Positions 1 through 48,464 of a stretch of 48,464 nt of DNA are shown one piece after another; positions within the stretch are counted from its first letter, which is position 1; every line of letters begins with the position of its first letter. The notes beneath the pieces were generated by a model, which saw nothing but the letters and a program-made list of their open reading frames with translations, searched no databases and had not been told where the DNA came from. Source of the stretch: an uncultured Candidatus Saccharibacteria bacterium (lineage in GTDB: Bacteria; Patescibacteriota; Minisyncoccia; Minisyncoccales; UBA1441). The position numbers and the translations under genes are program-made. Location of the stretch: NCBI GenBank assembly GCA_964623505.1, contig CAZUSP010000002.1, positions 1 to 48,464 on the forward strand, written 5' to 3'.

Positions 1-91
1 CGTTTGAGATTTTTCCTCTTTGATTTATGAATTAAATTTGGTAAGATAACGGAGAAAGTTTGAACTGGTTTAGTTTGAGCACTTTTGGCCG

Positions 92-167
92 GGGCCTGTA
101 GCTTAGTTGGCAGAGCGCCACATTTGCAATGTGGAGGTCGGGAGTTCGAATCTCCCCGGGTCCACCA
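92..167 (+). tRNA. tRNA-Ala (anticodon UGC), 3' CCA encoded
   Basis: Hand-folded cloverleaf. Acceptor GGGCCTG/CGGGTCC includes the G3:U70 alanine identity pair. Anticodon stem CCACA/TGTGG has loop TTTGCAA. T arm is GGGAG-TTCGAAT-CTCCC, followed by ACCA. Confidence 0.93.
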
Positions 168-177
168 TATTGAATTA

Positions 178-216
178 GCCGCCTCGCTCGGGGCTTCGCC
201 CCTCGCTTCGGCGGGC
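178..216. repeat. GC-rich hairpin element just 3' of tRNA-Ala (copy A of the TCGCTCGG-containing repeat family); possibly also a terminator
   Basis: gccgcc...ggggc-ttc-gcccc...ggcggg forms nested stems and is followed by agtttt. It shares the 11-mer tcgctcggggc (184-194) with 5024-5034. Confidence 0.4.
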
Positions 217-262
217 AGTTTTGCGAGAAAATCAAAGGGCTTTTTGAAATCAATTGAAAGTT

Positions 263-285
263 TTTGCTGGCTGATTTGGCGGTTC
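263..285. repeat. 23-bp perfect inverted repeat, left copy (tttgctggctgatttggcggttc)
   Basis: Exact reverse complement of 990-1012. The recombinase reading frame breaks at its right edge. Confidence 0.9.
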
Positions 286-850
286 AAGCCGAAGTAAAAA
301 TGATTTTTCAAAATATGTTCAACCGACGAAAGGGGCATTTTCTTTCCACTTTTCGGACCAACCAAGCCAAGAGAAAACATTTTGTCTCTGATTTGCGACA
401 AGGTGTAGTTTCCGGTGGCAAAAGCCCGCAAAACTTCTTTTATTTTGTTAAAAGTTTTTTTATTCGGTCCAATAGTTCTCAAACGAGGTTCGTTGAAATA
501 TCTGAGCGGGGCTTTTGCCAAAAGTTCGCCTCGCCTGATTTTCTGCCGAATACCGCGCAAAATGTTTTCTCTCAAATTGTCGGTGTAGTATTTCGCTTGC
601 CCGAAAGCGACACTTAACATAAATTTTCCTTGCGGTGTCGCTTCAAACCAAAATGTGGGAAATTTTAGCGAGGTAATTTTTCCGGTATCAACCAAGCAAA
701 TCACTTTGCCGCCGTCTATTGAATTTCTGGCTAATCTATCGGGATTCCATGCTAAAATTCCCGAAGCTCGGCAAGTTGCGCTTCAATAGACAAAATTTGT
801 CTTTCTTCTTCCTCTGTGGATTTTCGGCAATAGATGAAGCATTGGATCAT
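286..850 (-). pseudogene. serine recombinase (resolvase/invertase-type, large-serine-recombinase-like) pseudogene
   Basis: The minus-strand translation starts MIQCFIYCRKSTEEEERQILSIEAQLAELREF, which includes the catalytic-Ser motif, then hits a stop. It resumes out of frame as DRLARNSIDGGKVICLVDTGKI...FMLSVAFGQAKYYTDNLRENILRGIRQKIRRGELLAKAPLRY...SSVEHILKNHFYFGL. About 50 aa of the catalytic domain are missing, and the C-terminus is cut at position 286. Confidence 0.8.
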
Positions 851-989
851 AATTTTTACTCCTTAATTATTTTGAAAAAGGCAACGCTTTACATCGACAA
901 TTTAATGAAATCTCGCTTTGCCTTTCACCAAAGGCGAAAGAAAAAAATCGGCTTCTGTTTTTCAAAACAGGTAAACTTTTCAAGTTTAC

Positions 990-1012
990 GAACCGCCAAA
1001 TCAGCCAGCAAA
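990..1012. repeat. 23-bp perfect inverted repeat, right copy (gaaccgccaaatcagccagcaaa)
   Basis: Exact reverse complement of 263-285. It lies directly upstream of the 5'-truncated transposase reading frame. Confidence 0.9.
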
Positions 1013-2153
1013 TACCACCATTTTGAGCGAAGTTTAGTCAAGCATCACCGCTTACCAGATAAAGAGAGACAAAAGATAGTGGCTCTTCTCTGCCGTCGTT
1101 ATCCTGATTTTAAACCAACTCATGCTCAAGAGAAACTTGAAGAAAAGCGTGGTATTAACCGATGACCCCAAGACCATTAGACAGATAATGACCCAGGAGG
1201 GTCTATGGAAGCCCAAGGAACGCAGAAAAGCAGATTACCGGAGCGAGCCGGAGAGCTCGTAAAATCATTATGGAGAAAGGGGCAGTTTGGGTGGCTCCTA
1301 TGAGCATTGGTTTAAACAGAAAGATCCATCCTGCTGCTTGTTAGCAGCCATTGATGATGCCACCGGGATTGTTGCTCAAGCTAAGTTTATTAATGATGAA
1401 GGAATGTTTCCAGTGTTTGCCTTTTGGCAGGAATATTTCTTAATCCATGGCGAGCCCAGATCTATCTATTTGGACAAACTTTGGACTTACTACAACAATC
1501 TTGCTTCAGCCCCAGATGATGAAGAGATACTTATCCAGTTTCAGAGAGAAATGAGAGAGCTATCAATAGAGCCCATTACTGCTCATAGTCCTCAGGCCAA
1601 AGGCAGAATAGAACGTCTCTTTAATACCTTTCAGGATAGATTAATCAAAGAGCTGAGATTAAACAATATTTCTGACATTAAAGCGGCTAACAAGTTCCTT
1701 AAACAAGAATTTCTGCCCTGGTTTGATGACAAATACCTTGTTCAACCAACCAAGAGAACCAATCTTCATCGCAAGCTTAGCCAGAAAGAGAAAAAACAGT
1801 TGCCAGTCATTCTTTCTCGTCAGTCCTAAGGAGCAGTGCATAATGACTTCACTATTAGATTTAACAACCAATGGTATCAGCTTTTAAAAGACCAGCCAGC
1901 CGCTATTCTTCCCAAAGATAGGGTTTTAATTGAAAAAAGATTAGATAATTTTCTCTGGTTCTGTCCAAGAGGCAAGTATTTAAATTACAAAGTCCTGCCA
2001 GCCAAGCCCCAGAAACAAAACAATCAATCCTGGGTTATTGTTGCCCCAGGAAAGAAAGAGAGAAAACTCTACAAGCTTGGCAAAGACCATCCCCGGAGAA
2101 ACCTTCCCATCAATATGCCTTCTCCCACCAGAGAAGAAGTGACAGTTTCTTAA
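1013..2153 (+). mobile_element. degraded IS transposase gene (rve/DDE integrase core, ISNCY/IS481-like), 5'-truncated with at least 4 frame disruptions
   Basis: Fragments lie in three frames: YPDFKPTHAQEKLEEKRGI, then MTQEGLWKPKERRKADYRS, then GGSYEHWF..CCLLAAIDDATG...SIYLDK...HSPQAKGRIERLFNTFQDRLIKELRL, then NDFTIRFNNQWYQL...GKYLNYKVLP. The N-terminal HTH region is absent. Confidence 0.8.
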
Positions 2154-2157
2154 TTAA

Positions 2158-2199
2158 GAAACCTGACATTTCTACTTCTTTTAAAACCTGATATTTCTA
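2158..2199. repeat. two direct copies of aaacctgaYatttcta spaced 25 bp apart, just after the transposase stop
   Basis: gaaacctgacatttcta (2158-2174) and aaacctgatatttcta (2184-2199). They may be subterminal IS repeats. Confidence 0.5.
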
Positions 2200-2228
2200 A
2201 ATCCTTTTGACGTTGATAAGTTTATCTA

Positions 2229-2256
2229 TTGACAGAGGTTTCTGCGAGGGTACAAT
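2229..2256 (+). promoter_or_regulatory. candidate sigma70-type promoter for the surface-protein gene
   Basis: TTGACA (2229-2234), 16-nt spacer, TACAAT (2251-2256), about 50 nt upstream of the ATG at 2308. Confidence 0.35.
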
Positions 2257-2307
2257 AAAGAAGGTTGTTTTACTGTTAATAAAACAAATAATTAACAAAA
2301 TAAAAAC

Positions 2308-3903
2308 ATGAGCTCTAAAAAGATTATTTTAGGCGCTACTCTTTTGCTTGTTGCTGTTTTGGCCTTTAGTTTTTATCCCAGGTCGGCCAAAGCTCAAACG
2401 GTAGAAGAACTTCGGGCCCAGATAACTGAGCTAATTCAACCAATCCAGCGCATTCTAGAACAACTGGCCCAGTTGCAAAAAATTCAGTGTCAATCTAATG
2501 CTGATTGTGTTTGGTGTGGAGCATTTTGCATGAGTAAAAAGCTTGCAAGAAATTGTCCGCAAGTTTTACCGCCCACCGACTCTCAATGTGTTTGTAAAGA
2601 CGGAAAATGCGTGATCGAGAAAATAATCCAGCCATCGGCTGAAGATCCTGTTTCAGGCACCCTTTCGGTTGATAAAACTACAGCTAAAGTAAGAGAAAGC
2701 ATTACTCTGACCGTTAATGCCAAAGACAACCAGGGGGTAAGTGGTGTCCATGCTTTCTATCAAGGAAGATGGCATTGGCAAGGTTGTAACTGGGCAACTA
2801 CTTGTACCAAAACCTTTACTTTTTCGGAATCAACAGCCGGGACATATACTTATAGTGGCTATGTTCATGGAAGAAAAGTTGATGGTTTTTTAGAAGGAGC
2901 ATATACTACACCCCGCTTTGTGGAGGTAAAAATAACTGCCGTCCCAACTGCTTGTCCTGAGATTGCCCCAGCCTGTGGTAGCAATATAGATGAATGTATT
3001 AAGGCAGCACTTGAATTAGAGCGTCAATATCCAGGCTGTGAATATGTAAAGATGTGTGCTCAATGTAATTATCCAACCACCTGTAATGATGTTTGTAAAG
3101 CCAAAGGTTATTTAACCGGAAACTGCCGCGGTTGGTCAGTTACTCCAATTGCTGAAATGGGGTGTAAGGCTGGAGAATTAAATGTTGGATACACTCTTGA
3201 TTGTTATGCACCTGCCAAATTAGTCGGCATAGGCAAAACCTGTTGTTGTCAAAAAGCTGTACCTGCTTCATCCATCACTGTTCTTTCTCCTAACGGAGGG
3301 GAAAGGTGGATTTCCGGAACGTCTAACAATATATCCTGGAGATCAACAGGAATAAACAGAGTAAATATTTATTTGGTTGCTTCGTATAGAGGTGAACCTG
3401 AAATAGTCTGTGATTGTCTTGTTGGTCCGAATTGTTGTGCTCCTTGCGGCAGGCTAATAGCCTCGAATGTTCCTGCCAGTCCCTCAACATTTACTTGGAA
3501 TGTTCCAGCTAACGAAAGATTAACCGATAGGGCAAAAATCGCTATCCAATCAGCCGATGGCTATCCAAGTTGCACCGCCGATTACAGCGATAATTATTTC
3601 AGCATTACCTCTCCAGTTGTTACTCAATACACACTTACTGTTTCCAAAAATATAACGGCAGGGGGCAGCGTTATCAGCTCGCCCTCAGGCATTAATTGCG
3701 GAACAACCTGCTATGCTAATTTTACCAGCGGGTCAACTATTGCTTTGACCGCTACTCCCGCCAGCGGCTACACCTTCGCTGACTGGTCAGGTGCCTGTAA
3801 GGGAACCTCTGCTACCTGTACTGTTACAATGAATTCAAATCGATCGGTAACGGCTAATTTTGTAAGAGCGCGAGGCAATTACATACCGATTATTCCTTTC
3901 TAA
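2308..3903 (+). CDS. secreted Cys-rich multidomain surface protein (signal peptide, coiled segment, Cys-knot-like modules, Ig-like module, C-terminal InlB-B-repeat-like module)
   Basis: N-terminal KKIILGATLLLVAVLAFSF...AKA signal. Many CxxC/CC clusters. The C-terminal YTLTVSKNITAGGSVISSPSGINCGTTCYANFTSGSTIALTATPASGYTFADWSGAC matches the divergent InlB B-repeat pattern. Confidence 0.75.
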   Translation: MSSKKIILGATLLLVAVLAFSFYPRSAKAQTVEELRAQITELIQPIQRILEQLAQLQKIQCQSNADCVWCGAFCMSKKLARNCPQVLPPTDSQCVCKDGKCVIEKIIQPSAEDPVSGTLSVDKTTAKVRESITLTVNAKDNQGVSGVHAFYQGRWHWQGCNWATTCTKTFTFSESTAGTYTYSGYVHGRKVDGFLEGAYTTPRFVEVKITAVPTACPEIAPACGSNIDECIKAALELERQYPGCEYVKMCAQCNYPTTCNDVCKAKGYLTGNCRGWSVTPIAEMGCKAGELNVGYTLDCYAPAKLVGIGKTCCCQKAVPASSITVLSPNGGERWISGTSNNISWRSTGINRVNIYLVASYRGEPEIVCDCLVGPNCCAPCGRLIASNVPASPSTFTWNVPANERLTDRAKIAIQSADGYPSCTADYSDNYFSITSPVVTQYTLTVSKNITAGGSVISSPSGINCGTTCYANFTSGSTIALTATPASGYTFADWSGACKGTSATCTVTMNSNRSVTANFVRARGNYIPIIPF

Positions 3904-3911
3904 AAACATAG

Positions 3912-4380
3912 TTGCCGGCGGGTAGTACTATCACCAGCAGTCCTTCTGGCATCAGTTGCGGTGCAACCTGCTATGCTAATTTTACCAGCGGGTCGACCAT
4001 TGCTTTGACTGCTACTCCCGCCAGCGGCTACATCTTCACCGGCTGGTCAGATGCTTGCACAGGAACCTTTACCAACCGCACACTGTCTTGATGAATTCCA
4101 ATAAGTTGGTTGCGGCCAACTTTGCCTCAGCAACCGTTTCTACTGTTACTGTTGTGTCTCCAAAAGGAAGGAAACTTTTGTCCAAGGCATTATATATCAA
4201 ATAAGATGGTCCGGAGGAAAAGATAAAGTACAGATTGGTTTAGCAAGCACAACCCCCATCAGTCCCCTTGGTTGGATTAGTGTTTCAGCCAGTCCCAACA
4301 GTTCTACATATTAGGATGGCAAAAAAGCATACGACCTCTTAATGTCTACTTACTGGTCGGTTTCCCCAGGTTCATAGTTC
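3912..4380 (+). pseudogene. decayed 3' continuation of the surface-protein gene (second B-repeat copy plus a further domain, broken by stops and frameshifts)
   Basis: LPAGSTITSSPSGISCGATCYANFTSGSTIALTATPASGYIFTGWSDAC is near-identical DNA to 3655-3880. It continues in other frames as TVLMNSNKLVAANFASATVSTVTVVSPKG and then IYQIRWSGGKDKVQIGLASTTPISPLGWISVSASPNSSTY-stop. Confidence 0.7.
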
Positions 4381-4391
4381 AACTAAATAAT

Positions 4392-4660
4392 ATGGTAGAA
4401 ATCAATTCCGAAACCAAAAAATTGATTGGAGAAAATCCTTTAGCTTTTGCTACTGTTGATGACGCTGGCAAACCCAATGTAATCGGCGTTGCCTACGTTA
4501 AAATTGTTTCAAAAAATCAAATTCTTATTACCGATAATTACATAAGGCAAACAAGAGAAAATCTTGAAAAAATAATAGTGTTTGCCTCGCTGTTTGGGAT
4601 AAAAAATGGAATGCTGTAAAACTGATTAGCGACGCCGAATATTTTACAAGTGGTAAGATG
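4392..4660 (+). pseudogene. pyridoxamine 5'-phosphate oxidase-family (FMN-binding split barrel) gene remnant, frameshifted and 3'-truncated
   Basis: NPLAFATVDDAGKPNVIGVAYVKIVSKNQILITDNYIRQTRENLEK, then a -1 shift at an A6 run (4567-4572). The +1 frame continues NNSVCLAVWDKKWNAVKLISDAEYFTSGK. Confidence 0.6.
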
Positions 4661-4674
4661 TTTTTAAAAGGTAT

Positions 4675-4923
4675 TTGGCTTCGTTTGACCAGGAAATAAA
4701 TTACATTAGCCCAAAAGTTATAATAACTTTTGGCAACCAGGTTAGCTCTGTTTTGTTGAATAAAAATGTTAAAGTTTCAGAATTCAGAAAAAGGTATGAA
4801 TTAATTGATGTCAATGGAAACAAAGTAAAAGCATTTCCTGTTTATTATCCTGTTAGTCAAGGAATGAGAAATATAAAAAAAGCCGAAGAGGATATTGATT
4901 GGATAATAAAAAATGAAATTTAG
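4675..4923 (+). pseudogene. C-terminal fragment of a uracil-DNA glycosylase (family 4-like) gene
   Basis: ISPKVIITFGNQVSSVLLNKNVKVSEFRKRY...AFPVYYPVSQGMRN fits the UDG C-terminal half (PkvIv.lG motif and a degenerate HPS motif). No N-terminal half is present, and it abuts the PNPOx remnant. Confidence 0.5.
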
Positions 4924-4976
4924 AATTATTAGAAGAAAGCCTTTCTGATGAATGAAAACAAAAAATATTTTTTAAA

Positions 4977-5170
4977 CTCGCTCCTTCCAGTTGCGCCCCG
5001 TTGCGCCCTTGCTATATTTTGTTTCGCTCGGGGCGCACAACAAGGGATATACGGTTCGGGGCTCGGCTCGCCCCTCACCCAAATTTTACTCTGTTTTACT
5101 TCGCAAAACTTTGTATATCCCTAACGTTAAGTGAAATTTTGAGTTTTTTAACGTGGTTCGCCTTTCGATT
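4977..5170. repeat. GC-rich degenerate repeat element, copy B (upstream of ASCH gene)
   Basis: 9-bp stem tgcgccccg (4992-5000)/cggggcgca (5029-5037). Hairpin ggggc-tcggctc-gcccc (5058-5074). It shares tcgctcgg, ggttcgcct, acccaaattt and acgtta blocks with 5641-5800. Confidence 0.55.
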
Positions 5171-5202
5171 ATTTTATAAAGTTCAAAAAAATTAACTAAA
5201 TT

Positions 5203-5640
5203 ATGGAACATGTTGCAATAATGAGAAAATCTTGGAGATTGACTCAAAAAATTCTGTCTGGTCAAAAGAAAATTGAATCAAGATGGTATAAAGCCAAGTA
5301 TTCGCCATGGAATAAAATAAAATCTGGGGAAATTGTTTACTTTAAAGATTCTGGTGAACCTGTTACCATAAAAACAGAAGTCGATAAAGTGATTCAATTT
5401 TCTGATTTAACTCCGGAAAAAGTTAAAGAAATTTTGTATCAATATGGTCAAGCCGATGGTCTTGGTATTGATAATATTTCAGAATTTTTTGAGATGTTCA
5501 AAGATAAAAAATATTGCATGTTAATTTTTTTGAAAAATCCACAGAAAATCCAACCCTTTGAAATTGATAAATCTGGATTTGGTGCGATGTCTGCATGGAT
5601 TTCTGTTGATAATATTAATAGGATTAAGGCGAGCCCCTAA
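5203..5640 (+). CDS. ASCH domain protein
   Basis: 145 aa. ILSGQKKIESRW matches the ASCH G-x-K-x-x-E-x-R core, and the size is typical. Confidence 0.7.
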   Translation: MEHVAIMRKSWRLTQKILSGQKKIESRWYKAKYSPWNKIKSGEIVYFKDSGEPVTIKTEVDKVIQFSDLTPEKVKEILYQYGQADGLGIDNISEFFEMFKDKKYCMLIFLKNPQKIQPFEIDKSGFGAMSAWISVDNINRIKASP

Positions 5641-5800
5641 ACTCAAAACCCTCCCTCACTTCGTTCGGTTAGCACGTTGCACTCTCGCTATCGCTCGGCT
5701 CACTTAACACGGCTTATGAGGTTCGCCTCGTTGCACTCGCTTACCCAAATTTCACCAAGCGAAACTTCAGATAATCGCATACGTTACGCGCAACCGGCTA
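5641..5800. repeat. GC-rich degenerate repeat element, copy C (downstream of ASCH gene)
   Basis: tcgctcgg (5691-5698), ggttcgcct (5720-5728), acccaaattt (5743-5752). It is collinear with copy B, with the acccaaattt blocks 666 bp apart. Confidence 0.55.
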
Positions 5801-6015
5801 AAGTATTTAACTATATCTAAAACTTGGCGAGAAAAATTAGAAGAACAAAGTAAAAAATTTTGAAAAATATCTACAAAAACTATGAATTGGGCAGAAAAAA
5901 GAACACGGCAATTTTCCGAAAAACCAAGTTTGAATTTTTCCAACTTGAGGACTATTTGATAATTGTTTTTAGCTAAATCTAATTAAAATAAATATACTCA
6001 CTGAAAAAACCCACC

Positions 6016-6085
6016 ACGCCGGTTAGAAATTTTAATGGATGCTCACTGCCAAAAGATGTTGTTTCAAAAATTTCTAACGGGGCGT
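6016..6085. other. long imperfect hairpin in non-coding DNA
   Basis: acgcc+gttagaaattt (6016-6032) pairs with aaatttctaac+ggcgt (6068-6085), giving 16 bp in two blocks around a 35-nt loop. Confidence 0.5.
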
Positions 6086-6420
6086 CACTGGGTAATTTGA
6101 AAAAATAGTGAATAGCGGGCGGGGTAGTGGTTGCGGAAAGCTTACATGTCAAGCAATCTAAATAGGATACTAAAGTAAATCTTATTCTGCAATATATTTT
6201 GACACCAGTTCAGAAATTGTTAAACCCCTACCAAAATTTGCAAAATTTCTTGTGTGGAGGTAAAATCAGCAATAGAATTAATCATAAAAGAAAATTCAAA
6301 AGGTCAAGAACTATCAGCTGGAAATAATCAAAACCGACCAGCTGACAAAGAATTAACTAATCTACCATCTAGTCATTTTGTTACTGAAGCGGTTGAATAG
6401 TACAATTTATTGATAGTTTT

Positions 6421-6672
6421 ATGAAATTTACAAAGACTTTGGGTATGTTTTTGCTGGCCGTCGGTCTGGTTATAATCGGCTGGGACTTGTATTCTTCTTA
6501 CAATATTTTCACCGGCAAGATGGTAGTGCCAGGGATTTTTAGCGGGCCCGAAGAGGAGACATTGATTCAGCCGGAACAAATGACCGTAGAACAGATAATA
6601 GAAACGCAGTTAAGAAAAGCTTTTCCTATTGATGCCGACGTTCTGCCGGAAATGCTTAATTTGATTACTTGA
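6421..6672 (+). CDS. small membrane protein (one N-terminal TM helix), possibly truncated
   Basis: 83-aa ORF with a hydrophobic LGMFLLAVGLVIIGW segment. A second hydrophobic stretch (SILTFILIFGGSQIAAWAL) follows in frame after the TGA stop. Confidence 0.45.
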   Translation: MKFTKTLGMFLLAVGLVIIGWDLYSSYNIFTGKMVVPGIFSGPEEETLIQPEQMTVEQIIETQLRKAFPIDADVLPEMLNLIT

Positions 6673-6926
6673 AGCATTTTGACTTTCATTCTAATTTTTG
6701 GCGGTAGCCAAATTGCCGCTTGGGCATTAAATTGATAAAATAAAAAGGATTGCCATGCTGGCAAAAATTTAAAACCGTAACTAAGAAAAATCCTTGAGTA
6801 GACAAAAATTGAATTGCATAAAAAATTTCGGACGGGGAAAAGGGTGGTGTTGCTCAATGCAGGGAACTAAAAGTAGAAATTCAGAAACGCCTCTATTTTG
6901 GTCGTCAAAACCTAAGTAGCGCAACA

Positions 6927-7472
6927 ATGTTCACACCAACCAGGGCTTTTTTAACCAAAGGTGTTGGCATCCACAAAGATAAGCTGACCTCTTTTGAGCT
7001 GGCTTTGAGAGATGCCGGAATTGAGAAATTTAATTTAGTTTTTGTTTCCAGTATTTTGCCACCCAATTGCAAAATTATTCCCCGAGAAGAAGGACTGAGA
7101 CTTTTAGGGCCCGGCCAAATTACCTTTTGCGTTTTTTCTCGAAACGAAACCAATGAACCTAATCGTTTAATTTCCGCCGCCATTGGTCTTGCCATGCCAA
7201 AAGAAAGTGAACACTATGGTTATCTTTCCGAACACCATGGTTTTGGGCAAAAAGCTGAATTGGCCGGTGAGTATGCTGAAGATTTAGCTGCCACGATGTT
7301 GGCCTCTACTCTAGGAATAGAATTTGACCCGAAATTGGCCTGGCATGAAAGGGAACAAGTTTATAAAGCCAGTGGCCGGATTTTTAAAACTACCCATGTC
7401 TGTCAGTCGGTCGAAGGTAATAAAGATGGACTCTGGACGACCGCTATTGCTGCTACCATTCTATTAGAATAG
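6927..7472 (+). CDS. pdaD: pyruvoyl-dependent arginine decarboxylase
   Basis: 181 aa. TKGVG..., [11 protein letters not shown] (Ser-Ser self-cleavage site) and an overall PvlArgDC-family pattern. Confidence 0.85.
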
Positions 7473-7483
7473 GCGGAAGATAG

Positions 7484-7672
7484 GAACGTTTCTCAAAGCA
7501 GAGAATCATTGGTGCGGCCAAAGAAACCTTTTTCTTACCGCCGATTAGTGATCTGTTCGCCCCGATTTTGTCTACCATTCCCATGCAGTTGATCGCTTAT
7601 TATACAGCGGTTGCCAGAGGATGTTCAGTTGATAAGCCCAGAAATCTGGCTAAAAGCGTGACGGTTGAATAA
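7484..7672 (+). pseudogene. glmS: relic of the glmS 3' end (glutamine-fructose-6-phosphate aminotransferase C-terminus, last ~62 codons only)
   Basis: The open frame reads ...[51 protein letters not shown]-stop, which is the hallmark GlmS C-terminus ([12 protein letters not shown]). It is preceded by an in-frame TAG, with no upstream coding. Confidence 0.75.
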
Positions 7673-7673
7673 G

Positions 7674-8516
7674 ATGAACAAGCTAATTATTGTTAAAAGC
7701 AAACACTTGGGCCCGTGTTTTGGCATTCAAAGAGCTCAGTGTATGGTTTTTCAAAAAAAGAACATTGGGCCGATGTTGATTATGGGCAAACTTGCTCATA
7801 ATAGGGAAGTCATTTGTTTGTCCCAGAGAAGGGGAGTAAAGGAAATAAAAAGTTTCAAAAATTTATCAAAGGGAACGGTTGTCTTCGCCCCTCATGGGGC
7901 TAAACCCAAAGACTATATTCAAGCCAAGAAAAAGAACCTAAAAATTATCGATACTACTTGTCCTCAAGTAATGAAGGTGCAAAGAATTGTTAAAGATTGT
8001 CTTGACCAGGGGCAAGAAATCATTATCTTCGGAGACAAGAAGCATAAAGAGGTTGAAAACATAAATGCTTGGGCTCGGAACAGAGCCATCGTTATAAATA
8101 GTCTGCGAGATTCAGTTCAGATAAAATTGAACAAAGACAAAACCTACGGCCTTGTTTCTCAAACCACTAAAGTTGCGGATGAATATGATCGCATATCAAA
8201 GATTCTTAAAAAGAGGCTGGGGAGTCGATGCGTAGTTTATATGACAATCTGTCCAATTGTTGAAAGACGACAAGATGAAGCTATCCGCTTATCCAAGAAA
8301 AATGATCTAGTTATTGTTGTCGGCAGCAAGAAAAGCTCGAACTCAAAAAGCCTTTACAAAGTGGCTAGCATCCAGAGCCGGTGCTACCTCGTTGAAGACG
8401 AAAAAGATCTTGATGAAAGATGGTTTCAAGACGTAAAAAGAGTGGCCATTGTTTCAGGAACCTCAACTCCTGAAACAACTATTAGGCGAGTGATCAAAGA
8501 AATTCAAAAATGGTAG
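7674..8516 (+). CDS. ispH: 4-hydroxy-3-methylbut-2-enyl diphosphate reductase (IspH/LytB)
   Basis: The three cluster Cys contexts are present (GPCFGIQRA, DTTCPQV, TICPIVERRQ), plus SSNSKSL and SGTSTPE motifs. I prefer the ATG at 7674 over the TTG at 7665. Confidence 0.85.
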   Translation: MNKLIIVKSKHLGPCFGIQRAQCMVFQKKNIGPMLIMGKLAHNREVICLSQRRGVKEIKSFKNLSKGTVVFAPHGAKPKDYIQAKKKNLKIIDTTCPQVMKVQRIVKDCLDQGQEIIIFGDKKHKEVENINAWARNRAIVINSLRDSVQIKLNKDKTYGLVSQTTKVADEYDRISKILKKRLGSRCVVYMTICPIVERRQDEAIRLSKKNDLVIVVGSKKSSNSKSLYKVASIQSRCYLVEDEKDLDERWFQDVKRVAIVSGTSTPETTIRRVIKEIQKW

Positions 8517-8523
8517 TTTCCTA

Positions 8524-9789
8524 TCAGCAACAATAAAGCTGATCGGGAACTTCGCCTTTCTTTGTTGCCCCAAAAGGATTCCCAAATTTTCTTATCTTCT
8601 CGATCATTTCACGATTGGCCGAGGTTTCAATATTTTCTTGATTCAGGTAGCCCCGAACCTTTTTTATTAATTCAGGTAAGTTGATCTTCATTGGACAGTT
8701 TTCATAACAAGCCGAACAAAGAGTGCAGGCGAAGCAATTGGCCTCTTTGGCCCGAACGAAACCCTCTGAAAAGGCGGCGAAAATTATGCCTCGACTGCCC
8801 AAATATCGGTCTCCGTATTTTTGTCCGATCTGATGGAAAACAGGGCAAAAATTAAGGCAAGCTCCGCAGTTTAAGCAGTGTAAAAGATCGGCCAGCCCTT
8901 TTTCTATTAGCTTACTGCGGCCATTATCAATTAAAATCAAATTGACCTCTTTGGCTCCTTGAGCACCGGTTATCAATTTATTCTCCACGTCGGCCGTCTT
9001 GGATGGTCCGGAAATAATAGAGACATAACTGGGAAAGGACTGTCCGGTGCCCCATATAGCCGAAGCCCGAACAATGTTCATGGCTTCAGAAAGATCATGG
9101 ACAATTTTTTCAAATCCCGAAAGAATAATATGCGTCTTGGGAATCCGGGAGATCAGAGAGATGTTGCCCTCGTTTTCCAGCAGAACTATTCGTCCATCGG
9201 CCGTGATGACATTAGCTCCCGTAATGGCCGCTTCGGCTTCCATTATTTTGGTTCGAATGATATCGCGAGCATATGAGATTATAGATTCAGGATCAGGTGA
9301 TATTTCTCGGCCGGTCTTGTCTTTAATTGTTCGAGCAATGGTCTCGGCTGAAAGATGAATTGCCGGCAAAACAGGATGAACTCCGCTCTCTCCGGCCATT
9401 TCAACAATAAAGTCACCAAGATCGGTTTCGGTCACTTGTTTATCAGATAAAAATCCATTAATCTTGATCTCATTAAAGACATTGCTTTTGGCTTTGACAA
9501 TTTTTTCTTTGTTCATCAAGAGACGATTGATTATCTCGCGAGCCTCTTGACTATCCTTGGCTAAAAAAACATTGATGCCATTATCTTTCAGGACGCCAAT
9601 GGCTTTTTCTTGCAAAGCCTTAATATTGTTTATGGCTCCAGTTTTTATTTCCGATAATCGCTGACGATATTCGTCATAATCTAGTCCCTGATCGTGAAGA
9701 GCTCGTCCTCTTTTTCGTCGATAATCGTCAAAAACCCTTTGCATGGCCACTCGTTTTTCTGAAACAATAAAATTATTCGATTCGTTCAT
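8524..9789 (-). CDS. LUD-domain / 2x[4Fe-4S] protein (LutB/YkgF-like)
   Basis: 421 aa. LUD-type N-terminal two-thirds, then CLNCGACLNFCP and CTLCSACYENCP ferredoxin motifs. Confidence 0.75.
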   Translation of the reverse strand: MNESNNFIVSEKRVAMQRVFDDYRRKRGRALHDQGLDYDEYRQRLSEIKTGAINNIKALQEKAIGVLKDNGINVFLAKDSQEAREIINRLLMNKEKIVKAKSNVFNEIKINGFLSDKQVTETDLGDFIVEMAGESGVHPVLPAIHLSAETIARTIKDKTGREISPDPESIISYARDIIRTKIMEAEAAITGANVITADGRIVLLENEGNISLISRIPKTHIILSGFEKIVHDLSEAMNIVRASAIWGTGQSFPSYVSIISGPSKTADVENKLITGAQGAKEVNLILIDNGRSKLIEKGLADLLHCLNCGACLNFCPVFHQIGQKYGDRYLGSRGIIFAAFSEGFVRAKEANCFACTLCSACYENCPMKINLPELIKKVRGYLNQENIETSANREMIEKIRKFGNPFGATKKGEVPDQLYCC

Positions 9790-10531
9790 AATTAATAGAA
9801 TCTTCCAGTAATTCTGTTAATTCCATCACTTTAATCTTGTTTTTGGAAGTCAAACTATTTTGACGAAGGTGCAAATAGCATAACGAGCAAGCCGTGCACA
9901 ATATTTCAGCCTTTGTTGAAGCAGCTTGGTCAATCCGACTTTGAGAGATTCGATTGGCTAACTCTGGTTCATTGGAGTAAACTCCGCCTCCGCCTCCGCA
10001 ACATCTACTGTCTCGACGGCTGTATGGCATCTCTAACAAATCGTAACCGCATCCTTTGATTAGTTCTCGAGGTTCATTATAGACGCCCATTTGGCGGCCA
10101 AGATGGCATGGGTCATGATAAGTGACCCGGCCATGACGAGGGTTCAGTTTAATCTTTTTTTCAATGAATGTCTGGTAAAAAACCTGGCTGGTGTGGTTTA
10201 CTTTAATTTTCCAAACTGAACCAAGGACCTCTGAATAATTTTTGGTAAAAATCATAAAACAGGCCGGGCAGTTGGTAATGATCCTGGTGACACCGTGGTC
10301 GGTCAGCAGTTTATGGTTTTGTTTGGCTAGATGATGGAAATCTTCAGGGTAGCCAGCTTTAAGAGCTGGCGATCCGCAACAAAGTTCAAGCTCGGATAGG
10401 GAGATGAAATCTATTCCTATCTTTCTTAATAACTTCTCGTTCTTGGCTTGCAGGTCTATCGCGACGAACTTGGTCAGGCATCCGGGATAATAAATAGTAT
10501 TACCGGCCAATATTTTGCTTAAAATGCTCAT
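9773..10531 (-). CDS. (Fe-S)-binding oxidoreductase with two CCG cysteine-rich domains (LutA/YkgE/HdrD-like)
   Basis: 252 aa. YYPGC...CCGSP and YHDPCHLGR...CCGGGGG motifs. Confidence 0.8.
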   Translation of the reverse strand: MSILSKILAGNTIYYPGCLTKFVAIDLQAKNEKLLRKIGIDFISLSELELCCGSPALKAGYPEDFHHLAKQNHKLLTDHGVTRIITNCPACFMIFTKNYSEVLGSVWKIKVNHTSQVFYQTFIEKKIKLNPRHGRVTYHDPCHLGRQMGVYNEPRELIKGCGYDLLEMPYSRRDSRCCGGGGGVYSNEPELANRISQSRIDQAASTKAEILCTACSLCYLHLRQNSLTSKNKIKVMELTELLEDSINYERIE

Positions 10532-10532
10532 A

Positions 10533-11705
10533 TCACATCCAGCCCATTAATAGAGAAATGCCCAAGAACAACAATATTATTCCCGAAACTAATCTCATGT
10601 ACTTTCTGAACTTGAGACGCCAAGCTTCGGCTTGATCAACTTTCAGTAAAACAAAGGCGACCAGGCCAATGATGATTAGCATGGGAACGATGTAGAAGAA
10701 GTTATAGGCAACCAAATAAGGAAGAGCCGCCAGGCCGCTTATTTGCTGTTGGGCCAAAACAATTGTGTAGGCCAAGGGAATGCCGGCGCTGCAAGGAATC
10801 TCTACCAGCGAGGCCAATGCACCCAGGATAATAGCCGAAGGAATAGTGCCTTTCTGGATTAATTTTTTAATGGCTGGTTTGGTTTTGTTTGGAATTTCCA
10901 ATGAGATCCAGCGACCGTAATAAAAAAAGTCTTTCAGCATAATCAACCCAGCGACCAAAACAATAATGGCCACAAATATTTTGATCCGATAAACGACTCC
11001 GATCAGGGTAATTAGATTTAAAATACCGAGCATAAACATAAGGTAGATCGCAAAGACAGTTAAAGCAAAGATTAGGCCTGTCTTCACGGCTTTTCTTCTT
11101 GAGCCGATGGCCAAAAGATATGTTAGCAAGAAGAACAAAACCGAGAGAGTGCAAGGATTTATGCCGTCAATTAAGCCAAGTCCGATGGCCAGCCAGGGCA
11201 GAGAAGACTCGGCTGATATGCCTATGTCCCGGCCGAATAAACTTAACTCGAATAAAGTATCATCCAGAGCGGAATCACCCTTTTCGATGGGCAATGCTTG
11301 GTCACCGGAAATTCTTTCCAAAGGAGAGGGGCATTCTTGGATCAAACAATTTTCAACAATATTTTTAATATCCCGACCAGTGGTTCGGACGCCTTCAAAG
11401 CCAGTAATAACTTTGTCTCCGATAAAGGTTATTGGGATTCCGCGGACATTCACCTGGTAAGCGGCGGCCATTTTCTGGAAAAGTTCCTGGTTTTTCCGAT
11501 TCCGATAAACCTCAAAATCCCGAATGACTAATTCTGGATACTCTTCAGCCAATTCAGCCAAAAACACTTTTTGGTTTTCACAGTGAGAACAACCCATTCC
11601 CCAGAAGAAATAAAGCTCAATCGATGGTTCGTTCGATTCAACTGGAAACCGGGGAGTCAAGATTAAGAACAAAGAAATAAAAAAGAGAGCCTTTTTCCAA
11701 CTCAT
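10533..11705 (-). CDS. fusion of an exported thioredoxin/glutaredoxin-like domain (CSHC) with a CcdA/DsbD-type transmembrane electron-transfer domain
   Basis: Signal peptide, then WGMGCSHCENQ. The polytopic domain carries the two conserved Cys contexts INPCTLSVL and IPCSAGIP. Confidence 0.75.
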   Translation of the reverse strand: MSWKKALFFISLFLILTPRFPVESNEPSIELYFFWGMGCSHCENQKVFLAELAEEYPELVIRDFEVYRNRKNQELFQKMAAAYQVNVRGIPITFIGDKVITGFEGVRTTGRDIKNIVENCLIQECPSPLERISGDQALPIEKGDSALDDTLFELSLFGRDIGISAESSLPWLAIGLGLIDGINPCTLSVLFFLLTYLLAIGSRRKAVKTGLIFALTVFAIYLMFMLGILNLITLIGVVYRIKIFVAIIVLVAGLIMLKDFFYYGRWISLEIPNKTKPAIKKLIQKGTIPSAIILGALASLVEIPCSAGIPLAYTIVLAQQQISGLAALPYLVAYNFFYIVPMLIIIGLVAFVLLKVDQAEAWRLKFRKYMRLVSGIILLFLGISLLMGWM

Positions 11706-11799
11706 GCTATAAAGAATTATTCAACTATCAAAGATAATATCAAAAATATGATCGAGAAGCAAATTGCCGAAAAAAGTTTTTATAGTAAAATGAGTTATT

Positions 11800-12405
11800 A
11801 TGACTAAAGAAAAGGGTAAATTTATCGCTTTTGAGGGGTTGGACGGTTCGGGGCAAACCACTCAAGCGGCCAAATTGGTTGATCATTTAAACCGGAAGGG
11901 GAGAGCCGTTCACCTCACCAAAGAGCCAACCAACAGCCTAATCGGTGGACTGGTTCGAGGGCAGCTAACTCACGATTGGGAATCAAGTCCAGAATGTCTG
12001 CAACTGCTTTTCGCGGCTGATCGAGCTCATCATTTAAAAAAAGAGATCTTGCCTTTGTTAGAGCAGGGGGTGACCGTTGTCACCGATCGATATTTTTTCT
12101 CAACTATTGCCTTTGGCTCTACCGAGATAGATGACTGGGAGTGGCTGAAATTAATTAATAAGCCATTTCTTTATCCGGATCTGGTTCTATTGATTAAAGC
12201 CAGCCCGGAAACATGTTTTAATCGGATCAAGCAAAGTCGTTTTGGTTTTGAACTTTTCGAAGAAACAAAGATCCTGCGAAAGGTTTGGGCCGGGTATGAA
12301 AAGATACTCCAGGAGTTTGATAAAATAGAGCTTATTGACGGAGAAAAACTGAAAGAAGAGGTCTTTTCTCAAGTAGTGGCTGTTTATGAGCGATATTTTA
12401 ATTGA
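11800..12405 (+). CDS. tmk: thymidylate kinase
   Basis: FIAFEGLDGSGQTTQ P-loop, DRYFFST motif, 201 aa. Confidence 0.88.
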   Translation: MTKEKGKFIAFEGLDGSGQTTQAAKLVDHLNRKGRAVHLTKEPTNSLIGGLVRGQLTHDWESSPECLQLLFAADRAHHLKKEILPLLEQGVTVVTDRYFFSTIAFGSTEIDDWEWLKLINKPFLYPDLVLLIKASPETCFNRIKQSRFGFELFEETKILRKVWAGYEKILQEFDKIELIDGEKLKEEVFSQVVAVYERYFN

Positions 12406-12457
12406 TAGAGCCCCCTTTATTTGTTAAAATTAACTGGTTAACGTTAATTATAAAGCG

Positions 12458-13135
12458 ATGGCGCAATTAAATTTACAAGAGATAATCACCCGAATTTTGT
12501 CTTCGTTCTTAGAACAGCTGCCTTCTTTGTTTTTTATTCTGGTTATTTTTTTGATCGGTTGTCTGGTTGCTTTCTGGCTGGGCAAATTAGCAACTAGGAT
12601 CTTAAAGAAAATGCACGTCGATCATCTTTTTAAGAAAAACAGCTGGAAGCAAGGTCTAGAGAAATCCGGGATTAAAAGCGGCCTTTCGGATGCGGCCGGT
12701 TGGGTAGTTAGATGGATCTTAATAATTCTTTTTATGGCCATGGCGATCGAGGCTCTCGGTTTTTCGAATGTGGCCGCTTTTTTAATGAGTGTTGTTCGCT
12801 GGCTGCCTAACTTATTAATCGCTATTCTAATCTTTATCTCCGCCGCCATTTTGACTGACATGGCCGGCAATGTTATCAGGATATCCATTGACTGGATAGA
12901 CAGCAGCTATGCTTTTATCGCTGAAAAGATATCTCGATGGGCCATCTGGGGCTTGGCCATTTTAGTTATTCTCAAGCAGGTAGGCATTGCTCCCGAAATG
13001 ACAATTATTTTATTTCAGGGGCTGATTTATTTTCTAGTTCTTTCTTTTGGTCTGGCTTTTGGATTGGGCGGGCAGGAAGTCGCCCGTGATTTCTTGAGAA
13101 GCCTTCAAAATAAAATTAAGAAAAAACAAGAATGA
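12458..13135 (+). CDS. membrane protein with conserved-TM-helix repeats (MscS-N-terminal-like)
   Basis: 225 aa with four or five hydrophobic helices and a repeated architecture. No catalytic motifs seen. Confidence 0.5.
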   Translation: MAQLNLQEIITRILSSFLEQLPSLFFILVIFLIGCLVAFWLGKLATRILKKMHVDHLFKKNSWKQGLEKSGIKSGLSDAAGWVVRWILIILFMAMAIEALGFSNVAAFLMSVVRWLPNLLIAILIFISAAILTDMAGNVIRISIDWIDSSYAFIAEKISRWAIWGLAILVILKQVGIAPEMTIILFQGLIYFLVLSFGLAFGLGGQEVARDFLRSLQNKIKKKQE

Positions 13136-13497
13136 AAAAGATCCTTTTGGTGGAAGATGAAGAAACGCTTATTCGAATGTACGAGGAAAAGTTCGAAAGG
13201 GCCGGCTTTAAGGTGAAAGTGGCTCGGACCGCCGAAGAAGGAATTGAGATGATCATGGGCGAAAGGCCGGATCTGGTTATTTTGGACATTATTTTGCCAA
13301 ATAAAAATGGCATCTATTTTCTGGAAAAGATCAGGGAAGACAAATCCCTGAACGATCTTCCCATAATTGTTTTCTCTAATTACGACAATCCGGAAGCCGA
13401 AAAGGCAGTGAAAAAATTAGGTGTTGATGATTACATCATCAAAGCGAATCACGATCCGGAAGAGATAATCAAAGCAATTGAAGAGAAATTATCCTAA
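13132..13497 (+). CDS. stand-alone response-regulator receiver (CheY-like) protein
   Basis: KILLVEDEE..., DLVILDIILP (phospho-acceptor Asp), IIVFSN, IIKAN. 121 aa. Its ATGA overlaps the upstream gene. Confidence 0.85.
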   Translation: MKKILLVEDEETLIRMYEEKFERAGFKVKVARTAEEGIEMIMGERPDLVILDIILPNKNGIYFLEKIREDKSLNDLPIIVFSNYDNPEAEKAVKKLGVDDYIIKANHDPEEIIKAIEEKLS

Positions 13498-13499
13498 AG

Positions 13500-14882
13500 A
13501 TGAAAAGAATTGTTGTGGCCCAGGCGTCTGAATATATCGGACAGAGGGTCCGGGTATCTGGGTGGGTAAACGGCTGCCGGGATCACGGCCAGGTTATTTT
13601 TGTTGATTTAAGGGATAGAACTGGGATTATCCAGGTGTTTTGTTCCAAAAAGATCGATCAGGCCCATAAATTGAGATCGGAGTGGGTGGTTGAAATAGCC
13701 GGTCAAATCTCAGAAAGACCCGAAAGCATGATTAATCACGATTCTTTTCTCGGAAAGATTGAAATGCAGGCGGAAGAGATAAAAGTTCTGAGTCAAGCCG
13801 AGACTCCGCCCTTTGAATTAAAGGGAGATGGGTATGGGCTGAATGAAGAAATCCGTCTGAAATATCGCTATTTGGACCTAAGAAGACCAAGGTTGCAACG
13901 AAATCTATCGGCCAGACACCAGATATTTCATCTGGCTCGCTGTTTTCTGGTTGAGAATGGTTTTCGAGAGGTAGATACGCCGATATTGGCCCGATCTACT
14001 CCCGAGGGAGCCCGAGATTTTGTTGTTCCTTCCAGACACTATCCAGGTTCATTCTACGCCCTGCCTCAAAGCCCTCAACAATACAAACAATTGTTGATGG
14101 TCGCTGGCGTGGAGCGATATTTCCAGATTGCCCGCTGTTTTCGAGATGAGGATTTTCGAGCCGACCGACAGGCTGAATTTACTCAACTGGATATCGAGAT
14201 GTCATTTATCGAACAGGAAGATATTTTATCTTTGATTGAGGATTTGTTCAAACAACTGGTCGAAAAAGTCTTTCCTGAAAAAAAGATAAAAGATTTTCCT
14301 TTTCCTCGACTGACCTATGGCGAAGTGATGAAAAAATATCATAGCGATCGACCCGATCTTCGTTCCCGCCAAGACGACCAAGAATTAGCTTTTGCTTTCG
14401 TGGTTGACTTCCCAATGTTCGAAAAACAAACCAATCGGGCCGGCTGGGCTCCGGTTCACCATCCGTTCACCCGGCCTCAGAATGAAAACATTGATGAAAT
14501 TAAACGAGCTCCTGGTCAGATCAAGGCTTTTCAATATGATCTAGTGTTGAATGGTTCAGAAATAGGCGGGGGCAGTCTAAGAACTTATCGGCCAGAAATG
14601 CTTCAAGCTGTTTTTCAGATCCTGGGCCATCGAGACGAGGAGATAGCCAATAATTTTGGACATTTATTAGAGGCTTTTAGTTATGGGGTTCCGCCTCACG
14701 GAGGCATCGCTATCGGTCTGGATCGGTTTTTATCAATTGTCTTAAACGAGAAAAACATTCGCGAAGTTATTGCTTTTCCGAAAACAGAAGGAGGTCGGGA
14801 GCTGATGACCAGCGCCCCGGCGCCAATTGCTTCCGAGCAATTAACCGAATTGCGGCTGAAATTAAACAAAAATGATCGGTAA
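13500..14882 (+). CDS. aspS: aspartyl-tRNA synthetase, bacterial-type sequence lacking the GAD insertion domain
   Basis: FVDLRDRTGIIQV OB fold, QSPQQYKQLLM, FRDEDFRADRQAEFTQLDIEMSF (motif 2), GIAIGLDRF (motif 3). Only 460 aa. Confidence 0.9.
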   Translation: MKRIVVAQASEYIGQRVRVSGWVNGCRDHGQVIFVDLRDRTGIIQVFCSKKIDQAHKLRSEWVVEIAGQISERPESMINHDSFLGKIEMQAEEIKVLSQAETPPFELKGDGYGLNEEIRLKYRYLDLRRPRLQRNLSARHQIFHLARCFLVENGFREVDTPILARSTPEGARDFVVPSRHYPGSFYALPQSPQQYKQLLMVAGVERYFQIARCFRDEDFRADRQAEFTQLDIEMSFIEQEDILSLIEDLFKQLVEKVFPEKKIKDFPFPRLTYGEVMKKYHSDRPDLRSRQDDQELAFAFVVDFPMFEKQTNRAGWAPVHHPFTRPQNENIDEIKRAPGQIKAFQYDLVLNGSEIGGGSLRTYRPEMLQAVFQILGHRDEEIANNFGHLLEAFSYGVPPHGGIAIGLDRFLSIVLNEKNIREVIAFPKTEGGRELMTSAPAPIASEQLTELRLKLNKNDR

Positions 14883-15918
14883 GATTTTTCAAAAGAACAT
14901 TGGCGGGAATAAATCAAGAAAAATCAGCTTCGGCATCCTTATTCCCAGTCATCGTGAAAAGATATTTATCTTTTGGGGGATTTTGATTGTTGCTTTCTTT
15001 TCCGCCTTTTTCCGGCCAATGATTGAAAACTATTTTTATTGGCAGGCTGTTGGCCCGGAGTTATTGATGGCTCGGAGTCAAAATCAGGCTGAAAGACTGC
15101 TCGAGGCCTATCAGCCGATTAGAAATTGGTCGGTCCCGGAACCAGATATTTCTGCCCGCTCCGCCTCGATTATTGAAGTTTACCCCAGTGGGGCAGTGAA
15201 GACCCTCTTGGCCAAAAATGTCGATCATCCATATCCGATTGCCAGCATTACTAAGTTAATGACAGCCATGGTCTCCGTCGATCTGTACGATCTTAATAGA
15301 ACAACCATCATTTCTTGGTCAGCGGCTAATCAGATAGACACCGGTGTTTTGAGGGAAGGAGACCAGCTGACTGTTCGGGATTTGATCTATTTGATTCTTA
15401 TGGAGTCAAATAATGGAGCGGCTCATGCTTTGGCCGAGATCCAGGGAGCGCCTTCTTTTATTCGAGAAATGAACCGCAAAGCCAGTTCTCTGGGCTTGAA
15501 CCAGACTTCTTTCGTCACGGCCAGCGGACTAACCGGAATTAACCAGACGGAAAATTATTCTACGGCCAGGGAGTTAACGAAAATGAGCATCCATCTGTGG
15601 GAACAAGAAGAATATCGGGTGATTCAAGAAGCCTTGATGGCCGAAAGTCATCCTATCTACGACGGCACGGGGGTTTTTTATCACCGGGCCTTCAATAATA
15701 ATCAGTTACTGGACCAATATCGCAGTCTGGTGGGTGGAAAAACAGGTTTTTTGCCAGCAGCCGACCAGTGTCTTCTGTCTGTTTTTAAAAGAAACCAGCT
15801 GGAAGATGTCTATTTGGTGGTGGTCATTTTGGGATCCAACGACCGGTTTGTTGACACCATGACCGTAGTTGAATGGTTGCCGATGGCTTATCTTTACTCT
15901 TACGATTATGGACTTTGA
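14872..15918 (+). CDS. D-alanyl-D-alanine carboxypeptidase (S11, PBP5/6-like)
   Basis: SITK (SxxK), ESNN (SxN), KTGF (KTG), N-terminal TM anchor. Confidence 0.85.
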   Translation: MIGKIFQKNIGGNKSRKISFGILIPSHREKIFIFWGILIVAFFSAFFRPMIENYFYWQAVGPELLMARSQNQAERLLEAYQPIRNWSVPEPDISARSASIIEVYPSGAVKTLLAKNVDHPYPIASITKLMTAMVSVDLYDLNRTTIISWSAANQIDTGVLREGDQLTVRDLIYLILMESNNGAAHALAEIQGAPSFIREMNRKASSLGLNQTSFVTASGLTGINQTENYSTARELTKMSIHLWEQEEYRVIQEALMAESHPIYDGTGVFYHRAFNNNQLLDQYRSLVGGKTGFLPAADQCLLSVFKRNQLEDVYLVVVILGSNDRFVDTMTVVEWLPMAYLYSYDYGL

Positions 15919-16969
15919 ACTAACTTCTTACGCTGGACCTGTTTTTAGAGCTTTGTTTTTATCGGCTTTTACTTTTGTTTTGGCCATGGTTGTTATGCCA
16001 AAGTTTATCAATTTTATTTATCGCCATAAACTTTGGCGAAAGAAAGAAAAAGATCGGGGCATTGACGGCCGAAAATTAGAGGTTGTTTCTAAATTTCACT
16101 CAGGCAAAGCTACCAGCGTGCCTCGGGTCGGCGGTTTGATCGTTTGGATCATTCCGTTGGCGGTAATCCTTTTTGTTTTTTTATGGGATGCCGTTGCGCC
16201 AACAAAATGGAATTTCCTGAATGATTCTTGGGTTGGTCTGCCCCTGGTAGTGCTCATCGCGGCTTCCTTGGTTGGACTTTTTGATGACCTCCTTCAGATC
16301 AGGGGAACCGGTCGGTATGTTGGCGGTGGTCTCAAATTATCATGGCGCATATCCCTAATGTCCCTCATCGGATTAGCAGTGGGCGGATGGATCTACTTTA
16401 AGCTTGGACTCAGCAGCATTGCCGTTCCGGGGCTGGGGTCAATCATGGTAGGTTGGTGGATCATCCCCATATCTATGATTATTATGGTTGCCACTTACAG
16501 CGGCGGCGTCATCGATGGCTTGGATGGACTGGCGGGAGGAACCTTTGCCATTATTTTCACCGCTTTGTCGGTGATTGCTTTTTTCGGTCTGCAATATGAT
16601 TTGGCTGCTTTCAGCCTGGTTCTAGTTGGATCCATTTTGGCATTTTTATGGTTTAACATTCCGCCGGCCGTTTTTTACCTTGGCGAGACTGGCACTATGG
16701 GGCTAGGGGCCACCTTGGCCGTTTTGGTTTTATTAACTAATTCTATTTTTGTCCTGCCCATTATCGGATTTTTGCTTGTTTGGGAATCTAGTTCGGTGAT
16801 TGCTCAATTACTGGCCAAGAAGTTTCTCGGAAGAAAGATATTACTGTCCGCTCCGATTCATCATCATTTTGAAGGAAAAGGCTGGCCGAGCCATCGGGTT
16901 ACCATGAGGTTTTGGATGATTGGATTCATCGCCGCTATCATCGGAGTAGCCATTAGAATTTTGCTCTAA
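15908..16969 (+). CDS. mraY: phospho-N-acetylmuramoyl-pentapeptide transferase
   Basis: GLFDDLLQIRG, VIDGLDGLAGG, GETGTMGLG, PIHHHFE. I prefer the ATG at 15908 (MDFELT...), which overlaps the dac stop by 11 nt. Confidence 0.9.
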   Translation: MDFELTSYAGPVFRALFLSAFTFVLAMVVMPKFINFIYRHKLWRKKEKDRGIDGRKLEVVSKFHSGKATSVPRVGGLIVWIIPLAVILFVFLWDAVAPTKWNFLNDSWVGLPLVVLIAASLVGLFDDLLQIRGTGRYVGGGLKLSWRISLMSLIGLAVGGWIYFKLGLSSIAVPGLGSIMVGWWIIPISMIIMVATYSGGVIDGLDGLAGGTFAIIFTALSVIAFFGLQYDLAAFSLVLVGSILAFLWFNIPPAVFYLGETGTMGLGATLAVLVLLTNSIFVLPIIGFLLVWESSSVIAQLLAKKFLGRKILLSAPIHHHFEGKGWPSHRVTMRFWMIGFIAAIIGVAIRILL

Positions 16970-16970
16970 A

Positions 16971-17768
16971 ATGATTGGCCTCTTTGATTCAGGCGTTGGG
17001 GGGCTGACGGTCGCCAAAGAAGTATTGGCCCTCTTGTCAGAGTACGAAATAATCTATTTTGGCGATACGGCTCGACTGCCTTACGGCACCAAGCAGGCTG
17101 GCTTGATCAAAAAATGGTCGCAAGAAAACATTGAATGGTTGATCGGACAAGGGGCCGAAATAATCATAATTGCCTGTCACACCGCCTCTTCGTGGGCTTA
17201 TGATTTTTTAAAGATAGGCGCCGCCAAGCCCATCTTTGATGTGGTTAATCCAAGTATTGCCGAGGCCTTGACCACCACCCAGAATGGGCGCATTGGGATT
17301 ATTGGCACGCCCGGAACTATTGCCAGCGGAATTTATCCGCGAAAGATAGAGAAGATTAGCAGACACACTCAGCTTTATCTCAAGGCCTGTCCTCTTTTCG
17401 TTCCGATTATTGAAGAAGGGTGGATGCATAAACCTGGCACCAAAGAGATAGCCCAAGAATATTTGAGTTATTTGGCTGACCAAAAGATTGATACAATGAT
17501 TTTAGGCTGCACACACTATCCTTTACTGCTCGATGTTATCCAGGAAATTGTCGGCCCAGGCGTCAAGATCATTAATCCAGCCCGAGCTTTGGTCGGAAAG
17601 ATAAAAGATTTTTTAGAAAAAAATCAAGACATTGAGAAAAGAATTAAGAAAGGTCAAAACCATCGATTCTTTTTCAGCTCCCAGCCATATCATTTAGATT
17701 TAATCAGTCAACTTTGCTTAGATTATAAAATTAAAGGTATAGTCATTGATGCTGATCGAGCAGTTTAA
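16971..17768 (+). CDS. murI: glutamate racemase
   Basis: GLFDSGVGGLTV, IIACHTAS and LGCTHYPLL catalytic Cys contexts. Confidence 0.9.
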   Translation: MIGLFDSGVGGLTVAKEVLALLSEYEIIYFGDTARLPYGTKQAGLIKKWSQENIEWLIGQGAEIIIIACHTASSWAYDFLKIGAAKPIFDVVNPSIAEALTTTQNGRIGIIGTPGTIASGIYPRKIEKISRHTQLYLKACPLFVPIIEEGWMHKPGTKEIAQEYLSYLADQKIDTMILGCTHYPLLLDVIQEIVGPGVKIINPARALVGKIKDFLEKNQDIEKRIKKGQNHRFFFSSQPYHLDLISQLCLDYKIKGIVIDADRAV

Positions 17769-18028
17769 AGACAAGAAAGTGTTGATTTTAAGCCCGGATC
17801 GGGAAGGACTTTCTTGGTCTAGGAACAAAAGTGGACCTCGAATCAAGGTGATGGGGGAAAATGGAAGAGACGGTCGGGTATACCTATGAAACATTGGCTC
17901 AGGTGGGCATTTGCCTGCTTTCGCCAGCATCGGTCAGTTTTAGCAGATTTAGAAATTATCAAGAGCGGGGAAATAGTTTTTCTTTTTGGGTCAAAAAAAT
18001 AAATGAAGAAAAACAATCAAAAAAATAG
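17749..18028 (+). pseudogene. murD: internally deleted murD relic (N-terminal ~35 codons plus C-terminal ~45 codons)
   Basis: Frame 1 reads MLIEQFKDKKVLILSPDREGLSWSRNKSGPRIKVMGEN, a Rossmann-like MurD start. Frame 2 reads ...TLAQVGICLLSPASVSFSRFRNYQERGNSFSFWVKK, matching the MurD C-terminal LLSPAcAS.DqF.nyeeRG..F. It sits in the canonical mraY-murD-ftsW position. Confidence 0.6.
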
Positions 18029-19103
18029 AAATATTCGATTGGCTATCGCGGGCATTGTTTTCGCTTTGTTGGTCATCGGTCTTTTCTTTTTAACTACCGT
18101 TTCGGCTCCAACGGCCCTGGCCAAGCTTCAAGATGGTTTCTATTATCTAAGACGTCAGTTGTTAAATGGTCTTTTGGTTGGACTGATTTTGGGGTTTATT
18201 GCCTTCAAAATTCCACTTGATCGCTTTAAGAGGATTACGCCGTATCTTTTCGGCGCCAATTTAATTTTAATGATCTTATTGTTCTTGCCCCCTTTTTCCA
18301 GAGTTTTAGGGGGTGGCCGTCGTTGGTTAGATTTAGGCATTGTCTCTTTTCAGCCAGCCGAGTTGTTGAAAGTAACTTTTATTCTTTACTTTGCCTACCT
18401 GGCCAGCCAATTTACCAAAAGAAATGAATATCGAAAACTCTTTATGGCTTTTGTTGCCATTATGTTATTAGTTGGAACCTTAATGGTCATGCAGCCGGAT
18501 TTGAGTACTTTAGCCGTGATTGTCGTGATCGGAATAGGAATGTATTTCACCGCTGGAATTCCATTGGGAAATATTTTTCTTCTGGCGGCCCTGATCGCCG
18601 GGGCATTTTTTCTGCTGACAAAATTCTCGACTTATCGATTGACTCGATTGTTGACCTTTTTAAATCCAGGCGAAGCGCCGATGACCGGCGGCTATCAGAT
18701 TAGGCAGATGCTTTATGCCATCGGCTCGGGGGGGTTGTTTGGGTTGGGATTGGGATTCAGTCGCCAGAAGTTTGGTTTTCTGCCTCACTCCATAAGTGAT
18801 TCGATCTTTGCTATAATAGGGGAGGAGGGTGGATTCATCGGGACTTCCTTGATCATAGTTCTTTTTATTGTCTTGGCTTGGCTTGGTTTCCGATTAGCCC
18901 TTGCCCAGGAAGATCGCTTTCGCCAACTATTGATCATTGGGGTGACTATTTGGATTACCGCTCAAGCATTTGTCCACATTGCAGCCAACATTGGCCTGAT
19001 GCCTTTGACGGGAATACCTCTGCCGTTTATCAGCTTTGGGGGATCTGCCTTGGCGACTCAACTTATTGGTCTCGGATTTTTGTTGAATGATTCAAAAAAA
19101 TAA
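18003..19103 (+). CDS. ftsW: SEDS-family peptidoglycan polymerase FtsW
   Basis: 366 aa, polytopic, with QPAELLK, PDLSTL, SDSIFAIIGEEGGFIG and PLPFISFGGS motifs, in dcw context. Confidence 0.88.
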   Translation: MKKNNQKNRNIRLAIAGIVFALLVIGLFFLTTVSAPTALAKLQDGFYYLRRQLLNGLLVGLILGFIAFKIPLDRFKRITPYLFGANLILMILLFLPPFSRVLGGGRRWLDLGIVSFQPAELLKVTFILYFAYLASQFTKRNEYRKLFMAFVAIMLLVGTLMVMQPDLSTLAVIVVIGIGMYFTAGIPLGNIFLLAALIAGAFFLLTKFSTYRLTRLLTFLNPGEAPMTGGYQIRQMLYAIGSGGLFGLGLGFSRQKFGFLPHSISDSIFAIIGEEGGFIGTSLIIVLFIVLAWLGFRLALAQEDRFRQLLIIGVTIWITAQAFVHIAANIGLMPLTGIPLPFISFGGSALATQLIGLGFLLNDSKK

Positions 19104-20217
19104 AAAAAAGAAAATAAAAGTAGTTTTTACCGGCGGCGGAAGCGGGGGGCATATTTTTCCGATCATCGCCATTATCAGAGAAATAAAGAAAATTGATCGA
19201 GAGAGTTTGTTTAGTTTTTATTATATCGGGCCACGAGAGAACTTGGCCATGCTGCTGCCAAAAGAAGGAGTCAAGACAAAATTCACCCTCGGCGGAAAGA
19301 TCAGGAGATATTTTTCTTGGCGCAATTTTATCGATGTTTTATTCAGAATTCCAATTAGTTTCGTTCTTTCGTTTTTTTATCTTTTCTTTATTTCTCCCGA
19401 TTTGGTTTTTAGCAAAGGTGGATATGGTTCTTTTCCGACGGTTGTCTGGTCTCTCATGCTTCAAGCCCCTCTTTTCGTTCACGAATCGGATTCTGTCATG
19501 GGGCGAGCGAACAAATTTGGAGCCCGATGGGCTTTAGAGGTTTTCACCTCTTTTCCAAAAGAGAGAGAGAATCAAGGTAAATATATTGCGGTCGGAAACC
19601 CCATCCGAGAAGAGCTGCTTAGTCGTGATCCGGCCGAAGCCCGAAGAACGCTGGGCATACTATCAAACAAGCCGGTTATATTCATCTTGGGCGGCTCTCA
19701 AGGATCCAGAGTCATTAATAACGCAGTCGTTGATGTTCTTCAGCCCCTACTGGAACAATTTGAAGTTATTCATCATTGCGGACCGGACTTCCGGGAGATA
19801 AGGATAGCGACGAAGATATCCGTTGACGAAAAGTTTTCAAAGTCTTATCATCCATATGAGTTCTTGAACGACTGGGAAATTGGCAACGCCTACCAATCGG
19901 CCGATCTGGTGGTTTCCCGAGCCGGAGCGGGAAGCATCTTTGAAATAGCGGCCTTTGGCAAGCCAAGCATTCTTGTGCCCCTGGCTAATTCAGCCGCCAA
20001 TCATCAGATCAAGAATGCCTATGCCTTTGCTCTTTACGGCTCTCAAGTGATTGAAGAAAACAACTTCACTCCTCATTTTTTTCTTAAATCTATACAGCAT
20101 GCCTTTAGCGACCGAGAATCGCTTCAGAAAAGGGGAGAAGCCGCCCGCATTTTCGGACGCCCTCGAGCGGCTCGAATTATTGCTGAATATATATTTAGTT
20201 ATCTAACCTTGAAATGA
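19087..20217 (+). CDS. murG: UDP-N-acetylglucosamine--N-acetylmuramyl-(pentapeptide) pyrophosphoryl-undecaprenol GlcNAc transferase
   Basis: FTGGGSGGHIFPIIAI, GGSQGS, SRAGAGSIFE, NHQ..NA motifs. Confidence 0.9.
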   Translation: MIQKNKKKKIKVVFTGGGSGGHIFPIIAIIREIKKIDRESLFSFYYIGPRENLAMLLPKEGVKTKFTLGGKIRRYFSWRNFIDVLFRIPISFVLSFFYLFFISPDLVFSKGGYGSFPTVVWSLMLQAPLFVHESDSVMGRANKFGARWALEVFTSFPKERENQGKYIAVGNPIREELLSRDPAEARRTLGILSNKPVIFILGGSQGSRVINNAVVDVLQPLLEQFEVIHHCGPDFREIRIATKISVDEKFSKSYHPYEFLNDWEIGNAYQSADLVVSRAGAGSIFEIAAFGKPSILVPLANSAANHQIKNAYAFALYGSQVIEENNFTPHFFLKSIQHAFSDRESLQKRGEAARIFGRPRAARIIAEYIFSYLTLK

Positions 20218-21740
20218 GCGATGGAAAACTGAAATTAGCCGCCCCCGATAAAGTGAGAGTCAGGTTGGCTCCTTCGCCGACCGGTCCTTTGCACATTGGA
20301 ACAGCCAGAACGGCTTTATTCAACTACCTTTTTGCGCGACAAAGACAGGGTTCTTTTGTCTTAAGAATAGAAGACACCGATCGAGAGAGATCAAAAAAGA
20401 AATGGGAGAGAGACATCATTGATCATCTGACCTGGCTTGGAATAGACTGGGACGAGGGTCCAGATCGAGGGGGCGCCTTTGGCCCCTATCGGCAAACCGA
20501 GAGGCTGGATATTTATGAGCCGTACATCCAAAAATTACTGGACAAAGGACAAGCGTATTATTGTTTTTGTACTCGTGAAGAATTGACGGCCCAAAGAGAA
20601 TATCAAGCCAGTTCGGGGAAAGCTCCCCGCTATATCGGTCGTTGCCATGAAATTGAGCCAAAAGAAGCGGCCGACCGGATAAAAAAAGGAGAAAATTCGG
20701 TGATTAGGCTCAAAACTCCAAAAAAAAGAGTGATTTCGTTTGATGATCGAATATGTGGGAAGACAGAGTTTCAGTCATCGGAATTGGGTGATTTCATTAT
20801 TGCCAAAAGTCTAACGGAGCCACTTTACAACTTGGCCGTCGTGATCGATGACTACCTAATGAAGATCACCCACGTTATTCGCGGCGCCGACCACATTTCA
20901 AATACTCCCAAACAAATACTGATCGGCGAATTTCTGGAGATGAATATTCCCCATTTTGCCCATCTGCCTTTGGTGCTTAGCGCCAGTCGAAAAAAACTAA
21001 GCAAGCGAGAAGAGGTGGTGGCTATGAGCGAGTATCGCCAGATAGGATATCTACCCCAGGCTTTTTTCAACTTCATCGCCTTGTTGGGGTGGAACGAGGG
21101 AGTAGATCGGGAGATATATGATCAGAAAGAGTTGATTGAGAAATTCAGCTTAGAGAAGATTCAGAGATCTGGGGCGATATTTGATGTAACCAGATTGAAA
21201 TGGATGAATGGCCATTATATTAGACAAGAACCGCTGCCGGTATTAGCCAAGATATGTCTTCCTTATTTGATCGAAGCCGGCTACCTGAAACCAGATCCCC
21301 AAAACGCCCACCAGTATCAGGTCAAAGAAACAAAAGAGATCATGTCTTTGAATTATCTTGAGAAGATCATCGCCCTTTATCAAGAAAGACTCAAAATACT
21401 TTCCGAGATCACCGAGTTAACAGATTATTTCTTTAAGAAAGAGATAGATTATCCCTCCCAACTTCTTATCTGGAAGAATAAAGATAAGAGAGAAATAAAA
21501 GAATCTCTTGACAAGTCAATTAAAAGTTTGTCGGCATTAAAGAAAGAATGGTCTTTAGAGAAGATTACGGAAACGCTTTTGAACTTAGCGAATCAGATGG
21601 GGGACAGAGGGACCTTGCTCTGGCCAGTTCGGGTTGCTTTGACCGGAAAAGAGAACTCGGCGGGCCCTTTTGAGGTTGCCTCGGTTCTGGGACCGGATAA
21701 GACAATAGAGCGGCTTAAAAAGGCCTACCGGGTCCTTTGA
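20214..21740 (+). CDS. gltX: glutamyl-tRNA synthetase
   Basis: RLAPSPTGPLHIGTARTALFNYLFA (HIGH) and KLSKR (KMSKS). 508 aa. Its ATGA overlaps murG. Confidence 0.92.
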   Translation: MSDGKLKLAAPDKVRVRLAPSPTGPLHIGTARTALFNYLFARQRQGSFVLRIEDTDRERSKKKWERDIIDHLTWLGIDWDEGPDRGGAFGPYRQTERLDIYEPYIQKLLDKGQAYYCFCTREELTAQREYQASSGKAPRYIGRCHEIEPKEAADRIKKGENSVIRLKTPKKRVISFDDRICGKTEFQSSELGDFIIAKSLTEPLYNLAVVIDDYLMKITHVIRGADHISNTPKQILIGEFLEMNIPHFAHLPLVLSASRKKLSKREEVVAMSEYRQIGYLPQAFFNFIALLGWNEGVDREIYDQKELIEKFSLEKIQRSGAIFDVTRLKWMNGHYIRQEPLPVLAKICLPYLIEAGYLKPDPQNAHQYQVKETKEIMSLNYLEKIIALYQERLKILSEITELTDYFFKKEIDYPSQLLIWKNKDKREIKESLDKSIKSLSALKKEWSLEKITETLLNLANQMGDRGTLLWPVRVALTGKENSAGPFEVASVLGPDKTIERLKKAYRVL

Positions 21741-21832
21741 ATAGCATTCTCGGGGGTTGACTTCCTGACGAGAGGGAGTAGTATCTGGTTTGTGAGTTAG
21801 CTTCGCATAATGTAGATTAACCGAAGTATAAT

Positions 21833-22807
21833 ATGGAAAAAAGTCAGAAGACTATAATAGACCATATCCCGGACTTTTTAGACTGGATAGATGTTGAAAA
21901 GGGTTTATCTAACAAAACTCAAGAAAATTATGGGCGCTTTCTAAAAAAATTTTCATCTTGGTTGGAAAACAATCGTCTCTCTCACCTCAAGCCCCATGAA
22001 TTTGATTCAAGCCACATTTGGCAGTATCGTGTTTCTTTGGCTCGCTCCATTGATAAGAACGGTCGAACACTTAAAAAAGTCACCCAAAACTATTATCTGA
22101 TCGCCCTGAGGGCTATGTTTAACTTTTTTGCTGCCCGAGATATAGAGTCTCTTCCATCGGAAAAAATAGAATTGGCCAAGCAGAAAAAGGATAAAAAGAT
22201 AAACTTTTTGAAATTAGAACAGGTCTCAAAGTTACTTCAGGGCCCAAATACAGCTACTTTTATGGGGCTTCGTGACCGCACCATTATTGAAGTTCTTTTC
22301 TCAACCGGTTTGCGTATAAGTGAGCTAACCTCTTTGAACAGAAATCAATTCAGAGATGATCGTCTCGACCAGTCAATTGAGCTAGGAATTGTTGGCAAGG
22401 GCAGTTATCCTCGAACGGTCTACTTCTCGGCCAGGTCAGTCCGGTGGCTAAAAAAATATCTGGAGGTCCGTGATAAATTGACTGGTCCCAATCAAGCAAT
22501 GGACGGTCCCCTCTTCATCAATCAAAAATCACCTCGGGTCAAGATTGGCCGTTTAACTGATCGTTCTGTTGAGAACATAATCAAAAAATATGTCCTTCGG
22601 GCCGGGCTGCCGATGAGCACAACGCCTCATACCTTGAGACACTCTTTCGCCACCGATTTGTTGAATCAAGGAGCTGACCTGCGAACAGTTCAAGAGTTCT
22701 TGGGACACCAAAACATAGCCACCACCCAGATATATACTCATGTTACCAACAAGAGGCTCAAAGAGCTTCATCAGAAGTTCCACGGAGGCGAAGGTCTTAA
22801 AGAGTGA
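21833..22807 (+). CDS. tyrosine recombinase, XerC/XerD-like
   Basis: C-terminal HTLRHSFATDLLNQGADLRTVQEFLGHQNIATTQIYTHV (R..HxxR..Y catalytic set). An N-terminal SAM-like domain is present. Confidence 0.85.
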   Translation: MEKSQKTIIDHIPDFLDWIDVEKGLSNKTQENYGRFLKKFSSWLENNRLSHLKPHEFDSSHIWQYRVSLARSIDKNGRTLKKVTQNYYLIALRAMFNFFAARDIESLPSEKIELAKQKKDKKINFLKLEQVSKLLQGPNTATFMGLRDRTIIEVLFSTGLRISELTSLNRNQFRDDRLDQSIELGIVGKGSYPRTVYFSARSVRWLKKYLEVRDKLTGPNQAMDGPLFINQKSPRVKIGRLTDRSVENIIKKYVLRAGLPMSTTPHTLRHSFATDLLNQGADLRTVQEFLGHQNIATTQIYTHVTNKRLKELHQKFHGGEGLKE

Positions 22808-22955
22808 AATCTTCTATTATTAGCGGTTCTTGTGTTTGATAAGAAGCGAAAAGATAGCCAAGGCCAAATGACAAGAAGGCTATTAAAAAGATCAAGAGCA
22901 TCGTTTTCCATTTACCCGGATCCATTCCTATTCTTTTTTTAAGATCAGCAAACAT
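22798..22955 (-). CDS. possible 52-aa single-pass membrane peptide (below the ORF-track cutoff)
   Basis: The minus-strand ORF reads MFADLKKRIGMDPGKWKTMLLIFLIAFLSFGLGYLFASYQTQEPLIIEDFTL, with a clear TM helix. Its 3' end overlaps the xer stop by 10 nt. Confidence 0.35.
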
Positions 22956-22959
22956 AATC

Positions 22960-22988
22960 TAGACAAAGAACGTTGATTGAATTATAAT
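22960..22988 (+). promoter_or_regulatory. candidate sigma70-type promoter for rpmA
   Basis: TAGACA (22960-22965), 17-nt spacer, TATAAT (22983-22988), 11 nt before the ATG. Confidence 0.45.
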
Positions 22989-22999
22989 GAAACATTGTC

Positions 23000-23272
23000 A
23001 TGGCTAAAAAAGCATCTAAAAAAGCAACTAGTAATGCTCGTGATTCTCGATCAAAACGACTCGGGGTAAAGATATTTGGTGGTCAAAAAGTGGAGCCAGG
23101 CATGATTTTGATCAGGCAGCGTGGCACTAAATTCATTCCTGGCCGCAACGTTCGAATCGGCCGAGACGATACTCTGTACGCTTCCAGATCGGGAGTTGTT
23201 GAGTTCAAGATGCGGCGAAAAATTGGATTTGATGGACAACAAAGAACTGTCCAAGTGCTTAACGTTCGCTAA
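23000..23272 (+). CDS. rpmA: 50S ribosomal protein L27
   Basis: [44 protein letters not shown]. Confidence 0.93.
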
Positions 23273-23702
23273 TTTCAATTCTTGTTTTGGCAACTAACTC
23301 TGGCGTCAGTTTGATGGAAACATCGAACTGGCCTAGTTTTTTTATTGGATATTCAAGCATTATTTTCTCTTTATCAACAGAAAAACCTTCTTCTGTCAAT
23401 ACTTGGGCTATCTGAGCTGAGTCCACCGACTTAAACAATTGGCCCTTCTCCCCTGCTTCAACCAATATCTTAAAGGTCTTACCCGCCAAACTTTTGACCT
23501 GTTTTTCAGCTTGAGCCAATCGCTCTCGCTGAATCCTAGCGCGGGTTTCTTGGGTTCGAGCCAGCTCGGCCAGATTAACCTTATTGGCTGGCTTGACCAA
23601 CCCTTTCGGGATTAAATAATTTCTGGCGTGCCCGGCAGAAACTTGTTTTACTTCTCCCTTCAGGCCTAACTTGGGAACATCTTGATTAAGAATTACTTTC
23701 AT
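23259..23702 (-). CDS. rplI: 50S ribosomal protein L9
   Basis: [35 protein letters not shown]. Confidence 0.92.
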
Positions 23703-23703
23703 C

Positions 23704-24915
23704 TTAATTAATGGTTTCTTTTAATATTTCTAAAGCCTTGTCTAATTGAGGATCTTGCCCGCTCTCCAAGAAATCTTCAAAGTTCATTTCAACCGTGACA
23801 TCCGGTTCAAGTCCATCTGATTCGATCAAGTGGCCATCCGGAGTAAGCCATTTGGCAATAGTGATCTTGACCAGCGAGCCGTCTCTTAGATTAAACGTTT
23901 GCTGGACTGATCCTTTGCCAAAAGACTGCTCGCCGACCATTTTTGTTCCCCTGTTGTCCCTAAGCGCACCAGCCAATATCTCGGAACCGGAGGCACTCCC
24001 CTGATTGATCAAAATAATTGTTGGATAATGAGAAAGCTTGGCATTTCCTTGAGCATAAAACTCTTCTTTTTGACCAGATCCAAGCTCTTCAATTGCCACC
24101 AGATCACCTCTATTCAAAAACCAGCCAGCTACGTCCACCGCTACTTCAAGATAGCCCCCCGGATTATTTCTTAGATCAAGTATTAATCCCTTGGCTGAAC
24201 TCTTGAGTATCTCTCCGGCAGCTGCTTGGAAATTACGAACCAGTCCTTCATGAAAATGATGAATCTTGAAGTAGGCAATATCTTGATCTATCAACTCCCA
24301 GCTGACTGAAGGAATTTTGATCACTGCCCGGGTGAGGATGAACTCCCTTTCCTCAAAAACATCCGGTCGCCGGATGCTCAAGTTAACCTCTGTTCCCTTG
24401 GGGCCCCTGATCAACCTGACCGCTTCTTCAGTCGTAATATCCAGAGCCGAGCGGTCATTGATCTTGATGATTTGGTCGCCTGGACGCAGTCCGGCTTTTT
24501 CAGCCGGTGTATTTTTAAGCGGAGAAATAACCGTGATGAAGCTTTTTTTAAGACCTATTTCCATTCCCACCCCCTCGATCTCTCCGGAAAGATTCTCTCG
24601 AAACTTGACCGATTCTTCCGGATTAAAAAAAGAAGTGTGGGGATCTTTAGAAGACCTAAGCATGCCACCGATCGCCCCATGTATCATCTCTTCTCGATTC
24701 AGATCTTCAGGGTTAATATAATATTTTTCTAAATAATTCCAGGCCTCCCAAAAAACAGATAAATCAACTTCTTCCGGCGGAACTATCGGTGCTCGGCAAG
24801 AAATCAATCCTTGCTGTAAAAGCAAAGCCGTGATGATTATCCCGCCAACGAAAAAACCAAGGACAAAAACGCCCCAAGAGCTTTTTTGATTTAATTTGTT
24901 TTTAATATTAATCAT
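23704..24915 (-). CDS. carboxy-terminal processing protease (S41) with PDZ domain
   Basis: N-terminal TM anchor, PDZ (GLRPGDQIIKIND), and the catalytic context NQGSASGSEILAGAL...GKGSVQ. Confidence 0.88.
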   Translation of the reverse strand: MINIKNKLNQKSSWGVFVLGFFVGGIIITALLLQQGLISCRAPIVPPEEVDLSVFWEAWNYLEKYYINPEDLNREEMIHGAIGGMLRSSKDPHTSFFNPEESVKFRENLSGEIEGVGMEIGLKKSFITVISPLKNTPAEKAGLRPGDQIIKINDRSALDITTEEAVRLIRGPKGTEVNLSIRRPDVFEEREFILTRAVIKIPSVSWELIDQDIAYFKIHHFHEGLVRNFQAAAGEILKSSAKGLILDLRNNPGGYLEVAVDVAGWFLNRGDLVAIEELGSGQKEEFYAQGNAKLSHYPTIILINQGSASGSEILAGALRDNRGTKMVGEQSFGKGSVQQTFNLRDGSLVKITIAKWLTPDGHLIESDGLEPDVTVEMNFEDFLESGQDPQLDKALEILKETIN

Positions 24916-24925
24916 AATCAGGAAG

Positions 24926-24997
24926 TGGGTCCGGTGCGACTCGAACGCACAACTTACTGCTTAAAAGGCAGTTACTCTACCTTTGAGTTACGGACCC
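24926..24997 (-). tRNA. tRNA-Lys (anticodon UUU), no encoded CCA
   Basis: Hand-folded. Acceptor GGGTCCG/CGGACCC, anticodon stem ACTGC/GCAGT with loop CTTTTAA, T arm GTGCG-TTCGAGT-CGCAC. Confidence 0.9.
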
Positions 24998-25018
24998 AAT
25001 GACAAAATTCATTTTAGG

Positions 25019-26089
25019 TTATAAGCCCCTTTTTTGCAAATCTTTTAAAGCCCTTTCCTGGTCCCCGGTCAACTTCTTGGGAACATTGATCTTGGTTTCT
25101 AGAAAAAGATCTCCACGGCCGAATCGGCCATAATGGGGAATTCCTTCTCCTTTTACCTTAATGATGCTTCCAGAAGCAGTTCCTTTTGGAAGACTAACAT
25201 CGATTTTTTTGCCCGAAAGCCCGGTGATGATCGTCAGCCCACCAAGCGTCGCTTGAGAAAAGCTAATTGGTAAAACAGCCAATAAGTCATCTCCCTGCCG
25301 CTGAAAAACAGGATGGGATCTAACGGCAATCTCGACATAAAAATCACCCGATAGCTGTCCCCTGATCCCAGCCTGGCCTTGTTGGCTGAATTTTAAAACT
25401 TGTCCCTGGTCTACTCCGGCTGGAATGGAAATGTCCACCGATGCCCTCTGCTTGACTCTCCCCTGTCCATGACAGACATGGCAAGGACTATCCGGCACCC
25501 GACCAAAACCCTGACATTCAGGGCAAAAGCTGTAACGAGTCATACTGCCGAAAATGGTTCTTTTAATCTGGTGAACCTGTCCTTTCCCCCGGCAAGCCGA
25601 GCATTCTTTGTCTTTCGAGCCAGGCTCTCCTCCCCCTCCTCGGCATCTTTCGCAAACATTATATTTTTCAAGATTGATTTTTTTTGTTTGAGCTGCAAGG
25701 GTTTCGGCCAAATCAATTTGAATTCTCAAATGAATATCATCTCCTCGAGGAGCTTTTTTTTGCCTTGATTCCCGGCGAAAGGCAAAATCAAAAAGATCCC
25801 CCAGATTAAGATCGCTGAAAATGTCACTGAAATCAGCTGATTGAAAATCAAAACCAAATGGCGACCCGCCAGCATGATGTTGCCCCGAAAAAGACGATCC
25901 AAATTGATCGTATTGAGCTCTCTTGGCGTCATGCGAGAGAACCTGATAAGCTTCGTTGATCTTCTTGAACTGGGTTTCATTCCCACCCTTGTCGGGATGG
26001 TGCTTGTGGGCTAATCGACGATAGGCTTTTTTAATTTCGTCCCGAGAAGCATTACGATTAACCCCTAAAATTTCATAATAATCTTCCAT
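25019..26089 (-). CDS. dnaJ: chaperone DnaJ
   Basis: DYYEILGV...HPDK J domain, G/F region, four CxxCxGxG zinc-finger repeats. Confidence 0.93.
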
Positions 26090-26094
26090 ACCGC

Positions 26095-27951
26095 TTAAGA
26101 AGAAGATGAATTATCTCCCGGTTTCTTTTCTTGATCGCTTTTGCTTTGATTCTGCTGATAGATCTGAGCCCCGATTTTCTGCAACAACTGCTGGAGCGAA
26201 TCCATTTTTTGCCTGATATCATTTATGTTCTCACCGTTCTTGGACTGTTCTAATTCGGTCAGGCCTTTTTCCAGAGCCTCTTTATCTTCAGCCGATATCT
26301 TTTCTTTCAGATCCTGGATAGTTTTACGACCACTATAAATCACGGCATCGGCCTGGTTCTTTGTTTCGGCCATCTGCCTTATCTGATCGTCTTGTTCAGC
26401 ATAATCTTGTTCTTCTTTTTTCATTCTCTCTATCTCTTCCTTGGATACGCTCGCCGATCCCTCAAGACGAATAGATTGTTCTTTATTTGTTCCTTTATCT
26501 CGAGCCGAGACATTTAAAATTCCATTGACATCTATGTCGAATGAAACCTCTATCTGGGGCACTCCTCGAGGAGCTGGCGGAAGGCCATCTAAAATGAACC
26601 GGCCAAGACTTCGATTGTCTTTGGCCATCGCCCTTTCTCCCTGCAAAACATTTATCTCGACCGATGTTTGACTGTCAGCCGCCGTCGAAAAAATCTGAAT
26701 CTTCTTTATCGGCACAGTGGTGTTTTTATCTATTAATTTGGTCATAACCCCGCCCATGGTCTCAAGTCCCAGAGAAAGAGGAACCACATCGAGCAAAAGA
26801 ACGTCTTTCATCTCTCCCTGAAGAATTCCCCCCTGAACGGCTGCGCCGATAGCCACCACCTCATCGGGATTGATCGACCTATTCGGATCGCGATCAAACA
26901 TCTTTTTTATCTCTTCTTGTATCTTCGGCATCCTGGTCTGGCCGCCGACCAAAACCACCTCTTCTATTTCTTTTGGCTCTAGTTGCGCATCTTTTAAAAC
27001 ATTTCTGGTCAATTCCAAAGACCGATCAATATATTCAGAAACCATCTCTTCCAAAGTAGATCGGTTCAGAGAGTATAAGAGATGCTTTGGTCCCTCATCG
27101 CTGGAAGTTATGAATGGTAAATTTATCTCGGTTTCCAAGGTTGTGGAAAGCTCAATCTTGGCTTTTTCGGACGCATCTTTTATTCTTTGCAGAGCCAATG
27201 AATCCTTGGAAAGATCAATTCCCTCGTCTTGCCGGAAACGATCAATTACCCAGCCGATTATCTTTTGATCAAAATCATTCCCGCCCAAATGAGTATCCCC
27301 TCCGGTGGCTTTAACCTCGATGGTATCTTCGTTGATATCTAAAACCGATACATCAAAAGTTCCACCGCCAAAATCGTAAACCAGTATCTGCTCGTCTTTT
27401 CTCTTGGTCAATCCGTAGGCCAGGGCGGCCGCCGTCGGCTCGTTGATCACTCGACGCACCTTGAGACCGGCAATTTCACCGGCGGCCTTAGTTTCTTGGC
27501 GCTGATCATCGTTGAAGTAGGCCGGACAAGTAATCACGGCTTCGTTAATCGGCGAGCCGATCTTCGTCTCGGCATCTTTTTTCAGCTTTTCCAGGATCAT
27601 GGCCGAAATCTGAACTGGCTTGTACCATTTGTCACCCATTTTTACCTCAATACGATCATCCGAGGTCTGACGAATCTTGAATGGAGATCTTTTGATGTCT
27701 TCTTGTATGGCTGAATCAGAAAAGTTTCGGCCAATCAGTCTTTTGGTACTAAAAATAGTATTTCCGGGATTGGTCACGATCTGCCGCTGTGCCAAGACAC
27801 CGACCAGTCTCTCCCCTTTTTTATTCACCGCCACCACCGAGGGCACTGTTCGGGCCCCTTCTTTGCTCTCAATTATTTTTGGCTCTCCGGCCTCAATCGT
27901 AGCCATGGCCGAGAACGTCGTGCCAAGATCAATTCCTAATATTTTAGACAT
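26095..27951 (-). CDS. dnaK: chaperone DnaK (Hsp70)
   Basis: [27 protein letters not shown] motifs. 618 aa. Confidence 0.96.
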
Positions 27952-27967
27952 AGTTTCGATAAAATGT

Positions 27968-28465
27968 TTAATTCTTATTTTTGCCCGCCACCTTAACTTT
28001 AGCCGGTCTTAATAATTTTTGATGCAATAAATAACCAGGTAAAACCTCTTCAATTATATAACCCTCTTCATTCCCCTCCTGAACAACTACTTCGACGGCT
28101 TCGTGCTTCTCTGGATCAAATTCCTGGTTGGTAGTTTCTATTTGAGCAACTCCCCAGCGATCCATTAAAGCAAATAATTTTTTCCTTACTTCAACCGCTC
28201 CCTGATGTAACAGCTGTTCCTTTTCTTTTTTTGCCTCAACGATAAAACGATCTAGGTTATCCAGAATATCCAATAAACCAAGAATCATTTCTCGATTTGA
28301 TCTTTGGGCCAGATCAGTGATTCGATCTTTTTCATCTTTCTTATAATTTAGCAGTTCGGCCCTAGCTCTCTGCCATCCCTCCAGGTATTCATCTCTCTCT
28401 TTCTTATAAATTTCTAACTCTTTTCGAAAATTGATGTATTTTTTATCTGATTTTTCTTTAGACAT
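27968..28465 (-). CDS. grpE: nucleotide exchange factor GrpE
   Basis: 165 aa. RARAELLNYKK, FDPEKHEAV, and position upstream of dnaK. Confidence 0.88.
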   Translation of the reverse strand: MSKEKSDKKYINFRKELEIYKKERDEYLEGWQRARAELLNYKKDEKDRITDLAQRSNREMILGLLDILDNLDRFIVEAKKEKEQLLHQGAVEVRKKLFALMDRWGVAQIETTNQEFDPEKHEAVEVVVQEGNEEGYIIEEVLPGYLLHQKLLRPAKVKVAGKNKN

Positions 28466-28486
28466 ATTGACTTAAAATATGAATGG

Positions 28487-28515
28487 ATGATAACACAAGT
28501 TTGCCTCTGTGTCAA
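28487..28515 (-). promoter_or_regulatory. candidate sigma70-type promoter of grpE-dnaK-dnaJ
   Basis: The minus strand reads TTGACA (28515-28510), 17-nt spacer, TATCAT (28492-28487), about 20 nt upstream of the grpE ATG. Confidence 0.5.
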
Positions 28516-28525
28516 TTTAGAGAAA

Positions 28526-29302
28526 TTAGCGATTTTGTTCAACATAATAAACCCTTTCCTGGTGCCCGCCCACGTCTACATACCTTAATCGGGCAATATC
28601 GGCCATCTCTCTAGTTTGCAAAAAAAGACCCAGCCGAAAAAGTTGCCCCGACGTCTCCATTGAGCGATCAAGATAGATGCTCCACTCTGCTCCACCCTCA
28701 TCAGGATTTTCCATTATTATCTCTACCTTGGCTCCATTGATCTTGATTGCTTTTAAAGTCAGTGATGGAAATATCGCCAACTTTTCTTTTATATCGCCAA
28801 ACATGATAAATAAATTCGCTCCAATTTGTTCTTTATCGATCAAGGACAATAATACTTTGGTTGTTGCTTCCGGACAAGAATCGATAGATTCCAGAAAATT
28901 ACCATCCTGGTCAAAGAGCCAGGGTTCTAAGTTGGATTGCAAACAATAATAAGGTTCTTTTTCGGTTAATGAAACAACCAGAGTGTTCGGCCACCGACGA
29001 AATATTCTAATTGAATCAATATAGGGAAAATGCTTTTTGATCTGTTCGGCCGCTATTCCTATCGGTCCAACCAGGCTTTTGACGGTTCGACTACTCAAAT
29101 AGGACAAAGATGTTTCCCGAAGTTGATCTAACGACACTCTTTGATTCCCTTCAATGACTAAATTATTAAAACGAAAAACCGGAGAAAAGATCAAAATATA
29201 AGTTGTCAACAAGATGAAAATGAAAATCAAAACACTCCAACGAAACCATTTCTGGGCGTAAAAAACCTTTCTGGTTTTGAATTTCTTCCCTGCTCCATTC
29301 AT
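28526..29302 (-). CDS. ftsQ: cell division protein FtsQ/DivIB-like (POTRA domain)
   Basis: N-terminal TM, then IEGNQRVSLDQL...WPNTLVVSLTEKEP, a POTRA/FtsQ pattern. Confidence 0.75.
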   Translation of the reverse strand: MNGAGKKFKTRKVFYAQKWFRWSVLIFIFILLTTYILIFSPVFRFNNLVIEGNQRVSLDQLRETSLSYLSSRTVKSLVGPIGIAAEQIKKHFPYIDSIRIFRRWPNTLVVSLTEKEPYYCLQSNLEPWLFDQDGNFLESIDSCPEATTKVLLSLIDKEQIGANLFIMFGDIKEKLAIFPSLTLKAIKINGAKVEIIMENPDEGGAEWSIYLDRSMETSGQLFRLGLFLQTREMADIARLRYVDVGGHQERVYYVEQNR

Positions 29303-30366
29303 ATTTTTCTTTTACGACGACGCTGCTTTTCTAAAAAATAATTAAAGTAATAGGGCCACCGGAAGGCCAGATCATAGCCTGGGCAATAATCAAATCTTTC
29401 GCCCCCAAAGCCCTTTTTGAACAAACTTAATCCATAATAAGCATGAGACGGATCATCCTTTTTGGCAATACCCCAAAAATTATAGGTATGGCAGCCTCTC
29501 TTCTTTGCTTCTTGAATGGCGGCCCATTGAAGCCGGTACGAGGCCGGTGCTTCTTTGGGCTGCCTATCAGCCGAAGCCCCTTGATAATAGTGGCCGATTC
29601 CTTGGTAGAAAACAATAATAACCGAAGCCAGAAGCTGCTTTCGATAATAGGCCGTTATGACTGCGGCTTGGTTATTTGATCCGAGAATCTCTAATTCCTT
29701 CTCCAAATAATTCCGAGAAAAGGCTTGAAAGTTATGGCGGTTAACTGTTTTTTCGTAAAGCTGCAAGAAGGGGTCGAGATCGGAAAGATCGTTTCCGATT
29801 CTAACCGTTAAATCCTTGTTTTCCAACCCTTTCCTGACCAGATAACGAGTGGTTTTTCTCATACCCCTCATTAGTTCCTCATCGCTAACATCTATCCGCC
29901 GACACCAGGTCACATCTGGAGTAATAAATATTGGGGCTTTGATTAATCCTTTTTTCTTGAAAAAAGCACGATCTTGATCGTTATCCGGCCAAGCTGGAGA
30001 AATTCTCAAAAAAACCAGATGATTGTTCGATCTTGCTTTTCCCTTCAGGTGATCAATGATCAGGCTTGTTATTTCGGCTTTGAAGCATTCGTGTCGATCA
30101 GAAATCAGCGGTCCGTGAGGAATGAAAAGGAACTTCCAGTTAAGATTGAATTTTTTTATCAATGGCATTTCAGCCACCAAGGCGCCGCCAATCAATTCTT
30201 GTTGCTTGAAAACTCCTATTAAGTCGACTTTCTGCCCCAACGACTGTCGCCATTCTTGAGAGGACCAAGATTGCATAAAGGTCTTGTGCCGACAGCTAGC
30301 ATTAAGCCGCTCCCACTGATCCTTATCGGAGATTGTTGAAACTTTAAACATTTGATGATGAAACAT
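29299..30366 (-). CDS. FemAB-family peptidoglycan interpeptide-bridge aminoacyltransferase
   Basis: 355 aa. FMQSW..W, YYQGAS...APASYRLQWAAIQEAKKRGCHTYNFWGI. Confidence 0.8.
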   Translation of the reverse strand: MFHHQMFKVSTISDKDQWERLNASCRHKTFMQSWSSQEWRQSLGQKVDLIGVFKQQELIGGALVAEMPLIKKFNLNWKFLFIPHGPLISDRHECFKAEITSLIIDHLKGKARSNNHLVFLRISPAWPDNDQDRAFFKKKGLIKAPIFITPDVTWCRRIDVSDEELMRGMRKTTRYLVRKGLENKDLTVRIGNDLSDLDPFLQLYEKTVNRHNFQAFSRNYLEKELEILGSNNQAAVITAYYRKQLLASVIIVFYQGIGHYYQGASADRQPKEAPASYRLQWAAIQEAKKRGCHTYNFWGIAKKDDPSHAYYGLSLFKKGFGGERFDYCPGYDLAFRWPYYFNYFLEKQRRRKRKI

Positions 30367-31090
30367 TCTGCTCGACCTCTTTTAATTTCTGATGATAAAG
30401 GCAGTGCTCACAATCTTTATCGGCTTCGGGCAAAGCTGATCCTTTTAAACAAAGATACAGTTCTTTGATCTTTTTTTCAATCCAAGAATCTTCCCCTTGG
30501 TAAGGAATCAGTTCAACCTTAAACTCCAGCCGACCATCAAAAGTTTGGCGATCTTTTTCGCCGTTAGCATAAACAAAATAACCAACCGGAGAAACCTTGA
30601 ACCCATTCTGCCTCAAAAGCCATTGATACATCTCGATCTGTCTTTTGTACGGTTCTCGATATTTACTGTCCAAGGTAATCGGCTCACTGGTACTGGTAGC
30701 TTTATAATCCACCACGATCAAACTGCCGTCTTCATCTTCCCAGATATCGTCAACCGCACCATAAATTATTAAATTTGTCGGCAGATGATGCCAGCGAACC
30801 CCCTTGAAGTTCTTTCTCCACTCGTCCATCATTGGATGCTGAAAAGGTACGGCCTTGAGGCCATAGGTTTTCATCAAAGGATGAGGTTCACCCTTGGCCC
30901 GACAAGCATCGAACTCCTTCTTTAAAAGAGTATCGACCGCTACATTTAAAGGAAAACCCGGCCAAGATGGACGGCTAATGCCCAATCTTTCTTGAAGATA
31001 AAAACAACGTGGACACTGCAAGAAAAGTTCAACCCGAGTTCGACTTAAGGGATAAGGGCTTGAAGATGCGGCCTGAAAAGTTCTTTTCAT
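30344..31090 (-). CDS. PD-(D/E)XK nuclease, Cas4/RecB-like with Cys cluster
   Basis: N-terminal CPRC, GAVDDIW...LIVVDYKAT (D..D/ExK), QIEMYQWLL (QxxxY), C-terminal DCEHC. Confidence 0.7.
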   Translation of the reverse strand: MKRTFQAASSSPYPLSRTRVELFLQCPRCFYLQERLGISRPSWPGFPLNVAVDTLLKKEFDACRAKGEPHPLMKTYGLKAVPFQHPMMDEWRKNFKGVRWHHLPTNLIIYGAVDDIWEDEDGSLIVVDYKATSTSEPITLDSKYREPYKRQIEMYQWLLRQNGFKVSPVGYFVYANGEKDRQTFDGRLEFKVELIPYQGEDSWIEKKIKELYLCLKGSALPEADKDCEHCLYHQKLKEVEQNVSSSNV

Positions 31091-31290
31091 TTTTTAAACT
31101 TTTGATTAATCTTTTCAATCTCAATTTCGGCCGACTTGATCCGACTTCGGCAAACATCAATTAAAATATAAGCCCTCTTGAGCCTTTCGGCCAGACGATC
31201 AATATCAACATTTTCCGAATTTAGTTCCAGCAATATTTTTTCCAGCTCTTTTAAAGCGGCCTGATATGACACTTCACTATTTTTAACCAT
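31087..31290 (-). CDS. xseB: exodeoxyribonuclease VII small subunit
   Basis: 67 aa. SYQAALKELEKILLELNSENVDIDRL..., adjacent to xseA. Confidence 0.85.
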   Translation of the reverse strand: MVKNSEVSYQAALKELEKILLELNSENVDIDRLAERLKRAYILIDVCRSRIKSAEIEIEKINQKFKK

Positions 31291-32548
31291 TTTTCTTAAT
31301 GTTAATTTTCTGAACTATGCTTTTGATCTCACCATCAGAAAGAACAGTTGTTAGATCGTCTTCGCGCGCCAGACAACGAGCAGTCCGAAGGACCCTGCCC
31401 TTAAAAAGAGTAATGCTGAATCCCCTCTTAATTATATTACCTGGGTCAAGTAGAGCCAATTTCTCCTGAAGAAAATCCATCCGACCAACATGCCTTTTCA
31501 ATAAATATTGAACCCGTTCCAGGTATCTTGTCGGCCAAGACTCAACCCAGCTTTTCTGGCTCTGAATAATATGGTCGGACTTGTTTTTAATAAGCCCCAA
31601 AATGGATTGCGTCTTTTGCCCGGCCATTTTTAGGACATGGAGACTCGTTTGATTAATTTCTCGACTTAATTGTCCCAACTCCATCGAAAATCTTTTCACT
31701 CTTTCCACAATGAATTCGGCCGTAGCCGTTGGAGTGGCTAAATGCTGATAGGCAACCATGTCAGCCACGCTGATATTGGTAAAATGGCCAATGCCAGTTA
31801 AAACTGGTTTCGGAAAATGAGCTATTTTCTCGGCGATCAAACGGTTATCAAACCAGCTTAAATCAGTGCTTGATCCACCGCCGCGCACCAAGACTAAAAC
31901 ATCTATTTGATCTTTGTTTCGATTAAAATAATCAAGGCCAGCGACGACTTCTTTCTCAGTGCGAGGACCTTGGACCGAAGAAAACCAGAAATGTATCTTA
32001 AATTTGAATTCGCTTTGTTCCAGCTTGGAAATAAAGTCATGGTAGCCCTCGCCTTCGTTGGTAATCAAGCCAATACTTAATGGCACTGGCGTGAGTTGAA
32101 GTTGCCTGTTCTTTTTAATAAGGTTTTTTTTGATAAGCCAATCGACTATTTCCTGGCGACCCTGGGCCAACTTGCCCAAGGTGAAACTTGGGTCAATATC
32201 TTGAATAACCAGAGAATAAATTCCATAACGAACGCTAACCGAAAGACGAACTCGAAAACGAACACCCAATCCATCCATGCCGGCAACTTTCATGCCGGCT
32301 TCTTTCATTCTCAATCTTATAATTTGTTTCTGTGGTTGATAAAGAACACATTTAATAGAAGAAACATTTTCGTTTTTGCTCTTGCTTTTCTCTGATAACT
32401 GAAAATAGATGTTATCTTTCTCTTTATTCTTGTCAAAATCACTAATCTCACCCTGCACCCAGACCGGATAAGGACAAGATCCTTCAATAATTCCCTTTAT
32501 GACCCGATTGATCTCTTCCACTCGATATGTCTTGTTTGAGTTATTCAT
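31283..32548 (-). CDS. xseA: exodeoxyribonuclease VII large subunit
   Basis: VWVQGEISDF OB fold, LVRGGGS, GIGH motifs. 421 aa. Confidence 0.88.
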   Translation of the reverse strand: MNNSNKTYRVEEINRVIKGIIEGSCPYPVWVQGEISDFDKNKEKDNIYFQLSEKSKSKNENVSSIKCVLYQPQKQIIRLRMKEAGMKVAGMDGLGVRFRVRLSVSVRYGIYSLVIQDIDPSFTLGKLAQGRQEIVDWLIKKNLIKKNRQLQLTPVPLSIGLITNEGEGYHDFISKLEQSEFKFKIHFWFSSVQGPRTEKEVVAGLDYFNRNKDQIDVLVLVRGGGSSTDLSWFDNRLIAEKIAHFPKPVLTGIGHFTNISVADMVAYQHLATPTATAEFIVERVKRFSMELGQLSREINQTSLHVLKMAGQKTQSILGLIKNKSDHIIQSQKSWVESWPTRYLERVQYLLKRHVGRMDFLQEKLALLDPGNIIKRGFSITLFKGRVLRTARCLAREDDLTTVLSDGEIKSIVQKINIKKNG

Positions 32549-33758
32549 GATAATAGCGGCCAGGATTAATCTCTTTCGGGAAATTGCTTTCCCCCTTATC
32601 TTTTATTTTTCCATAACCGATCCTTTTCATCAGTTTTGTCACCGGATTGCGAAGATGCATCGGCACCCCAAAAGAACCTTTCCGAGCATCTTGTTTGGCT
32701 TGCATCAGGGCTTCGTAGGAAGACCTGCTTTTCGGAGCTTTAGCCAAATAGGTGGTGGCTTGAGCCAAGTTTATTTGAGCTTCAGGAAATCCGACAAAAT
32801 TAATCACCTGAATCAGGGCCCCGGCCAAAATAATCGCCTGAGGATCAGAATTGCCAACATCTTCTGAGGCAAAAATAGCTAACCGCCGAGCAATGAATTT
32901 TGGATCTTCTCCTGACTCCACCATCCGGGCCAGCCAATAAAGAGCGGCGTCAACATCAGAATCTCTAAGGCACTTGATATAGGCCGAGATTAAATTATAG
33001 TGTTCTTCCCCTTTTTTATCATACCTCAAAGCATGATGCTTCAATATCTCGACCAAAGATTTATAGGTGATCAGATCACGACCGTGATCTTTAAAATAAT
33101 AAGCGGCGAATTCTAGGTTATTCAAGGCCACCCTGGCATCGCCGTCTGCCAAAGCAACAAGATGATCTCGAGCTCTGGGTTCAATCTTTAAATTCATTTG
33201 GCCAAGACCACGCTCCCCGTCCTTTATAGCTCGATTGATTATCTTGACCAGCGTGTCGCTAGAAAGAGGTTTTAAGATGTAAACCGCCGATCGAGACAGC
33301 AATGGGGATATAACTTCAAAAGAAGGATTTTCCGTCGTGGCCCCAATTAGGTTGATGACTCCCCTTTCCACCCAAGGAAGCAAAATATCTTGCTGGGCTT
33401 TATTGAACCTGTGTATCTCGTCAATAAAAACAACGGTACTCCGATCCTGCAACTTCTTTCTTTCTTGAGCTTGCTCAATGGCCTTTCTAATATTATCAAC
33501 TCCGGTGGAAACAGCCGAGAACTCGTCAAAATAAGCCTTGACCTTTCTGGAGATTATATAGGCCAGAGTGGTTTTGCCCGAACCAGGCGGACCCCATAAG
33601 ATCAGGGACATTAAATGCCCCTCCTCAATGCTTTGCCTAAGCGGACTGTTTGGGCCGACTATTTCTTCTTGGCCAAAAAAATCCTCGAATCTCCCCGGTC
33701 TCATCCTTTCAGCCAAGGGAGAATCCCGCTCTAAGCGATCTGAAAATAGATCAATCAT
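32541..33758 (-). CDS. rarA: replication-associated recombination protein A (AAA+ ATPase RarA/MgsA)
   Basis: LILWGPPGSGKTTLA, VVFIDEIHRFNKAQQD, GATTENPSFE, and a C-terminal MgsA domain (ISAYIKCLRDSDVDAALYWLARM). Confidence 0.9.
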   Translation of the reverse strand: MIDLFSDRLERDSPLAERMRPGRFEDFFGQEEIVGPNSPLRQSIEEGHLMSLILWGPPGSGKTTLAYIISRKVKAYFDEFSAVSTGVDNIRKAIEQAQERKKLQDRSTVVFIDEIHRFNKAQQDILLPWVERGVINLIGATTENPSFEVISPLLSRSAVYILKPLSSDTLVKIINRAIKDGERGLGQMNLKIEPRARDHLVALADGDARVALNNLEFAAYYFKDHGRDLITYKSLVEILKHHALRYDKKGEEHYNLISAYIKCLRDSDVDAALYWLARMVESGEDPKFIARRLAIFASEDVGNSDPQAIILAGALIQVINFVGFPEAQINLAQATTYLAKAPKSRSSYEALMQAKQDARKGSFGVPMHLRNPVTKLMKRIGYGKIKDKGESNFPKEINPGRYYHE

Positions 33759-33788
33759 TAGTTCATTCTACTCGATTGAGGATGGAAA

Positions 33789-35051
33789 TCAAAGAGAATA
33801 AAAGTATTGCTTGATAACCTTGGTCATCCTTTCGGCATCGCTTAAATTGATGTTGATATGTGTTGGCAGGTTGACCAATCTTTGACAGATATCTTCCGCT
33901 GTCGGGCAGTCTCCAACCAGATATTTCATCGCCGTTAAGCAGGTGTCAGCTGGCACGATCGGACTTCCTCTCCAGCCATCGTAAAGATATATTTTTTCAG
34001 CACGCATTCGATGTATAAATTTATCAGCCATGTCTTTATCGGGCAAAATAACGGGAAACTTTAAATAAACTCTTTCACTGTTGAAGCTGGGCAAAGACAA
34101 GGGCAGATCGCTTAGCTCATGGCGGTAAAAATCAGCTATTTCCTGGCGATGAAGGTTAAACTTGTCCAGCTTTAGAAACTGATTCAGAGCCAGAGCCGCC
34201 ATTGCTTCGGGCATTGCTTTGGCTGGGCGAAACTGGCCTCTTTTTTCTTCCCGAGTCATTGATTTTGAAAGCCAGCCCGTTTTTTGCAAAAACAGCAACA
34301 TCTTGCGTCCTATCTCTCCGTAGCCATAGAGGGGTTTAATCCATTTTTCAACCAATAATGGATGTTTTAATTGTTGCCGAATCCATTTTTTGGACGGAAG
34401 AGTGGTATTTTTTCTAAATCTTTTCATTGTCTTAACCAAATTCTGGTCGTTCAAAACAGCCAATCCTCCAAAAACCGACGAGATGATCTTGTCTCGTCCA
34501 AAACTAAAGAATGAGGCCTGGCCCCAAGATCCCGTCAATTTTCCCCGCCAACTAGCCCCCAGACTATGGGCACAGTCTTCTATGATTAAAAGTTCATTTT
34601 CTTGAGAAATTCTGGAAATAAAATCCATGTCCAGCGGCAGACCAAAGGTATGTTGAGCCAAAACTACTTTTACGCCAGGCCTAATTTTTGAAACAAGATC
34701 TTCTTGATTAATGTTAAGGCTTTGATCGATGTCAACAAAAACAGGCTTTAAACCGGCCCAGATTAATGGGTTCACCGCCGCGGCGCAAGTAAATCCCGGA
34801 ACCATTACCCCTGCCCCTTTGGGTAAATTAAAGCTCTGAACGATGCGATATAATGCCGAACGACCACTATCAAAAGCAAACACCTCTTTGGCCCCCAAAT
34901 AATCTTTAAAACAATCAATTAATTGCTCCACGCAATGATCACCCTCGTGATTCGAGGGATTATTAAAAAGATCTTGAGCCAAAACAAAATCATCTGGCTC
35001 GGTGTTTGACGACAGTGCTAAAAAAATCGGCTTAATCATGAAAATAATCAA
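33789..35051 (-). CDS. DegT/DnrJ/EryC1/StrS-family PLP-dependent aminotransferase
   Basis: FDSGRSALY, IIEDCAHSLGA, SFFSFGRDKIIS (PLP Lys). 420 aa. Confidence 0.8.
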   Translation of the reverse strand: MIIFMIKPIFLALSSNTEPDDFVLAQDLFNNPSNHEGDHCVEQLIDCFKDYLGAKEVFAFDSGRSALYRIVQSFNLPKGAGVMVPGFTCAAAVNPLIWAGLKPVFVDIDQSLNINQEDLVSKIRPGVKVVLAQHTFGLPLDMDFISRISQENELLIIEDCAHSLGASWRGKLTGSWGQASFFSFGRDKIISSVFGGLAVLNDQNLVKTMKRFRKNTTLPSKKWIRQQLKHPLLVEKWIKPLYGYGEIGRKMLLFLQKTGWLSKSMTREEKRGQFRPAKAMPEAMAALALNQFLKLDKFNLHRQEIADFYRHELSDLPLSLPSFNSERVYLKFPVILPDKDMADKFIHRMRAEKIYLYDGWRGSPIVPADTCLTAMKYLVGDCPTAEDICQRLVNLPTHININLSDAERMTKVIKQYFYSL

Positions 35052-36630
35052 TTATTTCCCGATGTATCCTTCCCTCCAGAAGAATGACATCGTTCGGACC
35101 TTTAAATTCTTGAATGGCTTGAATTGTTTGGCCTGATTTAGGCAAAAACCTAATCTTGGCCCGCCCCTTGACGCTAACCACCCCTTTCTTAACCTGATCG
35201 AGACAGTGGTTCCTGGTGAAAATGGCCAGATCACAATTCCGGCCAATGGATTGACCGATTTTATAATAGGCCCGTTCGGTCTCTTCCCCCAACTCGATAA
35301 ATCCAAAAGAAATAATCGCCTTCTTTCCGGACCATAGATTTAAATGATCAATATGGGCGATGGCCCCATCGGGATTGCTGGAATAGGTGGTGTTAATGAC
35401 GGTGGCTTTCTTGTGTTTCAATAATTTCGCTCCACCAAAAGGAGTTGACAGGGTTGAAGCAAATTTAATTATTTCTTGCGAGCTTACACCCAAAGACATG
35501 GCGGCTGAAGCCGCCAGGGCGATATTGATTGCATTTTGGCGGCCAACAAGATTAGCTTTTAGCTCTAGAGTTTTTTGGCCGACCAGCCGGAAGCTGATGT
35601 TTTTTTGTCCAACTTTCACTTCTTCAATTCGCCAATCCAGGTCTGGCCCGGAAGTGCCAACAATGATCTTTTTTGGCTTGGTGCCAAGATAAAGTTCTCG
35701 ACATTTGGCATTGTCTCCGTTGAAAATACTTAACCCGTCTTTGGGCAAAGATTCAATCAGTTCGTATTCAGCCCTGACAATATTTTCAATTGAGCCGAAT
35801 AAAGACAAGTGTTGAGCGTTCAAACCGGTCAAGATGCCCACTCTTGGTTGAATCAAGGCCGCGACCCGCTTGATCTCATTCCGACAATAGGCCCCCGCCT
35901 CACAAACAAAAAAAAGATGATCGGGCCTTAATTGATTCAAGATGGTTTTAACAACTCCCATCTCAGTATTGTTATTGTCCGGTGTTTTAATTACCTTGTC
36001 AGTCCCATATTTACAAGACAAAAAATGATACAAAAAATCTTTGACCGACGTCTTCCCGTAAGAACCAGTGACGCCAATAACCATTAATTTATCAATTTTT
36101 TGCCGATAATTTGACGCTTTTGAGATCAAACGACGTTTGACAAAACCAACCGGCACCTCCATGGCCCTAAAAGCGATCAAAACAATTATTGGGAAAAAGA
36201 CAACCACTGACAGTATCACTGCCGGCAAATGAAAAGAAAAGAAAAAATAGCCGATGATCTTTAGAAGAACTAATCCCAAAAAAGCAGCCAGAAAAAACAA
36301 TTTTGTCTTTTTTGTGACCCGAGGATGTATCCATCGGCCCATGATCAAAGAGACCAAGGAATAACCGCCCCAAAAGATAAAATTAACCGCAGCCAGCACC
36401 ATGAACCAGGTCCGGGGAAACAAAAAGAAAGACACCAACACTGGAGCCGAGGTTAAAGAAGCTACGGGAAAAAGTATCTTTTTGTTTATTTTGAATTCGC
36501 TCCAAAGGCGATCCCATCGATACTGCTTTTTCTGCCAAAGATAAAGATAAACTAATATCTGGCGGGTAAAATGAGCCAACCAAAAACAAAGAAAAAGTAA
36601 TAAATATTGATCGCGACCAAGGTAGATCAT
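35032..36630 (-). CDS. murF: MurF-like Mur ligase with an N-terminal polytopic membrane domain
   Basis: About 170 aa of hydrophobic helices precede VIGVTGSYGKTSVKDF. Also NNNTEMGV (MurF NNxIG box), CEAGA, LTGLNAQHL, IFNGDN, NTTYSSNP. Confidence 0.75.
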   Translation of the reverse strand: MIYLGRDQYLLLFLCFWLAHFTRQILVYLYLWQKKQYRWDRLWSEFKINKKILFPVASLTSAPVLVSFFLFPRTWFMVLAAVNFIFWGGYSLVSLIMGRWIHPRVTKKTKLFFLAAFLGLVLLKIIGYFFFSFHLPAVILSVVVFFPIIVLIAFRAMEVPVGFVKRRLISKASNYRQKIDKLMVIGVTGSYGKTSVKDFLYHFLSCKYGTDKVIKTPDNNNTEMGVVKTILNQLRPDHLFFVCEAGAYCRNEIKRVAALIQPRVGILTGLNAQHLSLFGSIENIVRAEYELIESLPKDGLSIFNGDNAKCRELYLGTKPKKIIVGTSGPDLDWRIEEVKVGQKNISFRLVGQKTLELKANLVGRQNAINIALAASAAMSLGVSSQEIIKFASTLSTPFGGAKLLKHKKATVINTTYSSNPDGAIAHIDHLNLWSGKKAIISFGFIELGEETERAYYKIGQSIGRNCDLAIFTRNHCLDQVKKGVVSVKGRAKIRFLPKSGQTIQAIQEFKGPNDVILLEGRIHREIIDYFHD

Positions 36631-36641
36631 TCCGGTAAAGA

Positions 36642-37439
36642 TTAATTTTGATGCTGAAAAAAGTCAACCAGAATTGAAGAAAGTAGCTCCGGTTGTTCTA
36701 TCTGGGGACTGTGTCCAACCCCGGGCATGATTTTCATAATCGAGCAAGAAATGCCCTGATGGAAGCGGTAAGCCTGTTTCACCGGCACGATATGGTCCTT
36801 TTCGCCCCAGACGATTAAGGTTGGAATCTTGATGTTGCCCAAGTACCCGGAAAGATCTTCTTCAACAACCCGGCGAAATGTCTCTCTCATTATTTTTGAA
36901 ACTTTCAAATAATCTCTTTGCCGCAAAAGGTGGTAATAGAAATCTCGAGCCGGATCTTTGAAGCGGCCCAGCCTCATCCGGTCCATCAGCTGGCTGGCTG
37001 ATTTGGCTAAATTAGAGACAATTTGCAGCTTCAAATTAGTATCTGAACTTAATCCAGCCGCCCCGCATAAAACCAGGGCCCTGATCGGCAAAGAATCCCT
37101 GATTGATGCCTTGATCATTATCCGCCCGCCAAAAGAATGACCAATAAAAATAATTTTATTTGAGAATTCTGAATTTCTTTTCGCTAATTCAGCAACAAAC
37201 GACTCCAGCCACTGAACATAGTCATCAATGCACCATCCTCGCGGAGGCAAACTGCTTTCCCCAAAGCCGATCAAATCGGGAACGACTACTTTAAAACCAG
37301 CCGCGGCTATCTTTTGTTGAACAATTTTCCACGGCTCGGCCCGGCTGCCCCAACCATGCAAAATCACTACCGGCTCTCCCGAACCAATGATCTGGTAGTT
37401 CACTTTTAGATTTCCAACTTGAACCTGTTTATTCATCAA
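36642..37439 (-). CDS. alpha/beta-fold hydrolase
   Basis: VILHGWGS and the GHSFGG nucleophile elbow. C-terminal GHSPQIE histidine. Confidence 0.75.
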   Translation of the reverse strand: MMNKQVQVGNLKVNYQIIGSGEPVVILHGWGSRAEPWKIVQQKIAAAGFKVVVPDLIGFGESSLPPRGWCIDDYVQWLESFVAELAKRNSEFSNKIIFIGHSFGGRIMIKASIRDSLPIRALVLCGAAGLSSDTNLKLQIVSNLAKSASQLMDRMRLGRFKDPARDFYYHLLRQRDYLKVSKIMRETFRRVVEEDLSGYLGNIKIPTLIVWGEKDHIVPVKQAYRFHQGISCSIMKIMPGVGHSPQIEQPELLSSILVDFFQHQN

Positions 37440-38668
37440 GAGATCTTCTTAAAACCCGTTCTTTTTTGCAAAATCTTGGGGACGTTCACCGACCCATCTT
37501 TATTTTGGCAGTTTTCAATGATAACGGCCATAATTCGACCCATCGCCAAAGCGGTGCCATTAATAGTATGGACATAATCTATTTCGTCTTTGGCGCGATA
37601 GCGAATATTTAATCCGCGAGACTGGTAATCCGTACAGTTGGAGGAAGAGTGGGTCTCTCGATATTTGTTCTCAAACGGCATCCAGGACTCAATGTCGACC
37701 GTAGCCGCTGAGGGCTTGGCCAGATCGCCGCTGCAAAGTTGAACTACCCGATAGGGTATCTCCAGGGATTGCATTATCTTTTCTTGAATTTCAATGAAAA
37801 GCTGATGCTCCCGGCTTGATTCTTCTGGCCGACAAAAACTGAACAATTCGGCCTTGTCAAACTGATGCACTCTTAAGATGCCCTTGAGGTCCCGACCATA
37901 AGTCCCGGCTTCTCGTCGAAAACAAGTCGAGTAAGACAGATAACGAATCGGCAAACTGTCCAAAATTTCATCTTGATACATGGCCGCGATGCTTTGCTCT
38001 GAAGTTCCCACCAGATTTAAATTATCCTTTTCGATAAAATAAAGATTGCTTTCTTTAAGATCGGTATAGCCCATGTTGGCCATCAGCTCGGGCTTTATCA
38101 TCACTGGGGGCAGCACTAGTTTAAATCCGAATTCTTGAACCAGTTCAAAAACCAGATCTAAAAGAGCAAATTGCAAAACGACCAGGTTGTTCTTGAGGTA
38201 GCTAAATCGGCGGCCGGCAATTTTAGTTGCCCGAGGAATATCGATCAGATCCAAAGATTCTCCTAAATCAATGTAACTTTTAACGGGAAAATCAAATTGG
38301 GGCCGTTGGCCGACAGTTTTCACAACCACATTGCCGTTTTCGTTCTTTCCTTCTGGAACTTCCGGAAGAAGCACATTCGGAATTTCCGACAGCTTTTCGA
38401 CCCATTTTATCTCCACTTCTTTAAGCCGGAGCTCGGCCTCTTTGATTTTTTTCTTGATTTCCTGACCTTGATTTATCTTGGCCTGGTCAATCGATTTCTC
38501 CCGAGACAATTTGTTTCTTGACTGCCTAAGATCATCGATTTGCTTGATAATTTTACGTCTGGTTTTATCATCTTTTGAAAAATTATTGAAATCAAAATCA
38601 AAACCCCGCCGTCGACAACTTTCTTGAACCAGTTCTTGATTTTTCCTGATCAATTCGGGATTAATCAT
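37436..38668 (-). CDS. serS: seryl-tRNA synthetase
   Basis: N-terminal coiled-coil arm, FRREAG (motif 2), TLNGTALA-like INGTALAMGR (motif 3). Confidence 0.9.
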   Translation of the reverse strand: MINPELIRKNQELVQESCRRRGFDFDFNNFSKDDKTRRKIIKQIDDLRQSRNKLSREKSIDQAKINQGQEIKKKIKEAELRLKEVEIKWVEKLSEIPNVLLPEVPEGKNENGNVVVKTVGQRPQFDFPVKSYIDLGESLDLIDIPRATKIAGRRFSYLKNNLVVLQFALLDLVFELVQEFGFKLVLPPVMIKPELMANMGYTDLKESNLYFIEKDNLNLVGTSEQSIAAMYQDEILDSLPIRYLSYSTCFRREAGTYGRDLKGILRVHQFDKAELFSFCRPEESSREHQLFIEIQEKIMQSLEIPYRVVQLCSGDLAKPSAATVDIESWMPFENKYRETHSSSNCTDYQSRGLNIRYRAKDEIDYVHTINGTALAMGRIMAVIIENCQNKDGSVNVPKILQKRTGFKKIS

Positions 38669-38669
38669 A

Positions 38670-40133
38670 TCATTTAGGACGATTGGTCGGAAATAAAATA
38701 ACCTCTCTCAAAGAATGCACGTTGGCCATCAGTACTGCCAGTCGGTCAACCCCCAAACCAAAGCCGCCAGCCGGCGGCATGCCATATTCCAGGGCCTGTA
38801 AAAACTCTTCATCCATTCTCTGGGCTTCTTTGAACCCTCGGCAGAATATCTTTTCTTGAGCTTCAAAGACCTGTCTTTGTTTCCGGGGATCATTTTGCTC
38901 GGAAAATGCATTGATCAGCTCCCAACCGGCAATGACCAGCTGGAAGTTTTCCGTACAGCCAGTCACTTTTTTCGACTCTTTCGCCAGGGGAAATGAACCG
39001 ACCGGGTGATGAATGATAAAAGTAGGCGACCATATTTTCGGCCGACAGTATTTTTTATAAATCAGATCGGCTATTTCTGCTTTGCTCGCACCTTTAGGTA
39101 TTTCAACATCCAACTTCTTGGCTTTTTCTTTTAAAGCCCTTTCATCAACTTCAAATATGTCAATACCTGTCTCTTTTTTAATCAACTGGCCAAACTCAAT
39201 TCTTGGCCAAGGAGTTTTCAGGTCTATCACTCCTTCGCCATACTTGAACTTGAGGCCGCCATGAATTCTTTTCGCCAAAGCTTTGAACATTTCTTCATTA
39301 AGTTTCATCAGGTCTTTATAGTTAGCATAAGCCCAATAGAACTCCAGCATGGTAAACTCTGGATTGTGAGCCCGATCAATGCCTTCGTTTCTAAAATTAC
39401 GAGCCAGTTCATAGACTTTGTCAAAACCGGCGATTAAAAGCCTCTTTAAATAAAGCTCCGGGGCAATACGCAGAAAAAGATCCAGATCCAAAGCATTTAA
39501 ATGAGTGCGAAAAGGCTGGGCCTTGGCCCCCCCATATTGAGTCTGTAAAATCGGGGTTTCAACCTCTAAAAAACCTTTCGCCTCCAAGAAAAAACGGATC
39601 TCGGCAATCAAACGAGATCTCATTTCGAAAATCTGTCTGATCTCTGGATTGAGCAGAATATCGAGATAACGTTGGCGATATCTTAGTTCTTGGTCTTTCA
39701 ATCCATACCACTCGCTTGGCAGTGGAAACAAAGATTTAGTCAACAGAACCAAGCCGTAGGCCTTCAAGCTCTTTTCCCCGGTTTTGGTCTTAAACAGCAC
39801 ACCTTTAACTTGAACAAAATCCCCCGTGTCTACATTCTCTTTGAAAAAATCAAACGGCCTTGGTCCAATGGTGTTGCGGCGCACAAAAATCTGTATTCGC
39901 CCGCTGCCGTCCTGCAGATCGAAAAATGCCGACCCTCCATGCTGTCTGATGGCCATAACTCGACCAACTAAGAATATCTCTTTTTTTGATCGACTTATCT
40001 TGGAAAAACCAGATAATGCTTGTTCGATCTCAAAGCTTTTTTTTGACCGAGCAGGATATGGGTCAATCCCCTCTTTGAGCATTTTCAAGCTCTTATCGAT
40101 CCGATTTTTCTTTATTTGATCTCGATTGATCAT
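38670..40133 (-). CDS. lysS: lysyl-tRNA synthetase, class II
   Basis: OB fold, RQRYLDIL, FRNEGID..HNPEFTMLE, GGFGLGVDRL. Confidence 0.92.
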   Translation of the reverse strand: MINRDQIKKNRIDKSLKMLKEGIDPYPARSKKSFEIEQALSGFSKISRSKKEIFLVGRVMAIRQHGGSAFFDLQDGSGRIQIFVRRNTIGPRPFDFFKENVDTGDFVQVKGVLFKTKTGEKSLKAYGLVLLTKSLFPLPSEWYGLKDQELRYRQRYLDILLNPEIRQIFEMRSRLIAEIRFFLEAKGFLEVETPILQTQYGGAKAQPFRTHLNALDLDLFLRIAPELYLKRLLIAGFDKVYELARNFRNEGIDRAHNPEFTMLEFYWAYANYKDLMKLNEEMFKALAKRIHGGLKFKYGEGVIDLKTPWPRIEFGQLIKKETGIDIFEVDERALKEKAKKLDVEIPKGASKAEIADLIYKKYCRPKIWSPTFIIHHPVGSFPLAKESKKVTGCTENFQLVIAGWELINAFSEQNDPRKQRQVFEAQEKIFCRGFKEAQRMDEEFLQALEYGMPPAGGFGLGVDRLAVLMANVHSLREVILFPTNRPK

Positions 40134-40145
40134 AGATCGCCCGAC

Positions 40146-42038
40146 TTACTGAAATTTATCATCTTTGTGGTCAAAATACAAACCAAGGACCTCTTGAGCC
40201 ACTGAACGAACAGCGATCATGCTTCCATAAACATCTCTGATCATAAAAACCATGACAATTTCCGGTTCTTCGTAGGGGGCAAAAAGGGCAATCCAGTTGT
40301 GATAAACCCGATCACGGTCGGTCTGGGCTGTTCCTGTTTTTAAGGCGGTAGTCACTTTTAAATTATTTAAAGAATGCGTTGGACTTTGCGGAGAAGTAAC
40401 GGCTTGCCTCATTCCCTCTCGAACAACTTGGATACTTTCGAGGCTAGCAACTGATGAATTGGTTGTCTTCGGTTGAATTTCTTGAATCAATTCTTTCTGT
40501 CCCCCATTCTGATGAATAATTCGGTCAACAACTTGTGGTTGATAAACAACCCCCCCATTAGCGATAGCGGCATAAGCAGTCGCCACCTGAACCGGGGTAA
40601 CGCTAAAGATTCCCTGTCCAATTGAAAGATGATAAGTATTGCCAAGGCGCCAATTTTCATCTATTTTAGGCAAGATTCCCTGGCCTTCATTGGGCAGGTC
40701 AATGCCGGTCAGCTCGCCCCAATTGAATCTTTCAAGCCAATTTCGAAGCTTGTTCGGGCCAAGTCCTTGAATGTTTTGGTACCCTCCGCCAATGATGTAA
40801 AAATAAGTATTAACCGATTCGGCAATGGCTCGACGCAGATCGGTCATTCCATGAAAGCGCCAGTCTCGAAAACACTGCTGCTCTCCGGTGTAGCGATGGG
40901 TAGCACATATCTTCTGCGGAGCATATATCTTCTGATCTGGATCAATCACTTTTTCTTCCAAAGCCGCCACGCTAATTATTGGTTTAATGATTGAACCAGT
41001 AGCATAGCCAATTCCAGAAATGGCCTGATTAAATAATGAAAAGTCGGGTCGAGCAGTCATCTCGGACATCTCTTCGGCGGATAAAAAATGCCCAAAAATA
41101 TTGTTATCATAACCTGGCATGCTGACTAGGGCCCGGACGGCTCCGTTGCGGGGGTCCAGGGCTACGGCATTGGCCTCGCTAGCGCCCACTTCGATCATTT
41201 TTTCTCTTAAGACCCGCTCCATGATTACCTGCAGCTCATGATCTATGTTCAACACCAGACTATAGCCCGGTTGAGGTTCTTCCACGATCTTATCGGCCAA
41301 GATCCGGCCCCTGGCATCTCTCTCGATTTGACGACTGCCTGGCCGGTCTTTCAAATAATTATCATAATACTGCTCAATTCCCGCCGCTCCTATTTGATCA
41401 GCTCGCGAAACATACCCTAAGACATGCGACAGCCCCCCCTCTTCAACATAATGACGGATCAGATCCTTTTCTACCACCACTCCCGGCCAATCTTCGGACT
41501 TGGTTTCCCAAATTATTATCTGGTCATAGGTAAGATCTGCCTGAAGAATAATCCTTGACTCGTTCTTAGAATGAAGTTTTTCATTCAATTCTGCATCTGG
41601 AATTTCTGTAAAATCAGACAATCGTTTCTGCCACCACTCTCTCTGGACCGGGTCGCTGGGCAGTCCATTAGGGTCAATAATCAGCCGATAAACTGTTTGG
41701 TTGCGAACCAACTGATTCATGAAGCGATCATAGATAACCCCTCTTTCCGCCCTGATCGCGCTGGCAATAAACCGATTGTTTGCCGCCCGATGAAGATATT
41801 CCTGTCCTCCAACCAACTGGAACCAAGAAATTCTTCCTAGGAGCACTAGAAAAATAAAAACCACTCCGCACCAAAGAAGCCAGATCTTTTTTTCCGCCAA
41901 AGGCCGCTCAATCTTACCGTCTGATTCTGGAATTTCTCTTTCTTTGTCTTGAGCCAGTTTGTCGAGAAAAACCTCATGAGGTTCAATGCTTTCTTGAAAA
42001 GAGCGGCTGGCCTTTAATTTATGATAACGATTTATCAT
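40146..42038 (-). CDS. mrdA: penicillin-binding protein 2 (elongasome transpeptidase)
   Basis: N-terminal TM, dimerisation domain, SIIKP (SxxK), SVN, KTGTA. Follows mreC-mreD. Confidence 0.88.
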   Translation of the reverse strand: MINRYHKLKASRSFQESIEPHEVFLDKLAQDKEREIPESDGKIERPLAEKKIWLLWCGVVFIFLVLLGRISWFQLVGGQEYLHRAANNRFIASAIRAERGVIYDRFMNQLVRNQTVYRLIIDPNGLPSDPVQREWWQKRLSDFTEIPDAELNEKLHSKNESRIILQADLTYDQIIIWETKSEDWPGVVVEKDLIRHYVEEGGLSHVLGYVSRADQIGAAGIEQYYDNYLKDRPGSRQIERDARGRILADKIVEEPQPGYSLVLNIDHELQVIMERVLREKMIEVGASEANAVALDPRNGAVRALVSMPGYDNNIFGHFLSAEEMSEMTARPDFSLFNQAISGIGYATGSIIKPIISVAALEEKVIDPDQKIYAPQKICATHRYTGEQQCFRDWRFHGMTDLRRAIAESVNTYFYIIGGGYQNIQGLGPNKLRNWLERFNWGELTGIDLPNEGQGILPKIDENWRLGNTYHLSIGQGIFSVTPVQVATAYAAIANGGVVYQPQVVDRIIHQNGGQKELIQEIQPKTTNSSVASLESIQVVREGMRQAVTSPQSPTHSLNNLKVTTALKTGTAQTDRDRVYHNWIALFAPYEEPEIVMVFMIRDVYGSMIAVRSVAQEVLGLYFDHKDDKFQ

Positions 42039-42511
42039 GTTAAAAATCTCTGTTTAAAACGATTCGGCAGTAGTAACCAGAAGCCAACCATCAAGATACA
42101 GTGATACAGCAGCTGCGTGGTCAATAAACGAGGGTCAAAAATAAATGACGACTGTTCAAAAGCAATTATTAAAAGCCGAAGCGGCTCATAGCATACGCTT
42201 AAAACGATCAAACAAATAAAATAGCTTGGCCAATGCTTTAAGGAAAAATAATACTGCCCAATCTGCACCAAGCTCACTAACATAATCATGGCCAGCATGC
42301 CAGCACCTGCTTGGCCGTAATAAAGAACATCAAGCAGAAAACCCGTCCAGATAGCCAATAACCATGTCTTGAAAGAGTCATTGGAGCGCAAAGAAAACAA
42401 AAGAATAAATAATAACGCTAAATTGGGCCAAGCGCCATTTACTGGAAAATGAGACCAAAATCCCACTTGGAACAAGACCAGCAAATAAGAAAGAACGATC
42501 AGATGAATCAT
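42035..42511 (-). CDS. mreD: rod shape-determining protein MreD
   Basis: 158-aa polytopic protein between mreC and mrdA, with overlapping stops and starts. Confidence 0.7.
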   Translation of the reverse strand: MIHLIVLSYLLVLFQVGFWSHFPVNGAWPNLALLFILLFSLRSNDSFKTWLLAIWTGFLLDVLYYGQAGAGMLAMIMLVSLVQIGQYYFSLKHWPSYFICLIVLSVCYEPLRLLIIAFEQSSFIFDPRLLTTQLLYHCILMVGFWLLLPNRFKQRFLT

Positions 42512-43326
42512 TATATTTCTTTAATCACAAGAATTATGTCTGGTCTGAAATTCAGGAAAAAAAGAGAGACCTCAGCCTGCATTAAAGAACGGATATCGTC
42601 TTTTTCCAGAGAAACAATTTGACCAATCAAAAGTCCAGCTGGATATTGATCCTTAAAAAAATCAGTCACCAGATTATCCCCCACCCGAATGGGCTGGTCG
42701 ATGATGGTTGAACTCAAAACTGCCCTTAAACCACCCATTCCCCGCAAAAGACCAAATCCTTCAGACCTCACTGTCTTGGCTTTAACCAATGAATCAGCGT
42801 GAGATATCATTCTGACCCGAGATTGATTCCGATAAGCTTCTTCAATCAATCCGATCAAAACATGTCTGGAATTAATAACTGGCTGGCCGGAAACGACTCC
42901 ATCTCTTTGACCGAGATTGATCAAAAACCAGTCCTGGGATGAATTAAAATAACTCACTCGACCGATAGAGGTTTGCCAATCAAAAACCCGATCGCTGACC
43001 TTAACTGCTTCTAACAAGGACTCTTTTTCCGCCAGAAGATGATTTTTGCGGCTTAAATCGATTAAAAGATCTTGTTTTTCGAGCCGCAAACGGTCTCTTT
43101 CTTCTCTGATCTCGCTTTTATCTCCGAAAAAATAGCCAAAAGAAGAGATCCTCTTCCCCAAATGACTAAAAACCTGATAAATTGGACGAGAAATAGAATA
43201 AACCGCGCCCTCGGGAATTAGTTCAAAACGAACTGCCCCTAAAAACAAAAGAATGAGAGTTAAAACAAGAATGGCCTTGAGATGGTTCCCTTTTTTCATT
43301 GCCTTAATTATATCCCAAAAGGCCAT
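42511..43326 (-). CDS. mreC: rod shape-determining protein MreC
   Basis: TM, coiled coil (REERDRLRLEKQDLL), beta-barrel region with typical G-rich motifs (GLLRGMGG, YPAGLLIGQI). The true start may be the internal MKKGNH Met. Confidence 0.8.
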   Translation of the reverse strand: MAFWDIIKAMKKGNHLKAILVLTLILLFLGAVRFELIPEGAVYSISRPIYQVFSHLGKRISSFGYFFGDKSEIREERDRLRLEKQDLLIDLSRKNHLLAEKESLLEAVKVSDRVFDWQTSIGRVSYFNSSQDWFLINLGQRDGVVSGQPVINSRHVLIGLIEEAYRNQSRVRMISHADSLVKAKTVRSEGFGLLRGMGGLRAVLSSTIIDQPIRVGDNLVTDFFKDQYPAGLLIGQIVSLEKDDIRSLMQAEVSLFFLNFRPDIILVIKEI

Positions 43327-43336
43327 AAACTGAAAT

Positions 43337-43360
43337 AAAAAAAACCGCCCAAAGGCGGTC
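43337..43360 (-). terminator. rho-independent terminator of the rRNA operon
   Basis: The minus strand reads gaccgcc-tttg-ggcggt followed by T8, directly 3' of 5S rRNA. Confidence 0.7.
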
Positions 43361-43371
43361 TTTTAAAATGC

Positions 43372-43490
43372 GCTCGGGTGGCGGCGTCCTACTTTCGCGG
43401 AAAACCACTATCATCGGCCTAGAAGTATTTCACGACTGAGGTCGGAATGGGATCAGGTGGGACAACTTCAGCATAGCCGCCACCCGAAAG
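43372..43490 (-). rRNA. rrf: 5S rRNA
   Basis: The reverse complement reads ...GGTGGCGGCTATGC...CCCACCTGATCCCATTCCGACCTCAGTCGTGAAA...GTAGGACGCCGCCACC. Helix I pairs 43374-43385 with 43476-43487. Confidence 0.9.
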
Positions 43491-43758
43491 CATTTTTAGC
43501 AACTATTAATTGCCAGCCAATTTAAAAGCAATAAAGAAGGTTTAAGATTATTAGTATCTCTCGGCTCAATACCTTACGGTACTTACACCTGAGACCTATC
43601 AACCCGGTCGTCTTCCGGGAATCTGTGAATCCTAATCTTGAAGTGAGCTTCGCACTTTAGATGCTTTCAGTGCTTATCTCATCCCGACATAGCTACCCAG
43701 CAATGCTCCTGGCGGAACAACTGGTACACCAGAGGTCAGTTCATTCTGGTCCTCTCGT

Positions 43759-44143
43759 CAAGTCTCTCCTGTATTTCTGCAGGCTTAGACTATATCTTCA
43801 TCCGTCCAAACGAACGGAGCCGGCGTGTGATGAAAGTTAATGCTTAAAAGCTTCCCTTCCATCTCTTGCTTATTCAGCAAGAAGTCGTTACGGGGACAAG
43901 CCATGGCTCTAAAATAGCGCTTATATCAAAAGGAAACCAGCGATATAAGCCAGATCAACGGCTTTAACTTTTGCTTGTCTTCCCACGGTATTGCCTTAGT
44001 TGATATTCGGTCCTCAAGTAAATTGCCCCACCAGACATTGGACCAGCAAGTCCTATGGGTTCGATGGTCGAATATTTAATGAAGGTTTCACCGTTTTTAG
44101 CCAGATTGTCATCGCAGATTACTCTGCGAAGTAGCAATTTCTT
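43759..44143 (-). mobile_element. group I intron 1, inserted in the sarcin-ricin loop (about E. coli 2656)
   Basis: Flanking exons join to CUUAGU|ACGAGAGGACC. The 5' exon ends in U and the intron ends in G. The core includes GGCAAUACCGUGGGAAG and GAAGAUAUAGUCU. 385 nt. Confidence 0.8.
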
Positions 44144-44205
44144 ACTAAGAATGACTCTTCTCAAGATTCAGCGCCTGCGGTAGATAGGGACCAACCTGTC
44201 TCACG

Positions 44206-44903
44206 CTAATTTTTGCTTGCATCTGTTACCAGATGGATCGGACTATACCATCATCCTTTCTAAAAAAGGAGACCGACGTATTATGAAAGTTTTCTCTTCC
44301 ATCTTCATGCAAAACATGAAAGTCTCTACGGGGTCGATATATGACTAATGCGCCTCTTTGAATAATTCAAGTCTTTGAAAGTATTAGCTGGCTGTACAAG
44401 CCGAGCGAAATTATTTTCGCTTTTGATTTTCTTTCTTTGATCAAGAATTTTCAGTATAAGGTCTGCCCGCTTTTTCATCACTAAAAATGGCTTAACTGAC
44501 TTTAGAAACTTCTCAATTTCTTCATCTTTGCTAACAACATGCTCCCGGATGCCATTTTTTCTGATTCTTAAGCAACCATCCTATGTCTTTGCAAACCCCT
44601 TTCGAATTCTTTTTGATGTTTTTGCGACTGAAATAACACTACGTACGGCACAACCTGAAAGTTGTAACGATTGGTTGTGTTTGGCTTTAATCGCACATAG
44701 ATACCTCCGTCGCCATCCAAGAATCCCGCCAGGTATGTTTGACGCAGACTTTGTGATTTAGACATATACGACTTCCCTCGGTATTACCCTAACTTATGAC
44801 AAGTTGAAAGACAATAGCTAGGAATTCACCGATATGAGTCGGTTTTTCAATTCACTTTACAGTGGAAAGCCGCCGTGTGAATTCGATGTTGTGGTTCGTT
44901 TTA
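44206..44903 (-). mobile_element. group I intron 2 at about E. coli 2593 (the I-CreI-type site)
   Basis: Exons join to GGGUUCAAACCGU|CGUGAGACAGGUUGG. U(-1) and terminal G are present. The core includes GGUAAUACCGAGGGAAG and GGUAUAGUCC. 698 nt. Confidence 0.85.
44326..44765 (-). pseudogene. I-CreI-like single-motif LAGLIDADG homing endonuclease gene, disrupted
   Basis: MSKSQSLRQTYLAGFLDGDGGIYVRLKPNTTNRYNFQVVPYVVLFQSQKHQKEF, then frame changes and a TAG. It continues CLRIRKNGIREHVVSKDEEIEKFLKSVKPFLVMKKRADLILKILDQRKKIKSENNF, collinear with the I-CreI architecture. Confidence 0.75.
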
Positions 44904-44996
44904 ACGGTTTGAACCCAGCTCACGTAAGATTTTAATCGGCGAACAGCCGAACCCTTGGAACCTTCTCCAGCTCCAGGATATCTTGAGCCGACATCG

Positions 44997-45490
44997 CTGT
45001 CGTATTTTACTCTTCTTACGAAGAGGTTCGGACTATACCTTCATCCATTCTTCTCTGAGAGAAAAATGGAGTCGGCATCTGATAGTGTGTTTTGACACTA
45101 TCTCACTCTACTTAGTATTCTCTCGCGAAAACACTAAGATCGAGATTAGTCTCTACGGGATTTAACCAATTTATAACGAAAGACTTTAGCTGATTGTACT
45201 TCCAATCAACGTAGTCTCGCTGATTGATGCTGCGATTTATCTCTAAAAAGTCATCCGCACGCCCTTTTAGCCGCCTTGAATAGCCATCTCCTGGAATTGT
45301 TCCAACTAGGATAGATCGCTGAAATTGGTCTAAACTTCCCACGGTATTGCCCATAAATTAAAAGACTCAGGTAGCGAATTCTACCATATTTTAATCATGG
45401 GTTTCACCGTTATGAGCCGATTTTCTCTGCCCTCGTCCCAAGACAGAGCTATCCCGATTGCTCGGGAAAACACCCCGATATGTGTTTTTG
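44997..45490 (-). mobile_element. group I intron 3 at about E. coli 2500
   Basis: Exons join to GUUCGACACCU|CGAUGUCGGCUC. U(-1) and terminal G are present. The core includes GGCAAUACCGUGGGAAG and GGUAUAGUCC. 494 nt. Confidence 0.85.
45165..45354 (-). pseudogene. N-terminal remnant of a LAGLIDADG endonuclease ORF
   Basis: MGNTVGSLDQFQRSILVGTIPGDGYSRRLKGRADDFLEINRSINQRDYVDWKYNQL, with LAGLIDADG-like LVGTIPGDG. The ORF then runs into intron core sequence, so only about a third of a full-length enzyme remains. Confidence 0.6.
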
Positions 45491-45728
45491 AGGTGTCGAA
45501 CAGGGCCGTAGATATGGACTCGTGGGCCCTACTAACCTGTTATCCCCGGGGTAACTTTTATCTGATGATCTTCCGTAGTTCTACGAATTACGGTCGGTTC
45601 ACTAAGCTCCTCTTTCGAGACTGCGCGGCATAGCCGCCTTGCAGTAAAGCCAGCTTATAGCTTTGCCCTATCGCTTCGATTTCCATCCGAAGCTAGCTGA
45701 CCTTTAGACGCCTCCGTTACTATTTAGG

Positions 45729-45971
45729 CAATCGTGTTGGCTCGATCTTATAATTGAACATTGGAATCATAAATGGGGAAATTATTTGCCTGAATCTTTC
45801 AGCGCTTGAGCCGATAATATAAATTCTCCATTTTTTCTTCGCATACTTATTTTGAGCATGTAATCTTGCTTCGACACCACACCTCACTTTAAGTGTTTTC
45901 CGCAAACTTTTCAGATCATTCTCGGTAAAATCCAAACTATGAATTTGTGTTTCGATTAATCTTGAATACAT
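45729..45971 (-). pseudogene. C-terminal remnant of a LAGLIDADG endonuclease ORF in the intron 3' (P9-side) extension
   Basis: ...DFTENDLKSLRKTLKVRCGVEARLHAQNKYAKKKWRIYIIGSSAERFRQIISPFMIPMFNYKI resembles the second half of LAGLIDADG enzymes. No LAGLIDADG motif or N-terminal half is present. Confidence 0.5.
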
Positions 45972-46265
45972 GCTTCGAGCACGCTCTATGTCGCCATAGA
46001 GTTCAGACTATATCTTCTCTGCCTAAGCAGAGTCCGGCGTGTAGTCGTTGAGGGGTCATGTCTGTTATAAAACAGACAGCGGACTTCCCTGCTGATTGTC
46101 TGCACTGACAGATTTTCACTGGCGGATATTCATTATATCCACCGAGTACTGTCAGATACTCAGAGTTCCCAGCATACAGCCGGAATGCCCCATTTCTTGA
46201 TTATAACTTGGCTTCATCTGCTGTCTAGCAACCAAACAGCATATTACTGATACAATCAAAATTTA
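45729..46265 (-). mobile_element. group I intron 4 at about E. coli 2262 (just 3' of the P-loop helix)
   Basis: Exons join to GGGGCGCUCGCCU|CCUAAAUAGUAACGGAGGCG, restoring the CGCCUCC/GGAGGCG helix. U(-1) and terminal G are present. The core includes CAGCAGGGAAG, GACUACACGCCGG and GAAGAUAUAGUCUGAAC. 537 nt. Confidence 0.8.
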
Positions 46266-48464
46266 AGGCGAGCGCCCCACTCAAACTAACCCCCAGACAC
46301 GGTCCCGGCCGTTTTTGAGGCGGCTCGGTTAGAACTAGGACCACAACAGGATGGTGTTTCATTGACGACTCCACCCAACCCGAAAGTCAGGCTTCAAAGT
46401 CTCCCATCTACGCTACGCAGCTGCAACCCTAGGCCAATATCTGGTTATAGTAAAGCTCCCGGGGTCTTTCCGTCTAGCCGCAGGTAACCGGCATCTTCAC
46501 CGGTACTGCATTTTCACCGGGCATCTCGTTGAGACAGTTCTCCGGTCGTTACGCCTTTCATGCGGGCCTGAACTTACCAGGCAAGGGATTACGCTACTTT
46601 AACACGGTTAGAGTTACCGCGGACGTTTACCGGGGCTTCGCTCAGTCAGCCTCTCTCCGAAGAAAGAGACCGCCAAGGTTAACCTTACGGCACTGGTCAG
46701 GCGTCAGCCCCTATACATCCTCTTACGAGTTAGCAGGGACCTGTGTTTTTGATAAACAGTCGCCAGAGAGTCATTTGCTGTGCCCCAAGCAAGCTTGGGG
46801 AGTCCTTATTGCAAACTTACGGACACTGATTTGCCGAGTTCCTTAACGAGATTTTACCCGTTCACCTTAGCACTTTTATGCCTACCCACCTGTGTCGGTT
46901 TTCGGTACGGAGCCCGTTGAAAACGAAACTAAAACTTTTCCGGGAAGAGTGCTCACTAGAATTTTCTTTCCCAAGGGAAAGAATTTCGGTTGATCTTGGG
47001 TTGCCCCTTAATCCGCCGACCCAAATCCAATAATGGGATCCGACTACTACTCTTCGTCATTTTAGATCTATTCAACCGGCGGGCTGGAATATTAACCAGC
47101 TGTCCATCAGCTACCCCTTTCGGGTTGACCTTAGGACCGCCTAACCCTTGGATGATTGTCATTGCCAAGGAAACCTTAGGTTTTCGGTGCTCAGGGCTCT
47201 CACCTGAGTTGCGGTTACTCGTGCCAACATTCTCACTTCTCCCGGCTCCACCACCGCTCTCGCGACGACTTCAATGCCAGAAGAACGCTTCTCTACCGAC
47301 CAACTCAAAAGAGTTGGCCCCATGTCTTCGGTATTAGGCTTAGGCCCGTAAATTTTCGGCGCGGAACTTCTTAGCTGGTAAGCTATTACGCACTTTTTAA
47401 AGGATTGCTGCTTCTAAGCAAACCTTCCAGGTATCTTCGAAACTCCACTTCCTTACCACACTTAGCCTAATTTAGGGACCTTAGACGATGGTCTGGGTTG
47501 TTTCCCTTTTGCCCATGGACCTTAGCGCCCACAGACTGACTGCCCGACTCGAACGCACCAGGAATTCGGAGTTTGGTTAAACAGGGCGGGACGAACCCAA
47601 CCAAGTCTATCCAGTGCTCTACCTCCCAGGCGAAGCATCGGACGCTAGCCCAAAAACTATTTCGAGAAGAACCAGCTATTCCCAGGCGCGATTGACTTTT
47701 CACCGCTTGCCACAGCTCATCCCAAAGTTTTGCCACACTTACGGGTTCGGACCTCCACGCGTGCTTCCACGCGCTTCATCCTGGCCATGGCAGGATCGCC
47801 TGGCTTCGGGTCTTGCTCATACTGCTAACGGGTATTTAGCCCTCGCTTTCACTACGCTTCTCGGGGAGACCCCGATTAAACTCGCAGTATAAACAAACTC
47901 GTTGGCTCGTTCTGCAAAAAGCACCCCGTCACGGCCCGAAGGCCGCTCCGAGTCATTGTAAGCATAATGGTTTCAGGTCTATTTCAACGCCCTCACCGGG
48001 CTGCTTTTCACCTTTCCCTCACGGTACTAGTTCGCTATCGGTGATATTGAGTATTTAGTCTTTCCCGGTAGTCCGGGATGATTCCCGCTGGGCTTTCCGT
48101 CCCAACGGTACTCAGGAAAGAACCAGGAAGTCGATCCTTTTCGTCTACGGGGCTATCACCCTCTTTGGCCCACTCTTTCCAGGGCGGTTCGACTAAAGAT
48201 CTTTTTCCTTTAATGATTCTCCCTACAACCTTTTCGACTGAGCAAGGCTCTGTCGAAAGTTTAGACAACACCCCTTTTCGCTCGCCGCTACTAAGGGGAT
48301 CTCTGACGATTTTTCTTCCTCCGCTTACTGAGATGTTTCACTTCAGCGGGTTCGCCGTCTCATTAAAGAGACTGTTTCGGGTTTAGCCGAAACGGGTACT
48401 CCCATTCGGAAATCTCCGGATCAAAGGTTGCTACACACCTCCCCGAAGCTTATCGCAGTTACGC

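Follow-up and report, generated by a model that had tools for sequence, protein, structure and literature searches.

Within the 48,464-nt stretch of DNA analysed here (the window) we encountered a 23S rRNA gene on the minus strand that is divided by four insertions into five exons and followed, 52 nt beyond its 3' end, by a 5S rRNA gene (Table 1). The Rfam LSU_rRNA_bacteria model, a check suggested in the original prediction for this locus, matches the 23S gene with 1664.6 bits, starting at model position 60, and also matches each of the exon pieces in individual searches. The locus is 4928 nt long, and the insertions, 2114 nt in sum, make up 43% of it, as anticipated (over 40%); their removal leaves a spliced sequence of 2814 nt that is colinear with E. 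coli 23S in alignment. The introns have a G+C content of 39-44%, compared with 51% in the exons.

Table 1. Features of the interrupted 23S rRNA locus (coordinates are those of the window)
Feature	Coordinates	Strand	Description
23S rRNA gene	43537..48464	-	five exons and four introns; about 59 nt of the 5' end lost to the contig end
Exon 1	46266..48464	-	E. coli about 60-2262
Intron L2262	45729..46265	-	537 nt; 5' ribozyme core, 3' tail with endonuclease-gene stump
LAGLIDADG_2 remnant in L2262	45744..45944	-	C-terminal third only
Exon 2	45491..45728	-	E. coli 2263-2500; 238 nt
Intron L2500	44997..45490	-	494 nt; predicted IA-type core with P7.1/P7.2
Truncated LAGLIDADG_2 gene in L2500	45175..45354	-	first ~60 codons; ORF 45112-45354, 80 aa
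Exon 3	44904..44996	-	E. coli 2501-2593; 93 nt
Intron L2593	44206..44903	-	698 nt; predicted IA-type core with P7.1/P7.2
I-CreI-family LAGLIDADG_1 gene in L2593	44329..44774	-	frameshifted; 44774-44598 and 44577-44329 lie in different frames
Exon 4	44144..44205	-	E. coli 2594-2656; 62 nt
Intron L2656	43759..44143	-	385 nt; sarcin-ricin loop; predicted IA-type core; ORF-less
LAGLIDADG_1 remnant in L2656	43930..43980	-	17 codons (..VDLAYIAGFL..)
Exon 5	43537..43758	-	E. coli 2657 to 3' end; 222 nt
5S rRNA gene	43376..43484	-	Rfam 5S_rRNA, 73.6 bits

Insertion sites and boundaries

The junctions follow positions 2261, 2499, 2592 and 2655 of the 2903-nt E. coli 23S copy used for alignment. This copy is numbered one lower than the standard, its sarcin-ricin motif AGUACGAGAGGACC beginning at 2653 rather than at A2654 as in standard numbering, and the sites are therefore designated L2262, L2500, L2593 and L2656. 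The original prediction had given the same sites, together with the lengths of the four insertions and of the three short exons between them; the insertion and exon lengths proved exact to the nucleotide, the sites were borne out by the E. coli alignment, and each of the eight junction strings that it quoted occurs once, on the minus strand and in the expected place. It was also correct that the last base of the 5' exon is U and the last base of the insertion is G at all four sites. At L2500 and L2656 the first base of the intron is identical to the first base of the 3' exon, which would allow the boundary to slide by 1 nt, and the U/G rule settles this ambiguity.

The sites fall in parts of domains V and VI that are universally conserved, among them the peptidyl-transferase ring (2500), the neighbourhood of A2602 (2593) and the sarcin-ricin loop (2656); the last of these had been labelled the GTPase-associated loop, a name that does not apply to it, as the sarcin-ricin loop is not the usual GTPase-associated centre. 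The 1931 junction is unbroken in this gene.

Group I features of the insertions

The group I intron model RF00028 finds a match on the rRNA strand of every insertion (E = 9e-20, 3e-5, 6e-5 and 1.6e-3 in a 5-kb search). Only L2262, with 79.9 bits over 45984-46244, exceeds the gathering score of 50, which is a curated detection cut-off and no biological criterion; L2500 (31.4 bits), L2656 (30.5 bits) and L2593 (25.7 bits) fall below it, so that the Infernal search proposed as a check, although significant in all four cases, would look only partly positive. The same model overlooks 12 of the 13 insertions in three relatives. All four insertions contain the UAUAGUC(C/U) and GGGAAG motifs that had been put forward as a core signature and a P3/P4-like block, but GGGAAG opens P6, immediately downstream of the 3' strand of P4, and is not part of P3/P4.

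Each of the introns has a P1 helix whose splice-site pair is U•G. In L2262 the exon sequence GCCU pairs with GGGGC (46191-46187) in the minimum free energy (MFE) fold, and in L2500 the 5' exon ACACCU pairs with GGGUGU (45475-45470), which is preceded by AUAUCG (45481-45476) pairing with the 3' exon as a 6-bp P10. Both guide sequences of L2593 are supplied by CACG|GCGG (44877-44870), giving a P10 of 4 bp and a P1 of CCGU/GCGG. In L2656, UGCUA (44136-44132) pairs with exon UAGU and the first intron base A, and the RF00028 match places the splice-site U of the model on the last exon base. No convincing P10 was found when sought for L2262 and L2656. P1 with its U•G pair is conserved among the homologues of L2500, L2593 and L2656, the pair being present in 13 of 13 for L2500 and in 15 of 18 for L2656, and the terminal G (omega-G) that ends all four introns also ends most of the aligned homologues at L2500, L2593 and L2656.

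For these three introns, the homologues show strong covariation of P1-P9 and of the P3/P7 pseudoknot. The proportion of cells paired is 93.7% at L2500 (13 homologues), 90.2% at L2593 (13 homologues) and 92.9% at L2656 (18 homologues), compared with 37-44%, 29-41% and 38-47%, respectively, in slid controls, and compensatory pairs number 24/51, 27/53 and 22/46; the alignments were anchored segment by segment at conserved motifs, and the window sequence served to define the helices, which somewhat favours the proposed structure, though the slid controls are far lower. The observed values at L2656 were reached by none of 500 shuffles, and the compensatory pairs at L2500 include one between exon and guide sequence, A-U being replaced by G-C. 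The core elements, namely the P3-P8 and P4-P6 domains, the P3/P7 pseudoknot and a P7 whose bulged base adjoins a G-C pair, are recovered by covariation in three introns, and in L2262 by the RF00028 alignment together with the MFE fold. Given Rfam group I matches in all four and covarying homologues for three, the insertions are not a product of chance.

Two adjoining hairpins, P7.1 and P7.2, are predicted in the segment that separates P7 from the 3' strand of P3 in L2500 (z-score -5.7), L2593 (-3.3) and L2656 (-5.5), and judged from these structural models the three introns are of subgroup IA architecture. These hairpins are absent from L2262. In L2262 the conserved UAUAGUCU motif (J8/7-P7) ends 268 nt before the 3' splice site; the choice of so distant a site is unaccounted for by the mechanism proposed below, and counts against it.

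LAGLIDADG remnants and intron-less alleles

An intact LAGLIDADG ORF (about 150-240 aa) is found in none of the four introns, and these genes are accordingly pseudogenes or remnants rather than functional members of their families. They occupy the positions at which homologous introns hold intact genes, whose products match LAGLIDADG_1 or LAGLIDADG_2. For example, a tblastn search with the intact 239-aa L2262 endonuclease of locus L020 matched the window only with residues 162-227, and the ORF around this remnant (45720-45971) extends two codons into the 3' exon. The fragment in L2500 scores 27.3 bits against Pfam LAGLIDADG_2 (cut-off 25) over profile positions 1-57 of 168, and intact homologues of 187-210 aa, among them a 210-aa copy in the relative L004, align with it only over residues 1-60 of about 200. 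Intact L2593 homologues of 148-159 aa give two tblastn HSPs in different frames, the only ORFs there being 65 and 51 aa long; the joined translation matches I-CreI (E = 6e-13, residues 11-141) and I-MsoI. Long versions of the L2656 intron (~740-890 nt) carry a LAGLIDADG_1 gene in P6, of which the window retains a stretch that is 65% identical to residues 4-20 of the L2656 endonuclease of locus L113 (tblastn, E = 5.6e-4). No intact endonuclease able to serve as a maturase is left among the four introns.

Close relatives provide the uninterrupted counterparts of each site. L004, with a 23S identity of 92.8%, has no insertion at 2262, 2593 or 2656, and L042 (93.6% identity) has none at 2500; these alleles carry exactly the predicted ligated junctions. 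L1931 introns occur in both L004 and L042, the closest relatives of the window. Among the loci compared, site 2500 is uninterrupted in 37 of 52, site 2593 in 31 of 62 and site 2262 in 17 of 25. Two other species have introns at all four sites and a fifth insertion, and in a scan of one genome per species the L2656 intron was found in at least 84 further 23S genes, most from MAGs labelled CPR/Patescibacteria. As to lineage, the contig belongs to the Patescibacteria (CPR); lysyl-tRNA synthetase homologues bear Patescibacteria or Nealsonbacteria names.

Interpretation and relation to known introns

The identification of the insertions at L2262, L2500, L2593 and L2656 as group I introns, made in the original prediction, is supported by the Rfam matches, P1 helices with U•G and a terminal G, covarying cores, LAGLIDADG remnants and intron-less alleles. 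It is very probable, judging from sequence comparison, that four group I introns with decayed endonuclease genes interrupt this 23S rRNA gene; the introns presumably arrived by homing and would be spliced out in the cell. A different view is that the insertions are intervening sequences (IVSs) or expansion segments, either kept in the mature 23S rRNA or excised by RNase III without ligation to leave a fragmented rRNA. Three of the four do score below the Rfam gathering threshold, and the survey by Tsurumaki 2024 (PMC11270868) indicates that non-intron insertions are also present in CPR 23S genes and that RNase III-type IVSs probably exist there. However, the classical IVS sites named in that survey are 23IS2 and 23IS4, which are not the sites interrupted here; these lie in conserved single-stranded or functional sequence and do not replace helix tips. 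Moreover, the group I core, P1 U•G and terminal G are common to all four insertions, which are precisely missing from close relatives, and we consider this explanation extremely unlikely. [quoted passage not shown]

It is very unlikely, too, that the rRNA gene of the window is dead or redundant, or that one or more of the introns lack ribozyme activity, an intron-free operon elsewhere supplying the ribosomes. The genome is a MAG, in which a second operon could lie beyond the window, and the four decayed endonuclease genes show that selection has been relaxed in part of every element, but the exons are intact and score as a normal bacterial LSU, all core helices are paired in the window copy, with J6/7, J8/7 and the P7 G-binding pair unchanged relative to homologues, and the 5S gene and syntenic neighbours are the same as in relatives; CPR genomes are also usually single-copy for 16S and 23S (PMC11270868). 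An assembly artefact, whereby introns of other community members were joined in or the endonuclease lesions are sequencing errors, is opposed by the colinear exon-intron-exon order across 4.9 kb and by the homologous introns at the same sites in the syntenic relatives L002, L004 and L042. Such an origin is hardly credible even though metagenome assembly is difficult in rRNA regions, the contig end falls inside the 23S gene and the L2593 frameshift is close to A-runs; base-calling errors could not produce the large deletions in the other three endonuclease genes.

In the group I intron model that we favour, each intron folds as a ribozyme and forms P1 by pairing its internal guide sequence with the last bases of the 5' exon, the pair at the cleavage site being U•G. 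There an external guanosine would make the first attack, and the 5' exon so released would in turn attack behind the terminal G of the intron, joining the exons into a continuous 23S domain V/VI. L2500, L2593 and L2656 share one IA-type design with P7.1/P7.2 and a slot for the endonuclease gene in P6, and L2262 is built without P7.1/P7.2, its gene remnant lying in the 3' tail. We infer that the introns came by homing, their LAGLIDADG endonucleases cutting intron-less 23S alleles, and that all four endonuclease genes decayed afterwards. With these genes decayed, the introns would now be passengers without mobility whose persistence depends solely on continued splicing, and it is a reasonable inference that all four must do so for ribosome function.

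The intron of the Chlamydomonas reinhardtii chloroplast LSU gene (Cr.LSU), which encodes I-CreI and is of subgroup IA3 and inserted at L2593, shares this site with the window, as does the I-MsoI intron of Monomastix. The L2593 ORF of the window is likewise a single-motif LAGLIDADG sequence homologous to I-CreI and I-MsoI; in contrast to these plastid hosts, the window derives from a bacterium and its endonuclease gene is frameshifted. Among bacteria, Synechococcus sp. C9 has group I introns at L1917, L1931 and L2593 of its 23S gene (Haugen et al. 2007, PMC1995217), and its L2593 intron, like that of the window, combines a short P2 with a P7.1/P7.2 extension. Both are thus bacterial 23S genes with several LAGLIDADG-type group I introns, although Synechococcus sp. 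C9 has three, with full-length endonuclease genes, and the window four, with decayed ones, of which L2262, L2500 and L2656 lie outside the Synechococcus set (PMC1995217). Bacterial 23S group I introns at other sites include L1917 and L1951 of Coxiella burnetii and L1931 of Thermotoga and Simkania, of which L1951 and L1931 encode LAGLIDADG endonucleases (PMC1995217). RNase III-processed IVSs are likewise extra 23S sequence missing from functional rRNA, but they replace helix tips and are left unligated, whereas the elements described here have group I cores and lie within conserved functional sequence.

The closest likeness is to the 23S introns of CPR bacteria (Brown 2015, as summarised in Tsurumaki 2024, J Bacteriol, PMC11270868), with which the window agrees in lineage, gene, clustering and LAGLIDADG_1/LAGLIDADG_2 families. 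In these surveys, 82% of CPR 23S genes contain insertions, of which the later one counts 968 in 284 genes with up to 16 per gene and a mean total of 1327 +/- 1112 bp; the group I introns cluster around the peptidyl-transferase centre with a 3' bias, at sites that include 2593 and 2657, both shared with the window since 2657 equals L2656 within the 1-nt ambiguity; 2262 and 2500 may be among its sites 23IS9-11. ORF-containing and ORF-less introns occur there side by side, some with degenerate ORFs bearing large deletions, one copy each of 16S and 23S is usual, and Brown et al. are cited as having found that such insertions are removed from transcripts (PMC11270868). The original prediction regarded four introns as a heavy load for a single gene, but in view of these counts, and of the two other species with the same four sites and a fifth insertion, it is not exceptional for the lineage. 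Compared with the introns described in the surveys, those of the window show no difference in kind, their sole particularity being that all four endonuclease genes have decayed. The interpretation is already known, since the surveys report the insertions, degenerate ORFs, the clustering of the introns and their occurrence at 2593 and 2657, and a 23S gene with four introns represents an ordinary, already catalogued condition of CPR rRNA genes.

[quoted passage not shown] With the insertions removed the gene is 2814 nt long and colinear with E. coli 23S in an alignment to the reference copy L001, and each downstream exon piece, when searched alone, matches the bacterial LSU model at its expected place in that model. 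The predicted ligated junctions (marked by a slash) are CGCUCGCCU/CCUAAAUAG, GACACCU/CGAUGUC, AAACCGU/CGUGAGA and CUUAGU/ACGAGAGG; each of the junction strings in the original prediction occurs once in the window, and together they delimit the four insertions. On the 2903-nt L001 copy the junctions fall after positions 2261, 2499, 2592 and 2655. The sarcin-ricin motif starts at 2653 in this copy and at A2654 in the standard E. coli numbering. Positions in this part of L001 are therefore one lower than the standard ones, and the sites become 2262, 2500, 2593 and 2656 after correction, exactly as originally numbered. The boundaries of L2500 and L2656 have a one-base ambiguity from sequence alone, which is settled by requiring a final U in the exon and a final G in the intron. 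The G+C content of the introns is 39-44%, compared with 51% in the exons. The window stops at 48464, ~59 nt inside the 23S gene, and contains no 16S gene; the downstream neighbours (5S, MreC, MreD, PBP2, LysRS and SerRS) are syntenic with those in the related loci L002-L005.

Coordinates of rRNA genes, insertions and intron features in the window
Feature	Position	Strand	Remarks
23S rRNA	contig end 48464 inward	minus	from model position 60; Rfam bacterial LSU
5S rRNA	43376-43484		Rfam
L2262 insertion	46265..45729	minus	537 nt
L2500 insertion	45490..44997	minus	494 nt
L2593 insertion	44903..44206	minus	698 nt
L2656 insertion	44143..43759	minus	385 nt
L2262 remnant ORF	45720-45971	minus	through 3' splice site, stop two codons into exon (..TRL/PK, stop)
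Shared core strings	45335-45342, 44772-44779, 43979-43986		plus J6/7 and J8/7 motifs

Group I fold, covariation and endonuclease remnants

Matches to the Rfam group I intron model (RF00028, Intron_gpI) were obtained for all four insertions. L2262 scores 79.9 bits and is the sole insertion called at the gathering threshold (50 bits), so that at this threshold the search proposed with the original prediction is positive only in part; L2500 (31.4 bits, E = 3e-5), L2656 (30.5 bits, E = 6e-5) and L2593 (25.7 bits, E = 1.6e-3) are retrieved, on the rRNA strand, only with E-value reporting. In the RF00028 alignment of L2656 the conserved splice-site U of the model coincides with the last base of the exon, and the G that pairs with it lies in the intron sequence UUGCUA. 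The minimum free energy fold of L2262 recovers P3-P9 and pairs exon GCCU with GGGGC at 46191-46187, placing a U•G at the splice site. L2500, L2593 and L2656 possess adjacent P7.1 and P7.2 hairpins between P7 and the 3' strand of P3 (z = -5.7, -3.3 and -5.5, respectively), as in the L2593 introns described from cyanobacteria (PMC1995217); these hairpins are absent from L2262. P10 is present at L2500 (AUAUCG with 3' exon CGAUGU) and at L2593 (CACG with CGUG), and inspection by eye gave none that was convincing at L2262 or L2656. Weak points for the splicing reading are this gap, the long tail of L2262 ahead of its 3' splice site, and the loss of every maturase candidate from the window.

Homologues were sought in one genome per species (GTDB) with the pattern ATAGTC-N15-45-GACGAGAGGACC, in which the J8/7-P7 motif is followed by a short P9, the intron's terminal G and the 3' exon, here part of the sarcin-ricin loop. 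At least 120 loci match, and 84 of the 120 listed have 23S context, mostly in MAGs labelled as CPR/Patescibacteria lineages. The remaining 36 are consistent with chance, as 18 fixed bases are estimated to match ~500 times at random in 596 Gb. Among the matches listed, L2656 introns are bimodal in length, being either ~285-500 nt and ORF-less or ~740-890 nt with a LAGLIDADG gene of 155-185 aa.

Helices were defined from the window sequence, and homologues of L2500 and L2593 were taken from the same scanned loci. For L2656 (P1-P9 with the P3/P7 pseudoknot; 18 ORF-less homologues), 92.9% of cells are paired compared with 38-47% in slid controls, both sides have changed in 22 of 46 pairs, and none of 500 column shuffles matched the observed values. 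The corresponding figures, with 13 homologues each, are 93.7% against 37-44% for L2500 (both-side changes in 24/51 pairs) and 90.2% against 29-41% for L2593 (27/53). Exon base 45496 and the L2500 guide sequence (45470-45475) form A-U in the window and in locus L003 and G-C in ten other species; the L2500 intron has tracked a substitution in the rRNA itself. The model matches in all four insertions, together with structural conservation and compensatory change, uphold the assignment to group I introns. Expansion segments or IVSs, a pseudogene and a misassembly were weighed as other readings of the insertions and rejected.

The core strings AAUACCG(U/A)GGGAAG, CCCGUA(G/A)(A/C)GACU and UAUAGUC are nearly identical across L2500, L2593 and L2656, with a compensatory difference at the base before the P7 bulge and its partner (A..U in L2656, G..C in L2500 and L2593). 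Core segments of L2262 (45984-46120) are 77-87% identical over 38-73 nt to the L1931 introns of L042 (6650-7208) and L004 (4126-4690), two syntenic close relatives, a likeness that hints at kinship between introns at different sites.

None of the four introns retains an intact endonuclease gene. Intact homologues of 148-159 aa align to L2593 in two frames (44774-44598 and 44577-44329), and, once the two are joined, the translation is similar to I-CreI (E = 6e-13) and I-MsoI, the classical L2593 enzymes. L2500 keeps residues 1-60 of ~200, fused by an in-frame internal deletion to the last codons of the gene, which overlap J6/7-P7. Residues 162-227 of a 239-aa LAGLIDADG_2 protein persist in the 3' tail of L2262, where the gene lies downstream of P9 and not in P6, and a 17-codon stump with the motif LAYIAGFL is found in P6 of L2656.

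Polymorphism among relatives and occurrence in CPR

Syntenic contigs were found via the lysyl-tRNA synthetase gene of the window, and relatives with ~93% identical 23S have differing intron sets and intact endonuclease genes at two of the window's sites. The 23S gene of L004 (92.8% identical) is uninterrupted at 2262, 2593 and 2656, where its sequence is exactly that of the predicted ligated junctions, and its L2500 intron, homologous to that of the window, retains an intact LAGLIDADG_2 gene of 210 aa. That of L042 (93.6% identical) is uninterrupted at 2500 and contains an ORF-less L2593 intron, ~85% identical to the window's core, as well as an L2656 intron whose 161-aa gene is intact. Both possess an L1931 intron; in the window the 1931 junction is intact (46601). 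The contig of L002 starts within a homologous L2656 intron. Among the matches listed, interrupted loci number 15/52 at 2500, 31/62 at 2593 and 8/25 at 2262.

Judging from named homologues, the contig belongs to the Patescibacteria. The presence of several LAGLIDADG-type group I introns close together in the 3' part of the 23S gene is already known from publications as a hallmark of CPR/Patescibacteria. Tsurumaki et al. 2024 (PMC11270868) analysed 348 CPR 23S genes and found insertions of at least 100 bp in 82% (968 in total, spread over 284 genes, with a maximum of 16 in one gene), with a mean total length of 1327 +/- 1112 bp. The original prediction regarded four introns as a heavy load; at 2114 nt they are above average and well within this published range. 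LAGLIDADG_1 genes occur at 1917, 1931, 1952, 2593, 2604 and 2657, sites that also have ORF-less forms and "degenerate ORFs with large deletions" (PMC11270868). That paper states that Brown et al. found such insertions to be removed from transcripts; its sites 23IS9-11 may include 2262 and 2500. Within our comparison sample, which is biased by selection for the L2656 intron, L020 and L113 have insertions at the window's four sites and one more, L062 has eleven, and four of the 55 genes that cover this region show four or more insertions downstream of 2200; this figure is a minimum, as adjacent introns were merged in some cases.

Annotation and the probable homing cycle

At its gathering score RF00028 recognises one of the four introns in the window (43537-46265) and one of 13 insertions of at least 100 nt in the 23S genes of L020, L113 and L042. 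IA-type CPR introns (P7.1/P7.2, ORF in P6) are systematically under-called by the Rfam model, and published Rfam-based intron fractions for CPR are therefore probably lower bounds. On the whole window the LSU covariance-model match (46156-48464) ends 109 nt inside the first intron yet claims the end of the model, and the three downstream exon blocks (43537-45728) come up only in a separate search of that stretch. An automatic pipeline would annotate the 23S gene as truncated. Since standard annotation stops at the first intron and recognises one intron in four, rRNA calls and intron counts for genomes of this kind come out too low.

L2656 introns also occur in MAGs labelled Gammaproteobacteria, Pseudomonadales or Elusimicrobiota (L030, L031, L065, L076, L093 and L104). 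The 23S genes of those labelled Gammaproteobacteria or Pseudomonadales are only ~69-75% identical to E. coli, which casts doubt on these labels. The L2656 intron is also found in many MAGs that bear the label 'uncultured Candidatus Saccharibacteria'; Saccharibacteria had almost no introns in the 2024 survey (PMC11270868), and the label may be generic.

The locus contains four ribozyme-shaped elements at precise positions, with decayed endonuclease genes and polymorphism among relatives. By established group I chemistry, the introns would self-splice: P1, P10 and the guanosine site in P7 would guide two transesterifications, and the helices that surround the peptidyl-transferase ring and sarcin-ricin loop would be restored. 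They would have arrived by endonuclease-driven homing and would now be in the late, immobile stage of a cycle of gain, degeneration and loss. The introns might not be mere passengers, since their covarying ribozyme cores stay intact, in what is probably the sole 23S gene of a tiny genome, long after every endonuclease gene decayed. They might have been recruited to a role such as that of a brake or checkpoint in the maturation of the large subunit near the peptidyl-transferase centre and sarcin-ricin loop, although we consider this very improbable. The 23S introns of Coxiella reportedly have been suggested to slow growth. A second and smaller possibility comes from the near-identical core segments of L2500, L2593 and L2656: these IA-type introns might be paralogues spread between rRNA sites within CPR and not three independent imports. 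As a discovery the locus carries little weight; its residual value lies in annotation practice and in the persistence of introns after endonuclease loss, and, read as the outcome of homing, it offers a clean example of the late cycle, in which ribozymes have outlasted the lost endonuclease genes.

Follow-up and report, generated by a model that had tools for sequence, protein, structure and literature searches.

The 23S rRNA gene of the window, by which we mean the whole stretch of 48,464 nucleotides that was analysed, contains a group I intron in the centre of the sarcin-ricin loop (SRL), AGUACGAGAGGACC. The insert is 385 nt long (44143..43759, minus strand) and lies between U2656 and A2657 of the 23S rRNA (E. 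coli numbering), splitting the loop as AGU|ACGAGAGGACC. This confirms the initial annotation, which had placed an insertion within the SRL at exactly these coordinates. The insert is very probably a member of a CPR family of group I introns that has lost its open reading frame (ORF) by deletion and persists as a ribozyme, and we infer that it is removed from the transcript by splicing. The case shows the reach of homing introns, as few 14-nt segments known in biology are as strongly conserved and as essential in function as this target.

The 23S rRNA gene occupies the final 5 kb of the window on the minus strand, and its 5' end is lost at the window edge. A 5S gene (43484..43376, minus strand) follows downstream in normal operon order, and past it lie ordinary chromosomal genes encoding MreC, a PBP2-type transpeptidase, two aminoacyl-tRNA synthetases and a Mur ligase. 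Site numbering was obtained by alignment to E. coli rrl (locus L121, 23S at 545–3448, 2904 nt; the match begins at 3201), in which 43758 corresponds to A2657 and 44144 to U2656. In addition, E. coli positions 2640–2680 were read directly, and U2656, A2657, A2660 and G2661 were checked in the letters.

The 5' exon reads ...GAGUCAUUCUUAGU (longer stretch ...GAGAAGAGUCAUUCUUAGU, minus strand) with its last U at 44144, and the 3' exon opens with ACGAGAGGACCAGAAUGAAC (longer stretch ACGAGAGGACCAGAAUGAACUGACCUCUGGUG, minus strand) with its first A at 43758. At the end of the 5' exon (44144..44153, minus strand), the 5' strand of H95, CAUUCU (44153..44148), is followed by the 5' part of the SRL, UAGU (U2653–U2656, 44147..44144), which is also the exon half of P1. 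The start of the 3' exon (43742..43758, minus strand) consists of the 3' part of the SRL, ACGAGAGGACC (A2657–C2667, 43758..43748), and the 3' strand of H95, AGAAUG (43747..43742). Both exon ends were assigned from the sequence, the E. coli numbering and the intron-less relative L123 described below. The intron itself starts with AAGAAAUUGCUAC and ends with ...GAGACUUG. An insertion after the U at about position 2656 had been favoured at the outset, and the boundary U2656|A2657 is now settled by the U·G pair that closes P1 (22 of 22 aligned introns), by the terminal G (84 of 84 listed introns) and by a covarying P9.0 of 3 bp.

As predicted in the initial annotation, joining of the exons rebuilds the H95 stem CAUUCU/AGAAUG. 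A scan of metagenome contigs with the joined-exon sequence matched 30 contigs. The loci L123 and L147 are 92.6–98.9% identical to the exons of the window along the whole gene and carry no insert at L2656; their uninterrupted sequence, ...CATTCTTAGTACGAGAGGACCAGAATGAAC..., equals the two exon ends of the window joined, base for base. Because close relatives carry exactly the joined sequence without interruption, the insert is neither due to chance nor an assembly artefact. The nearest genome, L017 (89.5% identical over 2.4 kb), contains an L2656 intron of 810 nt with an intact ORF of 161 aa. The intron-less allele and the version with intact endonuclease, for which a search of related genomes had been proposed, thus both exist, and the life cycle of a homing endonuclease is represented in one set of sequences by the intact gene in L017, the deleted gene in the window and the empty site in L123.

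Ribozyme fold

The Rfam model Intron_gpI (RF00028) matched 43767–44153 (minus strand) with 30.5 bits, corresponding to E values of 5.7e-5 for 5.2 kb and 5.7e-6 for 521 nt of searched sequence. The gathering score of 50, which is an operational threshold and not a biological feature, was not reached, and three of the four introns in this 23S gene score below it. The low score is likely explained by a model that lacks P7.1/P7.2 and the P6-loop remnant, and by a wrong alignment of the middle of the intron. There, Rfam put P7, P3' and P8 on the LAGLIDADG-coding remnant, which is incorrect according to the family alignment. The idea that the ORF fragment doubles as part of the ribozyme core was dropped, as the true P6', J6/7, P7 (CCCCGUAACGACU) and P3' are located approximately 50–110 nt downstream; with the core placed elsewhere, the ORF fragment is merely filler of the P6 loop.

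The structure was derived from conserved blocks among related L2656 introns, and covariation was analysed in a MAFFT alignment of the window intron with 21 naturally ORF-less relatives (n = 22). Standard pairs were found in 84.3% of the cells, compared to 37–45% when the partners were slid by 1–3 columns, 42 pairs had changed on both sides, and the observed score was reached by none of 500 shuffles. Covariation supports P2, P3, P5, P6a, P9.0 and P9, while P1, P4 and P7 show little or no variation across the 22 introns, and P5a, P7.1, P7.2 and P8 were misaligned by MAFFT. The unconstrained MFE fold of the window intron (–118 kcal/mol, z –3.45; none of 100 shuffles was as good) shows P1, P2, P3, P4, P5, P5a, P6, P6a, P7.1, P7.2, P8, P9.0 and P9. 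P7 is missing from it because it forms a pseudoknot, which MFE folding cannot draw.

All elements are given on the minus strand. The P1 hairpin UAGU|AA-GAAA-UUGCUA (44132..44147) is paired in 99.2% of the cells and invariant or almost so in the 22 introns; its internal guide UUGCUA (44137..44132) provides the U2656·G wobble at the 5' splice site, and in some relatives the loop is swapped for an extended stem with a GNRA cap. In the P2 hairpin UCGCAG-AGUAAU-CUGCGA (44112..44129), all six pairs show compensatory changes and 95.5% of the cells are paired. P3, in which CUGGC (44100..44104) pairs with GCCGG (43820..43824), was found in the alignment and also in the unconstrained MFE fold; four of its five pairs covary (GC/CG/UA/AU) and 95.5% of the cells are paired. 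The P4–P6 domain (43892..44094), likewise recovered by alignment and MFE fold, contains P4 ACGGUG/UACCGU (100% paired), P5 CCUU/AAGG (95.5% paired, with covariation in three of four pairs), a P5 extension made up of P5a AUAUUCG/CGAAUAU and inner hairpins (MFE fold), and P6 GGG/CCC with P6a GACAAGC/GCUUGUC (98.7% paired, three covarying pairs).

J6/7 and the 5' strand of P7, A(C)GACU (43883..43888, inside the invariant CCCCGUAACGACU), are invariant in 22 of 22 introns and pair with AGUCU; the bulged C adjoins a G-C pair that is the predicted guanosine-binding site. Between P7 and P3', P7.1 (CUUGCU/AGCAAG) and P7.2 (AUGGAAG/CUUUCAU; together 43830..43881, window MFE fold) would form a peripheral extension of the IA (IA3-like) type, and the relatives have a hairpin-rich segment of variable sequence at the same place. 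The P8 hairpin UCCGU-UCGUUUGG-ACGGA (43801..43818, MFE fold) is represented in relatives by CCCUA.../...UAGGG. J8/7 together with the 3' strand of P7, UGAAGAUAUAGUCU (43787..43800), is a conserved core motif and agrees with the Rfam consensus AAGAUAUAGUC. In 22 of 22 introns there is no variation in AAG, in UAUAGUCU or in the G before AUGAAG, and the fourth base of GAAGAUAU is A or G. The 3' end of the intron (43759..43786) comprises P9.0, P9 and the omega-G. In P9.0, AAG (43786..43784) pairs with CUU (43762..43760), with covariation in all three pairs and 81.5% of the cells paired, and the helix ends one base before the terminal G at 43759. The P9 hairpin has a GAAA loop and one C·A mismatch, and it is 97% paired with covariation in five of six pairs.

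The classification of the insert as a group I intron in the initial annotation therefore holds, based on the full set of core helices, the U·G pair in P1, the omega-G, the covariation among the 22 introns and the Rfam match. The window intron keeps 81 of the 82 alignment columns that are conserved (≥90%) in the family. The sole departure is in J3/4, where it has UAAAAA instead of UAAUAA; the exchanged base is at 44096 (intron nt 48), and 79 of 79 relatives have U. P10 is unsupported in the window intron, with at most one A-U pair available.

A hairpin loop in the P5 arm has the sequence GGUCC (44044..44040, intron nt 100–104), which 56 of 83 family members share, while most of the remainder have a close variant. 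Sequences complementary to the loop exist inside the intron (GGACC, 44013..44009; GAGGACC in 64 of 83 members) and in the 3' exon (the invariant GGACC of the SRL, 43752..43748). Pairing with the internal GGACC shows no covariation in the family, as both partners are near-invariant. In seven members with a short P5 arm, the GGUCC loop is kept and the internal partner is absent. A contact of this loop with the 3' exon could possibly stand in for the missing P10.

Endonuclease remnant, intron family and further introns of the gene

The P6 loop contains the remnant of a LAGLIDADG_1 homing endonuclease ORF (43921..43986, minus strand), which was recognized by tblastn with 56 intact family ORFs. It starts with a GUG inside ACCGUGGGAAG, comprises 21 codons (VGRQAKVKAVDLAYIAGFLLI) and is closed by a UAA stop, ending with ...AYIAGFLLI* just short of the catalytic DGDG. 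The first 19–21 residues of the relatives' ORFs align to intron nt 158–214, VGRQAKVKAVDLAYIAGFL, with E values down to 8e-7, and the aligned stretch is followed by two further codons and the stop. The earlier description of a mere LAGLIDADG fragment (..DLAYIAGFL and a stop) is thus accurate. A Pfam search with the remnant alone gave no match, and the complete domain of approximately 160 aa, with the LAGLIDADG helix and its catalytic acidic residue, is absent from the window copy but present in intact homologues of the relatives. The 3' strand of P6a is still present.

Intact ORFs are found in 56 of the 84 listed family introns and encode approximately 159 aa (about 137–206 codons). In most members they extend from the GUG inside ACCGUGGGAAG at the P4'/P6 junction to the UAA of CCCCGUAACGACU in J6/7 and therefore fill the P6 loop exactly. 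Two representative intact ORFs belong to LAGLIDADG_1 (E 2.5e-9 and 5e-11). The nearest solved structures are those of I-CreI, I-MsoI and I-CvuI, which are enzymes of the L2593 site. Compared to the nearest genome, L017, approximately 390–430 nt of the ORF are missing in the window. Just downstream of the point where the ORF breaks off, GAUAUAAGC repeats the LAYI-encoding GCUUAUAUC perfectly in inverted orientation (~43951..43915), and the two give a hairpin of 9–10 bp over the deletion junction. This hairpin may be a trace of the origin of the deletion, or it may have been selected to close the loop.

GTDB genomes, each representing one species, were scanned for a terminal G joined to the 3' half of the SRL, and at least 120 of them matched. 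Among the 120 matches listed, at least 84 have the exon sequence ...UAGU followed by a window-like intron start, AAGAAAUUGCUACUUC..., and a terminal G; all 84 listed family introns have the 5' end UAGU|AAGAAAUUGCUAC and G as last base. Their lengths are bimodal: 56 of the 84 measure approximately 690–1040 nt (most of them 750–830 nt) and contain an ORF, and the rest measure 238–683 nt. In blastn searches, the window intron was 69–93% identical to dozens of family members, and the best match among those listed was L017 (75% over nt 1–213, E 1.6e-35). Nearly all listed intron-bearing genomes are labelled Patescibacteria or CPR, whereas L017 is labelled only as 'bacterium'. Judged from these sequences and labels, the L2656 intron family is widespread in Patescibacteria (CPR). 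By the labels of its nearest genomes, the host of the window is probably a CPR bacterium as well.

The intron-end pattern was also matched by four loci labelled Elusimicrobiota (L008), Gammaproteobacteria (L036), Smithella (L046) and Chloroflexia (L112). For L008 and L036, an ORF-bearing intron of 780–804 nt with the family 5' end was confirmed; for L112 the 3' end alone was seen, and L046 matches at the border of its contig. Compared to E. coli, the 3' exons of L008, L036 and L112 are only 71–77% identical; CPR sequences are the best matches of L008 and L036 and take the first two places for L112. We consider wrong binning or wrong labels more likely than an extension of the family beyond CPR and do not claim such a spread, since L008, L036 and L112 carry non-CPR labels but CPR-like exons.

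Besides the L2656 intron, the 23S gene contains three further group I introns, inserted behind E. coli positions 2262, 2500 and 2593, each preceded by a U and with G as its last base. The L2262 intron (46265..45729, minus strand) contains an ORF fragment of 83 aa without Pfam match, the L2500 intron (45490..44997, minus strand) an N-terminal LAGLIDADG_2 fragment of 80 aa, and the L2593 intron (44903..44206, minus strand) an N-terminal LAGLIDADG_1 fragment of 65 aa and, behind it, a separate C-terminal piece. None of the four intron ORFs in this 23S gene is full length, and in at least three of them the break is visible. L017 shares the L2593 and L2656 introns with the window but not the other two, and it contains an additional insertion near E. 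coli 1930–1950; L123 has none of the four introns. Such a patchwork among close relatives would be expected from gain by homing combined with loss.

The Rfam bacterial LSU model gave a single match (46156..48464), yet this match claims model positions 60–2925; because it stops at 46156, it in effect misses the exons past the first intron. With standard rRNA annotation, about 2.6 kb of this 23S gene would be cut off. Models for CPR 23S genes have to allow for introns; this region is treated incorrectly by the LSU model as well as the group I model of Rfam.

Proposed splicing and its alternatives

In the proposed mechanism, the pre-rRNA would be transcribed with the intron inside. P1 would arise by pairing of the guide UUGCUA with UAGU of the SRL (2653–2656) plus the two leading bases of the intron, which puts the U2656·G wobble at the 5' splice site. 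Exogenous guanosine, held at the G-C pair beside the bulge in P7, would attack after U2656. P9.0 would bring the terminal G (43759) into the same pocket, and U2656 would be ligated to A2657, recreating AGUACGAGAGGACC. The expected spliced junction is ...UUAGU-ACGAGAGG..., i.e. ...CAUUCUUAGU-ACGAGAGGACCAGAAUG.... The exons are probably aligned by the H95 stem of the rRNA itself (CAUUCU/AGAAUG), which flanks P1 but does not overlap with it, and additionally by P9.0, but not by P10.

The element would have spread by DNA homing, mediated by a single-domain LAGLIDADG endonuclease of the I-CreI type. With the deletion of approximately 390–430 nt of the endonuclease gene, the capacity for homing on its own enzyme was lost, and the ribozyme alone persists. 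We infer splicing from the intact core, from the conservation of the exons, from the single rRNA operon that is usual in CPR and from the removal of rRNA insertions from transcripts reported by Brown et al. (2015), as cited in Tsurumaki et al. (2024; PMC11270868), where CPR genomes are described to have usually one rRNA copy. Considering the critical function of the SRL, the host would be fully dependent on accurate splicing for any working ribosome.

It is possible, albeit rather unlikely, that the ribozyme is real but lost the ability of self-splicing together with its LAGLIDADG protein, which may have acted as maturase, and that it now needs a host factor or the endonuclease/maturase of another intron. 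The A at the J3/4 position that is invariant in the relatives, the C·A mismatch in P9 and the missing P10 would be consistent with such a dependence. However, the core helices are all intact, and 28 of the 84 listed family members have no ORF, indicating that the ribozyme evidently survives without it. Furthermore, none of the four intron ORFs in the gene is full length, which argues against an intron-encoded maturase acting in cis.

A dead or dying rRNA copy or a splicing-defective intron, in which a split SRL would be tolerated as part of a pseudogene, is very unlikely. Four introns with decayed endonuclease genes in a single gene might point in this direction, and the copy number of the rRNA operon is invisible from one window, but more than one rRNA copy would be unusual for a CPR genome (PMC11270868). 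The exons are moreover 90.6–98.9% identical to those of intron-less L123 gene-wide, with the SRL and the 2500 and 2593 regions intact, the intron has kept 81 of 82 family-conserved positions, and the 5S gene follows in normal operon order.

Alpha-sarcin kills ribosomes by nicking inside the SRL, and an equivalent cut would result if the insert were an intervening sequence (IVS) that RNase III excises, with the fragments of the 23S rRNA remaining unligated. Fragmenting IVSs do occur in bacterial 23S rRNA, probably also at 23IS2 and 23IS4 of CPR (PMC11270868), but this explanation is hardly credible here, as such IVSs are short and take the place of variable-helix tips. The present insert interrupts a functional loop of 14 nt that is invariant, possesses the complete group I core including the U·G at the 5' splice site, the terminal G and P9.0, and lacks at its ends the long terminal stem needed by RNase III (MFE fold).

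If the L2656 intron is a splicing ribozyme, its splicing might in addition serve as a licensing or hibernation step of the 50S subunit, because unspliced 23S rRNA would be unable to form the factor-binding SRL. This role is highly speculative and improbable; if true, it would explain, in slow-growing, host-dependent bacteria, why the ribozyme is intact long after the decay of the endonuclease. A related and similarly improbable idea is that GGUCC of the P5 arm pairs with GGACC of the 3' exon (G2663–C2667), in which case the ribozyme would read both halves of the SRL and this contact would replace P10.

Relation to known introns

Insertions were found in 82% of 348 CPR 23S genes surveyed by Tsurumaki et al. 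(2024, J Bacteriol; PMC11270868), and the frequent sites were defined as 23IS1–14. LAGLIDADG_1 dominates at positions 1917, 1931, 1952, 2593, 2604 and 2657 (23IS6–8 and 23IS12–14), the group I introns at 23IS9, -10, -11, -13 and -14 were unreported in other bacteria, and ORF-less copies as well as 'degenerate ORFs with large deletions' occur at the same sites (PMC11270868). Comparison with this catalogue of LSU intron sites, a step proposed in the initial annotation, identified the site as 23IS14. Its 'position 2657' is the same insertion point, with 2657 as the first exon base past the insert (PMC11270868). Like the intron in the window, 23IS14 introns have a group-I-like fold, their full-length copies contain a single-domain LAGLIDADG_1 ORF, ORF-less or degenerate copies coexist with these, and multiple introns occur per 23S gene. 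The 2024 paper does not name the site as SRL and gives no secondary structure for the intron; the window copy is the ORF-deleted form.

The statement that the site is not one of the classic positions 1917, 1931 and 1951 was correct, whereas the rarity that it implied was overstated, because position 2657 (23IS14) is catalogued as a frequent CPR site (PMC11270868). The intron in the window is an ordinary endonuclease-less copy of a published mobile element; site and phenomenon alike have been in the literature since 2024. In the literature searched, an intron in the SRL was not found as a topic, and the position was covered there by the 2024 site list alone.

The introns at L2593, such as Cr.LSU with I-CreI and Synechococcus L2593, reside in chloroplast and cyanobacterial LSU rRNA. 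Like the L2656 introns, they combine a P2 of small size with an ORF located in P6, and they have a P7.1/P7.2 extension of approximately 60 nt that resembles the one predicted at L2656 (PMC1995217). The endonucleases of both are of the homodimer type of the I-CreI family. The 3' cores of the window's own L2593 and L2656 introns align with 94 identities in 167 columns and have the blocks CCCCGUA..GACU, AGAUGGAAG...CUUUCAU and UAUAGUC in common, which suggests that the two site families are sisters. In contrast to L2593, the L2656 site is located 63 nt downstream in domain VI and not in domain V, the guide is a different one (UUGCUA, which reads UAGU), and the P5 extension is bigger.

The classic introns at L1917, L1931 and L1951 (Coxiella, Simkania, Thermotoga) are also group I introns with single-motif LAGLIDADG endonucleases in highly conserved rRNA, but occupy other sites than L2656. 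According to the title of reference 28 in PMC11270868, the Simkania intron remains unspliced in the rRNA. A comparable retention seems implausible for an insert in the SRL.

Loci L005, L019, L066, L095 and L113, as well as many loci labelled 'uncultured Candidatus Saccharibacteria', contain L2656 introns with ORF, and the ORFs with Saccharibacteria or Saccharimonadales labels have a common N-terminus, ...EKAYIAGFL. In the 2024 survey, almost no group I introns or endonuclease genes were found in the rRNA of Saccharibacteria (PMC11270868), and some of the Saccharibacteria labels may be generic placeholders. Finally, four loci from MFD-series MAGs (L037, L086, L104 and L106; labelled Alphaproteobacteria, proteobacterium or Verrucomicrobiae) have no intron and read CCCUAGG-ACGAGAGGACC, with a G replacing the universally conserved U2656, which could be either a true variant of the SRL or a systematic sequencing error.
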